A stretch of DNA of 64,000 bases from a virus (lineage: Duplodnaviria > Heunggongvirae > Uroviricota > Caudoviricetes): the IMG/VR virus record IMGVR_UViG_2513237251_000009, one strand, 5' to 3'. The notes beneath the pieces are model-generated. The model saw only the letters and a list, made by a program, of their open reading frames with translations, made no database searches and had not been told where the DNA came from. Position numbers and translations under genes: made by a program. Shown here one piece after another: positions 1 through 64,000 of this stretch (the first letter of the stretch is position 1; each line of letters opens with the position of its first letter).

Positions 1-1284
1 TTACAGACTTCTGGAAGGTTGCGCAGCTCTTACAACACGCGGTTGATCTTCCGCAGCGTCTTCCAGCGCACTTAAATCACGGTCTTTCACTTCTGGCATT
101 TTCAGCGCAGAGATTAAACCAATCACTGAATATGCCATGATCATAATGGCGATCGGATACCAGGATTCCGTCATGGTGCAGAAAATACCCGCCAGGATAG
201 GACCAAAACCGGAAGCGATAAGACCACCAATTTCTTTAGAAATAGCCATCCGGGTAAAGCGGTTTTTACAGCCGAACATTTCTGCCATGGTAATGTTTTC
301 CAGAGCAAATAATCCCAGCACCGCACAGTTATGAATCACAATCAGTGCAACCATAATGGTGCTCGGGGCATAGCTTTTATCTACGATGATAGAAAGCATT
401 GGCCATGCCAGCACAATCGCGGAGGTATTCATAATAATATACGGGATCCGGCGACCAATTTTATCGGATAACCAACCAAGGAACGGAATGGTCATAAAGC
501 CGGGAATCGAACTGATCATCAATGCATCTGTTGGAATTGCTTTGTTAAACAATAACGTCTGTACTAAATAGCCTGCAAGGAAAGTCTGAATTAACCCGGA
601 GTTACCTGCCTGACCAAAACGCAGCCCTGTTGCCAGCCAGAAGGATTTGCTCTGGAATATGCTACCAGCAGGTGCAGGTTTTGCTGTCGGTTGGTTGCTG
701 TCGTTAACCTTCTCAAAGACCGGGCTTTCTTTCAGATTCATACGCAACCAGATAGCAAAGACCATCACGACAACGCTCGCCAGGAACGGTATACGCCATC
801 CCCACGCCAGCAGTTCCTCTTTACTGAGAATGAAGAACATAAAGGCCCAGATTGCCGTTGCGCTCAAGGTTCCGCAGTTAGTTCCCATAGCCACAAATGA
901 GGAGATAATTCCGCGCTTACCTTTTGGCGCATATTCCGCCAGCATCGTACCGGCACCGGAAATTTCCGCACCTGCACCCAATCCCTGAATAATACGCAGC
1001 GTCACCAGCAAGATGGGGGCAAAAACACCAATCTGTGCATAGGTCGGTAACACTCCAATTAAGGTGGTACAGATCCCCATCATGGTGATGGTAATAAAGA
1101 GCACTTTTTTACGCCCTATTCTGTCGCCCATTTTGCCGAAAATAAATGCTCCGACAATACGCGCCACATAACCTGCACCGTAGGTTCCCATTGCCAGAAT
1201 TAACGCCATTGCCGTTGATGATTCAGGAAAAAATATTTCATGAAACACTAACGCTGCGCCGAGCGAATATAACTGGAAATCCAT
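1..1284 (-). CDS. ydfJ: MFS-family transporter (YdfJ-like metabolite:H+ symporter); host gene flanking the prophage
   Basis: 427-aa ORF, multiple hydrophobic segments, MFS-like motifs (GxxxDRxGRK); start codon sits at the prophage junction. Confidence 0.7.
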   Translation of the reverse strand: MDFQLYSLGAALVFHEIFFPESSTAMALILAMGTYGAGYVARIVGAFIFGKMGDRIGRKKVLFITITMMGICTTLIGVLPTYAQIGVFAPILLVTLRIIQGLGAGAEISGAGTMLAEYAPKGKRGIISSFVAMGTNCGTLSATAIWAFMFFILSKEELLAWGWRIPFLASVVVMVFAIWLRMNLKESPVFEKVNDSNQPTAKPAPAGSIFQSKSFWLATGLRFGQAGNSGLIQTFLAGYLVQTLLFNKAIPTDALMISSIPGFMTIPFLGWLSDKIGRRIPYIIMNTSAIVLAWPMLSIIVDKSYAPSTIMVALIVIHNCAVLGLFALENITMAEMFGCKNRFTRMAISKEIGGLIASGFGPILAGIFCTMTESWYPIAIMIMAYSVIGLISALKMPEVKDRDLSALEDAAEDQPRVVRAAQPSRSL

Positions 1285-1673
1285 AATTCATAGATGTTTT
1301 TTACTATTCTGTGGGTTTTTGGGTGTTTTCTAAGTTTTTTCAGATGGTTGTATTTTTTCTAAAAATCCCTAATCTCGATTTTGCTGTTTATTTGAGGCCT
1401 TTTTATGTCCCATATATGCCCCACAGATACCCCGCAGCCAAAATCAACAAAATGCCAAAAGGTTCTGTTCCTGCCCTGCAACAAGAAATGCTGCGACGTG
1501 TCAGTAAACGTTATGACGATGTAGAAGTGATCATCAAATCCACCAGCAACGATGGCCTTTCAGTTACTCGCACCGCCGATAAAGATTCTGCAAAAACTTT
1601 TGTTCAGGAGACGCTGAAAGATACCTGGGAGTCTGCTGACGAGTGGTTTGTTCGCTAATTAACGAGTAAAATC
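1276..1673. repeat. About 400-bp direct repeat at prophage boundary (copy 1), carrying ydfK and the first codons of ydfJ
   Basis: Identical to 47055..47337 plus 48651..48765 by eye; identity begins at gaaatccataattcatag. Confidence 0.7.
1452..1658 (+). CDS. ydfK: YdfK/YnaE-like small cold-shock-induced prophage protein
   Basis: 68-aa [20 protein letters not shown]..., resembles Qin/Rac YdfK/YnaE; ATG at 1452 inside longer alt-start ORF. Confidence 0.6.
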
Positions 1674-1819
1674 AGTAACGGCTGGAAATCATTCAATACT
1701 CGCACTATCGAAAGTTCACCAGCCAACCGCAGCACGTTCTTGCATACGAGGTGCCGCGTTTTACATGCTGTACCGAGAATTAATTTCATTTTACGAAAAG
1801 TTAACCCGCCATTGCTATC

Positions 1820-2461
1820 TTAATTTTTTAAAACGAAGTTACCTCTGTCAGAGTCAAAAGCACAATTATCTCTTCCTACAATCATTGAAACTGCGATTGA
1901 TTCCCTGCTCAAAGGATGAGCCGCCCTTGTTTTAACAAGATATATTAATGACATTTTATCATACAACATACAAACATTTGAATTCATTGAATTCCTCATA
2001 AATACCCCATCTTCTGGTTCACATAATGTAACAGGGCATGTTCGTAAGCTCTCTGGCACTTGCAATTGTGCATGCTCCACATTAAATGCACATACTTCAA
2101 TTTTATCTAACAACTCCTCTAACTGGTAGTTAGAAAGCAATTCCATATTTTCGAGCATCTCAATTTCACGCAGTACTGTAACTTCACGGCTTGTCAAACT
2201 ACCATGATTAAGTGTACGTTCAATATGTTCTATATATTGAAGGCCAATCTGGATGTTATCATTCGATAAACCATCCTGGTTAAGACTTCCCATAAAATAT
2301 CCATTTACCTGCATAGGTCGTATTGACACCATCAACTCACCCAGTCTTACTTGAGCTTCTCCACGAATAGTCTGATTACGTATCTCAGACAAGGTTTCTT
2401 GAGGAATGTCAGACAAAAAACTAACCCCAGGTAAAATATAAGGCGTTAAATCTACAGGCAT
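1820..2461 (-). CDS. nleG: NleG-family type III secreted effector (U-box E3 ubiquitin ligase family)
   Basis: 213 aa; C-terminal CPxTL...GVFMRNS...HPLSRExI motif typical of NleG; SD ggaggg upstream. Confidence 0.8.
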   Translation of the reverse strand: MPVDLTPYILPGVSFLSDIPQETLSEIRNQTIRGEAQVRLGELMVSIRPMQVNGYFMGSLNQDGLSNDNIQIGLQYIEHIERTLNHGSLTSREVTVLREIEMLENMELLSNYQLEELLDKIEVCAFNVEHAQLQVPESLRTCPVTLCEPEDGVFMRNSMNSNVCMLYDKMSLIYLVKTRAAHPLSRESIAVSMIVGRDNCAFDSDRGNFVLKN

Positions 2462-2542
2462 TCCTCTCCCTCCATTTTAATAATTTAATTTTGCTTTAGT
2501 AAAAAATAAAAATACACAAAACTATATTTATAGCATTAATTA

Positions 2543-3172
2543 TCACTTACAACAAAAAGCTTCTCTTTTTGCATCAAAGTGACATTCGTCTTTTCTCATA
2601 ATCATTGATTCTGTTATAGGTTCTCGACTCAGAGGATGAGTTCCACCAGTTTCAACAAGTTGCACTAACGCATCCTTATCATATAGAGAGCATATCTCAG
2701 CACCTCGTGAGTTTCTCATGAACACTCCAGTCTCAGGTGTGTCCAGCGTTATCGGGCATGTCAAAAATGACTCCGGGCAAGAAAAGTGATTAGAATCCGT
2801 TCCAAATACACAAGAATTTATTTTTTCCATTAATATTTTATTACCTGTTTTATTTTCTCTGTGTTCTGCCATGACACTCTGAAAATAGTTATTAACACTA
2901 CTTAAAAAATCGACACCTCCATTTAATTGCCTTTCCAGAGCCACAGCCCTTCTATCCATTCGATGCTCACGCCCCAATAGCCTATCCAGTAAGCCTCCTC
3001 TCACCGGTTCAACTGAAAATCCATCCAGTAGTTGGACATAGTGAACAGAATATTGGCCACTACCAATGGATATTCTTATTCCACTTTCAAGTCTGGCTGC
3101 ATCCTGCAAAGACTGTACTCTTGCAGGAGATAATTGAGATATACTTGGGATACTTAAGGTGGTAACAGGCAT
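2543..3172 (-). CDS. nleG: NleG-family type III secreted effector
   Basis: 209 aa; CPITLDTPETGVFMRNS...THPLSREPI motif; SD gagg upstream. Confidence 0.8.
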   Translation of the reverse strand: MPVTTLSIPSISQLSPARVQSLQDAARLESGIRISIGSGQYSVHYVQLLDGFSVEPVRGGLLDRLLGREHRMDRRAVALERQLNGGVDFLSSVNNYFQSVMAEHRENKTGNKILMEKINSCVFGTDSNHFSCPESFLTCPITLDTPETGVFMRNSRGAEICSLYDKDALVQLVETGGTHPLSREPITESMIMRKDECHFDAKREAFCCK

Positions 3173-3244
3173 AAAAACCTCATTCAGTAATTCATATCAG
3201 TTTGCAGGATGTTTCATTAAATAAAATAAATGGTAATGTTCATT

Positions 3245-3820
3245 TCAATTACCCTTTATAATGAAGTTTCCTCTGGTATCGTCATAAATGCATTCTTCAT
3301 GTTTTACAATTATTGATGCCGTTATTGGTTCCCGGGTCAGTGGGTGGGGTAAGCCTTCACCAACCAAACGAGAAAATGCAGCGGCATCAAATAAAGTACA
3401 TACATCTGAACCATCTGAATTCTTCACAAAAATACCTTTTTCAGGCTGCTCCAGTGTAATTGGACACTGAATAGCCTCAAGCGGGCACTGAAGTCTCTCT
3501 GGACAAACAGAAAACTTACATTGAGATATTTTGTTCTGAATACTCTCTTGCGATTGTGCTTCACCTGAGTCCGAAAGCATACTTAGCATTCTCTCACCAA
3601 GGGCTCGAGGACCACTATTAAATCCCAAAAGCAATAACTCAGAAAGCAATCCGCCATTACCGCCACTGGATGAAAAGCGCCCATTAGTAGAATCATACAC
3701 AATACTGACAGTTTCACCACCGACTGTAATATCTCCGCGCCCATTGGCTACAATTCGGGCACGAACAACCTCCACCCCAAGATTAAATGAATGTGATCTA
3801 ATATCTGAGGTTAATGGCAT
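3245..3820 (-). CDS. nleG: NleG-family type III secreted effector
   Basis: 192 aa from ATG 3820 (SD gggag); CPITLEQPEKGIFVKNS...PHPLTREPI motif. Confidence 0.75.
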   Translation of the reverse strand: MPLTSDIRSHSFNLGVEVVRARIVANGRGDITVGGETVSIVYDSTNGRFSSSGGNGGLLSELLLLGFNSGPRALGERMLSMLSDSGEAQSQESIQNKISQCKFSVCPERLQCPLEAIQCPITLEQPEKGIFVKNSDGSDVCTLFDAAAFSRLVGEGLPHPLTREPITASIIVKHEECIYDDTRGNFIIKGN

Positions 3821-3892
3821 AACAAAGCTCCCTATTTTAATTTGAACTCCAGACTTAAATAGCTGTAACAAACATCCCCCATACGTGACAAC

Positions 3893-3920
3893 AAAAAACC
3901 GGAGCCGGACTCCGGTTTTT
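3893..3920. terminator. Bidirectional intrinsic terminator separating tail module from NleG cargo
   Basis: A-run, ccggag/ctccgg hairpin, T-run; same element recurs near 53748..53776 and 54616..54644. Confidence 0.5.
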
Positions 3921-3933
3921 GTGAAGCTGTCGG

Positions 3934-4203
3934 CTATTTCATCCCGCCAATATTTTCCCACGTCCCGTCAGCACGCAGGATTTGCAGCGGTCTTACCACA
4001 CACTGTATCTGCTTTTTATCCGCATCCAGTATCACCACCTGCGTGATTACCCTGTCCTGCTCCGGGATAATACCATTCTCATCGGACTCCAGAATGTCTG
4101 CCGGTCCCAGTCGCAGCTGTGCTGTAAGTAACTCCCCGTTTTCACGGTCATCATGCTTTCCGCAACCGCACAGACGCTGCATAATTTTTTTTAATATGTT
4201 CAT
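3934..4203 (-). CDS. Hypothetical 89-aa protein downstream of side tail fibre
   Basis: ORF with SD aggag before ATG 4203; identical copy at 54658..54927; no recognised domain. Confidence 0.45.
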   Translation of the reverse strand: MNILKKIMQRLCGCGKHDDRENGELLTAQLRLGPADILESDENGIIPEQDRVITQVVILDADKKQIQCVVRPLQILRADGTWENIGGMK

Positions 4204-4204
4204 G

Positions 4205-5432
4205 TCATTCTCCTGTTCTGCCTGTATCACTGCCCACTTCATCCAGCCCCTTAACATCCTGCCACGGCCCGTCACCAAACCTGACCTGCAAATGCTGAAA
4301 AAAACCCTGAACCCGTGTGGCATCTTTGGGGTCAAGAAAGGTCAGTCCGGTGATGAGTGCGCCATCTGTATCCGGGAACCAGCCATGGCTGTTTGTCTCA
4401 ATAATGTTTCCCGGCCCCAGACGGAACCGTATTTGCGTCTCCCCCGGGTCGCCCTTCGGCCCCTGAGGTCCGGTTGCCCCCACCGGGCCAGCCGCACCTG
4501 TTTCTCCTTTCGGTCCCTGTGGGCCTGCCGGGCCTGCCGGGCCTGCCGGACCAGCATCACCTGCCGGCCCCCTTTCACCGGTTGCCCCTGCCGGACCGGT
4601 GTCTCCACGCTCTCCTTTATCTCCCTTCGGCCCCTGAGGACCCGCGGGACCCGGTTCCCCCTTTGGCCGGGAGGCCCACCACCGTGGGGATTCGGTTTAC
4701 GGCCTCTTCCGCCGCTATCCTGCTTTGTTCCCGCTGACTGTGCGCTTTCTGCTGACTCCCGGGCTTTTTCTGTTGCGGTCGTTGCATCCTGGCTGCATTA
4801 CCGGCTGCACTTTCTGCCGTCTTTTTTGACAACTCAGCATCTGCTGCACTTTGTGATGACTCACTGGCTTTTTGAGCGGCCGCAGAGGCCGAGGACGAGG
4901 ACGCCTCCTCTGACTGCTTTGCAGCGGCTGCACTTTCTGCCGCCTGCCGGGCTGACTCCGATGCATCCCCTGCTGAAGTGTCAGCATTTGCCGCGCTCTC
5001 TTCTGCCTGACTGGCTGATATGCCGGCATTCCTCGCGGACGTCTCCGCCTCTCCGGCATTCTTCTTCGCCTCCTCAGCGTGACGCGCCGCTTCTTCCACC
5101 ATCAGTTCAAAACGACGCAGTGCCTCCGGCCGGACGTCATCCTCCGACATGGCACCGAGAAAATCATTCAGCGTCCCCGGTTGAGAATCTTCATACACGG
5201 TGATGGTCCCGGCATGTGACGGCGGGAACCCTTCCACCAACAGAATAACGCTGTACTGACCGTACTCAACGTCCATGCTGTAACGACCGGCTTCATCCGG
5301 ATTTTCAGAGGCCACCGTGTTCACCACCACCGTGGCGCTGTTACGTCTGGCTTTCAGTTGAATGGTGCAGTTCTCTACCGGTTTTCCTGTGCCGTCTTTC
5401 AGTACACCTGAAATCTTTACTGCCATATTCAC
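4205..5432 (-). pseudogene. Side tail fibre with collagen-like Gly-X-Y repeats, disrupted by frameshifts
   Basis: Split into 4617..5432 and 4205..4483; intact 409-aa paralogue at 54929..56158; differences are single-base indels in C/G runs around 4660..4800. Confidence 0.65.
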
Positions 5433-5490
5433 CCCACAAAAAAGCCCGCCTGAACCGGCGGGCTGTCATAACACTGTGTTACCTGGCTAA

Positions 5491-6090
5491 TCAGAACTTA
5501 TAACCGACACCCACGATGAAACCGTCAGTGCGCCAGTCGCCACTGCCGGAGCCTTCATAAGCAATATCAATGGCCACGGATTCGGTCGGGTTAAACTGCA
5601 CGCCAGCCCCCCACGCCAGAGACGTGTTGCTGTGGCGACCGTCATCACTTCCGGTCAGCACATCGTGCGTTTTCCCCTTGTTGTCAGTTACGCGAAGATA
5701 ATCCCCGGAGAAAGTCGACACACGGCTGTAAGCCACACCCGCCATCGCATACGCGCTGAACCATTCATTCACGCGCACAGACGGCCCCGCCATTACGCTG
5801 AACCAGCGGTTACGCACGGAATCTTCATGCCAGCGGGTATCGCTGTAACGGGTAAGCTGGCGATTCTTGTCTCCTGCATAGCTGAATGACGTCACCAGCC
5901 CCAGCGTGTCCGTAAATTCATAACGGTATTTCACGTTAATCCCGTTAAGATTATCGCTACCGGGAGCGCTCGTCCGGGCATGAAGATACCCCGCGCTCAG
6001 CGTGGCCTGCTGCTCAGACGCCCATGCAGGCGCGCCGGATACGGCCAGACAGATGGCTGCGGACAAAATGGCGGCATAAAGTTTACGCAT
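5491..6090 (-). CDS. lom: Lom/Ail-family outer membrane protein
   Basis: 199 aa, signal peptide, beta-barrel-like C-terminus ending GYKF; position after J as in lambda. Confidence 0.85.
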
Positions 6091-6157
6091 AATTACCTCT
6101 CGCTTTTCTGCAATAAAAAAGGCGCCATTTCTGGCGCCCGTATATGGGTTATAAAAT

Positions 6158-9100
6158 TCAGCTGATACTGATACCTGCTGTGGATTTTTTCATCACCACA
6201 ACCAGCAGATCGCTGATACTGGTTGTTGGTGTCCAGTTATTCGCTCCTGATGAAGATACGGTGAATGTCAGTGTCAGCGTCCCCTGTCCGGCAGGCATAT
6301 CTATAACTGAGGAAAATACGCCCTGAGCATCCGTCGTGGACTGATTAAAAATCTCCTGACCATTGCGGGTCACTCTTAACCGGCAGGTTGAATACCAGTA
6401 TGACTGTTGGTTATTACTGTTGAAATTCTCATGCTTACCACCGCGGAATAACACTGGCGGTATCATGACCTGCCGGTCAAACTTCTGATCATCACTGATT
6501 CTTACCGTGATGGTGCCACTGGCATAAGTGCTCGTGCGGGGGAAAGACTTGCTGACCGTTTTGACAATATCGCCTTCAATCTGGTTGGCTGACAGTTTCC
6601 CCTTAATCTGACAGTTCTCATTAATCGTGACGTTGTTGAGCGTCCCTGAGTTCGCATTCACACTGCCACTGATATCCGCATTTTTCGCCGTCAGTCGCCC
6701 GTCCGGCGTCAGGGAAAACGTCGGGGGATTGCCGGACGAGGTGATACTCACCGCAAACAGTCGCTTCAGGAACACGTCGTTCATGAACAGCTGATTCCCC
6801 TGCGCCACAAATAACGGCGTGCTGTTGCCGCTCTCCGGATTTATCATCGCGATACGGTCAGCCAGCAGCAGTATGTTGCTCAGTGGCTGGCCATCAGTAT
6901 CCTCAATCCCTGCACCAATCCCGGCCACATAGGGAATGCCGTCTTTCGTTTTTTGAACCTTCAGCATGTACAGCGCAGCCAGGTCATCATTTGTGTCCTT
7001 CTGCACGCGCTGTATCTGCTGTATAGTGGCGCTCTGGTTCTCCAGCGTTTTACTGACCGTCTGTGTGATTTCATTGCGGGTTTCCGTGATGGTGGTCTTC
7101 ATCTCCGCCATCTCATCCGCAAGCTGGCTGTTGTCTATCAGCTCCCATAGCCCCTGAGCCAGATGCAGTTTTCCTATTTTTTCCCGGAAAAATTCCAGAT
7201 ACCCTTCACCATCATTGCTGGGCTGCCCGCTGACTTCCACAAACGCAGATTTCCCCACCAGGTTGACGCTGCGCACGTAAAACCAGAAATCCGTCCCCGG
7301 CTTAATCCGGCTTCCCTGGACAGTCCACTGACTGCCGCTCCCCAGATAACGGGCAGATTTTTCCACCTGTGCCGTGTTCGTGATGCGTTTTTCCGAAAAC
7401 CAGAACTCAAACTGCACCGTCGGGTCATACACCGCCAGCACCGGTACCGCCGTTATCTGAAAATACCCCGGCGTCAGTTCAATGGTGGCGGGTTTTGCTG
7501 GCGCGTTAATCCGGAAGGTGGTGATGGCCGGTTCCCCCTGCTGGCCATAACTGTTAATTGCCCTGACTGTCAGGGTGTATTCCCCGAGCGGCAGACCACT
7601 GAAACGATGCTCTGTATCCGCAGTGATGGCGGTGGTCACCAGACGGCTGTCCTGACCGCTTCCACTGGTCAGGCGCAGACTGAAGCGCACGCCCTTCACC
7701 ACCCGCGGCGTGTCCCATTTCGCCTGCGCCAGATACTGGCTGTCAGCTGCACTCACCTCCACCGTCAGGTGCTGCACTGCCGGAGGGATGACGCTGTTCA
7801 GGGTGCCGCTCTGGTCGCCGTCAAAGTGCGCCCCGTTATCCACGATGGCTTCTTTTTCCGGTACGTGCTGCACTGCCGTGATGGCAAAGGTGCCGTCCGT
7901 GTTTTCCCGGATGGAGACACAGCGGAACAGGCGACGACGCAGTGACGGCAGGGAGAGCCCCCACACACCGTATGTCTCCACGCCATCCGGCAGGGTGCTG
8001 ACCTGTATCCGGTCCGGCGCGGGGTGTGCAGTGATGGCCACGCTCACCGGCTTACCGCTGCCGTTAATCAGGTTCACCGTGGCGGCACCGGTCTCCGGCA
8101 GGGTCACCTCACGGTCCAGTGTCAGGGTGCGGCTGGCGGCATCGATGGACAGGATACGTCCGCCGGTCATGGTCCCGGCATAGTCGTTATCACAGATTTC
8201 AATAATGTCACCGGGTGTGTGACGCAGCCCCTGTGACCCGAGCGTGAAATCCACCGTCTGCGTTTCCAGCAGTCCGGTCTTTATCACCCACAGCCCGGCA
8301 CGGTGGGCCTGACCGCGACTGGTACAGCCGAACGCATCCATCTTCAGCAGGTTGCGCCCGTAGCGCAGTATGGCTTCCGGGTCTTCCACCAGTTCCGTGG
8401 AGGTCTGCCAGCCGTTCTGCGGGTCGGTGTAATTCACCTCCACCGCCGTGTGGCGGTCCTTCAGGGCGCTGAAGCTGTAGCGAAACCCCACGCCGTTATC
8501 ATCCACCACCACATCACTGTTGGTGTACGGCCACACCACATCCGACGGACTGTCCTGAACGAACGTCAGCGTCTGGCCGTTCCATACCGGCATACAGCGC
8601 ATCGCCGAGCAGAAATCACTGAGAACGTCCCACGCCTTACGCTGTTGTGACAGGTACGCATTAAAGGTCATCCGCGGCTCTGTGCCCCCGAAACCATCAG
8701 GGACCATCTGGTCGCAGTACTGCGCAATGGCATACAGCGCCCACTTGTCCACATCCGCCGCCCCCAGGCGTTTTCCCATGCCGTAGCGCGGGTGAGTCAG
8801 CATGTCCCACAGGCACCAGGCCGGGTTGTTGCTGTATGCCGGTTTCAGGCTGCCGTCCCAGATGCCGCTGTACGTGCGTTTTTCCGGGTCATAGTTTGAC
8901 GGCACCTGGATGATGCGACCGCGGATATGGTAGTTCACCGTCATCTGCTGACCGCCAAACTGCTCCGCATCCACCTGCAGCCCCACAATGGCCGTGTTCG
9001 GGTAGCACTGTTTCACATCGATGATTTCGGTGTATGACGACCACAGCGTTCTGTTCTGCAGCTGGTCCGTGGTGCTGTCCGCCGTCTCCCTGACCATCCG

Positions 9101-9637
9101 GATGTTAAAGGGCCGGGGCGGCAGATTATCCAGAATCACCGACGCCAGGAACTGCGAGGTGGTCTTGCCGTTAATGGTGACATCCTTTTCCGTCACCCAG
9201 TTACCGTTACGCTGCAACTGAATCAGCAGTCGGACAGAAGAGTGATTACGGTCGCCCTTTGAGGTGGTCTCCAACAGTGACTGCACCCCGAAGGTGACCC
9301 GCAGGCGGTCAATGTTCGCGGACGTAATGGTGCGCGTCACCGGCTTTGCCTTCGTCACTTCCACGCCCAGTGCGGTTTCAGCTCCGGAGGACTCAAAGCC
9401 TTCCGGTGGTGTCTGCTCCTGCTCCCCGGCACGCCAGACCGCAGTCACACCGTGTATCACGGGATTACCGTCCGTGTCCGTCAGCGGGGTTTTGTTCACC
9501 AGAATACTCTGCAGCCCCTTCACCGGACCTTCAATCGGCCCTTCACCAATGGCGTCAATCACGCTCATCATCTGCGTGGACTTAAGATTGTCCTTTGCCT
9601 CTACCGGCGTGTGCCCCTTGCCGCCCCCTTTACCCAC
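6158..9637 (-). CDS. J: Tail tip host-specificity protein J
   Basis: About 1159 aa from GTG 9637 (SD ggagagggg); strong resemblance to lambda gpJ throughout. Confidence 0.9.
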
Positions 9638-9877
9638 TCTGTCCCCCTCTCCTGTCTGATGTCTGAATCTGTTTATGCCAGAAAACAACAGGCACCCCGG
9701 AGGGTGCCTGTGTCATGACGGAATAAAATTTCTGAAACTCTTCACATTTCCGGCAATTGCCTGTAGCCGCAATAATGACGCTGCATTACTTTTTTGATGC
9801 CTGAAAAATAACTCCATAACGTTAATCTTCATCGTTCTCTCCCGCAGCTCCGCTAACTCTGCGGGATTTTTTTATTT

Positions 9878-10555
9878 TCATCCCCGCCCGATAACCACCA
9901 CTTTCCCGTCTCCGCCCTCATCACGGGTGCTGATGTCCTGGGATATCCGTCGTGAACCAACCAGCATTTCACCATAAGGCACCGGCATCGGGTTCCCCTG
10001 GGCAATCATGTTATCCAGTGACGAAAAATACGTGTTCTGTTTACCGTTATCCGTCGCCCTGTACTCCGGTGTTTTTGCCTTCGGTGCCAGCATCTGGGCC
10101 ACACCGCCCAGTATCATGCTGGCACCCAGTGAGAACAGCATCGTGGTGGCAGTCAGCCCTCCGGCACTCAGGGCTGCGCCCCACAACGCCATCGTTGCGC
10201 CGGCGGTGAAGAAAGAGCCCACGATGGCTGCCGCCCCCAGCACAATCTGCAGTCCACCCTTTCCGGCTCCGGCCAGTCGCGGCACAATATGGATGACCGC
10301 CCCCTCACCCAGAGGTTCGTGAAGACGGGCGTACACCGCCTCCGGTGCCGTGTCCTCACCGCGAATACGTATCTGGTACCAGCCTTCGTTCATCTGACGG
10401 CGGAATCCCGGCATCTGCAGCGACAGGGCACGGATGGCTTCCGCTGCCGTGTTCACGTACAGGCTGAGGCGGCGGCCAAATCGTTGCAAATCCCCGTGAA
10501 GGCAGATGCGTGCCAGTGGCGGTGACGCCAGACAGAATGCGTTCGTCGTTGCCAT
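9878..10555 (-). CDS. I: Tail assembly protein I
   Basis: 225 aa; MA..LASP.ARICL.GDLQRFGRR... resembles lambda gpI. Confidence 0.85.
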   Translation of the reverse strand: MATTNAFCLASPPLARICLHGDLQRFGRRLSLYVNTAAEAIRALSLQMPGFRRQMNEGWYQIRIRGEDTAPEAVYARLHEPLGEGAVIHIVPRLAGAGKGGLQIVLGAAAIVGSFFTAGATMALWGAALSAGGLTATTMLFSLGASMILGGVAQMLAPKAKTPEYRATDNGKQNTYFSSLDNMIAQGNPMPVPYGEMLVGSRRISQDISTRDEGGDGKVVVIGRG

Positions 10556-11196
10556 TTTTCAGAATACCTCTCCCGTTTACTCAGTTGTTCAGGCAGATGG
10601 TGAAGCAGTTCACCGTTGCCGCAGTATATGGCGGCATGATTGGCCACCGATGCGCCAAAGCAGCACAGCAGGATATCGCCCGCCTGTGCAGAGGACAGGG
10701 GCACCCGGTAAAAACCAGTCGCCGCCATATTGTCCAGGTAAAGGTTCTGACCGTTGCGCCACCAGTCATCCTCACGCTCAAAATCCGGCAGCGTTATCCC
10801 CGCCAGATGGTATGCATCCCGGAACAGGGTGTAACAGTCCGTCACCCCGTGCTCAAAACGACGCCCGGTCAGGTGCGGCACACAGCGGAATTTATGAATT
10901 TCCCCCCGGCAGACCAGCCACCAGGGCAGGGCACTCTTTATCTGCAGCCGCCGGTCGGCCTCGCTCAGCCAGGGCAGACCACCAGGGTGGCTGTGAACCA
11001 GCGCCACAATCTCCCCCTGCATCTCTGCCTGCAGCCAGTCTTCCGGCGCAATACGAAAATACGCCTCCGGCTCTGCGGAGATATTCACGCAGGGCTGGTA
11101 CCGTTCGCCCTCCGGGGTGCCTATCACGAAGCCGCACGACTCCGCAGGCGCACACCGCCGGGCATGCACCAGAATCGCTGATTCAGTCTGTGTCAT
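10453..11196 (-). CDS. K: Tail assembly protein K (NlpC/P60 plus JAB/MPN-like)
   Basis: ATG at 11196 (MTQTESAIL...); HSHP motif; overlaps I as in lambda. Confidence 0.8.
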   Translation of the reverse strand: MTQTESAILVHARRCAPAESCGFVIGTPEGERYQPCVNISAEPEAYFRIAPEDWLQAEMQGEIVALVHSHPGGLPWLSEADRRLQIKSALPWWLVCRGEIHKFRCVPHLTGRRFEHGVTDCYTLFRDAYHLAGITLPDFEREDDWWRNGQNLYLDNMAATGFYRVPLSSAQAGDILLCCFGASVANHAAIYCGNGELLHHLPEQLSKRERYSEKWQRRTHSVWRHRHWHASAFTGICNDLAAASACT

Positions 11197-11206
11197 AAAA
11201 CAGGAT

Positions 11207-11905
11207 TTACTGCGAAAGTTTATTGATGGAAAGGAAACCGCCAAAATTAGCCACCATGCCGCGCATCTCACACCCGCGCATGCACTTGCTGCATCTGTCC
11301 TTACGGATATCCGTGGTGGGGTTGTCGAACTCATCCGCCACCGCAGGACCGTTATACCCGCATTCATCTCCCCGGTAATCCCACATACAGGTATTCGCCA
11401 GCATAATGCGACCGGGAAACAGCGCTCCGTCCGTCTCCGTCGGTGTCGCCAGCACAAACGAGGCCGTCATGGCCGTCAGCGATGACATCTGCTCCACCAC
11501 CCACCGGTCCGTCAGCTCCTGCTCAGGGTCTGCCTCAGGATTGCCTGCCACAAAATTCACCGCATCCAGAAAACGGGCATACACCCGGCGGCGGACCACC
11601 GTGGCCCCCACCAGGCTCTGCAGGTCCTCCGCCATCCCGGTGACCAGACCAAACAGATTCGACACCGTCAGCGACGGTCTGGCACTGCTGCCCTTCCCGT
11701 TCATCTCAAAGCCACTGCCGTCAATCGGGTATGCCTGATATTGCCGCCCCTGCCAGGTAACCGCCTCCCCTTTTTCATTCAGCTCATTGCAGAAAAAATA
11801 CCGCTCACCGCCCTGCGCCGTCAGGTCGATTTCCCAGAGTACCACCCGCGGTGACTGCTCTGATTTAACCGACTCGTTCAGACTTTCTTCGTGAATATCC
11901 TGCAT
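11207..11905 (-). CDS. L: Minor tail protein L
   Basis: 232 aa with Cys-rich C-terminus; resembles lambda gpL. Confidence 0.9.
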   Translation of the reverse strand: MQDIHEESLNESVKSEQSPRVVLWEIDLTAQGGERYFFCNELNEKGEAVTWQGRQYQAYPIDGSGFEMNGKGSSARPSLTVSNLFGLVTGMAEDLQSLVGATVVRRRVYARFLDAVNFVAGNPEADPEQELTDRWVVEQMSSLTAMTASFVLATPTETDGALFPGRIMLANTCMWDYRGDECGYNGPAVADEFDNPTTDIRKDRCSKCMRGCEMRGMVANFGGFLSINKLSQ

Positions 11906-12234
11906 CAGTTCACCACCTGCTTAAACTCCGCGCTGAACTCAACGCGCAACATCCCGACCCGCGCAGACCACCCGGCACAGGTCACCTTTATCTGCCGGTA
12001 TGCATAGGGTGGCTTCCACAAAAATGCCTTCCAGCCTCCGTGCTCTGCCAGGAACGCTTCCAGATGCCGGGCCTCCTCCCGGGTCACGGAAAGCGTCACA
12101 CGGTATGTTTTCAGGTCAGCATTCAGCCCTGCCGCCATACGCTGTGAGTACCCGTCACCAAAACGCACTTCACGCACCGATGGCTGCGAGTTCACCTCCA
12201 TATCCGGCTTCACTTTCCAGCGAAAGGTTTTCAT
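11905..12234 (-). CDS. M: Minor tail protein M
   Basis: 109 aa; resembles lambda gpM. Confidence 0.9.
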   Translation of the reverse strand: MKTFRWKVKPDMEVNSQPSVREVRFGDGYSQRMAAGLNADLKTYRVTLSVTREEARHLEAFLAEHGGWKAFLWKPPYAYRQIKVTCAGWSARVGMLRVEFSAEFKQVVN

Positions 12235-14843
12235 CGCCCGCTCCCCGATAACATACCGCCATCACGCAACTGCAGCCGGAGCTCATCCTGCGCCCCCTTG
12301 CGGGCCATGTCATACACCGCCTTCATCAGCTGCGGCCCCGCCTGTCCGTTGGTGCCGTCGTTCTGAATCACCACGTGATTGTTCTGATTAAAATTAATAC
12401 CTTCCGCCCGCCGCATCTGCGCCGGACTTCCGGCACCACCCACATAACCACCTTCCGCATAGCCGCGCATCAGACGGTAAAGATTCCCCACACCTATCCG
12501 GCTGGTTGCCTCTTTCGTGAAAACAAACTCCCCGCGGTGAACAATTCCCGCAGGCTCATATTTGCCGCCCGTCCCCGTAAATCCTCCGATCGCGAAATGG
12601 AAGTTCGCCGCCGCAGCCTGAATGGCCGTCCCCGAGGAAGCAGATGCACCACCACCGAAAGCACCGCCAATGGCGCTGCCGATACGCCCGACAATGCCCA
12701 CCATGGCCTGTTTAAGCAGGATTTCTGTCATCATGGACAGCACCGAACGGGTGAATCCCCGCCAGTCTGCCTCTGCACCGGTCAGCATCGCCGCCATATT
12801 CTGTGCAATACCGTCAAAGGTCTGCGTGGCAGCACTTTTAACCTGCGAAAAACTGTCCGTCGCACTTTCCGCCCACTCGCCCCAGCCGGACTTCAGCCCG
12901 GCCATCCAGCTTCCACGAAGCTGCTCCTCCGCAGACCTGGTGTTCTTCAGTGCCGATGTGGCCTTCGCCAGCGCAGCCGGATTATCACCGTACACGTCCC
13001 GAAGACGCTGCGCTTCAGACTCCCGCTGCGCCTGACGGTCAGTGAGACCGCGGGCTTTTGCGCTGATGGCGGCCTGCTTCGCGCTCTGCTGCTCTTCAAA
13101 CCGCACCGCCTGCTGTGCCAGCTCATTCAGGCGTTTCTGGTATTCAACCTTGTCGCCCAGCTCAGCCAGCTGGCGTTTGTACTCCAGCGTCTCGTCTTTA
13201 TGCGCCAGCAGGGATTTTTCCTGCTCAGATAACTGTCGTTTCGTGGCAGCCTCTTTCAGGACCGCATACTGACTTTCCGCCTTCCATAAATCACGGCGCT
13301 GCCGGCTGATTTTCTCATTCGCACCGCTGTGTTTTTCCAGCGTCCTGAGCTCAGCTTCAAGGGCAAGCAGAGCCTCTCTTGCCTGCTCCTCTTCCCTCTC
13401 CCCGGCAGAGCGCGTTTTCGGTGATGTATGCTTTTTACCTGTCAGCTCTTCAGCCAGACGGCTGACGGCTTCCTGCTGCCCCGGACCTTTGCTGACGCCT
13501 GTTGCACGCGAGCGGTTGATGTACCCCATTTCCCCCTGGCGTATACGCGCATCCCGTTCCGCAATGGATTTTCTCAGCGCCAGTTCATCGCGTTTTGTTT
13601 TCTCAATAAATACGCGGTTCTCTTCTGCCAGTTCACCAAACAACGCACCAACGCCGGGCACATTCTTTGTCGTTTCCCAGGCTGACTGAATAAATTCAGC
13701 CAGCGCCAGATCCCCCTGCACAAGCAGCAGCTTCACTTGTTCAACGGTTCCGGCCACCACGTCAGTGATCAGACTGAGTGCCCCCAGTGTATGATCACCT
13801 ATCCATGCCCATGCGTCAGAAGTCCAGGTTTTAACATCGTCCCAGATTTTTTCCACCGGCGTGGCCGCTTTATCAAGTTGCTCCAGACGTGCATTCATGA
13901 CATCCGCAAACAGGGACATCGCCTCCGTCACCGCAACCTGTTTACCTTTCGTGCGCTCAAGCTCATCAATATGGCGTAACTGGGAAACGCTCAGGAAGTT
14001 ATACTGCTGATTCAGGGAGGCCAGCGCCTTCACCGGATCTGCTGCAATCCCTTCAAAGGCTTTTTCCACCTTCCCGGCATCGTCCCCCACCGTCTGCAGC
14101 CATCTCTGAGAGGTTTCCCCCATGATCCGTAGCTGCCCGGCGGTATATTTCCCGCTTTCTGCCAGACGGGCCAGATTTTCTGCCGCCTGTCTGATACCAC
14201 CACCGGCTTCATCGCTGATCACCCCGGCCATTTTCCACAATTCTGCCGTTGTGGTGGCAGCCGCCCCTCCGGTCAGGATCAGTGAACGCAATAAGGCCCG
14301 GTCAGCCTGCTCTGCCTGCCAGGCGGCGGCAGCAAGCGCGGCCAGTACGGCAACCCCGCCACCTGCCGCCACACGGGCCACCGACATAAATCGTCCCAGC
14401 TCACCGGCATTCCGGGCATTTTCAGCCAGTGCATTTGCCGTATCTGACAGCGACTCCTCTGATGATTCAGAGGCATCCCTGATCCCGAGAAGTTCCTCCT
14501 TCAGCAGGGTAAGCAGGCTGAGCGGTCCACCGAATGAATCGCTGATCTGCCCCCCCTGCTGCAGCATGATAAGGAAGGGATTCTGACCACCGGCAAGCTG
14601 AGTGACAATATCCGTGAACTGTGCGGGCAGTGTGCGCATGGCAGCCTTATACTGTCCGACTGATATCCCGGCTTTTTGTGCCGCCAGCGCCTGTCGGCTC
14701 AGCCCCTGTTCAACAGTACTGGCGGTTTTTCTGGCATCCGCCTCCAGACTGGAAAAATGACGGCGTACCCGGGCCATCTGTTCATCAAACCGGGCCGCAT
14801 CCAGACTCAAATCAATAACCAGATCACCCGCTGGCTGGGACAT
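12231..14843 (-). CDS. H: Tail tape measure protein H
   Basis: 870 aa, coiled-coil/Ala-rich, lambda gpH-like order and size. Confidence 0.85.
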   Translation of the reverse strand: MSQPAGDLVIDLSLDAARFDEQMARVRRHFSSLEADARKTASTVEQGLSRQALAAQKAGISVGQYKAAMRTLPAQFTDIVTQLAGGQNPFLIMLQQGGQISDSFGGPLSLLTLLKEELLGIRDASESSEESLSDTANALAENARNAGELGRFMSVARVAAGGGVAVLAALAAAAWQAEQADRALLRSLILTGGAAATTTAELWKMAGVISDEAGGGIRQAAENLARLAESGKYTAGQLRIMGETSQRWLQTVGDDAGKVEKAFEGIAADPVKALASLNQQYNFLSVSQLRHIDELERTKGKQVAVTEAMSLFADVMNARLEQLDKAATPVEKIWDDVKTWTSDAWAWIGDHTLGALSLITDVVAGTVEQVKLLLVQGDLALAEFIQSAWETTKNVPGVGALFGELAEENRVFIEKTKRDELALRKSIAERDARIRQGEMGYINRSRATGVSKGPGQQEAVSRLAEELTGKKHTSPKTRSAGEREEEQAREALLALEAELRTLEKHSGANEKISRQRRDLWKAESQYAVLKEAATKRQLSEQEKSLLAHKDETLEYKRQLAELGDKVEYQKRLNELAQQAVRFEEQQSAKQAAISAKARGLTDRQAQRESEAQRLRDVYGDNPAALAKATSALKNTRSAEEQLRGSWMAGLKSGWGEWAESATDSFSQVKSAATQTFDGIAQNMAAMLTGAEADWRGFTRSVLSMMTEILLKQAMVGIVGRIGSAIGGAFGGGASASSGTAIQAAAANFHFAIGGFTGTGGKYEPAGIVHRGEFVFTKEATSRIGVGNLYRLMRGYAEGGYVGGAGSPAQMRRAEGINFNQNNHVVIQNDGTNGQAGPQLMKAVYDMARKGAQDELRLQLRDGGMLSGSGR

Positions 14844-15686
14844 ATCTCACACCTCCGGAAATCCCCGCTGAAGCCATCATTAATGCAACATCATCCTCGC
14901 TGACATCCACCACATCCGCAGAAGGTGAAATATCGCGCCCTCCGTCCCCTCCGAACCGGACGCCTCCGGCAACTCCTGTCGCTTTCTGCATCAGCATTTC
15001 TTCCTCGTCCGGCATCTCCGTCTGCTCTTCCTCACACGCTGGAGCAAGCAGACTGAAATCCGCCGGATGCATATCCGGATCGCCAAAAAACAGGCTGAGT
15101 ACGGCGTACATCAGCCCGGAAAAATGAGCGTCCAGTTGGGTATCCTGAAAATAATGCGTGCAGTAAAAACGTCGCCAGTCGGCATATTCGGTGGATGTCA
15201 TCCCGGCAAGCATGGCGCGCCAGTCGGGTCTCCCCATCTCTCGCGCCAGTTTCAGGACAAAGTTCAGCTCGCCTTCGAATGCTTTTTTGATGTTACCGAC
15301 TCAGTCGCTTCTGCTTTACCGGTTTGTTCAGGATCGGCATCGTGCCGGTTATCCAGCATACCTGAAAGATAAAGCACCCGGTTCGTTGCCTGATTCAGTG
15401 CATCAGCAGGCCATCCCAGCATCACTTCACGGCGGATCTGCTGCATCTCTGTCTCCGGAGAGGCCAGAGTGCCTTTGAGGGAATGGGAATGCCATAGCGA
15501 CATCGCCACAAGCAGGGATGCCGTTTCCAGATATCGCTGGTTAATGTGCACGACATCATGCTTCGTTGTCTCCTGTTGTTCTGCGTCTGAAACAAACTTT
15601 ATATAATCAAACCGCTGCAGCGCAGACAATTCGGAAAGCGTGACGGACACACCGTTATATTCAAATTGTTCTGTTTTCAGAAACAT
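14824..15686 (-). CDS. Tail assembly chaperone G-T fusion (by -1 programmed frameshift)
   Basis: T-frame open from about 15300 to 14824 overlapping 3-prime end of G; slippery heptamer at 15282..15288. Confidence 0.65.
15264..15686 (-). CDS. G: Tail assembly chaperone G
   Basis: 140 aa, lambda gpG-like, ends ...SKKHSKAS. Confidence 0.85.
   Translation of the reverse strand: MFLKTEQFEYNGVSVTLSELSALQRFDYIKFVSDAEQQETTKHDVVHINQRYLETASLLVAMSLWHSHSLKGTLASPETEMQQIRREVMLGWPADALNQATNRVLYLSGMLDNRHDADPEQTGKAEATESVTSKKHSKAS
15282..15288 (-). other. A AAA AAG slippery heptamer for G-T -1 ribosomal frameshift
   Basis: Minus-strand tcA AAA AAG at the last codons of G; -1 frame continues into T. Confidence 0.6.
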
Positions 15687-15699
15687 GTATTACCTCCGT

Positions 15700-16452
15700 T
15701 TACCCTGCAGCGCCCGCTTCAGTAACGGTGACTTCAGCCACTGCGGCGAACTGACCATTTCCGCTCACCACAGGGATCTGCACCTTACCTGTCGCCACGC
15801 CGTTTACCGTAATTGTCATATCTTTCACACTAATGGTGGCTTTCGACGGATCGGCGGAAACCGCTCTGAACGTCTTGTCGGTTGCACTTTCCGGCTCAAA
15901 AGAAACCGTCAGGGTGGTTGTTTTCCCTTTTGCCACCGTACCGGATGTCGGTGTCACCTTAATTGCAGTGGCCGGCGTAATTTCGCTGCGTTCTTCCGCC
16001 ACGGAAGGTTTGCCCACGTTAGTGACTTTCACCGTGCGGGTGATCACTTCTTTCGCCGTCACGGCCTTACCGATACTGCTGACCCAGCCACGGAACACAT
16101 CCACCGTGCCATTTGGGAAACGGATTTTATAGGCCCGCACATCCCCGCTTTCAAACCAGCCTATAAGCCCTTTCTGACCTTCTTCTCCCGGTTTCCAGGC
16201 CAGCGTAAAACTGGTATCTCCTGCAGACTTCTGCCCCTGCCCGGTCGCGGTCCAGTCCGCGTCTTCATCATCCAGGTAGTTATCATCGTAGGGTTCTGCC
16301 GTCATCTCGCCCGGCGTCAGATCCTTCACCTTAGCCAGTCGCTGCCAGTCATCGTCTGACAACGGGTTTGCATAAGCATCACCCTTGCCGTTGTAAACCC
16401 ACAGAGTGGTACCGGCACCTTTTACCGGCTCAAGGGGATTTGGTGTTGCCAT
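15700..16452 (-). CDS. V: Major tail protein V with C-terminal Ig-like domain
   Basis: 250 aa; resembles lambda gpV. Confidence 0.9.
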
Positions 16453-16459
16453 ATCGTCC

Positions 16460-16855
16460 TCACATCTCGTATGTAATGGAATAAGTCAGATCCGCAGAAC
16501 TCCATAACGCCATATCGTCATCACGACGATACTCATAGCCCTGCGTAACCATCGTCGTAATCAGGTCTGCCAGTGCCGGGATCGCAGTCACCGCCGGATA
16601 AATCCGGCTTTCCATCCACTGATCAAGCTCCGAATCCGGTACCTGTGCCGGTAAAAACACCTCAATATGCAGTGTGGCCCGCCAGGTATCTGCATCCAGC
16701 TCTTCACCGGTATACTCTGCATCCGTCAGATAAACCGCGACGGCCGGAAAATCCTCTTCGTCAAAAACAACGGGGCGACCATCAAACAGCGTCGCCCCGT
16801 GTTCATGCAGCTCCAGTGCATCCAGCACTGCCGCACGGATATCAGTATGTTTCAT
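16460..16855 (-). CDS. U: Tail terminator protein U
   Basis: 131 aa; resembles lambda gpU. Confidence 0.9.
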
Positions 16856-17385
16856 CGTTTTATCGCAATCCTAAGTTGTTGTTTCAGCGCGTATGCCAGT
16901 TCTCCGGGCAGACGTTCACGCCGGATACGGTCAATATTCTCATCAAACGCCTGTTTCAGTGGGGCCGCCATCGGGATTTTCACCACATCAATGGGGTAAC
17001 GGTTTTTCCCGGCCACACGCTGCATGACATGCCAGCGACCATTTTTTAATCGCTGGATAAATGCCCGCTGATACCGATGCTGACCAGCTTTAAGTATGCT
17101 GTCCGGACGACGGCCCAGCATCCTGATCCCCAGCTTAATCACAGGGAGATCACCGCGTTTAACGATAATTCTGGCATTCGGATTTCTGACCGTGGCCCGT
17201 TTCAGTCTGGACCGTTCCTTTACCAGTTTCCGGCGTACCTTTGTCTCCCGGGCAACCTGTGATGAAGACTGATTAATCGCCGTTGTGGCCACGCGGTTAA
17301 TGGCCATTGCTGAAGCCGCCGGAATGGCGTTTTTACGAACCCGGCTCAGATTTTCAATCGCCTGATCAAGCCCTTTTATCGCCAT
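16852..17385 (-). CDS. Z: Minor tail protein Z
   Basis: 177 aa; lambda gpZ-like, position between FII and U. Confidence 0.85.
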   Translation of the reverse strand: MAIKGLDQAIENLSRVRKNAIPAASAMAINRVATTAINQSSSQVARETKVRRKLVKERSRLKRATVRNPNARIIVKRGDLPVIKLGIRMLGRRPDSILKAGQHRYQRAFIQRLKNGRWHVMQRVAGKNRYPIDVVKIPMAAPLKQAFDENIDRIRRERLPGELAYALKQQLRIAIKR

Positions 17386-17399
17386 AATTCACCCTGCGT

Positions 17400-17753
17400 T
17401 TATCGTCGCCGGTTAACTGCCGGTGGTTGCCCACGGTTGAGCCAGAGATAACAACTCCCTCCGTCATCCGGAGAAACACGGTCCACCCAGAACATCTCGC
17501 CGTTAATGGTCAGCGTGTCACCACGCCGCAGTTGCCGCACATCATCAGTCCGGACAAACAGGGACGGGCTGGAGCCTTCAACGCGCACGCCCTGTCCGGC
17601 ATAGCTGATATTTTCAGGGTCATCAAAAACACCACGTATTACTGCGCCGGACCGCTCACCGGATGTCATGGTGGCTGACGTTCCCATGTACCCGCGTATC
17701 GTTTCATCGGCGCGGGCAATGGCAGCATCGAACAGGTTATCGAAATCAGCCAC
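17400..17753 (-). CDS. FII: Head-tail connector FII
   Basis: 117 aa; resembles lambda gpFII. Confidence 0.85.
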   Translation of the reverse strand: MADFDNLFDAAIARADETIRGYMGTSATMTSGERSGAVIRGVFDDPENISYAGQGVRVEGSSPSLFVRTDDVRQLRRGDTLTINGEMFWVDRVSPDDGGSCYLWLNRGQPPAVNRRR

Positions 17754-17764
17754 AGCGCCTCCCG

Positions 17765-18163
17765 TTATTGCATTCTGGCCAGGCCGCGCTCTGTCATTTC
17801 GGCTGCCACACCGGCAGAGACACGAAACGCCGTTCCCGGCAGCACAAATGCCACAGGTTCATCCCGCGTGACGTGAAGTGCATCAGTATGCAGCTTCACC
17901 AGTGCCACGACCGTGACCAGTTCAGACGTATCCAGAATCACGGTATCCGGCTGCGCTGATCCCACCTCATTTTCATGTCCGGTCAGCACATTTTCCCGGC
18001 TGAGAGGGGTGTCCTGACCGGCAGTTTCATCCGTGTCATCAAGCTCCTCTTCCAGCTCTGCCACACGGAGCGCCAGTTCTTCTTTCGTCCCCGTCAGGCT
18101 GACATCACGGTTCAGTTGTTCACCCAGCGAGCGGAGACGGGCAATCAGTTCATCTTTCGTCAT
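17765..18163 (-). CDS. FI: DNA packaging/head completion protein FI
   Basis: ATG 18163 (MTKDELIARLRSL...), SD ggagg; resembles lambda gpFI. Confidence 0.8.
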   Translation of the reverse strand: MTKDELIARLRSLGEQLNRDVSLTGTKEELALRVAELEEELDDTDETAGQDTPLSRENVLTGHENEVGSAQPDTVILDTSELVTVVALVKLHTDALHVTRDEPVAFVLPGTAFRVSAGVAAEMTERGLARMQ

Positions 18164-18204
18164 GGACTCCTCCACAGAAAAACAATGGCCCCGAAGGGCC
18201 ATGA

Positions 18205-19230
18205 TTACGCCAGTTGTACGGACACGAACTCATCAGGGTCAGCCAGCAGCATCAGCGGTGCTGACTGAATCATGGTGAACTCACGCGCCGGATCGCCGGT
18301 GGTCACCCAGTTTTTCGGGTAACGGGCAGAGGCGTTAATGCCTTCGCGCTGTGCGTCCGCATCCTGAATGCAGCCATAGGTGCGCAGACCGCGTGCCTGA
18401 GTGTTCCCCAGCACCATCGTGTTGTCCGGCAGGAAGTTCTTTTTGACGCCGTTTTCCACGTACTGTCCGGAATACACGACGATGGCCACATCGCCATACA
18501 TTCCCTTATAAGACACCGCTTTGCCCAGGTCTTTTACCGCTGTCTCCAGTTCGGAATGAGAGCCGCGACGGGTATCCAGCTTCTCCCTGACGGCTTTGAA
18601 GGAACGGAACAGCGCCCAGCCTTTCGGGTCAAACACGATGATATTCACCACGCCGCTGGCGTTCAGCGCGTAGGCTTCGATATCGTCGGTCGGGTCATAC
18701 GTGGACTTGTCACGCTTGCTCCACTCCGTGCCGCCGGACTGCGTGATGTTGTTCGCCGCACTGCGGCCCATATCCACCTCAACCGGATCGAAGGCTTCAC
18801 CGGTCATGGTGTATTTGCCCTTGAGCACGGCAGAAACTGCCTGCATCTCTTCGACCTGAGCAATGGCCAGCTCTTCGTCACGCATGTTCTGCATGATGAT
18901 GCGACGGCGGCGGTAAGCCGGGTCCGCCAGATTCTGCGGATCTTCATCCGGCAGGCGACGCAGGGTCATCTGCGGATTCACTTCATGCTTCGGCTTGACA
19001 TATCCCGGCGTAAATTCAGAGGTGGAGCCGCCACGGGAACGGATAACCTCACCAGAAACAATCGGCGAAACGTACAGCGCCATGTTTACCAGTCCCGGAA
19101 TTTGTGAGAGATAGACTTTCTCCGTGGTGAAGGGATAGCTCTCACGGAAAAAGAGACGCAGAAACAGCGGATCAAACTTAAATTTCTGCTCATTTGCCGC
19201 CAGCAGTTGGGCGGTTGTGTACATCGACAT
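18205..19230 (-). CDS. E: Major capsid protein E
   Basis: 341 aa from ATG 19230 (MSMYTTAQLLAANEQ...); very high similarity to lambda gpE. Confidence 0.9.
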   Translation of the reverse strand: MSMYTTAQLLAANEQKFKFDPLFLRLFFRESYPFTTEKVYLSQIPGLVNMALYVSPIVSGEVIRSRGGSTSEFTPGYVKPKHEVNPQMTLRRLPDEDPQNLADPAYRRRRIIMQNMRDEELAIAQVEEMQAVSAVLKGKYTMTGEAFDPVEVDMGRSAANNITQSGGTEWSKRDKSTYDPTDDIEAYALNASGVVNIIVFDPKGWALFRSFKAVREKLDTRRGSHSELETAVKDLGKAVSYKGMYGDVAIVVYSGQYVENGVKKNFLPDNTMVLGNTQARGLRTYGCIQDADAQREGINASARYPKNWVTTGDPAREFTMIQSAPLMLLADPDEFVSVQLA

Positions 19231-19285
19231 AAAAAAATCCCGTAAAAAAAGCCGCACAGGCGGCCTTTAGTGATGAAGGGTCAGG

Positions 19286-19618
19286 TTAAACGATGCTGAT
19301 TGCCGTTCCGGCAAACGCGGTCCGTTTTTTCGTCTCGTCGCTGGCAGCCTCCGGCCAGAGCACATCCTCATAACGGAACGTGCCGGACTTGTAGAACGTC
19401 AGCGTGGTGCTGGTCTGGTCAGCAGCAACCGCAAGAATGCCAACGGCAGCACCGTCGGTGGTGCCATCCCACGCAACCAGCTTACGGCTGGAGGTGTCCA
19501 GCATCAGCGGGGTCATTGCAGGCGCTTTCGCACTCAATCCGCCGGGCGCGGTTGCGGTATGAGCCGGGTCACTGTTGCCCAGCGGCTGGTAATGGGTAAA
19601 GGTTTCTTTGCTCGTCAT
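19286..19618 (-). CDS. D: Head decoration protein D
   Basis: 110 aa from ATG 19618 ([12 protein letters not shown]...); lambda gpD-like. Confidence 0.9.
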
Positions 19619-19627
19619 AAACATCCC

Positions 19628-20927
19628 TTACACTGGTGTGTTCAGCAAATCGTTAACGGCATCAGATGCCGGGTTACCTGCAGCCAGCGGTGCCGGTGCC
19701 CCCTGCATCAGACGATCCAGCGCAGTATCACTGCGCGCCTGTGCACTCTGTGGTGCTGCGGCCAGAATGCGGCGGGCCGTTTCCACGGTCATACCGGGGG
19801 TTTCTGCCAGCACGCGGGCCTGTTCTTCGCGTCCGTGAGCCTCCTCACAGTTGAGGATCCCCATAATGCGGCTGTTTTCTGCCGCAACCGCAGCGGTGAT
19901 CTGCGCGTTCACGTCCGGCTGCGCCGCGCTGGCGTTTTCGCCCTCCGTCGCTGGCACCACGCCAGTAACGTCAGCCTGCGAAGCAGTGGCTGAAACAGTT
20001 GTTGATTGAGTCTCTTTGGTCATTCGCCCTCCTGAGAGACGGGATTTACGTGCATCCAGTGCATCACGCATAACGGTGATCGCATCGGTGCTGTTGACAA
20101 GTTCATCAGCCAGTCCGGCATCAATGGCCTCCTGACCGCTGTACACTGCAGCCTCGGTATCCAGCACAGCCTGCACGGACAGGCCGGTATATGCCGACAC
20201 CTTCTGCGCAAACATCCGGCGGGTTGCATCCATCCGGGACTGCAGTGTTTCCCGGACATCACCCGGTAGATGGCTGTAGGGGTTGCCATCCACCTTATGG
20301 CTGCCGCTGTAAATCAGCGTGATTTCCACGCCCTGTTTCTCCAGGGCAGCACCGTAATTACTGTGAGCCATCATGACGCCGATGGAGCCTGTCCGGGCGG
20401 TCTGCGTGACCAGACGCCGGGAGGCGGCGCTGGCAAGCAGCTGACCTGCACTGCAGTTCATGTCGTTGGCCAGCGCCCATACCGGTTTTATGTCTCGCAC
20501 ACGGGCGATGATGTCAGCACAGTCAAATGCTCCCGCCACCATCCCGCCCGGTGTGTCCATATCGAGCAGAATGCCGTCCACCATCGGATCGCTGGCAGCC
20601 TGTTGCAGACGGGCGATAATGCCGTTGTAACCGGTCATTCCCGAATACGGCTGCAGCGCCCGCGTCCGGCTGACCAGCGTACCGGACACCGGCAGCACGG
20701 CGATGCCGTTCATGACCTGATAACTCCGGGCCTGTCGTGGTCCGTCATCATCACCGGATAACGCCAGCGCCGCGGGTGCCTCTCCGGCAGTCAGGCTGTC
20801 GCCGGATACTGCATCCGTCAGGCGGCTGATCCCAAGCTGGCCTGCAAGCGCACAAAAGAAAACCCGCGCATAGGCGGGTTCAAGCATCAGCGGCTCATTA
20901 AAAGCCATGCTGGCAATATGCGGGAGA

Positions 20928-20947
<20 letters not shown>
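19628..20947 (-). CDS. C: Prohead protease/scaffold C (S49 peptidase family), Nu3 in-frame C-terminal part
   Basis: 439 aa from GTG 20947 (SD ggaggag); resembles lambda gpC. Confidence 0.85.
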
Positions 20948-24628
<3,681 letters not shown>

Positions 24629-24654
<26 letters not shown>

Positions 24655-25174
24655 TCAGCAACCCCGGTATCAGTTCATCCAGCGCGGCTGCTTTGTTCAT
24701 GGCTTTGATAATATCCCGTTTCAGGAAATCAACATGTCGGTTTTCCAGTTCCGGAAAACGCCGCTGTACTGAGAGAGGGATCCCGTCAAGAATACTGGCA
24801 ATTTCACCTGCGATCCGTGACAGCACGAAAGTACAGAATGCGGTTTCCACCACTTCTGCGGAGTCTCTGGCATTCTTCAGCTCCTGGGCGTCAGCCTGCG
24901 CACGCGTAAGTCGATGGCATTCGTACTCAATAGTCCCAGGCTGGAGATCTGCCTCGCTGGCAGCCCTGTAATCCTCAACCTCTTTACGGAGTTTTTCATT
25001 TTCGATATCAGCTTCCCTCTGCGCATACCACTGAATTGCCGTGGCGGTATCAAATACAGATTCAACGCCCTTACCACCTCCGGAGACGCAAGGGAGCCCC
25101 TGAGACTGCCAGCGTTCAATCGTTCGCGGATCCACGTTGAAAATTTCGGCAAGTTTCTTTTTATTAACCTTCAT
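24629..25174 (-). CDS. nu1: Terminase small subunit Nu1
   Basis: 181 aa; wHTH N-terminus, lambda Nu1-like. Confidence 0.9.
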
Positions 25175-25349
25175 GAAACAGTCTCACAACAAATACAGGG
25201 TCCGACATGAAAGTGCCCGAAAATGACTTTTTCAGGCGTTTTCATGTCGGACCTTTACGGATTCGATATTAGAAAAAACAAATAGTTATGTTCGAGAAGT
25301 ACCGACATGATTTTCCCCGGAAAATTTTCATAAATAGCGAAAACCCGCG

Positions 25350-25361
25350 AGGTCGCCGCCC
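25350..25361. other. cos site, cosN 12-nt cohesive-end core
   Basis: aggtcgccgccc is the reverse complement of lambda cohesive end GGGCGGCGACCT; followed leftward by lambda-like cosB text (cgcgggttttcgctatttatgaaaatttt). Confidence 0.7.
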
Positions 25362-25560
25362 CGTAACCGGTCGGATCGCCGGAAAGGACCCGCAAAATGA
25401 TAATAATTATCATCTACATGTCACAACGTGCATCTACGCCATCAAACCACGTCAAATAATCAATTATGACGCAGGTATCGTATTAATTGATCTGCATCAA
25501 ATTAACGTAAAAGCAACTTCAGATAATACAAATCAGCAACACTGAATATGGGGCAACATT

Positions 25561-25785
25561 ATGTCATCAAAGAACAGAACCCGCAGAACAACAACCCGCA
25601 ACATCCGATTTCCAAACCAGATGATTGAACAAATTAACATCGCTCTTGATCTGAAAGGTTCAGGAAATTTTTCAGCGTGGGTTATTGAAGCCTGCAGAAG
25701 AAGATTAATTAATGAAAAATATTCTCAATTTGTACCCAACAAAGACAAACACGACCAGAGCACCTGTTCAGACAGGTTTACTTAA
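25561..25785 (+). CDS. Putative ribbon-helix-helix (CopG/Arc-like) DNA-binding protein
   Basis: 74 aa; basic N-terminus then RNIRFPNQMIEQINIALDLKG... typical of RHH fold; call by pattern only. Confidence 0.4.
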   Translation: MSSKNRTRRTTTRNIRFPNQMIEQINIALDLKGSGNFSAWVIEACRRRLINEKYSQFVPNKDKHDQSTCSDRFT

Positions 25786-25866
25786 ACGACTTATATATGA
25801 CACAAAAAGCGACCACTAAAGTCGCTTTTTCTTATGGTAACAGGCAATAACGCTCTCAGATATTTT

Positions 25867-26181
25867 TTAGCATTTTTTTGACCGCGCGTTTCCGGACGTA
25901 TTCTGTTCTCCTGTCCCTTTATATCGTCGGAATACCCGCCGCTCTTCAAATCCCATTCCCAACTCAGAATGTAGTCTGTTGACCGCTTGTTTTATTTCGG
26001 TCAGGTTCACCGGTGAAACCGGAGTCCGGCGCGCCTTACGCAAACACTCTGCTCGTTTCTGTGCCGCCACTTTTCTTTTCTGGTCATCACTTAGCTGTAC
26101 CATCACTTTTGCCCATCGTTCAGCTGCTCTCCGGTACAGTCCTTTTTTCTCCAGACATTCTGCCAGGTGATCATGTAGCAT
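25867..26181 (-). CDS. PerC-family transcriptional activator (Pch-like)
   Basis: 104 aa with GLYRRAAERW motif characteristic of PerC/Pch; AT-rich 460-bp upstream region. Confidence 0.7.
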   Translation of the reverse strand: MLHDHLAECLEKKGLYRRAAERWAKVMVQLSDDQKRKVAAQKRAECLRKARRTPVSPVNLTEIKQAVNRLHSELGMGFEERRVFRRYKGTGEQNTSGNARSKKC

Positions 26182-26644
26182 AAGTAACCTCCGTTTATCT
26201 ACAGACTGCCATCCTGAATTTACCGTCCTTAATAAGACAACAATAAAAAACTAATTATATAAAAACAATAAAAATAATATACAAAAAAACTAAACAACAA
26301 AGAAAAGCAAATCATATCTGGCATTTTAATTGAAAGAGCAATTACCGAACAAAAGACGCTGACTATATACTCAAAACCAAACAACAATTCTGCCAATCAG
26401 GTATCATGGCAACACACGGAATTACCATGTTTTTGCCTTCTCTGCCCATACAATACGGGCATATACTTCATACTCTATTGTAATATTTCTATCCATGTGC
26501 CCCACTCCATTTACCTGTAAATAATATTCAAAATATTTATCACAGAAATCGTTTTTGGCCATGAACTGAGCACACTATAAAGTCCGGAACTGACTCTTTG
26601 TTAAATTACCTTAACGTTACCAGTAACACCTTCATAACAAAACA

Positions 26645-27118
26645 TCACGGTATACACTGGGTACGGATATATTCCTGTGCTCCTTCCAGTTGCTTCTGCA
26701 TTGCCATCAGCCGTTCTCTGAGGATGAAATAATCCCGTTCAGCGGCTTCTGCCAGTCGGGGACCGGTTGCATTATCCACGCCGGAGGTGATGGGGGCTTT
26801 ACGCAAGGAGCCTGGACAGTTGGCGTTGATGCGCAGGCGCTTACGACCAGCGGCAACATCAGCACGCAGAGTTTCATTTTCAGCTCTCGCATCAGCTAAT
26901 TCCCTCGAGTATCTGGCATCAAGTGCAGCAACATCACGCTGGCGCTGCTGCATATCAGTAATGGTTGCATTTGCCAGCTCCAGCTCACTGACTTTTTTAT
27001 CGCGCTGCTCTTTGTAGGTTATGGCGTTATCGCGGTAATGATTCAGCCCCAGACTAAGCGCACCACAGACCACCAGCAGAATAACGGTAAACGCGGAAAG
27101 CATTCGGTTTATGCTCAC
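26645..27118 (-). CDS. rz: i-spanin Rz
   Basis: 157 aa, N-terminal TM, lambda Rz-like (NHYRDNAITYK..., AERDYF.LRERL). Confidence 0.85.
   Translation of the reverse strand: MSINRMLSAFTVILLVVCGALSLGLNHYRDNAITYKEQRDKKVSELELANATITDMQQRQRDVAALDARYSRELADARAENETLRADVAAGRKRLRINANCPGSLRKAPITSGVDNATGPRLAEAAERDYFILRERLMAMQKQLEGAQEYIRTQCIP
26707..26892 (-). CDS. rz1: o-spanin Rz1 lipoprotein embedded in Rz (+1 frame)
   Basis: 61 aa; lipobox LVVSAC and Pro-rich PPSPPAWIMQP as in lambda Rz1. Confidence 0.7.
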   Translation of the reverse strand: MRELKMKLCVLMLPLVVSACASTPTVQAPCVKPPSPPAWIMQPVPDWQKPLNGIISSSENG

Positions 27119-27260
27119 CCCACCAGCCCTGCCGAAGTCAACGCCATCCAGGCCATGGAAAGAAAAAGAGCAACCAGCATTAGTGAAAATGAAATGCCGA
27201 CAAGTACACAGAGGCTCTTCACCAGCGTTATGAGTTTATCTGATATCATTAGCCACCCCA

Positions 27261-27830
27261 TCAATCCGCCTTTGTTATTTTCCCTTTGCCTGTATCAGCC
27301 AGGACAAAATCAATCAGCATATTCGCTTCATTTACCAGCGTACGGATTTTTGATACATGCGCGGCTTTAACCTGTTTCCACTCATTCAGCCCGGTAGCAA
27401 ACACACTGGCAATGTTTTTATCCCGTTTCATGTCAGCACAAGCCTGGTTGAGTTCTTCCATCACGCTCATTTTACGGGGATTAACGACAAAACCCTTCGT
27501 CCAGTACTCGTAAAGAACATCGTCGCACTCTTCCTGATACCGGATGACCTTATCGCGGATTTCGGGTTTTACTTTGTTGGGATTAATGGTTTGTAGCCAG
27601 CCGGCAAGTTTTCGAAGTGGCATGGACACCATATTGCGTTGGTTCCCATCCTCAGCAACCATAACGATTTCCGTTATAGTTGACGCAAAACGCTGTCTTA
27701 ACTTAGCCAACTGTGATTGCCAGGCCAGCCCCATCCCCGCAACGACAGGTTTCATGGGAACGTATGGTTCGCCATTATGGTTAACTACATAAAGAGAGTT
27801 GCCGTGAAACGGCACGGCCATCATATTCAT
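27261..27830 (-). CDS. Putative anti-repressor (Ant-like) inserted between R and Rz
   Basis: 189 aa; recalled resemblance to phage antirepressor family; not verified. Confidence 0.4.
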   Translation of the reverse strand: MNMMAVPFHGNSLYVVNHNGEPYVPMKPVVAGMGLAWQSQLAKLRQRFASTITEIVMVAEDGNQRNMVSMPLRKLAGWLQTINPNKVKPEIRDKVIRYQEECDDVLYEYWTKGFVVNPRKMSVMEELNQACADMKRDKNIASVFATGLNEWKQVKAAHVSKIRTLVNEANMLIDFVLADTGKGKITKAD

Positions 27831-28100
27831 CGGTTATTTCCTTTTAGTGATGAACCTTGTCTCACAGGAATCCAGCCCACAGAAAGGCACCGACAGCCAA
27901 ACCGGTATCCTCAAGGGTCATCCTGAAAGGTTCTGTGTTGTGAGATGCGCGTGAGATGCGCAGAAATGACAAAGGCATCATTACGGTGCCTGAGTGTTAA
28001 ACAACTGCTTTGACTTTATTCACTTACATTTTGCCAATTTGCAGGATTTCGTGTTATCCGTCCATGTAAGCAAACCTCATTTTTCAGCAAAATATTCTGC

Positions 28101-28634
28101 TTATCTGTCGATTCCCCAGCACGCCAGCGCGCTCTCCTGGTCACGACGGGATACCTGACCGTAACAGTTATTTGAGCGAATACGGCAGTCCCTGCCACCG
28201 TCCTTAATCCACCAGCGAATCGCTTCGCAGGCACCTTTTCGATCTCCTGCATTAATCCGTCTGTAAAACGTCGACGGGAAACACTTACCGGGGCCAATGT
28301 TGTACGGACAGAATGACGCAATCCCCGCTTTCTGGGGTTCGGTCAGTGGCACTCTGATGTTTTTCTCCACCCATGCCAGCGCCTTATCACGCTCAATGGC
28401 GTTAACCCGGTCGCATTTTTCCTTCGACAGCTTCATGCCAGGAATAACAGGCTTACCATCCACCCGGGTGGCTCCACGGCAGATGGTCCAGATACCCGCA
28501 CCATCACGGTATGCTGTGGTGTGGTTACCTTCCTTTTCATCCAGAAACTGGTCGAGGATTTCAGGCGCAGACGCCCCTGCACCAATCAGCGCCAGAACGG
28601 CAGCCGACAGGCCGTATCTGATTTTTGCGTTCAT
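28101..28634 (-). CDS. R: SAR-endolysin (lysozyme R)
   Basis: 177 aa; Gly/Ala-rich N-terminal signal-anchor-release segment then lysozyme-like region resembling P1 Lyz/phage 21 R. Confidence 0.85.
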   Translation of the reverse strand: MNAKIRYGLSAAVLALIGAGASAPEILDQFLDEKEGNHTTAYRDGAGIWTICRGATRVDGKPVIPGMKLSKEKCDRVNAIERDKALAWVEKNIRVPLTEPQKAGIASFCPYNIGPGKCFPSTFYRRINAGDRKGACEAIRWWIKDGGRDCRIRSNNCYGQVSRRDQESALACWGIDR

Positions 28635-28684
28635 GGATATTTATCAGGGTTTATCGATTTCAAATCCCTGGATATGTTAAGTCT

Positions 28685-29032
28685 TCAGGCCAGCGGTGGA
28701 GTCTTCAGAGAACCCGTAATTATTCCCGGTAGTTTTCCTCTGTAGGTTATCAACACATCCTGCGCCTCTAAAATTACGGGACGCTTTTCCGGTAACGGAC
28801 CATCCCCTTCACATAACCCGGCAGCAACATCCATGAAAAACTGCTTCGCCTGCTTTTTCGCCTCAGCTTCGTAAAACTCCAGCGTGGCACCTTCAGTACG
28901 GTCAAGACTAATCGCCACATCTGGCAACAACAGTGACGGATACCCACCAATTTCCGGTGCCACAGTAACAGTAATCTTATCCGGGTAATTATTTATCCCT
29001 TTAACAACCAGTTCGTATTTTTTCTTCATCAC
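28685..29032 (-). CDS. DUF1327-like protein (YdfR-like) between holin and endolysin
   Basis: 115 aa; position matches ydfR of the K-12 Qin lysis cassette. Confidence 0.5.
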   Translation of the reverse strand: MMKKKYELVVKGINNYPDKITVTVAPEIGGYPSLLLPDVAISLDRTEGATLEFYEAEAKKQAKQFFMDVAAGLCEGDGPLPEKRPVILEAQDVLITYRGKLPGIITGSLKTPPLA

Positions 29033-29033
29033 T

Positions 29034-29240
29034 TTACTCTCCCCGCGCCGCCTTACGCCGGTCTTCTTTAATCTTGAAATACAGGTTCGTCAGATATGTC
29101 AGCAGCCCAAACAGCAGACTCCCCAGCACGCCTATCGCCACCCACTGGGACGGAGAGACTTTGTCCAGCAGCTGCAGTAACCAGTATCCCGTCCCCACCG
29201 CTGACGTGGTGTATGACACACCCGTTGTGATTTTTTCCAT
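29034..29240 (-). CDS. S: Class II holin / pinholin (S21-like)
   Basis: 68 aa, two TM segments, ...[22 protein letters not shown] resembles phage 21 S. Confidence 0.85.
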
Positions 29241-29284
29241 CTGATGTATGTCTCCGTCACCGCCAACAGAAAATGAAAGTAAAG

Positions 29285-29321
29285 GAAAACAAAAAAGCCG
29301 CCAGTGTCACCCACTGACGGC
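29285..29321 (-). terminator. Intrinsic terminator on late strand about 45 nt upstream of holin
   Basis: Minus-strand hairpin gccgtcagtg/cactggcggc followed by TTTTTTGTTTT. Confidence 0.5.
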
Positions 29322-29418
29322 CAACGCCGGGAGCCGTGATTATGGCATTCAGGCTCTGCTAAAAATGCCAGATAACATTCCGGCCTCCCCCGATTCAGGT
29401 TATAAATGACACAATATC

Positions 29419-29538
29419 TTGACAACATCCGTCACTGTCTGTCAGAAAATGTACTGCCATATAGAAGCAACATGTGAAGTACATCTATCCTTTTGAGCCA
29501 GCACCTCTCCACCGAAAGTCAGTGCTGGCTGTTTTTTT
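29419..29538 (+). ncRNA. Candidate small transcription unit 1 (TTGACA box to intrinsic terminator), antisense to late operon
   Basis: TTGACA 29419..29424; hairpin gccagcac/gtgctggc plus T7 at 29497..29538; no ORF. Confidence 0.25.
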
Positions 29539-29586
29539 CCTTAATAAAGCATCTGTAACTGAAACAATCCGCATATTGATAATATA

Positions 29587-29687
29587 TTGACAGGCATCAT
29601 TGCTGTCTGTGAAAAATAAGTCTCTACAAACATATAAGGCCTTTTAGCCAGCGTCTTCTTTTTCAGGTCAGTCGCTGGCTTTTTTTA
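29587..29687 (+). ncRNA. Candidate small transcription unit 2, paralogous to unit 1
   Basis: TTGACA 29587..29592 followed by the same CTGTCTGT box; hairpin agccagcg/cgctggct plus T7 at 29646..29687. Confidence 0.25.
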
Positions 29688-29730
29688 TTATGCTGCCGGT
29701 GCATTTATCTCCAGCATCAGACTTTCTATC

Positions 29731-31539
29731 TCAAACGCCATACGCTGCATTTTTTGTAACATCCGTCAGCGTCAGCGCATTCAGTCCCAGTGTCAGACTG
29801 TCTTTTATAACCTGGAATGCCGGGCCAGCCACTCCATTCAGTTTCGGAGTAACCGTGGCACTGCCGGCGGTGAACACCAGCTCCAGCGTCTGCCAGTCGT
29901 TACCGTAATCGCCGAACTCCCCCAGCTTCGTGTTTCCGGCTTTCCTGTGATGCATCAGATTCACTCTGCCGTCAGTGGTCTGAGTGAAGTACGACATCAG
30001 GAACGGATTACCGGTACCCGTCATCGCCACACCATCAGGAACGGGAGCGTCCGTATACAGATAAATCCCCAGCCCGAACTGATTGTTGGTCAGTGCGCCT
30101 GACAGGCGGAACTTACAGGTCAGTCTGCCGCCCTGTGTCAGCAGGGTAATTGCGTCATCCACCGGATGCGTCAGGGACCAGGTTTTATTGCTCTGCCTGG
30201 TGATCTTAAATACACCATCTGACAACTGAATTCCGCCATCCTTAATGCTCCAGCCCTGCGCAGCAGCCTCTCCGGCTGCCGGCAGCAGGGAGATTGTGCG
30301 AACGGACGTATCTGCAGACGGACCCGATGGCGTGTTGCCGCCGGGCGAGGGTTTGATTTCCGGTGCCTTACCACTGATGAAGGCTGAGGTGCGCCCGGCT
30401 GCGTTCAGAATAGCGGTTGCCAGACGATCCGGAATAATGCTCCTGCGCGCCCATGAACTGAAATGTGTCGGGCGGTTTGATGATACCTGGTTTCCATTCG
30501 TTCTCGATGCCGCACCGTAATATCCTGATGCCGGAATATCCGGATCTTCTGCCGGCGCGTTAGTGGCGGTATTGACGCCGTTACCGTCTGTCATGAAGGG
30601 CACAAAATAAACGCCCTCACTCTCCCTGTTTTTATACCCGCCGTACACGGTGTCGTACTGGGTAGCGTATGTATTTTTCCAGTAATACGTCGTGTCACCA
30701 CAAATCCACGGCACATCTGCAGCACTGCCACCATGGCACTGCGCGTTAAACACGGAGAGGTCAGCACGAAACTGTGTCAGCATGGCTGTAAACAGCGCAG
30801 GTTGCTGTGCGTGGGTGGCGGCGCTCATGTCAAACTCTCCCTGCATCCAGCACACCGCCAGCAACACATTTTTCGGGTTCTTCTGTAATGCAGCTTTGGT
30901 GCGCGCAATCAGGTCCTGATATAACGGTTTACCCACACCCCAGCGCGCCGAATCCTGGCTGGCCCCCGTGGACTCGCTGAATATCCCCTCCGCGCCCTGG
31001 GTAAATGCCGAACCACCACGACAGCATGGTACCAGCAGGATCCCCGCGTTATTCGGGATATACGGGAGCAGTTTTTTGGCAATATGTAACCCCTGGCCGA
31101 CACAGCCGTACTGCCCTTTGCTCAGGTCTGCCTTCGGATGATTCAGCGTACTCATATCCTGCACATCATGCAGGCAGTGGTCGGCCGGAATAATATCGTT
31201 ATATCTGCAGGCAGCCCCACCCGGCGTCACTGTACTGCGGCGCGCCAGCTGTTTAATGCGCGGATCCGGAGCATCGTATGAATCCGGCAGCGGAAGCCCT
31301 TCACCGTAAGCCATGGCATTGGACTGCCCGGCCAGTACGATGACGTAGTACCAATCCGGCTCAGTTGCACCACTGACCACCACATCACCTTCTGCTGTAA
31401 TCGCCTGCATCAGGGTATAAGGGGTTATGGCCACCGGACTACCAAACGGCTGCCAGCCCTCTTTCAGTTTGTGTGTCAGCTTTTCCGCAAGGTCTGACGG
31501 CGACGCCGCCCTGACAACATCATAATGTTTAATCGACAT
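29731..31539 (-). CDS. nanS: Prophage NanS-p-type sialate O-acetylesterase (DUF1737 plus SGNH hydrolase)
   Basis: 602 aa; N-terminal DUF1737-like segment, GQSN block of SGNH esterases; sits upstream of S as yjhS/nanS-p does in Stx phages. Confidence 0.75.
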   Translation of the reverse strand: MSIKHYDVVRAASPSDLAEKLTHKLKEGWQPFGSPVAITPYTLMQAITAEGDVVVSGATEPDWYYVIVLAGQSNAMAYGEGLPLPDSYDAPDPRIKQLARRSTVTPGGAACRYNDIIPADHCLHDVQDMSTLNHPKADLSKGQYGCVGQGLHIAKKLLPYIPNNAGILLVPCCRGGSAFTQGAEGIFSESTGASQDSARWGVGKPLYQDLIARTKAALQKNPKNVLLAVCWMQGEFDMSAATHAQQPALFTAMLTQFRADLSVFNAQCHGGSAADVPWICGDTTYYWKNTYATQYDTVYGGYKNRESEGVYFVPFMTDGNGVNTATNAPAEDPDIPASGYYGAASRTNGNQVSSNRPTHFSSWARRSIIPDRLATAILNAAGRTSAFISGKAPEIKPSPGGNTPSGPSADTSVRTISLLPAAGEAAAQGWSIKDGGIQLSDGVFKITRQSNKTWSLTHPVDDAITLLTQGGRLTCKFRLSGALTNNQFGLGIYLYTDAPVPDGVAMTGTGNPFLMSYFTQTTDGRVNLMHHRKAGNTKLGEFGDYGNDWQTLELVFTAGSATVTPKLNGVAGPAFQVIKDSLTLGLNALTLTDVTKNAAYGV

Positions 31540-31852
31540 CGAATTTCTCCCGTGTACAGGAACAGAGTTAAAAAGCCGGAACCGGAATCAAATCACAGGA
31601 TGACCATCTGCCAGTGGCTGGTCGTAAAAAAAAGCCGCGCCATGCGCAGCCGGAAATAAAGGGATAACGATGATAGTTTGAGAAAAACAGAAACAACACT
31701 TTTGTGGCAAAGCATGGTGCCGGGTGCCTCCCGGTGAATTCAGTATCAGCACCTGAATCCGCGATTATCCCATATACCTGGTTGCTGATCGCCCCTCCGC
31801 ACAGGGGGATTCACCATGCAGAAGTGTTTTTAATAAACAGCAAACAAAAAAA

Positions 31853-32020
31853 TCAAGCATTATGCAGGCTGTTTCTTTTTATCACCGGCCACAGCAATAC
31901 CACAATGCCGCAGACCAGCACCCCATCCGCCAGCACCGACATGATTCTGCTGGTGAAATCCACCATCACCACCAGAAACAGCAGGAGTGCAGCCACAGCC
32001 AGGCGCAGTTTTACCGTCAC
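31853..32020 (-). CDS. Small hydrophobic protein (about 55 aa) translationally coupled to TerB-like gene
   Basis: GTG start overlaps the TerB-like stop (GTGA), SD ggag 8 nt upstream; one to two predicted TM helices; below ORF-track size cutoff. Confidence 0.3.
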   Translation of the reverse strand: MTVKLRLAVAALLLFLVVMVDFTSRIMSVLADGVLVCGIVVLLWPVIKRNSLHNA

Positions 32021-32448
32021 AGGTGATTCTCCAGACGAAGACCCAGAACACCGGCAATCTCTTCCAGCACCTTGCGCTCTTCCGGCTCAATTTCGCCGTC
32101 TGCCTCCGCAATGGCCACCGCCACATCCAGCACATCTTCCGCTTCACGCGTATCGTGTTTCACATCCTCAATCTCACGTAACGCCGCACGACGACCAGTT
32201 TTAAAGTTCGTATCCAGCTGACCGATAATGGTTGCGCTAATCGCATTAATTTCTGACGTAAACGCGGACAGCGCAGGCTGATTACGCAGTACCTGTTCGA
32301 TCTTCGCTTTCTCGGATGCCTCACATTCACCATCTGCACAGGCCACCAGGTATGCGGCGTTAATCACCACCTGTGCCAGATCGCGTTTTTCAAACTTTTT
32401 AATTTCCGTTGCCGCTCTGCGGGTTTTCTTTTTGAAGATTCCAAACAT
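32017..32448 (-). CDS. TerB-like domain protein
   Basis: 143 aa from ATG 32448 (MFGIFKKKTRR...); acidic helical protein resembling tellurite-resistance TerB fold by pattern. Confidence 0.45.
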   Translation of the reverse strand: MFGIFKKKTRRAATEIKKFEKRDLAQVVINAAYLVACADGECEASEKAKIEQVLRNQPALSAFTSEINAISATIIGQLDTNFKTGRRAALREIEDVKHDTREAEDVLDVAVAIAEADGEIEPEERKVLEEIAGVLGLRLENHL

Positions 32449-32617
32449 CGTGACGTTCCTTTGGGTGGGTGAGCCAACGCCCGGGAGCGATCTGCCCACA
32501 GAGAAAGTCACACTGACCACTCCGTAAGCTCACCCCCGAAAGGCTCTGTGGTTGGTATGCGCCGGGCGTGGCGCAGATACAAAAAAGGCCCGCCGAAGCG
32601 AGCCTGGAAAATAAGTG

Positions 32618-32694
32618 TGGCGCGTTGTAGTGGAGTCGAACCACTGACCGATTGCTTAGAAGGCAATTGCTCTGTCCGGCTGAGCTAACAACGC
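32618..32694 (-). tRNA. argO: tRNA-Arg (anticodon TCT)
   Basis: 77 nt, 7-bp acceptor stem GCGTTGT/ACAACGC, anticodon loop CTTCTAA, T-arm GGTTCGACTCC, encoded CCA; terminator hairpin downstream. Confidence 0.85.
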
Positions 32695-32794
32695 AGAATA
32701 CCGATAATGGACCGCCATCGGGGACCCGGCCCCGCACCAACAACCCTGTTATGGTGTCGTCTGCTCTTCCTGATAAGCTAATGGCGGTTTGTGA

Positions 32795-32870
32795 TGGTGG
32801 CCCTTGCTGGATTTGAACCAGCGACCTGGCGATTATGAGTCGCTCGCTCTCACCACTGAGCTAAAGGGCC
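32795..32870 (-). tRNA. ileZ: tRNA with CAT anticodon (Ile2-lysidine type or Met)
   Basis: 76 nt, acceptor GGCCCTT/AAGGGCC, anticodon loop CTCATAA, T-arm GGTTCAAATCC, encoded CCA. Confidence 0.8.
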
Positions 32871-32898
32871 GAGCCAAAAAATAATAATCAGATGAAAA

Positions 32899-33612
32899 TC
32901 AATAATCAAGCCCTTGCCTGGATACATATCTGTCTGGCGGGAAGCCATAATAGCGGTGAAATACAGAAATAAAGTAGGACCGGCTTGAATAACCACATTT
33001 TTCTGCTACAGCCTGTCCATATCCATACCGGGAACATAACATATTTACAGCAACACGCATCCGCTCTTCCAGCAACAAGCGACTGAACATGCCCCCTTCA
33101 TTTTTCAGTTTTGTCTTTAACAAACTCTCACTCATATGCAACTGTAGAGCAATCGCACCAAGCGTCCAGCTTGCTGATATATCTGTCTGAATTATCGCCC
33201 TGACTTTGGCACTTATGCTGGATAAACATCCACTTAAAAACAATGACATCCGTTCATCTGTTTCAAACAGAGACAGGCAGGCCATCATAAGAAACATATC
33301 CGTGACCTCTCCGGAAAATCCCTGGCTGGTAATTAAAGCCGCAGCCAACGCAGGATTGTTGGGTTCCAGCAACAGGTAAAGCGGAATGTCAGTCAGACGA
33401 GTCCTCGTCAGCTTATGCTGACTTTCCAGATATTGACTTACGACGGATTCGCTTATATCGACAATTTTAACTTTGCCATAATGCATAAGGAAAAGCTCCC
33501 TGATGCATTTGGTGGCCAGAACGACTGAGCCTGGCTTAAGTGACAACGTATCCTTTTCAAGAAAAATATTAATTGGGGAGCAAACCATGATAACTGAACA
33601 GACAACAGCCAT
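32899..33612 (-). CDS. AraC/XylS-family transcriptional regulator (prophage cargo)
   Basis: 237 aa with C-terminal double HTH (...YSSRSYFISVFHRYYGFPP). Confidence 0.8.
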   Translation of the reverse strand: MAVVCSVIMVCSPINIFLEKDTLSLKPGSVVLATKCIRELFLMHYGKVKIVDISESVVSQYLESQHKLTRTRLTDIPLYLLLEPNNPALAAALITSQGFSGEVTDMFLMMACLSLFETDERMSLFLSGCLSSISAKVRAIIQTDISASWTLGAIALQLHMSESLLKTKLKNEGGMFSRLLLEERMRVAVNMLCSRYGYGQAVAEKCGYSSRSYFISVFHRYYGFPPDRYVSRQGLDY

Positions 33613-33747
33613 TATAATTTTACTTTCATTAGCAATTGGTTAGCTCAATTATAGCCCCAAAAGGTAAATTATCATCAACACATAAGCAAAGGACTGACAG
33701 GTGCCGCCCCCCCCACCAGCCGCCCATTTACCACAAATAAAAAGCCT

Positions 33748-33945
33748 TCAGGACTGAATGCGTCTGTAACAACCGCACTGATAGTCTGCCAGACCCGCCA
33801 TAACCAGCTGGGTCAGTATTAACTGGCAGCGTTCGCGTGAAAGGTAAGTATTCTGCGCAATCTCCCCGACTGTCGCCGGTTCGGTAACGCTTAATTCATT
33901 AAACACCACTCTGGCGGTTTCTGTCATATCCTGCTGTTTTAGCAT
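33748..33945 (-). CDS. Hypothetical small winged-helix-like protein
   Basis: 65 aa from ATG 33945 (SD aaggga); ...TVGEIAQNTYLSRERCQLILTQLVMAGL... HTH-like. Confidence 0.4.
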   Translation of the reverse strand: MLKQQDMTETARVVFNELSVTEPATVGEIAQNTYLSRERCQLILTQLVMAGLADYQCGCYRRIQS

Positions 33946-34068
33946 GTCTTTTTCCCTTTTCCGGTTAACGTGACATACCAATAACTCTTGTCGAAAAAGC
34001 CAGCAAGTTGAAAGACCGGTATTAGCAACCACCAGCGCGTTTAACGCCCCGTGCCGTTTTTCAGTCAT

Positions 34069-34093
34069 AAAAAAACCCGCAAAAAGCGGGCTC
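34069..34093 (-). terminator. Intrinsic terminator about 80 nt downstream of Q (tR-prime-like)
   Basis: Minus-strand hairpin cccgc-ttttt-gcggg followed by TTTTTTT. Confidence 0.5.
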
Positions 34094-34169
34094 TTTCAAA
34101 TGTCCATGTCTGCTATTCGCCTCGCGGTACAGCTTTGCGAAGCTTACCGGAATTGAAGCAGTTTTTACG

Positions 34170-34736
34170 TCAAAAAGCAATAACTTTTTTCTCTATACCA
34201 AAAGCCATAACCATTGGTTTGTACAAAATAAATTCTGCCACCTTTAGCCAATGCTCAATGCGTCTTTCACAGGTTCTTAAACTCCATTCCGGATGTGCAT
34301 CATTCAGCAATTCAGCCATTTTGCGCTTAGTCATCCCCCGCCCCACATAACGCTGACTCAGAACATTGAGCAGCCCGGGATAACCTGCCAGTACTTCACC
34401 AATAACCCTATCGATTATTAACGCCTCTGAATCGGTACAATGTGCCAGCCAGCTTTTTTGATTGCCGTTGATCATATCCCGCAAAAAAGCCTCAAGTTCA
34501 GGTTTGTCCAGACCCGCTTTTTTCATCCTCCGGAGCGCCTCGTTAATTGCCGTTTTTGTCAGCTTTTTAGAGGTCAGTAATTGGTTGAACATATTTCCCG
34601 TCTTACCGTCGCCAATATACGACCAACGCCCCCACATACGCAGTTTCCCCTGGATCCAGACACTTTCCAGCGTTTTCAGGCGTAAATGCTCACCGCTTTT
34701 GCCTGTAATTTCCGGGTATATCATATTTATGCTCAC
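34170..34736 (-). CDS. Q: Putative late-gene antiterminator Q
   Basis: 188 aa; position between RusA and the late cargo/lysis genes; recalled resemblance to phage antitermination Q family; not verified. Confidence 0.5.
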   Translation of the reverse strand: MSINMIYPEITGKSGEHLRLKTLESVWIQGKLRMWGRWSYIGDGKTGNMFNQLLTSKKLTKTAINEALRRMKKAGLDKPELEAFLRDMINGNQKSWLAHCTDSEALIIDRVIGEVLAGYPGLLNVLSQRYVGRGMTKRKMAELLNDAHPEWSLRTCERRIEHWLKVAEFILYKPMVMAFGIEKKVIAF

Positions 34737-34786
34737 TCACTTTCAATTTTGTAAATCTTCACGCCCAGCCGCCCACCAGAAACGAG

Positions 34787-35092
34787 CTAGCCGCGCACAA
34801 TATTGATTTCATCAAACTGCTCGTCGTCTATGAGAAGTCCGGCATGCGTCAGCGCATCCAGTGGTGCTTTCAGGATATTGTCCAGGTCACGACGGCGCTT
34901 ATCCGGTGGCTCTGCAATAATCTTTATCGCCAGCCTTCCGGACAGGTTTAATTTCAGCCGCTGCTGGCGAACAATAAGTGCCACATCCCGGCGATAACGC
35001 TCACCGGCTTTTGATACAAAATATGTGCTGCCACGACGTCGCCAGTAGGTGTTCACCGTCGGCGGGTAAGGCAAAACAAACTCTATACGCAT
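34787..35092 (-). CDS. rusA: Holliday junction resolvase RusA
   Basis: 101 aa, RusA family pattern (MRIEFVLPYPPTVN...RRDLDNI). Confidence 0.8.
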   Translation of the reverse strand: MRIEFVLPYPPTVNTYWRRRGSTYFVSKAGERYRRDVALIVRQQRLKLNLSGRLAIKIIAEPPDKRRRDLDNILKAPLDALTHAGLLIDDEQFDEINIVRG

Positions 35093-35104
35093 CAGTAACC
35101 TCTT

Positions 35105-36187
35105 TTACCCGAGCACGCCGGTTGCAAAGGCGTGATCAAGAAAACGAAAAATTAAATCAACCTGGGAACCATGCTTTTCTTCGAACGCCAGCGGATCCGC
35201 ATGAAGCTCGTTGTGATGCTCCCGACACAGCGGTAGCGTGAAAATATCGTGGGATTTTGTTCCCATTCCGCCCTGACCATGACCAATCAGATGATGAGGA
35301 TCGTCCGCTGGCTTACCACAACACGCACACGGCTGTGTCTTTACCCAGCGTGTGTATTTCTCATTTACCCAGCGGCGACGTTTAGGTCGTTTCATGAAGG
35401 ATTCCGGAGACTCCGGATCAACGGCAATGCTGACCACCGTCTTTTCCTGTGGTGGGTTCTGTTGCTGGTGGGTGTGAGGCGGTAGCGCAATATTTTTTGT
35501 GCGCTGCTTCAGTATGCTGGTGGCGGTCTGTTCTCCCGGTATGATGTCGCTTTCACGGTATACGGAGCGGATTTTTTCCGCCGGTAATCCCAGAGAGCGA
35601 CGCGATACTGCCTCAGGTAATGCGTCCACCACCTGATTGCAGACTGCCCACCAGGATAATTCAGCCAGCGATAATTCCCGCTCCTGCGTGCCATTCATTA
35701 CATGGCGTATGACGTCAATCATCCAGGCTGTCAGATTTTGTTGAGTAAGTTGCTCAAGTGATTCGGAGGTCTGGTCGCGCAGCTGGTTGTCGCAGTGCCA
35801 GCACAACACCATTGCGCCAGCACCGTAACTGTGAATAACGGTTTCGCTGTGATGATAATCGCCGTGTGGCCACTGGCAGGATTTCACGTGACGTAATAAC
35901 CAGTCAGACAGTGCACCAGCGCCGCCAGCTGCACGAATCACCCGCTCATCGCTGAAAAATGGCAGCAGTGATTTATCTTCCGCCAGCGGCTGGCGAACAG
36001 CAGGAACCGCTCCAGATGGCAGCGCCCGCATGTTTTTCGGTTCCGGCTCCACCAGCACCCTGCCGCGATGAAAAACTGGCAATGATTCACGACCGGGCTT
36101 AAGGACCACCAGCCCGAGTTCCGGAACCAGAACAGGTCGAAGTAATACCCGCACATTACCTCCAGACGCGCTGACGGTAGCAGGCAT
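35105..36187 (-). CDS. DUF968-domain protein (YdfU-like)
   Basis: Cys/His-rich C-terminus CACCGKPADDPHHLIGHGQGG...CREHHNELH; neighbour of Q as ydfU in K-12 Qin; start uncertain. Confidence 0.55.
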   Translation of the reverse strand: MPATVSASGGNVRVLLRPVLVPELGLVVLKPGRESLPVFHRGRVLVEPEPKNMRALPSGAVPAVRQPLAEDKSLLPFFSDERVIRAAGGAGALSDWLLRHVKSCQWPHGDYHHSETVIHSYGAGAMVLCWHCDNQLRDQTSESLEQLTQQNLTAWMIDVIRHVMNGTQERELSLAELSWWAVCNQVVDALPEAVSRRSLGLPAEKIRSVYRESDIIPGEQTATSILKQRTKNIALPPHTHQQQNPPQEKTVVSIAVDPESPESFMKRPKRRRWVNEKYTRWVKTQPCACCGKPADDPHHLIGHGQGGMGTKSHDIFTLPLCREHHNELHADPLAFEEKHGSQVDLIFRFLDHAFATGVLG

Positions 36188-36428
36188 GTGTCCGTGGCAG
36201 ATGTGCACGAACAGGAAGATATACAGAAACGGTCCAGGTCAGACGATCAGCGTTCAGACTCCGCTCCACACGGACACCGCGACGCAGATACGCCTCTTGA
36301 AGCATATCTGCCTCATCGATCGTACAGAACAGATAGTGAAACCAGCCATACTGAGGCGCACGAAAACGCCTCCCCTGCTTAATTTCCGGGTCGGCTTCAG
36401 AATTGTGGGATTTTATGTGTTGTGTCAT
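36156..36428 (-). CDS. Hypothetical protein
   Basis: 90-aa ORF overlapping 5-prime end of YdfU-like gene in another frame; real extent uncertain. Confidence 0.3.
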   Translation of the reverse strand: MTQHIKSHNSEADPEIKQGRRFRAPQYGWFHYLFCTIDEADMLQEAYLRRGVRVERSLNADRLTWTVSVYLPVRAHLPRTHACYRQRVWR

Positions 36429-36549
36429 CGGATTCTCCGGTGACAGCAGGTGTCAGTTGTTCAGGCTGACTGCGCGAATTGTAAGGCAATACGCCGGAAT
36501 GTACAAACAGAAAACCCGTCAGTAAGACGGGCTTAACAAGCAGGGGCGG

Positions 36550-36894
36550 TTACTTTAATAATTTCAGTGCCTTTACATCAACTTCAACACTGCTCAGGTC
36601 TTTATCAATTTCACCCTCAATTCTTACTTTGTCTTTCGGAGAAACATTCTGCCCGGCCCATACGCTGTCATCAATATCCGTGACAATTGTCCCGCTATTG
36701 TCACGAAACTCATAACGTTCATCACCCACTTTTTTAACGATGCTCCCTTCAAGGATAACCCATGCATCATCCTTCAGTTCTTTTGCCTGCGCTACTGTTG
36801 AACGCTCTGCTTCTGGCCCCTGGAAACCACCCTGCTGTGCAAAAGCGCCAAAAGACACACCGGAAATAAGTGCTGCAATCAATACCTTTTTCAT
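36550..36894 (-). CDS. YgiW/YdeI-family periplasmic OB-fold (BOF) protein
   Basis: 114 aa, signal peptide, ...YEFRDNSGTI... OB-fold family pattern. Confidence 0.65.
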   Translation of the reverse strand: MKKVLIAALISGVSFGAFAQQGGFQGPEAERSTVAQAKELKDDAWVILEGSIVKKVGDERYEFRDNSGTIVTDIDDSVWAGQNVSPKDKVRIEGEIDKDLSSVEVDVKALKLLK

Positions 36895-37013
36895 TCATAG
36901 TCCTCTTTCAGAGATGAACATTCAAACAGCATTTTCAGTATGGTAAAGCGCGGGTGCGTTGAGGATGCCTGACACATCAGAGGTGGCGGGAGATTACTCC
37001 CCCGCCTGGTCTC

Positions 37014-37169
37014 TTACTTCTCAGATTCGTAGTCTACGAAGACAGCGACCTCCGTCTGACCGGTTCGGATTCGCACCTCGCAGAGGTCTTTCCTCGTTAC
37101 CAGTGCCGTCACTATGACGGTTAAACAGATGACGATCAGGGCGATTAACATCGCCTTTTGCTGCTTCAT
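37014..37169 (-). CDS. hokD: Hok/Gef-family type I toxin (HokD/RelF-like)
   Basis: 51 aa MKQQKAMLIALIVICLTVIVTALVTRKDLCEVRIRTGQTEVAVF... nearly identical to K-12 HokD as recalled. Confidence 0.85.
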   Translation of the reverse strand: MKQQKAMLIALIVICLTVIVTALVTRKDLCEVRIRTGQTEVAVFVDYESEK

Positions 37170-37459
37170 AGCCTGCTTCTCCTTGCCTTTCGGCACGTAA
37201 GAGGCTAACCTACATGTGTTCAGCATGGATTGAGCCTCAGATTAATGTTAAGCGTCTTGCAGGACGCGTAATGTTAACTGGGGCTTTTCTCTATCTGCCG
37301 TTGGTGTTCATGCCCGAGGCAGATAGCCTCAAGCACCCGCAGCAATTCTACTTAACTATCCTTTTCCCGCAAACCGTTTTTATCCCCAGCGGCAAATCGA
37401 ATACACCACCAGCGCCACCGCCATCGCAATTCCTACCGTTGTGAATGCTTCAGGCCAGG

Positions 37460-38017
37460 TCATTGATTCACCTCCTGCGGCGGTTCTGGTAGCGACATCC
37501 AGTGGGTTGCTTGCCTAAGATCATTACCCGGACTAACTGCTATACCTCCGCGCCGGAACGTGCCTCCGAGATAGCGTGCGGAATATATTAATGGCCCAGC
37601 CTCGCTATCGATATTCATCGAAATAAGCACGTTCTGGCTCTTTTCAGGCATTCGCTCAGTACAGCTTATCCAGCCATCCAGAGTTATCGGAGATCTGGTT
37701 GACGTTTCCGAGATTTCCCGAAAATTGTTGGTTGACGAATTCTTATTTTCCCGAAAGTTTCCGGCCTGAAGCATGGCGACGCGGCAGGCGTTCCAGCCAT
37801 CAGCATATGTTTTAGTTACACCGTCGAGATGGCAGGTAAGCAAATCCATTTCATCAGGCACTACCATTGCTATCGGCTCTGCTTCCAGTGATGCCAGCGC
37901 GATACGAAACACATTAGCCAGCAGGCTGTCTGAAGACTTGTTATCGTGCGCCGAGTCGCTCAGGAAGCCTGTGATGTATGATTTAATCTCCGCGCGTTCT
38001 CTGGTAATAGTGCTCAT
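37460..38017 (-). CDS. DUF551-like phage protein
   Basis: 185 aa; C-terminal ...THWMSLPEPP motif of DUF551 family (recalled). Confidence 0.5.
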   Translation of the reverse strand: MSTITRERAEIKSYITGFLSDSAHDNKSSDSLLANVFRIALASLEAEPIAMVVPDEMDLLTCHLDGVTKTYADGWNACRVAMLQAGNFRENKNSSTNNFREISETSTRSPITLDGWISCTERMPEKSQNVLISMNIDSEAGPLIYSARYLGGTFRRGGIAVSPGNDLRQATHWMSLPEPPQEVNQ

Positions 38018-38018
38018 A

Positions 38019-38237
38019 TCAGTTTTCCTTATACGGATTAATTTTATTGTGCAGTGCGCTGAATGATTCCCATGTCACATCGGTATATAGCTCAATAACT
38101 GGTTCAAATGTCCTTCCAATTATCCAGACCAGTAATAGCGGGGATATCGGTATCATCAACACTATAAACAGAATGAAAAACAGAAACTCTGTTGTTCTGC
38201 TCTTTCGTGGGTAATTTTTTTCTAAATAATGTTTCAT
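38019..38237 (-). CDS. Hypothetical small membrane protein
   Basis: 72 aa with hydrophobic core FLFFILFIVLMIPISPLLLVWIIG. Confidence 0.4.
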   Translation of the reverse strand: MKHYLEKNYPRKSRTTEFLFFILFIVLMIPISPLLLVWIIGRTFEPVIELYTDVTWESFSALHNKINPYKEN

Positions 38238-38364
38238 TTCTTACCGCCCTTTCGGGCGGCCTCCTGATGTTCTGAGGGTGCAGGAATCCCTCCGGTTAAG
38301 GATTTAATAAAAATCGTTTCTGATTTAAATCTTCAGTATTTAGTTGTTAGTTGGTTTATCGCCT

Positions 38365-38676
38365 TTATGCTTCAGCCTTATTTCGCAACCAGACACAAAC
38401 CGGGCCATCTTCCGTATCATGAATGGAACCAATAAACCAGCCATCGCCCTCTGGTCGTTCCGGTTCCCATGCAGAAATATCAGCATCACACGCATCAAGG
38501 TCAGCACATCCTTCATCTCTGAAGCAGAGGACGTATTGAAGATTATTTTCCTCCATCCAGGCGTTAAACTCTTCCGTTGAAATATATTCCCGACCATCAC
38601 AGAATTTTTCATATTCAGGATGTGTCCAGTAGCCATATCCGTCACGAACTACCGGCATTTCTTTAATTTCACTCAC
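38365..38676 (-). CDS. Hypothetical highly acidic protein
   Basis: 103 aa, about 25 Asp/Glu versus 8 Lys/Arg; no recognised domain. Confidence 0.45.
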   Translation of the reverse strand: MSEIKEMPVVRDGYGYWTHPEYEKFCDGREYISTEEFNAWMEENNLQYVLCFRDEGCADLDACDADISAWEPERPEGDGWFIGSIHDTEDGPVCVWLRNKAEA

Positions 38677-38896
38677 TGTTAACCTCCTGCAACGCTACAC
38701 GATACGCCTTCTTTATCCACGCCTTACTGCCATATAATTTCGTCTTCATAATAAACACACCTGCACGACTCGCCGATATCCCCGGACAGGTTAACAGCAC
38801 AGCATCCACCACACGGTTATGCTTCCGAAACTCCATTACAGTACTGCTGATAACCACCTGCCCCACCGGGCCGTAATCCTGATACAGGATTTTCAC
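38669..38896 (-). CDS. Hypothetical protein
   Basis: 75-aa ORF in nin-region operon. Confidence 0.35.
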   Translation of the reverse strand: MKILYQDYGPVGQVVISSTVMEFRKHNRVVDAVLLTCPGISASRAGVFIMKTKLYGSKAWIKKAYRVALQEVNSE

Positions 38897-39174
38897 GCAG
38901 ACACCCTCCTGTCGAAATAAACGTAGTTATTCACTATGCGCAGCGGCATGCCTAATTTTCTGGCAATTTCCCTTCTTTGCATGCCTCTCTGATGCAGTTG
39001 CCGCGCCAGCTCAATATCACGCTGAGAATATTTTGCCGACGGGTGAAAATCACCACGTAACATCATGCTGATGCCCAGCTCCCGTGCCTTCGTTCTCACT
39101 GCCGCTTCAGTTCGTCCGATAAGTGCGCCAACGCTTTTTACCTTCATCGTTCCCGCACACTGCCGGAGTATCAT
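38893..39174 (-). CDS. Hypothetical HTH-like protein
   Basis: About 93 aa from internal ATG 39174; ...RREIARKLGMPLRIVNNYV... HTH-like. Confidence 0.35.
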   Translation of the reverse strand: MILRQCAGTMKVKSVGALIGRTEAAVRTKARELGISMMLRGDFHPSAKYSQRDIELARQLHQRGMQRREIARKLGMPLRIVNNYVYFDRRVSA

Positions 39175-39206
39175 GATTTCCGCCCGGCACCACGTCTTCC
39201 ACCCAC

Positions 39207-39941
39207 TCACCGCTGCTGTTCTCTGGTGGCGGTAATATCCCGGAGAATATCCCGGCACTTGTTCAGCTCCCGCAGCGCGGCGCAGACTCGCTCCCACTTC
39301 TGAACCTGACCTTTTGCCCGGCGCAGCTCGCGGTTAGCCACATGCAGCGATGGTAAAATCAGACCATCCGGATGCTTTCTGGTGAACGACGGCTGTGACT
39401 GCACTGTGACCGCCACACTTTCCGTTTTTATTTCTTCCTGTGTTTCCGCTTCCCCGACTGGTAACGCAACACCTGCTGGCTGAGGAAAGGCTTTACCATC
39501 CGTTTCCGTTATGGATGCGGCTTTCGGCTCTGCCGGTAAATCAGCGCCCGGTATGCAGTACCGAAATTTACCGCCCTGATTCACGCGAATCAGACGCCCT
39601 TTGCTGATTGCCATGGCCAGTGATGAATTCGCCCGGCGGGAGGTAATCCCGAACATCAGTGCCAGCTCATCCGCCGTTTGTGGGCCATGATGTTCAATCG
39701 CCTCAGTCAGCATTTGCGCTGTCACTTTCGGTACCGGTGACACTGGTTCACTTTCACCAGTCTGAGTCAGCCACCACATCGACCCCTTGTTATCCGCTTC
39801 ACCACGGCGCTTCAGTTTCCACAGTTCGTTGACAGCATCTTCGCGGCTGATTCCAAGGCGCGATGCCACTACCTGTGAAGAGGCTTTTTTCAGTGCTTTC
39901 AGTGCGTCAAATACGGTTTCCATTAATATTTCCTCCGACAA
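39207..39941 (-). CDS. Hypothetical nin-region protein with N-terminal winged-helix-like segment
   Basis: 244-aa ORF directly downstream of P. Confidence 0.45.
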
Positions 39942-39956
39942 AATCGTTTCTCAGAT

Positions 39957-40619
39957 TCAAATAAAACCAGCTGCCTTCCGGCGTTCGTATTCCTGTTTCA
40001 GCCGTTCAATTGGCGTTGGCCCTTGCGGGTGTTTCGCCCCTTCCAGTTGTCGTCGCACTGGCGGAACACTCATCCCGTTACCAACATGCTTTGCCCATTT
40101 CGTCAGTTGCCGTTCCGCAAGTCGTTTTAACTCACCTTGCGTCATCTGGCGCTCAATCCCTCTGGTACGCATTTCGAGGCAGATGTGGTACAGCACAGGC
40201 TGTGGCCACGGGTATTTATCACTCCCGTCGTATCGCCAGGATTCATTGCGCCAGCGCCGGTACTCTTCCATCACGGCATCCACCGTAAGACCAAATGGAT
40301 TTGCCCCACTCTCCGAAATCAGCGCAACAAACTCAGCCAGGTCCGGGGGCCACGTTTCACCCGCCCGGCAGCGGTCCATGCACTGACGGCACACCAGACG
40401 GATTTGCTGTTCAGTCATCGCACCAATCTGGGCAATCCAGAGCTTCGAAGGTGCGGCCCCGTTCTTCTGAGTCCAGCGGTTCGAATACACCTCCCCCATG
40501 AGCTCCCACAGCTTCCAGGCCGTTTCCGTTGCTGATAAATCCGTTGTCACGTTCCCACTGTTCGCGTGCAGCCCGGATTTCCTGAACTGCCCGTGATGCC
40601 GTGCCACCTGATGCTGCAT
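39957..40619 (-). CDS. P: Replication protein P-like (helicase loader)
   Basis: Resembles lambda gpP central/C-terminal regions (YPW motif); start uncertain (40418..40619) because the ORF overlaps O. Confidence 0.6.
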   Translation of the reverse strand: MQHQVARHHGQFRKSGLHANSGNVTTDLSATETAWKLWELMGEVYSNRWTQKNGAAPSKLWIAQIGAMTEQQIRLVCRQCMDRCRAGETWPPDLAEFVALISESGANPFGLTVDAVMEEYRRWRNESWRYDGSDKYPWPQPVLYHICLEMRTRGIERQMTQGELKRLAERQLTKWAKHVGNGMSVPPVRRQLEGAKHPQGPTPIERLKQEYERRKAAGFI

Positions 40620-41460
40620 GGCTTCCCCCCTTGCTGACTGGTTTTACCTGTGCCCTGACGTGCTGCACGTGGCGGGCAAATTTCTGCTCCCACTGAACCT
40701 GCGTGAAAACCTTCCCCTCCGCCATCCAGTAATCCCGGAATGCGGCAAGCTCAGCAGGTGTAAATTCCGGCTCAGGCAGAGCCATACCCCACACTGCTGC
40801 CCGTTGTCGAAAATCCGGCGACGGCTGCCAGACAGTAGTCATCGAAAATTTCCCGATCGGTTCGCTCAGGCCGTCCAGGTATTCAGGTTCGGCTGTCTGC
40901 AACGGCGCACCATTCGACTCACTGGTCGGAATACTCTCGCGCGCGTTATGTGTGGGGTTTAATTCTGTATCTGTATCTTTATCTGTATCTTTATCTGTCG
41001 TGACTTGTCGTGACAGATGCGTGACACGTCGTGACTCATCGTGACAATCAGCATTATGTTTCCGCAGCTTTTCCCGCTCCCGCTGCGCTCTCTTGCGCTC
41101 TGCCGGGGATTTTGCCGTTTGCGAAACGTTACCATTGTCCTCTTTCAGCACCTGACGTTTTTCCCATCCGGAAATAAGGTCACCATCCAGAACCCGCCCC
41201 TGCATTGCATGCAAAATTGAATCAATTACGTCTTCCGTCACATCAAGCGCACTTGCTAAATCTTCCGTCGTGACATCAATGTGACCACGTAGTGACACGC
41301 CGTGACATGTCGTGACATTTCGTGACGCGCTCACCAGAAGATGGATATACACTGCCATCACTGTTGCGATTGGCTGTCCTGATACCCTGGCAATCGTTCG
41401 CCACTTGGGGTCATTTGGCATGTCATGCCACAATCTGAGCCAGGCATTAGCCATACTCAC
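40411..41460 (-). CDS. O: Replication initiator O-like, with ori iterons inside the coding sequence
   Basis: 349-aa ORF upstream of P; internal TDKDTDKDTD repeat encoded by iteron/AT-rich DNA; C-terminal 70 aa overlap P and may be artefactual. Confidence 0.5.
   Translation of the reverse strand: MSMANAWLRLWHDMPNDPKWRTIARVSGQPIATVMAVYIHLLVSASRNVTTCHGVSLRGHIDVTTEDLASALDVTEDVIDSILHAMQGRVLDGDLISGWEKRQVLKEDNGNVSQTAKSPAERKRAQREREKLRKHNADCHDESRRVTHLSRQVTTDKDTDKDTDTELNPTHNARESIPTSESNGAPLQTAEPEYLDGLSEPIGKFSMTTVWQPSPDFRQRAAVWGMALPEPEFTPAELAAFRDYWMAEGKVFTQVQWEQKFARHVQHVRAQVKPVSKGGSHAASGGTASRAVQEIRAAREQWERDNGFISNGNGLEAVGAHGGGVFEPLDSEERGRTFEALDCPDWCDD
40965..41048. promoter_or_regulatory. Putative origin of replication: AT-rich repeats plus five CGTGAC iterons (second cluster 41268..41327)
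   Basis: tatctgtatctttatctgtatctttatctg followed by tcgtgac repeated at about 9-10 bp spacing; six further GTGAC repeats at 41268..41327. Confidence 0.5.
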
Positions 41461-41522
41461 CTCTTCTGATACCGAACTTTACCCTCGAACATCCGGAAGA
41501 AATCCGGCATGAATATTGTTGG

Positions 41523-41948
41523 TCAATGCACGACAACAGCATTACCAGGCTGACCCCCACTGTTAGTCAGGGTGCCCCAGGCGATCGCCGCTGCGACAAA
41601 ATCATCCACATCTTTCACCAGCCGATCCCTCCGTTCGACGATCTCACGGTAATATTCAGAGCTGTGACTGCGCATACGGGCCACCAGCAGAGGCGGCATT
41701 GCCTTTTCGATCGCCGGTAACAGAGCCTGCATTTTTTCAACTGCATCAGGGGTGTCTTTCTCTATCCAGCGGAAAATTTTCTGGGTATTGCGAGCCAGGG
41801 CTTCCGGATGGCTGTCGTCGTACAGTTCAGGAAACGTCATACCCAACTCAAAATAAGCCTGGGTTATTCCAGCTGCCGGAACTTTTTCGCCATCAGGACG
41901 CGCCCAGGCATTCATCGCCATGCGGATGTGTTCATGCTTGATTTTCAT
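41523..41948 (-). CDS. YdaT-like protein (CII-position regulator)
   Basis: 141 aa from ATG 41948 (MKIKHEHI...), SD aagggggg; position between cro and O. Confidence 0.5.
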   Translation of the reverse strand: MKIKHEHIRMAMNAWARPDGEKVPAAGITQAYFELGMTFPELYDDSHPEALARNTQKIFRWIEKDTPDAVEKMQALLPAIEKAMPPLLVARMRSHSSEYYREIVERRDRLVKDVDDFVAAAIAWGTLTNSGGQPGNAVVVH

Positions 41949-42174
41949 GAATCCCCCCTTGGTTAGAAGGCGGATTATGATCAGAATCGGGAATGACAAC
42001 CGTCGGTATGTGTAACTCATATTTGAGCGCCCCGGCAGTGACTGCCTGAATTAGCAACGCCCATTTCCACGGAACGTCTTCCCCCCACATGCTGACTGTG
42101 GTTTTTGACGTTCCTAGAGCGGCGGCTGTTTTAACAACTCCGCCAAAATAGCCTAATACTTCTGATTTTTTCAT
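41932..42174 (-). CDS. cro: Cro-like HTH repressor (YdaS-like)
   Basis: 80 aa from ATG 42174 (SD ggag); HTH; divergent from cI. Confidence 0.6.
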   Translation of the reverse strand: MKKSEVLGYFGGVVKTAAALGTSKTTVSMWGEDVPWKWALLIQAVTAGALKYELHIPTVVIPDSDHNPPSNQGGIHENQA

Positions 42175-42265
42175 GAGTCGCTCCATAAAACTGAACGCCA
42201 AAAGTTTAATAATCAAAACCAAAGAAAGTCAAGAAACAAAACCATCTGTGTTTTAAAATCAAAAC

Positions 42266-42904
42266 ATGAACAAGCAAACAATATCTGAACGCATAACCCA
42301 ACGTATGCATGCGCTAAACTTGAAAGGCAAAGACCTTGTCAATGCCACTGGCGCATCAAAAGGCTCCGTAAGTCAATGGATGAACGGTGGAGGAGCGCCG
42401 TCCTCGCGTTACATAAGTTCACTGGCAAAGATATTGAAAGTAAACGAAAATTGGCTTCTTAATGGAGGAGAGTTAAATACAGGTGATTCGCTTGATCTAT
42501 CTTTACCGCCGATAAAAACGGTTCCGCTACTATCACTTCAGCAGGCAGCAAGCTGGAGTGATTATATGAAAAATTCCTCAATAACCTCTTGTGTGCAGCT
42601 TGTCGGAGAAATCCCGGCCAATACCTTTGCTGTTGTTCTAGAGAGTGACAGTATGTCGACATCTGGTGGTGGAGTTTCCATCCCAAATGGTTCAACAGTT
42701 TTTGTTGATCCCGATCGAATCGTACAACCAGGAAATATTGTCCTTGCCTTACCCAAAGGGACCACAACGCCTGTCATTCGCAAACTGGAGATAGAAGGGC
42801 CGGATATTCTTTTAGTCCCCACGAATCCTCGCTACCCTTCAATTATGCTGGATGATCTATCTTGCATATTGGGAGTATGCTTTAAAATTCAACAAGATAT
42901 TTAA
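42266..42904 (+). CDS. cI: CI-type prophage repressor (HTH plus S24 LexA-like peptidase domain)
   Basis: 212 aa; N-terminal HTH, C-terminal Ser (ESDSM) and Lys (LPKG) of S24 autoprotease fold. Confidence 0.8.
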   Translation: MNKQTISERITQRMHALNLKGKDLVNATGASKGSVSQWMNGGGAPSSRYISSLAKILKVNENWLLNGGELNTGDSLDLSLPPIKTVPLLSLQQAASWSDYMKNSSITSCVQLVGEIPANTFAVVLESDSMSTSGGGVSIPNGSTVFVDPDRIVQPGNIVLALPKGTTTPVIRKLEIEGPDILLVPTNPRYPSIMLDDLSCILGVCFKIQQDI

Positions 42905-43196
42905 CCAACCTCATCTATTTGATTAACTGTATGCCATCGTAGTGATGGCGTAACAGCTGCCTGCTTAAAATGTTTTGATAAAAAAACATTGACCTTAAAT
43001 GTTCGTTTTTCTAAACTTCATTCATTCCCTCACCCCGCCCCACAGAATGCAGGGCAATACTTCGAGTTACCAGGCAGTGGTCAGGGGTTAAGTAGCCAGC
43101 CCGAGGCGTAAGAACATGACGGCAGGGTTCAACTTTAATAACTATGCAGCAGGTTTTTGTTCCGCTACCCCGGCGTTAAGGGGAAATGAGGTCAAC

Positions 43197-43349
43197 ATGG
43201 ATACGCTCAATCTTGGCAACAACGAATCTCTGGTATGTGGCGTGTTCCCCAACCAGGACGGTACGTTCACCGCGATGACGTATACCAAAAGCAAAACGTT
43301 TAAAACTGAAGCTGGCGCGCGTCGCTGGTTAGCCAGAAACACTGACTGA
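43197..43349 (+). CDS. Hypothetical 50-aa protein (possibly YdfA-like)
   Basis: ATG 43197 with SD gagg; MDTLNLGNNESLV...; first gene of cI-adjacent cassette. Confidence 0.4.
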   Translation: MDTLNLGNNESLVCGVFPNQDGTFTAMTYTKSKTFKTEAGARRWLARNTD

Positions 43350-43360
43350 TGAGGTTGACG

Positions 43361-43999
43361 ATGGAATTTAAAGATTTACCTCCTTCAATCCAGGAGATTG
43401 CAGCACACACACTTCGTCATCGTCTGAACGAACTTGAATTGGAATCGGTAACGAAAAAAGACACTGATAATATGGCTCGTAATGTGCGCGATGCGTTTAC
43501 CGGATTGTATTTCTGTGCGTCTATAAATAAACACGACTCAGAGAGTGTGGCAAATAAAATTGCAGAAACGACAGCGCAAAACATCAATACGAAACCAACG
43601 GAAGAAGAAATTGATCAGTTTGCTCATGATGCTGGTTTAAAAAACAAGAAAGAAAAATCGCCATATGCGGGGAACATGTTTGTTTATGACAATCTCATCA
43701 GAATTCGTGGCGAAATTCCGGCGGAATACCTGGCAAGAGTCCATCAGGCATTGCTTAAAAATTTGGAAACAGAATTATTTGATGGCAACACTAACGGTTT
43801 CTTCATGGTATCAGGCCTTGAGAAAGACTGGGATGCAGAAAAACGCTGGAATGTTGCTACATGGTTATTCAGTAACAGAGCCGCTGCACTGGAAGCTTCG
43901 GCATGTATTTGCGGCCTGTTCTTAACAGACCACAAATATAATCTGGATGTGTACAGTTATATTTACGCTGAACACGGTCCACTCTGGATTGACTGGTAA
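43361..43999 (+). CDS. Hypothetical 212-aa protein in the cI-adjacent lysogen-expressed slot
   Basis: ATG 43361 with SD gagg 6 nt upstream; no recognisable motif by eye. Confidence 0.5.
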   Translation: MEFKDLPPSIQEIAAHTLRHRLNELELESVTKKDTDNMARNVRDAFTGLYFCASINKHDSESVANKIAETTAQNINTKPTEEEIDQFAHDAGLKNKKEKSPYAGNMFVYDNLIRIRGEIPAEYLARVHQALLKNLETELFDGNTNGFFMVSGLEKDWDAEKRWNVATWLFSNRAAALEASACICGLFLTDHKYNLDVYSYIYAEHGPLWIDW

Positions 44000-44209
44000 T
44001 TATAAGGAAACACCAGCAGGGCCGCGGCGACCAACAGAACGATTAAAATCAATAATGCCATTATAAAGGACATTATTTAATTTATCGTCGAATGCTGATT
44101 CTGTGAGCCTCAACTCTGAATGAGTTTTTAATAACCCTGATTGCCTGAGTTGATTTACCAGGCATTCAATCTGTTTTTCAATAAGCGGATTTCTTTTTTT
44201 GTTTGGCAT
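44000..44209 (-). CDS. Hypothetical 69-aa protein convergent with the 212-aa gene
   Basis: ATG 44209 preceded by GGAGG; stop codons of the two genes abut (TAATTA). Confidence 0.4.
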   Translation of the reverse strand: MPNKKRNPLIEKQIECLVNQLRQSGLLKTHSELRLTESAFDDKLNNVLYNGIIDFNRSVGRRGPAGVSL

Positions 44210-44546
44210 TTTATCCTCCATTGAGGTTCTGGGTTAAAAATGGAGACCAACACGCTGTCACGTGTGGTCGTGCGCCGGACACGGATAAGAATCCGGTACT
44301 GACAGTTTACTGAAAGGATATTTCCCTGAAAAGTCAGTGCATAACGCGAAAGCGTACGGCGAAGCTCTTTCCCTTAGAAGGCTTGTCGTTAGATTTCTTC
44401 GAACGTGCGCTTCCGGTTGTGGCACTCCGCGAAATGGCGCGGCGGTAAGTATGGCGGGGTTATTCCTTCCCCATTGAGGACACCGGGTTGTCAGGTTGAC
44501 CATACGCTTAAGTGACAACCCCGCTGCAACGCCCTCTGTTATCAAT

Positions 44547-44604
44547 TTTCTGGTGACGTTTGGCGGTATCAGTTTTACTCCGTGGCTGCTCTGCCGCCCT
44601 TTTT
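44547..44604 (+). ncRNA. dicF: DicF small RNA
   Basis: tttctggtgacgtttggcggtatcagttttactccgtggctgctctgccgcccttttt matches K-12 DicF as recalled, one substitution; ends in an intrinsic terminator. Confidence 0.75.
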
Positions 44605-44773
44605 AAAGTGAATTTTGTGATGCGGTGAATGCGGCTAAGCGCACGCGGAACAGTTAAAACCAAAAACAGTGTTATGGGTGGATTCTCTGTATCCGGCGTT
44701 AATTGTTAACTGGTTAACGTCACCTGGAGGCACCAGGCACTGCATCACAAAATTCATTGTTGAGGACGCGATA

Positions 44774-44962
44774 ATGGAAACGTTATTACCAAACGTTAAT
44801 ACGTCTGAAGGTTGTTTTGATATTGGTGTTCTGCTCAGTAACCGGGAGTTTACTGAAGATGCCATTAACATGAGGAAATATGAGCCTTATCTGCTCAATG
44901 ATAATTCCATACTTTCCCGAATTGCTCTTCTTGAACTTGGTATTTTCGGAGAACGTCAATGA
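44774..44962 (+). CDS. dicB: DicB-like cell-division inhibitor
   Basis: 62 aa from ATG 44774 (METLLPNVNTSEGCF...), SD gagga; directly downstream of dicF. Confidence 0.7.
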   Translation: METLLPNVNTSEGCFDIGVLLSNREFTEDAINMRKYEPYLLNDNSILSRIALLELGIFGERQ

Positions 44963-45147
44963 CTTCAGCATTTGCACTGATGATGACGGTTTTTCTTATA
45001 ACGGGTGAATCACAGAATGTGATTACCGGAATTTATGCCAGTAAAGAATCCTGCCTCCAGGCAAGAGACGAGCAAAAAATTTCTGGTGAATGCCTCCCGG
45101 TAAAAAAAGTATCGCTGTACCTGAATAACGAAACACCGGCTGGATAA
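44959..45147 (+). CDS. ydfD: YdfD-like small membrane/lysis protein
   Basis: 62 aa MTSAFALMMTVFLITGE..., resembles K-12 YdfD; 4-nt overlap with dicB. Confidence 0.65.
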   Translation: MTSAFALMMTVFLITGESQNVITGIYASKESCLQARDEQKISGECLPVKKVSLYLNNETPAG

Positions 45148-45239
45148 CCCTCCAGCCATATTAACACCATACCAACGGATTAAAAATGCCAGCAATGGCA
45201 GGGATTTGTTCACCCTTAAATCTGTAATGAGGTTTATCA

Positions 45240-46484
45240 ATGAGCACTGATAAAGAAGAATTTGCGCTATATTGCGAAGCAAAAAATGACAAAGTCAGAA
45301 AACGTCTGGGAATTAAAGGTGGTTTTTACTGGACTACAGCAAAAAAATTATCTGTTGCCATCTCCCGCTGCATTACCGCAATGGATGACAACGATTATGA
45401 TGAAGACGACTTTAAAAAACCCGTTCGCGTCCATTTACCCGTTGTGAATGACCTTCCACCTGAAGGCGTGTTTGATACCGAATTCTGCAACCGATACGAA
45501 AAAGGCGGGGAAGATGGCATTACAATGGTATTTATCGCGCCCTCTCCCTCCGTGCAGGAGAAACCAGCCAGTACTGACAATACCAACGTCAACGGCGAAG
45601 ACATGACGGAGATTGAGGAGAATATGCTCCTGCCGGTTTCTGGTCAGGAGCTGCCCATTCGCTGGCTTGCGCAACACGGCAGCGAAAAACCAGTAACGCA
45701 CGTTGCACGGGAAGAACTTCAGGCATTACATATAGCACGGGCGGAAGAACTGCCGGCTGTTACTGCCTTGGCCATTTCTCACAAAACAAAGCTGCTCGAC
45801 CCGCTGGAGATTCGCGACCTTCACAAACTGGTACGCGACACTGACAAAGTTTTCCCTAATCCCGGTAATTCAGACCTGGGACTGATAACTGCTTTTTTCG
45901 AGGCATACCTGGACGCTGACTACACTGATCGGGGTCTGCTGACAAAAGAGTGGATGAAAGGAAATCGTGTTTCGCGTATCACCCGTACGGCTTCCGGTGC
46001 AAATGCCGGTGGCGGGAACAAAACCGATCGCAATCCGAATTTAGTACACACCTTCGATACGCTGGATGTGGAGATTGCAGCAGCCACACTTCCGATGGAT
46101 TTTAATATTTATGAAATTCCGGGCAGCGTTTATCGTCGCGCAAAAGAAATCGTCCTGAAAAGAGAAAGTCCGTTCAAAGAATGGTCCGCAGCACTTCGCG
46201 CAACCCCGGGTATTCTGGACTATTCCCGCGCCGCTATTTTTGCACTTATCCGGAGCGCTCACCCTGAGTTTTATCACTACCCGGGACGCCTTCAGGGGTA
46301 TATCAACGCCTACTTAACGGAGACTGATCACGAGAACCCCAGCAAGGAAACTCTCACTGCTGCACGACATACACCGGAAAAAGATATCCTGGAAGAAGTT
46401 AACCGCGAACTGTCTGCTAAGCAGGAAACAGAAGAAGAAAATGATGAAGAAAAACCGCAACCATCTTGCGCAATGGCAGAATGA
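45240..46484 (+). CDS. Hypothetical 414-aa protein (YdfE-like position)
   Basis: Large ORF between ydfD and integrase fragment; acidic C-terminal tail; unknown function. Confidence 0.45.
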   Translation: MSTDKEEFALYCEAKNDKVRKRLGIKGGFYWTTAKKLSVAISRCITAMDDNDYDEDDFKKPVRVHLPVVNDLPPEGVFDTEFCNRYEKGGEDGITMVFIAPSPSVQEKPASTDNTNVNGEDMTEIEENMLLPVSGQELPIRWLAQHGSEKPVTHVAREELQALHIARAEELPAVTALAISHKTKLLDPLEIRDLHKLVRDTDKVFPNPGNSDLGLITAFFEAYLDADYTDRGLLTKEWMKGNRVSRITRTASGANAGGGNKTDRNPNLVHTFDTLDVEIAAATLPMDFNIYEIPGSVYRRAKEIVLKRESPFKEWSAALRATPGILDYSRAAIFALIRSAHPEFYHYPGRLQGYINAYLTETDHENPSKETLTAARHTPEKDILEEVNRELSAKQETEEENDEEKPQPSCAMAE

Positions 46485-47017
46485 TAATCAGAAGAAATCT
46501 GGCAAAAGACCGTTTTACAGTACCAAAAACACAGGCGGGAACCAATCGTGTGATTCACCTTATTAAGCCCGCAATCGACGCTCTCCGGAGTCAGATGGCA
46601 CTAACGAGACTGAGCAAAGAGCATATCATCGATGTTCACCTCAGAGAATTCGGCAGAACAGAGAAACAAAAATGTACCTTTGTTTTTCAACCTGAAGTGT
46701 CAGCGAAAGTAAAAAATTATGGCGACCATTTTACCGTTGACTCAATAAGGCAGATGTGGGACGCAGCGGTAAAGCGTGCCGGAATCCGCCATCGCAAATC
46801 GTATCAGTCGAGACACACTTATGCCTGCTGGTCGTTAACAGCAGGAGCTAACCCGGCATTCATTGCAAACCAGATGGGCCATGCAGATGCGCAAATGGTG
46901 TTTCAGGTGTACGGGAAATGGATGTCAGAAAATAATAATGCGCAGGTAACGCTGTTAAATACACAGTTAAGCGAGTTTGCCCCAACCATGCCCCATAACG
47001 AAGCGATGAAAAGTTAA
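46466..47017 (+). pseudogene. int: Tyrosine integrase, C-terminal catalytic fragment only
   Basis: 183 aa with catalytic-domain pattern (RHTYACW...HADAQMVFQVYGKW); N-terminal about 200 aa absent, overlapped by upstream ORF. Confidence 0.65.
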
Positions 47018-47054
47018 TTTTTTATTTATCAATTAGTTAGATTGAATGACTCTT

Positions 47055-47337
47055 GAAATCCATAATTCATAGATGTTTTTTACTATTCTGTGGGTTTTTG
47101 GGTGTTTTCTAAGTTTTTTCAGATGGTTGTATTTTTTCTAAAAATCCCTAATCTCGATTTTGCTGTTTATTTGAGGCCTTTTTATGTCCCATATATGCCC
47201 CACAGATACCCCGCAGCCAAAATCAACAAAATGCCAAAAGGTTCTGTTCCTGCCCTGCAACAAGAAATGCTGCGACGTGTCAGTAAACGTTATGACGATG
47301 TAGAAGTGATCATCAAATCCACCAGCAACGATGGCCT
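47055..47337. repeat. Direct repeat copy 2, first part (continues 48651..48765 after IS629)
   Basis: Matches 1276..1558; junction between prophage A int end and prophage B. Confidence 0.7.
47231..47337 (+). pseudogene. ydfK: Second ydfK copy interrupted by IS629 (3-prime part at 48651..48750)
   Basis: Same sequence as 1452..1558 then IS629 left end. Confidence 0.6.
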
Positions 47338-47379
47338 TGAACCGCCCCGGTTTTCCTGGAGAGTGTTTTATCTGTGAAC

Positions 47380-48270
47380 TCAGGCTGCCAGATCATCGTT
47401 TCCGATGGAAGCATAATAAGCTTTTTCTGCTTCTGCCGGAGGAGTATGGCCCAGCCTTCCCAGCAATCGTCGATTGTTATACCAGTCCACCCACGTTAGT
47501 GTGGCCAGTTCCACTTCTGCACGGTTTTTCCAGCTCTTACGGTGTATTACCTCCGCTTTGTAAAGACCATTGATGCTCTCAGCCATCGCGTTGTCATACG
47601 AGTCGCCTGTACTCCCTGTTGATGCCAGTAATCCGGCTTCTTTTAGTCGCTCCGTATAGGCCAGTGACACATACTGAGAGCCTTTATCGCTGTGATGGAT
47701 GGTGCCAGACGGACGACGGGCCCACAACGCCTGCTCCAGCGCATCCAGCACGAATGTCGTTTCCATAGACGATGAGACCCGCCACCCCACGATGTATCCG
47801 GCAAACACATCAATGATAAACGCCACATAGACGAAGCCCTGCCATGTGCTGACGTAAGTAAAATCAGCCACCCACAGCTGGTCAGGTCGTTCTGCCACGA
47901 ACTGACGGTTTACGCGGTCGCCTGCGGCAACGGCTTTCCGGCTGATGGTCGTACGGACCTTTTTACCCCGGAGAACACCGGCAAGTCCCATAACCGCCAT
48001 GAGACGTGCCACTGTACATCTGGCCACCCTGATTCCTTCCCGTAACAACTGACGCCAGACTTTACGCACACCGTACACCTGATGATTTTCATCGTATACG
48101 CGCTGTATCTCTCTCTTCAGCCAGTCGTCGTGCTGCGCACGGGCACTGCGTTTATCCGGATGATGTCGCTGTTGCTGACAATGGTAATACGTTGACGGGG
48201 CAATATGCAGTTCGCTGCATACCGGTCCGACCCCGTACTGCTCACGCAGCTTATCCAGCAGTGGCATCAT
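47380..48270 (-). CDS. IS629 transposase OrfB (DDE integrase domain)
   Basis: 296-aa IS3-family orfB. Confidence 0.85.
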
Positions 48271-48593
48271 TTTTTCCAGAGGCGGTCGAACTCCGCCTTC
48301 GCAAAATAAGCGGAAGCCTGGCGAAGGATATCGTTACTGCGGCGCAGTTCACGATTTTCACGTTCCAGCTCTTTCAGACGCTGACGTTCAGCGCTGGTGA
48401 GCCCACCATCACCGCCCCCGGTATCCCGCTCATGCTGGCGAACCCAGACACGCAGAGTCTCCGGCGTACAGCCAATCTTTGGGGCAATGGAACAAATTGC
48501 CGCCCACTGTGAGTCATATTCATCCTGACTTTCCAGAACCATACGAATCGCCCGCTGACGGACTTCGGGGGAAAAACGAGTATTTTTAGTCAT
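48267..48593 (-). CDS. IS629 OrfA (HTH)
   Basis: 108-aa IS3-family orfA, overlaps orfB. Confidence 0.85.
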
Positions 48594-48799
48594 CCTGTTT
48601 ACCTCTTTCTCAGGGAGTTTAGTCTCCAGGATTTCCGGGGCGGTTCACCTTTCAGTTACTCGCACCGCCGATAAAGATTCTGCAAAAACTTTTGTTCAGG
48701 AGACGCTGAAAGATACCTGGGAGTCTGCTGACGAGTGGTTTGTTCGCTAATTAACGAGTAAAATCGACCCTGTACACGATTCTGTGTAAATGCCTTTTC

Positions 48800-49620
48800 T
48801 CAGAAGTGACCGTCCAGGCGGTCACCGAACTCGATAATAAAGCGGCTCATTGCCATACGCCAGTCCCGCAGTGGCATCGTCCATTTCTGTGAAGCCGCCT
48901 GGATTGCCAGCCACACGACCTTTTTCACTGAGTCATCCGTCGGGAACACCTTGCGTTTTTTGATGGCATGCCGGATTACGCTGTTCAGCGACTCGATGGC
49001 GTTGGTTGTGTAGATGACTTTGCGGATATCTGCCGGGTAAGCGAAGAACATCGCCAGGTTGGTCCAGTTTGCCTGCCAGCTCCGGCTTATCTGCGGGTAG
49101 CGACTGTCCCAGGCGCTGGCGAACGCTTCCAGCGCCTGCTGGCCTGCTTCTTCTGTGGGGGCCTGGTAGATGGCTTTCAGGTCGCGGGTGACGGCTTTGT
49201 AGTCCTTCCAGGAAACGAACCGCAGGCTGTTGCGCACCATATGCACGATGCACAGCTGGATGCGGGCTTCCGGATACACCGTGTTGATAGCGTCCGGGAA
49301 GCCTTTCAGCCCGTCGACACAGGCTATGAGAATATCGTTCAGGCCGCGGTTTTTTAGTTCAGTCAGCACATTGAGCCAGAACTTCGCTCCCTCGTTTTCG
49401 GCCAGCCACATACCCAGTAACTCTTTCTGGCCTTCGATATTGATACCCAGTGCGAGGAATACGGATTTATTGATTACGCGACTGTCCTGCCGAACCTTCA
49501 GGACAATACAGTCAAGATAAACAATGGGATAGACCGCATCCAGTGGCCGGTTTTGCCATTCGACTACCTGCTCCATAACGGCATCGGTGACCTTCGATAC
49601 CAGCGCCGGTGAGACATCAG
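48800..49620 (-). pseudogene. IS256-family transposase, C-terminal part
   Basis: Mutator/IS256-type sequence; reading frame runs into IS66 end. Confidence 0.6.
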
Positions 49621-49712
49621 GTAAGCGTACAGCCTGAACCGTCTGGTCAGAATCTGACGAATTAGACAAAGTGGTGTCCACCAAATAAGTAGTGGGAACC
49701 AAAGTATCAGAT

Positions 49713-50093
49713 ATGCAGAAAAATGTGACTCCCGGCAGGCGAAAAGGCTGCCCTAATTATCCTCCCGAATTTAAACAGCAGCTCGTTGCTGCCTCCTGTG
49801 AACCCGGGATATCCATCTCAAAACTTGCTCTTGAAAATGGCATTAACGCAAATCTGTTGTTCAAATGGCGACAACAATGGCGCGAGGGAAAGCTGCTATT
49901 ACCTTCTTCAGAGAGCCCCCAGCTACTTCCTGTGACTCTCGATGCAGCTGCCGAACAGCCAGAATCGCTCGCAGAGGACCCGGAAACCCTCAGTATCAGC
50001 TGTGAGGTAACGTTCCGGCACGGGACGCTCCGCTTCAATGGCAATGTCAGCGAAAAGCTCCTGACTCTGCTGATACAGGAACTGAAGCGATGA
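49713..50093 (+). CDS. IS66-family accessory protein (orf1/TnpA)
   Basis: 126 aa from ATG 49713. Confidence 0.7.
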   Translation: MQKNVTPGRRKGCPNYPPEFKQQLVAASCEPGISISKLALENGINANLLFKWRQQWREGKLLLPSSESPQLLPVTLDAAAEQPESLAEDPETLSISCEVTFRHGTLRFNGNVSEKLLTLLIQELKR

Positions 50094-50437
50094 TCCCGTT
50101 ACCTTCCGGGACCAAAATTTGGCTGGTTGCCGGTATCACCGATATGAGAAATGGCTTCAACGGCCTGGCTGCGAAAGTACAAACGGCGCTGAAAGACGAT
50201 CCCATGTCCGGCCATGTTTTCATTTTCCGGGGCCGCAGCGGCAGTCAGGTTAAACTGCTGTGGTCCACCGGTGACGGACTGTGCCTCCTGACCAAACGGC
50301 TGGAGCGTGGGCGCTTCGCCTGGCCGTCAGCCCGTGATGGCAAAGTGTTCCTTACGCAGGCGCAGCTGGCGATGCTGCTGGAAGGTATCGACTGGCGACA
50401 GCCTAAGCGGCTGCTGACCTCCCTGACCATGCTGTAA
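50090..50437 (+). CDS. IS66-family accessory protein (orf2/TnpB)
   Basis: 115 aa, 4-nt overlap with orf1. Confidence 0.8.
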
Positions 50438-50486
50438 ATCTCTTTATCCTGGTTGTCACAGAATAAGCCCGGTAAAATACGGGCTT

Positions 50487-52025
50487 ATGAACGACATCTC
50501 TTCTGACGACATCTTCCTGCTGAAACAGCGCCTGGCCGAACAGGAAGCGCTGATCCACGCCCTGCAGGAAAAGCTGAGCAACCGGGAGCGCGAAATAGAC
50601 CATCTGCAGGCGCAGCTGGATAAACTCCGCCGGATGAACTTCGGCAGTCGTTCCGAAAAAGTCTCCCGCCGTATCGCACAAATGGAAGCCGATCTGAACC
50701 GGCTTCAGAAAGAGAGCGATACGCTGACTGGTAGGGTGTATGACCCGGCAGTACAGCGTCCGTTGCGTCAGACCCGCACCCGTAAGCCGTTCCCTGAATC
50801 ACTACCCCGTGACGAAAAGCGACTGTTGCCTGCGGCGCCGTGCTGCCCGAACTGCGGCGGTTCACTGAGCTATCTGGGCGAGGATACCGCCGAACAGCTG
50901 GAGTTGATGCGTAGCGCCTTCCGGGTTATCCGGACGGTACGGGAAAAACATGCCTGTACTCAGTGCGATGCCATCGTGCAGGCACCTGCACCTTCGCGGC
51001 CCATCGAGCGGGGTATCGCCGGACCGGGGCTGCTGGCCCGCGTGCTGACCTCGAAGTATGCAGAGCACACCCCGCTGTATCGCCAGTCAGAAATATACGG
51101 CCGGCAAGGTGTGGAGCTGAGGCGTTCACTGCTGTCGGGCTGGGTGGATGCATGCTGCCGGCTGCTGTCTCCGCTGGAAGAGGCGCTTCATGGCTATGTC
51201 ATGACTGACGGCAAACTCCATGCCGATGATACCCCGGTCCAGGTACTGCTGCCGGGTAATAAGAAGACGAAGACCGGGCGGTTGTGGGCGTATGTTCGTG
51301 ATGACCGCAATGCAGGGTCAGCGTTGGCACCTGCAGTGTGGTTCGCTTACAGCCCGGACAGAAAAGGCATCCATCCGCAGACTCATCTTGCCTGCTTCAG
51401 CGGTGTGCTGCAAGCGGATGCGTACGCCGGGTTCAACGAGCTGTATCGCAATGGTGGGATAACGGAAGCTGCCTGCTGGGCTCATGCCCGCCGAAAGATC
51501 CACGATGTGCACGTCCGCATCCCGTCAGCACTGACGGAAGAAGCCCTGGAGCAGATCGGTCAGTTGTACGCCATAGAGGCGGATATAAGGGGAATGCCGG
51601 CAGAGCAGCGGCTTGCTGAACGTCAGCGAAAAACGAAACCGTTGTTGAAATCCCTGGAAAGCTGGTTGCGTGAAAAGATGAAGACCCTGTCGCGACACTC
51701 AGAGTTGGCGAAGGCGTTCGCGTACGCACTTAACCAGTGGCCGGCACTGACGTACTATGCGAACGATGGCTGGGTGGAAATCGACAACAACATCGCTGAA
51801 AATGCCCTGCGGGCGGTCAGTCTGGGTCGTAAAAACTTCCTGTTCTTCGGCTCTGATCATGGTGGTGAGCGGGGAGCGCTACTGTACAGCCTGATCGGGA
51901 CGTGCAAACTGAATGACGTGGATCCAGAAAGCTACCTTCGCCATGTGCTTGGCGTCATAGCAGACTGGCCGGTCAACCGGGTCAGCGAACTGCTTCCGTG
52001 GCGCATAGCACTGCCAGCTGAATAA
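50487..52025 (+). CDS. IS66-family transposase (orf3/TnpC)
   Basis: 512 aa, N-terminal coiled-coil/leucine zipper, CxxC zinc-finger, DDE region. Confidence 0.85.
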
Positions 52026-52062
52026 CACATCCCCGTCAATACGGCCCTCGCTGTACGCTTAC

Positions 52063-52458
52063 GACATCAGCGTCATACAGCTCTTTAAACGCAGCCGCTA
52101 TTTCGCGGGTTGTCAGGCCTTTGGCGTACAACGACAGGATCTGGTTATCCATCCCGGTGATCCGGGTCTGGTTTTTCTTCACAAGTTGCGGTTCAAAAGA
52201 GCCATCACGATCGCGCGGAGTGCGTAGTTCCAGGTGGCCATCACCGGTGATAACGGTCTTTGTGGAATAGCCATTGCGGGAGTTGGCACCCGGTTTAGGC
52301 TGGTTTTTATCGTAGCCCAGATGGTGGGACATTTCAGCGTTGAGAGCTGCCTCAACGCTGATTTTCTTCAGCAGGCGATCGAACTGGCTGAGATCTTCAG
52401 GGGTTTTGAGATTTTTGGCCAGTTCGTTAGCCAGAGCCTGCAACTGTTTTTCGTCCAT
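52063..52458 (-). pseudogene. IS256-family transposase, N-terminal part
   Basis: MDEKQLQALANEL... typical IS256-family N-terminus; truncated at IS66 insertion. Confidence 0.6.
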
Positions 52459-52607
52459 AAATTAACCTGCTTTTGATGTTGGATTGAACATATCAAAATC
52501 AGGCAATTACACAAATCTATGTACAGGCTCCTCAGTAAATATCAATACGGTTCTGGCGAGCCGCTTACGATGCATGAGAATCACTAATAGTATGTAATTA
52601 TTACATT

Positions 52608-53276
52608 TTATTTACAATGCTGTTTCTGTTGGTCTGCATCCATAATTATGAAATGCTGACTTATGGTGTCAAAATAACACATATTCCTTTCAATAATCAT
52701 TTCTTTTACTATCTTTTCCCTGCTGAGAGGGTGGGGTAGATGTTCTCTTGTGAGATTCATGAACGCAGACTTATCATAAAGAGTGCATATGTTGGAGTTC
52801 AGTGCATTCTTGACAAAAACCCCTTTTTCTGGAACGCATAATGTTATTGGGCACTTAAGAAATTGTGTGTCGCAAGAGAATTCATCAGGATTTACAACAA
52901 ATGAATGAGAATGGATTTTATTTTTAAGGGCGTTTTCGGCCCCTTTTTTCCATCCTATATTTGAAGATAATTGAAGCATAAAATCCTGAGATATTTGTGC
53001 AAAACTTCGTCCGTTGTTGATCTGCTGTTCCAGGTTGCGAGCAATAGTGTTTTGTCTCGCCATAAATATGGAGAAATGATTACTGCATACAGGATTTACT
53101 GTAAAACCATTGACTGATTCGATATAACGGATATCCATTTTATAACGTTCTTTTATGATTACAGTATCATTTTGATTTTGCTGCACAATATAACGTAAAG
53201 ATGCTAGCTCATTCTCAGGTAAGATACTTCCTGCTGTGAAGTTTAAAAATATAGGCATGTTTTTTCTGTAATACAA
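52608..53276 (-). CDS. nleG: NleG-family type III secreted effector
   Basis: CPITLCVPEKGVFVKNA...PHPLSREKI motif; start uncertain (53258 or 53276). Confidence 0.7.
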   Translation of the reverse strand: MYYRKNMPIFLNFTAGSILPENELASLRYIVQQNQNDTVIIKERYKMDIRYIESVNGFTVNPVCSNHFSIFMARQNTIARNLEQQINNGRSFAQISQDFMLQLSSNIGWKKGAENALKNKIHSHSFVVNPDEFSCDTQFLKCPITLCVPEKGVFVKNALNSNICTLYDKSAFMNLTREHLPHPLSREKIVKEMIIERNMCYFDTISQHFIIMDADQQKQHCK

Positions 53277-53968
53277 GTCGATTGTTTGTGATTTCGCGCT
53301 GTAGGTATATTATCATTCATATTTAACTTCCTAAAGTATGACCTCGTAGGGAGATAAATGCAATACTTAAAGGTAGATTGAAATGATAAATTAGCGCTTG
53401 GTAAATCCAGAATTTCATAAAGAGAGAGGTGGTGTTTTTTCATAGCGCTGAGATGTAAGTTGCAACATGTATTATATGCAAGAGAATAGGGAGTACTGGA
53501 TACATTAACTCTATGTAATCCATTCAAGATATTAATGCAATTGAAATAAATAAGAAACTCTAACTCTCTCCCCTCCCAGGAGAAATCCACCAATCTGCCC
53601 TTCCATTACCTGCTGACGCATCTCCGCCATCTCATTCGCGAATGAAGTCGATGATATATATGATACTAATCCAGGCATTACCATATTCCTTCATACAGAT
53701 AAATATTTCCTCTGGGCTTCATAACAAACATCTCCCTGACATGACAACAAAAACCGGAGCCGGACTCCGGTTTTTGTGAATCCGTCGGCTATTTCATCCC
53801 GCCAATATTTCCCCGTCAGCACGCCAGATTTGCAGCGGCCTCACCACTCACTGTATATGCTTTTTAGCTGCATCCAGTACACCAATTACCACATCCTTAT
53901 ACCCTGAACATCTGTAGCATTTCATATAAGCAACTGGCAGTTAACATATAGCTTGGGTAATATTTATT

Positions 53969-54545
53969 TCACTTATCCTTTATGACAAAGTTTCCTTTGG
54001 TTTGGTCATAAATACATTGTTCTTGACTTACAATCATTGATGACGTTATTGGTTCTCGTGTTAGCGGGTGCTTCCCACCGTCGCGAACCAAATGAGAAAA
54101 AGAAACCGAATCAAATAAGGTACAAACCAAAGAACCTTCTGAATTTTTAACAAACACACCTTCTTCTGGTTTATCCAGTATAATTGGGCATCGAACCGCC
54201 TCGGATGGACACTGAAGGCTCTCCGTATTAACAGAAAACTTACATTGTGATATTTTCCCCTCAATATCACCATGTGATTGTGTGTTACCTGAACCTGAAA
54301 CCATTCTTAACATTATATCCCTGAGCGCTTCAGGACCACCATTAAGCCCTGTAAGTAATAATCCAGAAAGCAAACTGTTATTGCCCCCACTCGCCAGAAA
54401 GCGACCATCCGTTTCACTATATGTGATACGGACCGTCTGCCCGCCTACTGTAATTTCTCCACCGCCACTGGCGGCCATTTGAGCACGAAGAACCTGCATT
54501 CAGGTGGAAAATGAATTGGATGCAATAGCTGATGTTAACGGCATG
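53969..54545 (-). pseudogene. nleG: NleG-family effector with N-terminal frameshift
   Basis: Paralogue of 3245..3820; MPLTSAIASNSFST then stop, rest in another frame. Confidence 0.55.
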
Positions 54546-54657
54546 ACAAAACTCCCTATTTAAATATTCATTCCAAACACAGGGAGTCATAACAAACAGC
54601 CCCCATACATGACAACAAAAACCGGAGCCGGACTCCGGTTTTTGTGAAGCTGTCGGG

Positions 54658-64000: not shown

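Follow-up and report, generated by a model that had tools for sequence, protein, structure and literature searches.

A probable CI-controlled early-left operon carrying dicF and dicB in a defective Qin/Rac-like prophage of O157:H7-type Escherichia coli

Introduction

Which regulator governs a dicF-dicB division-inhibitor module in a prophage that has neither DicA nor DicC? In Qin, a prophage found in E. coli K-12, dicF and dicB belong to an operon that begins with ydfABC and is under DicA/DicC control. Primer extension and Northern blots in K-12 gave no internal promoter, and DicF derives from the dicBp polycistron (PMC10448788). A module of this kind is present in IMG/VR virus record IMGVR_UViG_2513237251_000009, of which a stretch of 64,000 nucleotides, here called the window, was analysed. 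The initial annotation of this DNA noted the apparent absence of the genes that control the K-12 operon and suggested that control of the module may have been rewired. We conclude, with a probability of roughly 0.85, that the locus lies in a defective Qin/Rac-like lambdoid prophage of O157:H7-type E. coli and is its pL-equivalent early-left operon, controlled by a CI-type repressor.

The dicF-dicB block and its surroundings

The block and the remnants that follow it comprise these features:

44269-44546, + strand: untranslated, structured leader of the dicF precursor, by homology to the K-12 ydfC-dicF spacer
44547-44599, + strand: DicF sRNA, 53 nt, with a terminator T-run to 44604, by Rfam and K-12 alignment
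44774-44962, + strand: dicB, 62 aa (Pfam DicB, E 6e-37)
44959-45147, + strand: ydfD-like gene, DUF1482, 62 aa (Pfam DUF1482, E 3e-15)
45240-46484, + strand: RecE-like (exonuclease VIII) N-terminal remnant (Pfam Exonuc_VIII, E 2e-34)
46466-47017, + strand: tyrosine integrase C-terminal fragment (Pfam Phage_integrase, E 5e-9)

The Rfam DicF family (RF00039) matches 44548-44599 on the + strand over the full model (positions 1-52), with a score of 75 bits (gathering score 48), and 52 of 53 DicF nucleotides are identical in the alignment with K-12 Qin. A terminator-like hairpin at 44582-44597, followed by the T-run, is the predicted rho-independent terminator of DicF. The sole difference from K-12 is a G at 44585, nucleotide 39 of DicF, where K-12 has A. 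This position is unpaired in the predicted DicF-ftsZ duplex, the energy of which is unchanged at -38.5 kcal/mol, and altered pairing with ftsZ, considered as a consequence of the substitution, is thus not predicted. The local 3' hairpin is predicted to be stronger with G, moving from -1.2 to -8.4 kcal/mol. The G allele is a common one, found in 19 of the 68 DicF copies sampled.

DicF lies between a conserved leader and dicB, collinear with K-12. Homology to K-12 extends over 44269-44878 at 93% identity, from 60 nt past the ydfC stop codon, through dicF and into dicB, and the final ~150 nt of the leader before dicF are nearly 100% identical. Leader and DicF together (44269-44604) are predicted to fold at -122 kcal/mol, with a z-score of -3.2 relative to shuffled sequences. 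The leader and dicF adjoin dicB in 81 of the 83 dicB loci retrieved, the other two having less than 100 nt upstream of dicB. In K-12, the leader region is the source of a 190-nt species, made by RNase III, and of the 53-nt DicF, made by RNase E (PMC10448788; PMC9438474), and by analogy DicF in the window would be processed in the same way.

The dicB product matches Pfam DicB (PF05358) over residues 1-62 of 62, at 125.5 bits against a cutoff of 27, and NCBIfam DicB (NF049927) at 114.2 bits against a cutoff of 100. A tblastn search of the whole 64-kb window with K-12 Qin proteins found DicB (67% identity over 55 aa), YdfD (45%), YdfA (88%) and HokD (92%), and gave no match for DicA, DicC, YdfB, YdfC, Rem or RelBE. 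DicB is therefore a divergent allele, in which the C-terminal third differs; its family membership suggests that it would inhibit division in a MinC/ZipA-dependent manner. The ydfD-like product has a DUF1482 match of 56 bits against a cutoff of 25 and an N-terminal hydrophobic segment, and its gene is translationally coupled to dicB, the two overlapping by 4 nt exactly as in K-12, where the record labels ydfD "lysis protein".

The RecE-like remnant is the downstream continuation of the operon and has been joined by a deletion to the integrase fragment region. In the identical DNA of O157:H7 strain TR01 it is annotated as an incomplete RecE pseudogene, and intact phages carry an exonuclease of ~820 aa at this position. 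The interval 46472-47069 is 91% identical to the 3' end of K-12 intQ, and the integrase fragment is likewise a pseudogene in TR01. With truncated recE standing beside an integrase reduced to a fragment homologous to the 3' part of intQ, the prophage is defective.

Much of the initial annotation is borne out by these matches: a DicF sequence at 44547-44604, one substitution from K-12 and ending in a terminator, a 62-aa DicB-like ORF, a YdfD-like ORF, and the absence of dicA and dicC. Its claim that ydfABC are missing is correct for ydfB and ydfC and wrong for ydfA, a homologue of which lies at 43197-43349. Its reading of 44222-44546 as a region from which control genes have been lost does not survive the alignment with K-12 that it had called for. 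Nothing is missing there, because the stretch is the conserved dicF precursor leader (44269-44546), and its K-12 counterpart is likewise without ORFs.

Repressor, with putative operators and promoter

Upstream of the operon, the window has an immunity region and a promoter with the following parts:

41932-42174, - strand: 80-aa Cro-like gene, oriented divergently to the repressor gene (Pfam P22_Cro, E 1.7e-15)
42204-42265, no strand: OR-like region in the cro-cI spacer, motif GTTTwwwwATCAAAAC
42266-42904, + strand: CI-like repressor, 212 aa, HTH_3 and Peptidase_S24 (Pfam, phrog_4, 3bdn_A)
42972-42987, no strand: OL-like operator with the OR motif in inverted orientation (- strand GTTTTTTTATCAAAAC)
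42989-43017, + strand: putative pL/dicBp-equivalent σ70-like promoter, TTGACC-17-TAAACT, by promoter scan
43031-43196, + strand: conserved 5' leader of the operon, by alignment across loci

The CI-like protein combines Pfam Peptidase_S24 (E 8e-13) and HTH_3 (E 2e-4) domains, is covered by phrog_4 "transcriptional repressor" over residues 2-211, and aligns over its full length with the λ repressor (3bdn_A, E 5e-10). Its HTH is a distant homologue of DicA (37% over 65 aa, tblastn), and the NCBIfam DicA subfamily reaches E 1e-10, below its cutoff. The Cro-like gene is labelled "Cro/CI family transcriptional regulator" in the identical TR01 record, and beyond it on the - strand come a YdaT-like gene in the cII position and O-like and P genes. 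The CI-like/Cro-like pair stands at the place that DicA and DicC occupy in Qin.

The serine (ESDSM) and lysine (IRKL) of the CI-like repressor align with λ GNSM/FKKL and LexA GMSM/VKRL, giving it the Ser-Lys catalytic dyad of λ CI/LexA-type repressors. The aligned scissile site reads QQA-ASW, which is Ala-Ala and neither Ala-Gly nor Cys-Gly; a 257-aa repressor found at other loci has the canonical QA-GYW. The P1' glycine is highly conserved in LexA and UmuD, and RecA-stimulated cleavage of the CI-like repressor is for this reason uncertain. PGAP calls only the C-terminal 112 aa of the gene on identical DNA. A truncated gene was considered and rejected, as the DNA is the same and λ CI can be aligned with the whole of the 212-aa ORF, from one end to the other. 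The shortened call is probably explained by the start of the full ORF, which has no Shine-Dalgarno sequence and an operator-like site abutting its ATG, and the cI mRNA is probably leaderless, like that of λ cI made from PRM.

The OR-like region has exact 16-bp sites at 42204-42219 and 42250-42265 and a weaker middle site, recognised by eye, at 42227-42242, with 23-bp spacing. A pR-like promoter on the - strand (TTGACT at 42232-42227, 18 nt, TAAACT at 42208-42203) overlaps the first of these sites. The OL-like site ends 1 bp ahead of the -35 element of the pL-like promoter. It therefore lies upstream of -35 and off the promoter core, and a second site over the -10 element is weak (11/16 by eye). 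A position weight matrix scan of the 64 kb returned three strong sites of 22-23 bits, with the next best at 12.9, a separation that is partly circular because the motif was built from the same sites. A pattern for the DicA operator, which as a positive control finds both sites at K-12 dicBp, finds nothing in the window even when one mismatch is allowed. The initial annotation had held that a DicA-like repressor gene or operator just upstream would tell against rewired control; a DicA-type operator was not found, and a homologous repressor with putative operators of its own occupies the expected position.

The promoter scan found 42989-43017 as the sole + strand promoter-like site between cI and dicB, and none from 43017 to 45300; nor was any + strand terminator-like site found between the pL-like promoter and the terminator of DicF itself. 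The 5' leader that follows is common to loci with seven different immunity modules, and DicA-type loci share only its last ~38 nt. At loci with seven unrelated repressors, each has its own promoter-like end, and homology to the window starts at ~43031, just past the -10 element. This breakpoint recurs in complete genomes, and DicA-type loci join at ~43159. The junction is evidence for the predicted promoter that is independent of the operator motif scan, and we infer that the promoter at 42989-43017 and the 16-bp operators are the functional ones.

A variable cassette before the leader

Between the 5' leader and the dicF precursor leader lie three genes:

43197-43349, + strand: ydfA homologue, DUF1391, 50 aa, opening the operon as in K-12 (Pfam, E 1e-29)
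43361-43999, + strand: 212-aa gene in the variable slot, an ORF with a conserved N-terminal ~55 aa (MEFKDLP...)
44000-44209, - strand: convergent 69-aa gene with a strong Shine-Dalgarno sequence (GGAGG), from the ORF list (phrog_4274, E 1e-51)

The ydfA homologue encodes a protein 88% identical to K-12 YdfA, and the DNA is also 88% identical over 43159-43340. The slot that holds ydfB and ydfC in K-12 is occupied in the window by the 212-aa gene and the convergent 69-aa gene. The initial annotation had named the 69-aa gene and the CI region as replacements for the missing genes; both exist, and the account overlooked the 212-aa gene in the same slot. Because the 212-aa and 69-aa genes meet stop codon to stop codon, with no terminator-like site found in between, their transcripts are bound to collide or overlap. 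The single - strand candidate for a promoter of the 69-aa gene (44237-44208) was discarded since it would start transcription past the ATG, and inspection of 44210-44420 by eye gave nothing convincing.

The slot from ydfA to the leader is a cassette site, which may be empty, hold ydfB and ydfC, or hold a + strand MEFKDLP... gene. The N-terminal ~55 aa of the 212-aa protein are common to at least six other proteins with unrelated C-termini, and the C-terminus of MEFKDLP... genes takes at least seven forms, six of which carry their own convergent small gene of 69, 92, 64/68, 66, 61/65 or 77 aa. Homology blocks break within the N-terminal coding region and at 44204-44207, exactly at the start of the small gene, with the consequence that three small-gene types have the Shine-Dalgarno sequence and the initial residues (MEDKM) in common. 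The 212-aa and 69-aa genes always occur together and are found behind four repressor types. Codons 3-5 of the 69-aa gene contain an A7 tract, which is one base shorter in 4 of 15 loci and thereby shifts the reading frame.

Profile and family libraries gave no named match for the 212-aa and 69-aa proteins, and an AF2 model of moderate confidence had no informative fold match. The layout resembles that of polymorphic effector/immunity or exclusion modules, and one might tentatively regard 43361-44268 as an undescribed polymorphic two-gene system of the early-left operon of Qin/Rac-like prophages, although we consider this doubtful. A functional pairing of the two genes is only a hypothesis, since linkage alone also explains their co-variation. 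Because its genes are convergent and lie just before the dicF leader, the cassette could tune read-through into dicF-dicB.

Occurrence of the arrangement

Many O157:H7 and O121 chromosomes carry the interval 42900-45240 of the window at 100% identity, and their annotation there reads LexA family, DUF1391, two hypotheticals, dicB and DUF1482. The block formed by CI, pL and ydfA is present with at least 80% coverage in 1037 of 5426 complete E. coli genomes (19%). A scan of IMG/VR with the DicB allele of the window gave 80 viral loci, 76 of them at 100% over all 62 aa, and across these 80 loci the same leader-dicF-dicB block stands behind repressors of at least eight types. They include several DicA-type alleles (135-152 aa), the 212-aa CI of the window, the 257-aa and a 214-aa HTH+S24 protein, the Tritos-type CI139 with its 139-aa relatives, 132-aa and 133-aa HTH proteins, and a PaaR2-like repressor followed by a TA pair. 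A peptide-pattern scan of genome contigs for DicB, with patterns that are allele-specific, found only two E. albertii loci.

Immunity cassettes have thus been exchanged as modules at a fixed junction. This is routine heteroimmune cassette mosaicism, already published for O157:H7 prophages (PMC5069750, PMC8630535): in strains Sakai and EDL933, dicBF is present in multiple copies, located in CP-933O/M/P and flanked by different sequences (PMC5069750), and dicB lies 3' of cI/paaR2 in O157 prophages (PMC8630535). Four dicF copies are reported for EHEC (PMC7873438).

Discussion

What becomes of the proposal that control of the module has been rewired? DicA and DicC are gone and a CI-type repressor is in their place, so the controlling repressor almost certainly differs from that of Qin, but the operon keeps its architecture, in the order repressor, pL-type promoter, ydfA, variable slot, dicF leader, dicF, dicB, ydfD. 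The observation behind the proposal is thus partly confirmed and the proposal itself partly supported, being right in no more than a trivial sense: a repressor that differs from DicA but is homologous to it stands in DicA's place.

The identity and order of the parts, the homology of the leader to K-12 and the absence of DicA and DicC are observed directly; promoter, operators and read-through are predictions from the sequence. On the reading that we prefer, the CI-like repressor probably binds the 16-bp operators in the cI-cro spacer and beside the σ70 promoter at 42989-43017, and would keep this pL-equivalent promoter off. Derepression would yield one polycistronic RNA that contains the leader, ydfA, the 212-aa gene and the antisense of the 69-aa gene, and that continues through the dicF leader (44269-44546), dicF, dicB, ydfD and the recE remnant. 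Read-through from the pL-like promoter as far as dicF is expected from the scans described above. Part of transcription would terminate at dicF, RNase III and RNase E would free DicF from the polycistron, DicF would then repress ftsZ and other mRNAs, and DicB with MinC would block Z-ring formation. The convergent 69-aa gene and the ~775 nt of untranslated RNA before dicB could cut read-through by interference or through Rho, and the Ala-Ala sequence aligned with the cleavage site makes the inducing signal uncertain.

Three other explanations are less likely than CI control of a pL-equivalent operon. True rewiring would mean that dicF-dicB is driven by its own promoter in or just upstream of 44210-44546, uncoupled from the repressor. 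The 60 nt at 44210-44268 have no homology to K-12, and an older study, cited at second hand from PMC10448788, proposed a promoter upstream of dicB. However, those 60 nt hold the Shine-Dalgarno sequence and start of the - strand gene and are common to loci with other convergent genes, the adjoining 44269-44773 matches K-12 at 93-100% identity and the search for a promoter within the K-12 operon gave none (PMC10448788), and the scan of 43017-45300 gave no + strand promoter-like site, which together make such a promoter very unlikely.

Alternatively, the module could be insulated or attenuated by a barrier, the convergent 69-aa gene or Rho on the long untranslated RNA blocking most read-through from pL, such that the slot cassette and not the repressor sets DicF/DicB output. 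The stop-to-stop arrangement of the two cassette genes, which lack an intervening terminator, the ~775 nt from the last translated codon to dicB, and a slot content that varies widely among loci with an otherwise identical dicF-dicB block are all in keeping with such a barrier. We nevertheless think it unlikely, in view of the want of a convincing promoter for the 69-aa gene, the co-occurrence of the cassette with an intact, perfectly conserved dicF-dicB in many loci, and the precedent of K-12, in which dicBp still gives rise to DicF and DicB although 568 nt ahead of dicB are untranslated (PMC10448788). Control in trans, by the DicA of another prophage in the same genome, is suggested by the several dicBF loci of O157:H7 genomes, some of them with DicA/DicC (PMC6915034), but is highly improbable here: the DicA operator pattern that occurs twice at K-12 dicBp is absent from the window at one mismatch, and the promoter region upstream of 43031 is immunity-specific.

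Compared with the K-12 Qin dicBF operon, the CI-controlled operon of the window has the same gene order and orientation and the same conserved dicF leader, and the two prophages also share a downstream recE-like remnant, an intQ-like integrase fragment and a hok/sok locus on the far side of the replication genes. It departs from the Qin type in its control and in its ydfABC region. The repressor is a 212-aa HTH+S24 protein of CI type in the window and the 135-aa DicA in Qin, the Cro position is taken by a P22_Cro-type protein and by DicC, respectively, the promoter and operators differ, and the Rem antirepressor is missing from the window. The 5' leader of the operon is ~170 nt long, whereas that of Qin is ~60 nt, the 212-aa and convergent 69-aa genes correspond in position to ydfB and ydfC, and the C-terminus of DicB and YdfD have diverged.

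The O157:H7 prophage CP-933P/Sp12 (paaR2-paaA2-parE2/ydaS-ydaT; PMC8630535) is also Qin/Rac-like with a non-DicA repressor at the cI/dicA position, and like the window it carries dicB downstream and has YdaT in the place of cII. The leader, ydfA, dicF and dicB of the window are shared by loci of the CP-933P/Sp12 type, but PaaR2 is without a peptidase domain and has a TA pair after it, whereas the repressor of the window has an S24 domain and no TA pair. The temperate coliphages vB_EcoS-689R5, Tritos, mEp460_ev081 and PPompW carry the same dicF-dicB operon. It is paired with a 214-aa HTH+S24 repressor in vB_EcoS-689R5, DicF is annotated in Tritos, and PPompW has DicA/DicC together with a comparable cassette, a + strand gene plus convergent small gene, before the leader. 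Unlike the defective prophage of the window, these phages are complete, with intact exonuclease, xis and int, and their S24 repressors are 27-34% identical to that of the window. The pL operon of phage λ offers the more distant parallel of a CI-type S24 repressor, a tripartite-looking OR with ~23-bp spacing, a cI mRNA that in the window too is probably leaderless, and a host division inhibitor in the early-left operon. That inhibitor is Kil in λ but DicF and DicB in the window, no N/nut system was recognised in the window, and the cleavage site is Ala-Gly in λ CI and Ala-Ala in the CI of the window.

Lambdoid mosaicism of this form is common and has been both annotated and published. With identical annotated chromosomes, documented components and documented shuffling, the locus matters little as a discovery. 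It does offer two testable points: whether the Ala-Ala CI can be cleaved in the SOS response, and what effect the variable cassette has on dicF-dicB output. In EHEC, copies of dicF and dicB stand behind different repressors, of the DicA, PaaR2 and CI/S24 types, and may therefore respond to different signals. Such differences would bear on what triggers DicF-dependent virulence regulation and DicB-mediated phage exclusion in these pathogens.

Immunity region and operon leader

The CI-like repressor lies at the position of DicA in K-12 Qin, upstream of the operon 5' leader, as follows.

42266-42904, + strand: CI-like repressor gene, 212 aa, HTH and Peptidase_S24
43031-43196: operon 5' leader, ~166 nt, upstream of ydfA

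On identical DNA the PGAP call covers only the C-terminal 112 aa of this repressor (from 42566). No SD precedes the full 212-aa ORF, and an operator adjoins its ATG, which suggests that the CI-like mRNA would be leaderless, as for λ cI. The S24 Ser/Lys dyad is present in the repressor, but residues ~92-96 (QQA-ASW) place Ala-Ala at the site that corresponds to the Ala-Gly scissile bond of λ CI and LexA. In a related repressor of 214 aa, from the temperate coliphage vB_EcoS-689R5, this position is Ala-Ile, whereas the 257-aa repressor type retains the canonical Ala-Gly. The leader itself is conserved behind seven unrelated immunity modules in different loci, and contains a CCCC-GGCGTTAA-GGGG hairpin directly ahead of the ydfA SD. 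Some loci with an identical dicF-dicB block encode a short repressor, then an 81-aa and 124-aa ParD/ParE-like pair, and then ydfA (for example, IMG/VR locus L023, 2269-3195), an order that agrees with the published CP-933P paaR2-paaA2-parE2 arrangement.

A polymorphic cassette upstream of the dicF leader

The interval between ydfA and the dicF precursor leader (window 43361-44268) is a polymorphic cassette, and the same slot is found in other fetched loci, including L009, L030 and L010.

43361-43999, + strand: 212-aa cassette gene
44000-44209, - strand: convergent 69-aa gene
44188-44194, - strand: A7 tract, codons 3-5 of the 69-aa gene
L003, 3529-4147: same slot
L023, 3651-5497: same slot, with an IS inserted within it

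The first ~55 aa encoded by the + strand gene (MEFKDLP...) are conserved and the C-termini take at least seven alternative forms, six of which each have a convergent small gene of their own. The breakpoints of recombination fall within the N-terminal coding sequence and at the start codon of the small gene. Family and fold comparison of the cassette proteins returned no known match. The A7 homopolymer is one base shorter, frameshifting the 69-aa gene, in four of the 15 loci with the 212+69-aa cassette (L033, L065, L071 and L083); slippage, phase variation and sequencing error are all possible causes.

Prophage context and the DicB allele

The same prophage carries further RNA features, and the annotated O157:H7 chromosome TR01 lacks the IS3-family insertion.

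31676-31848: STnc100 sRNA
32621-32870: two tRNA genes
37017-37338: hok/sok locus (HokD 92% identical to K-12)
47339-48647: IS3-family element, ~1.3 kb, orfA/orfB

This element, with an ALIL frameshift pseudoknot at 48196-48312, splits a DinI-like gene (ORF 47090-47377) just past the prophage end. Near the locus, the sole differences from TR01 are several small indels and substitutions at 46425-46559, clustered where the recE remnant meets the integrase fragment.

The window DicB (44774-44962) is 67% identical to K-12 DicB over 55 aa, diverging mainly in the C-terminal third, yet 76 IMG/VR contigs carry this allele with 100% identity. DicB thus exists in at least two distinct, conserved types.
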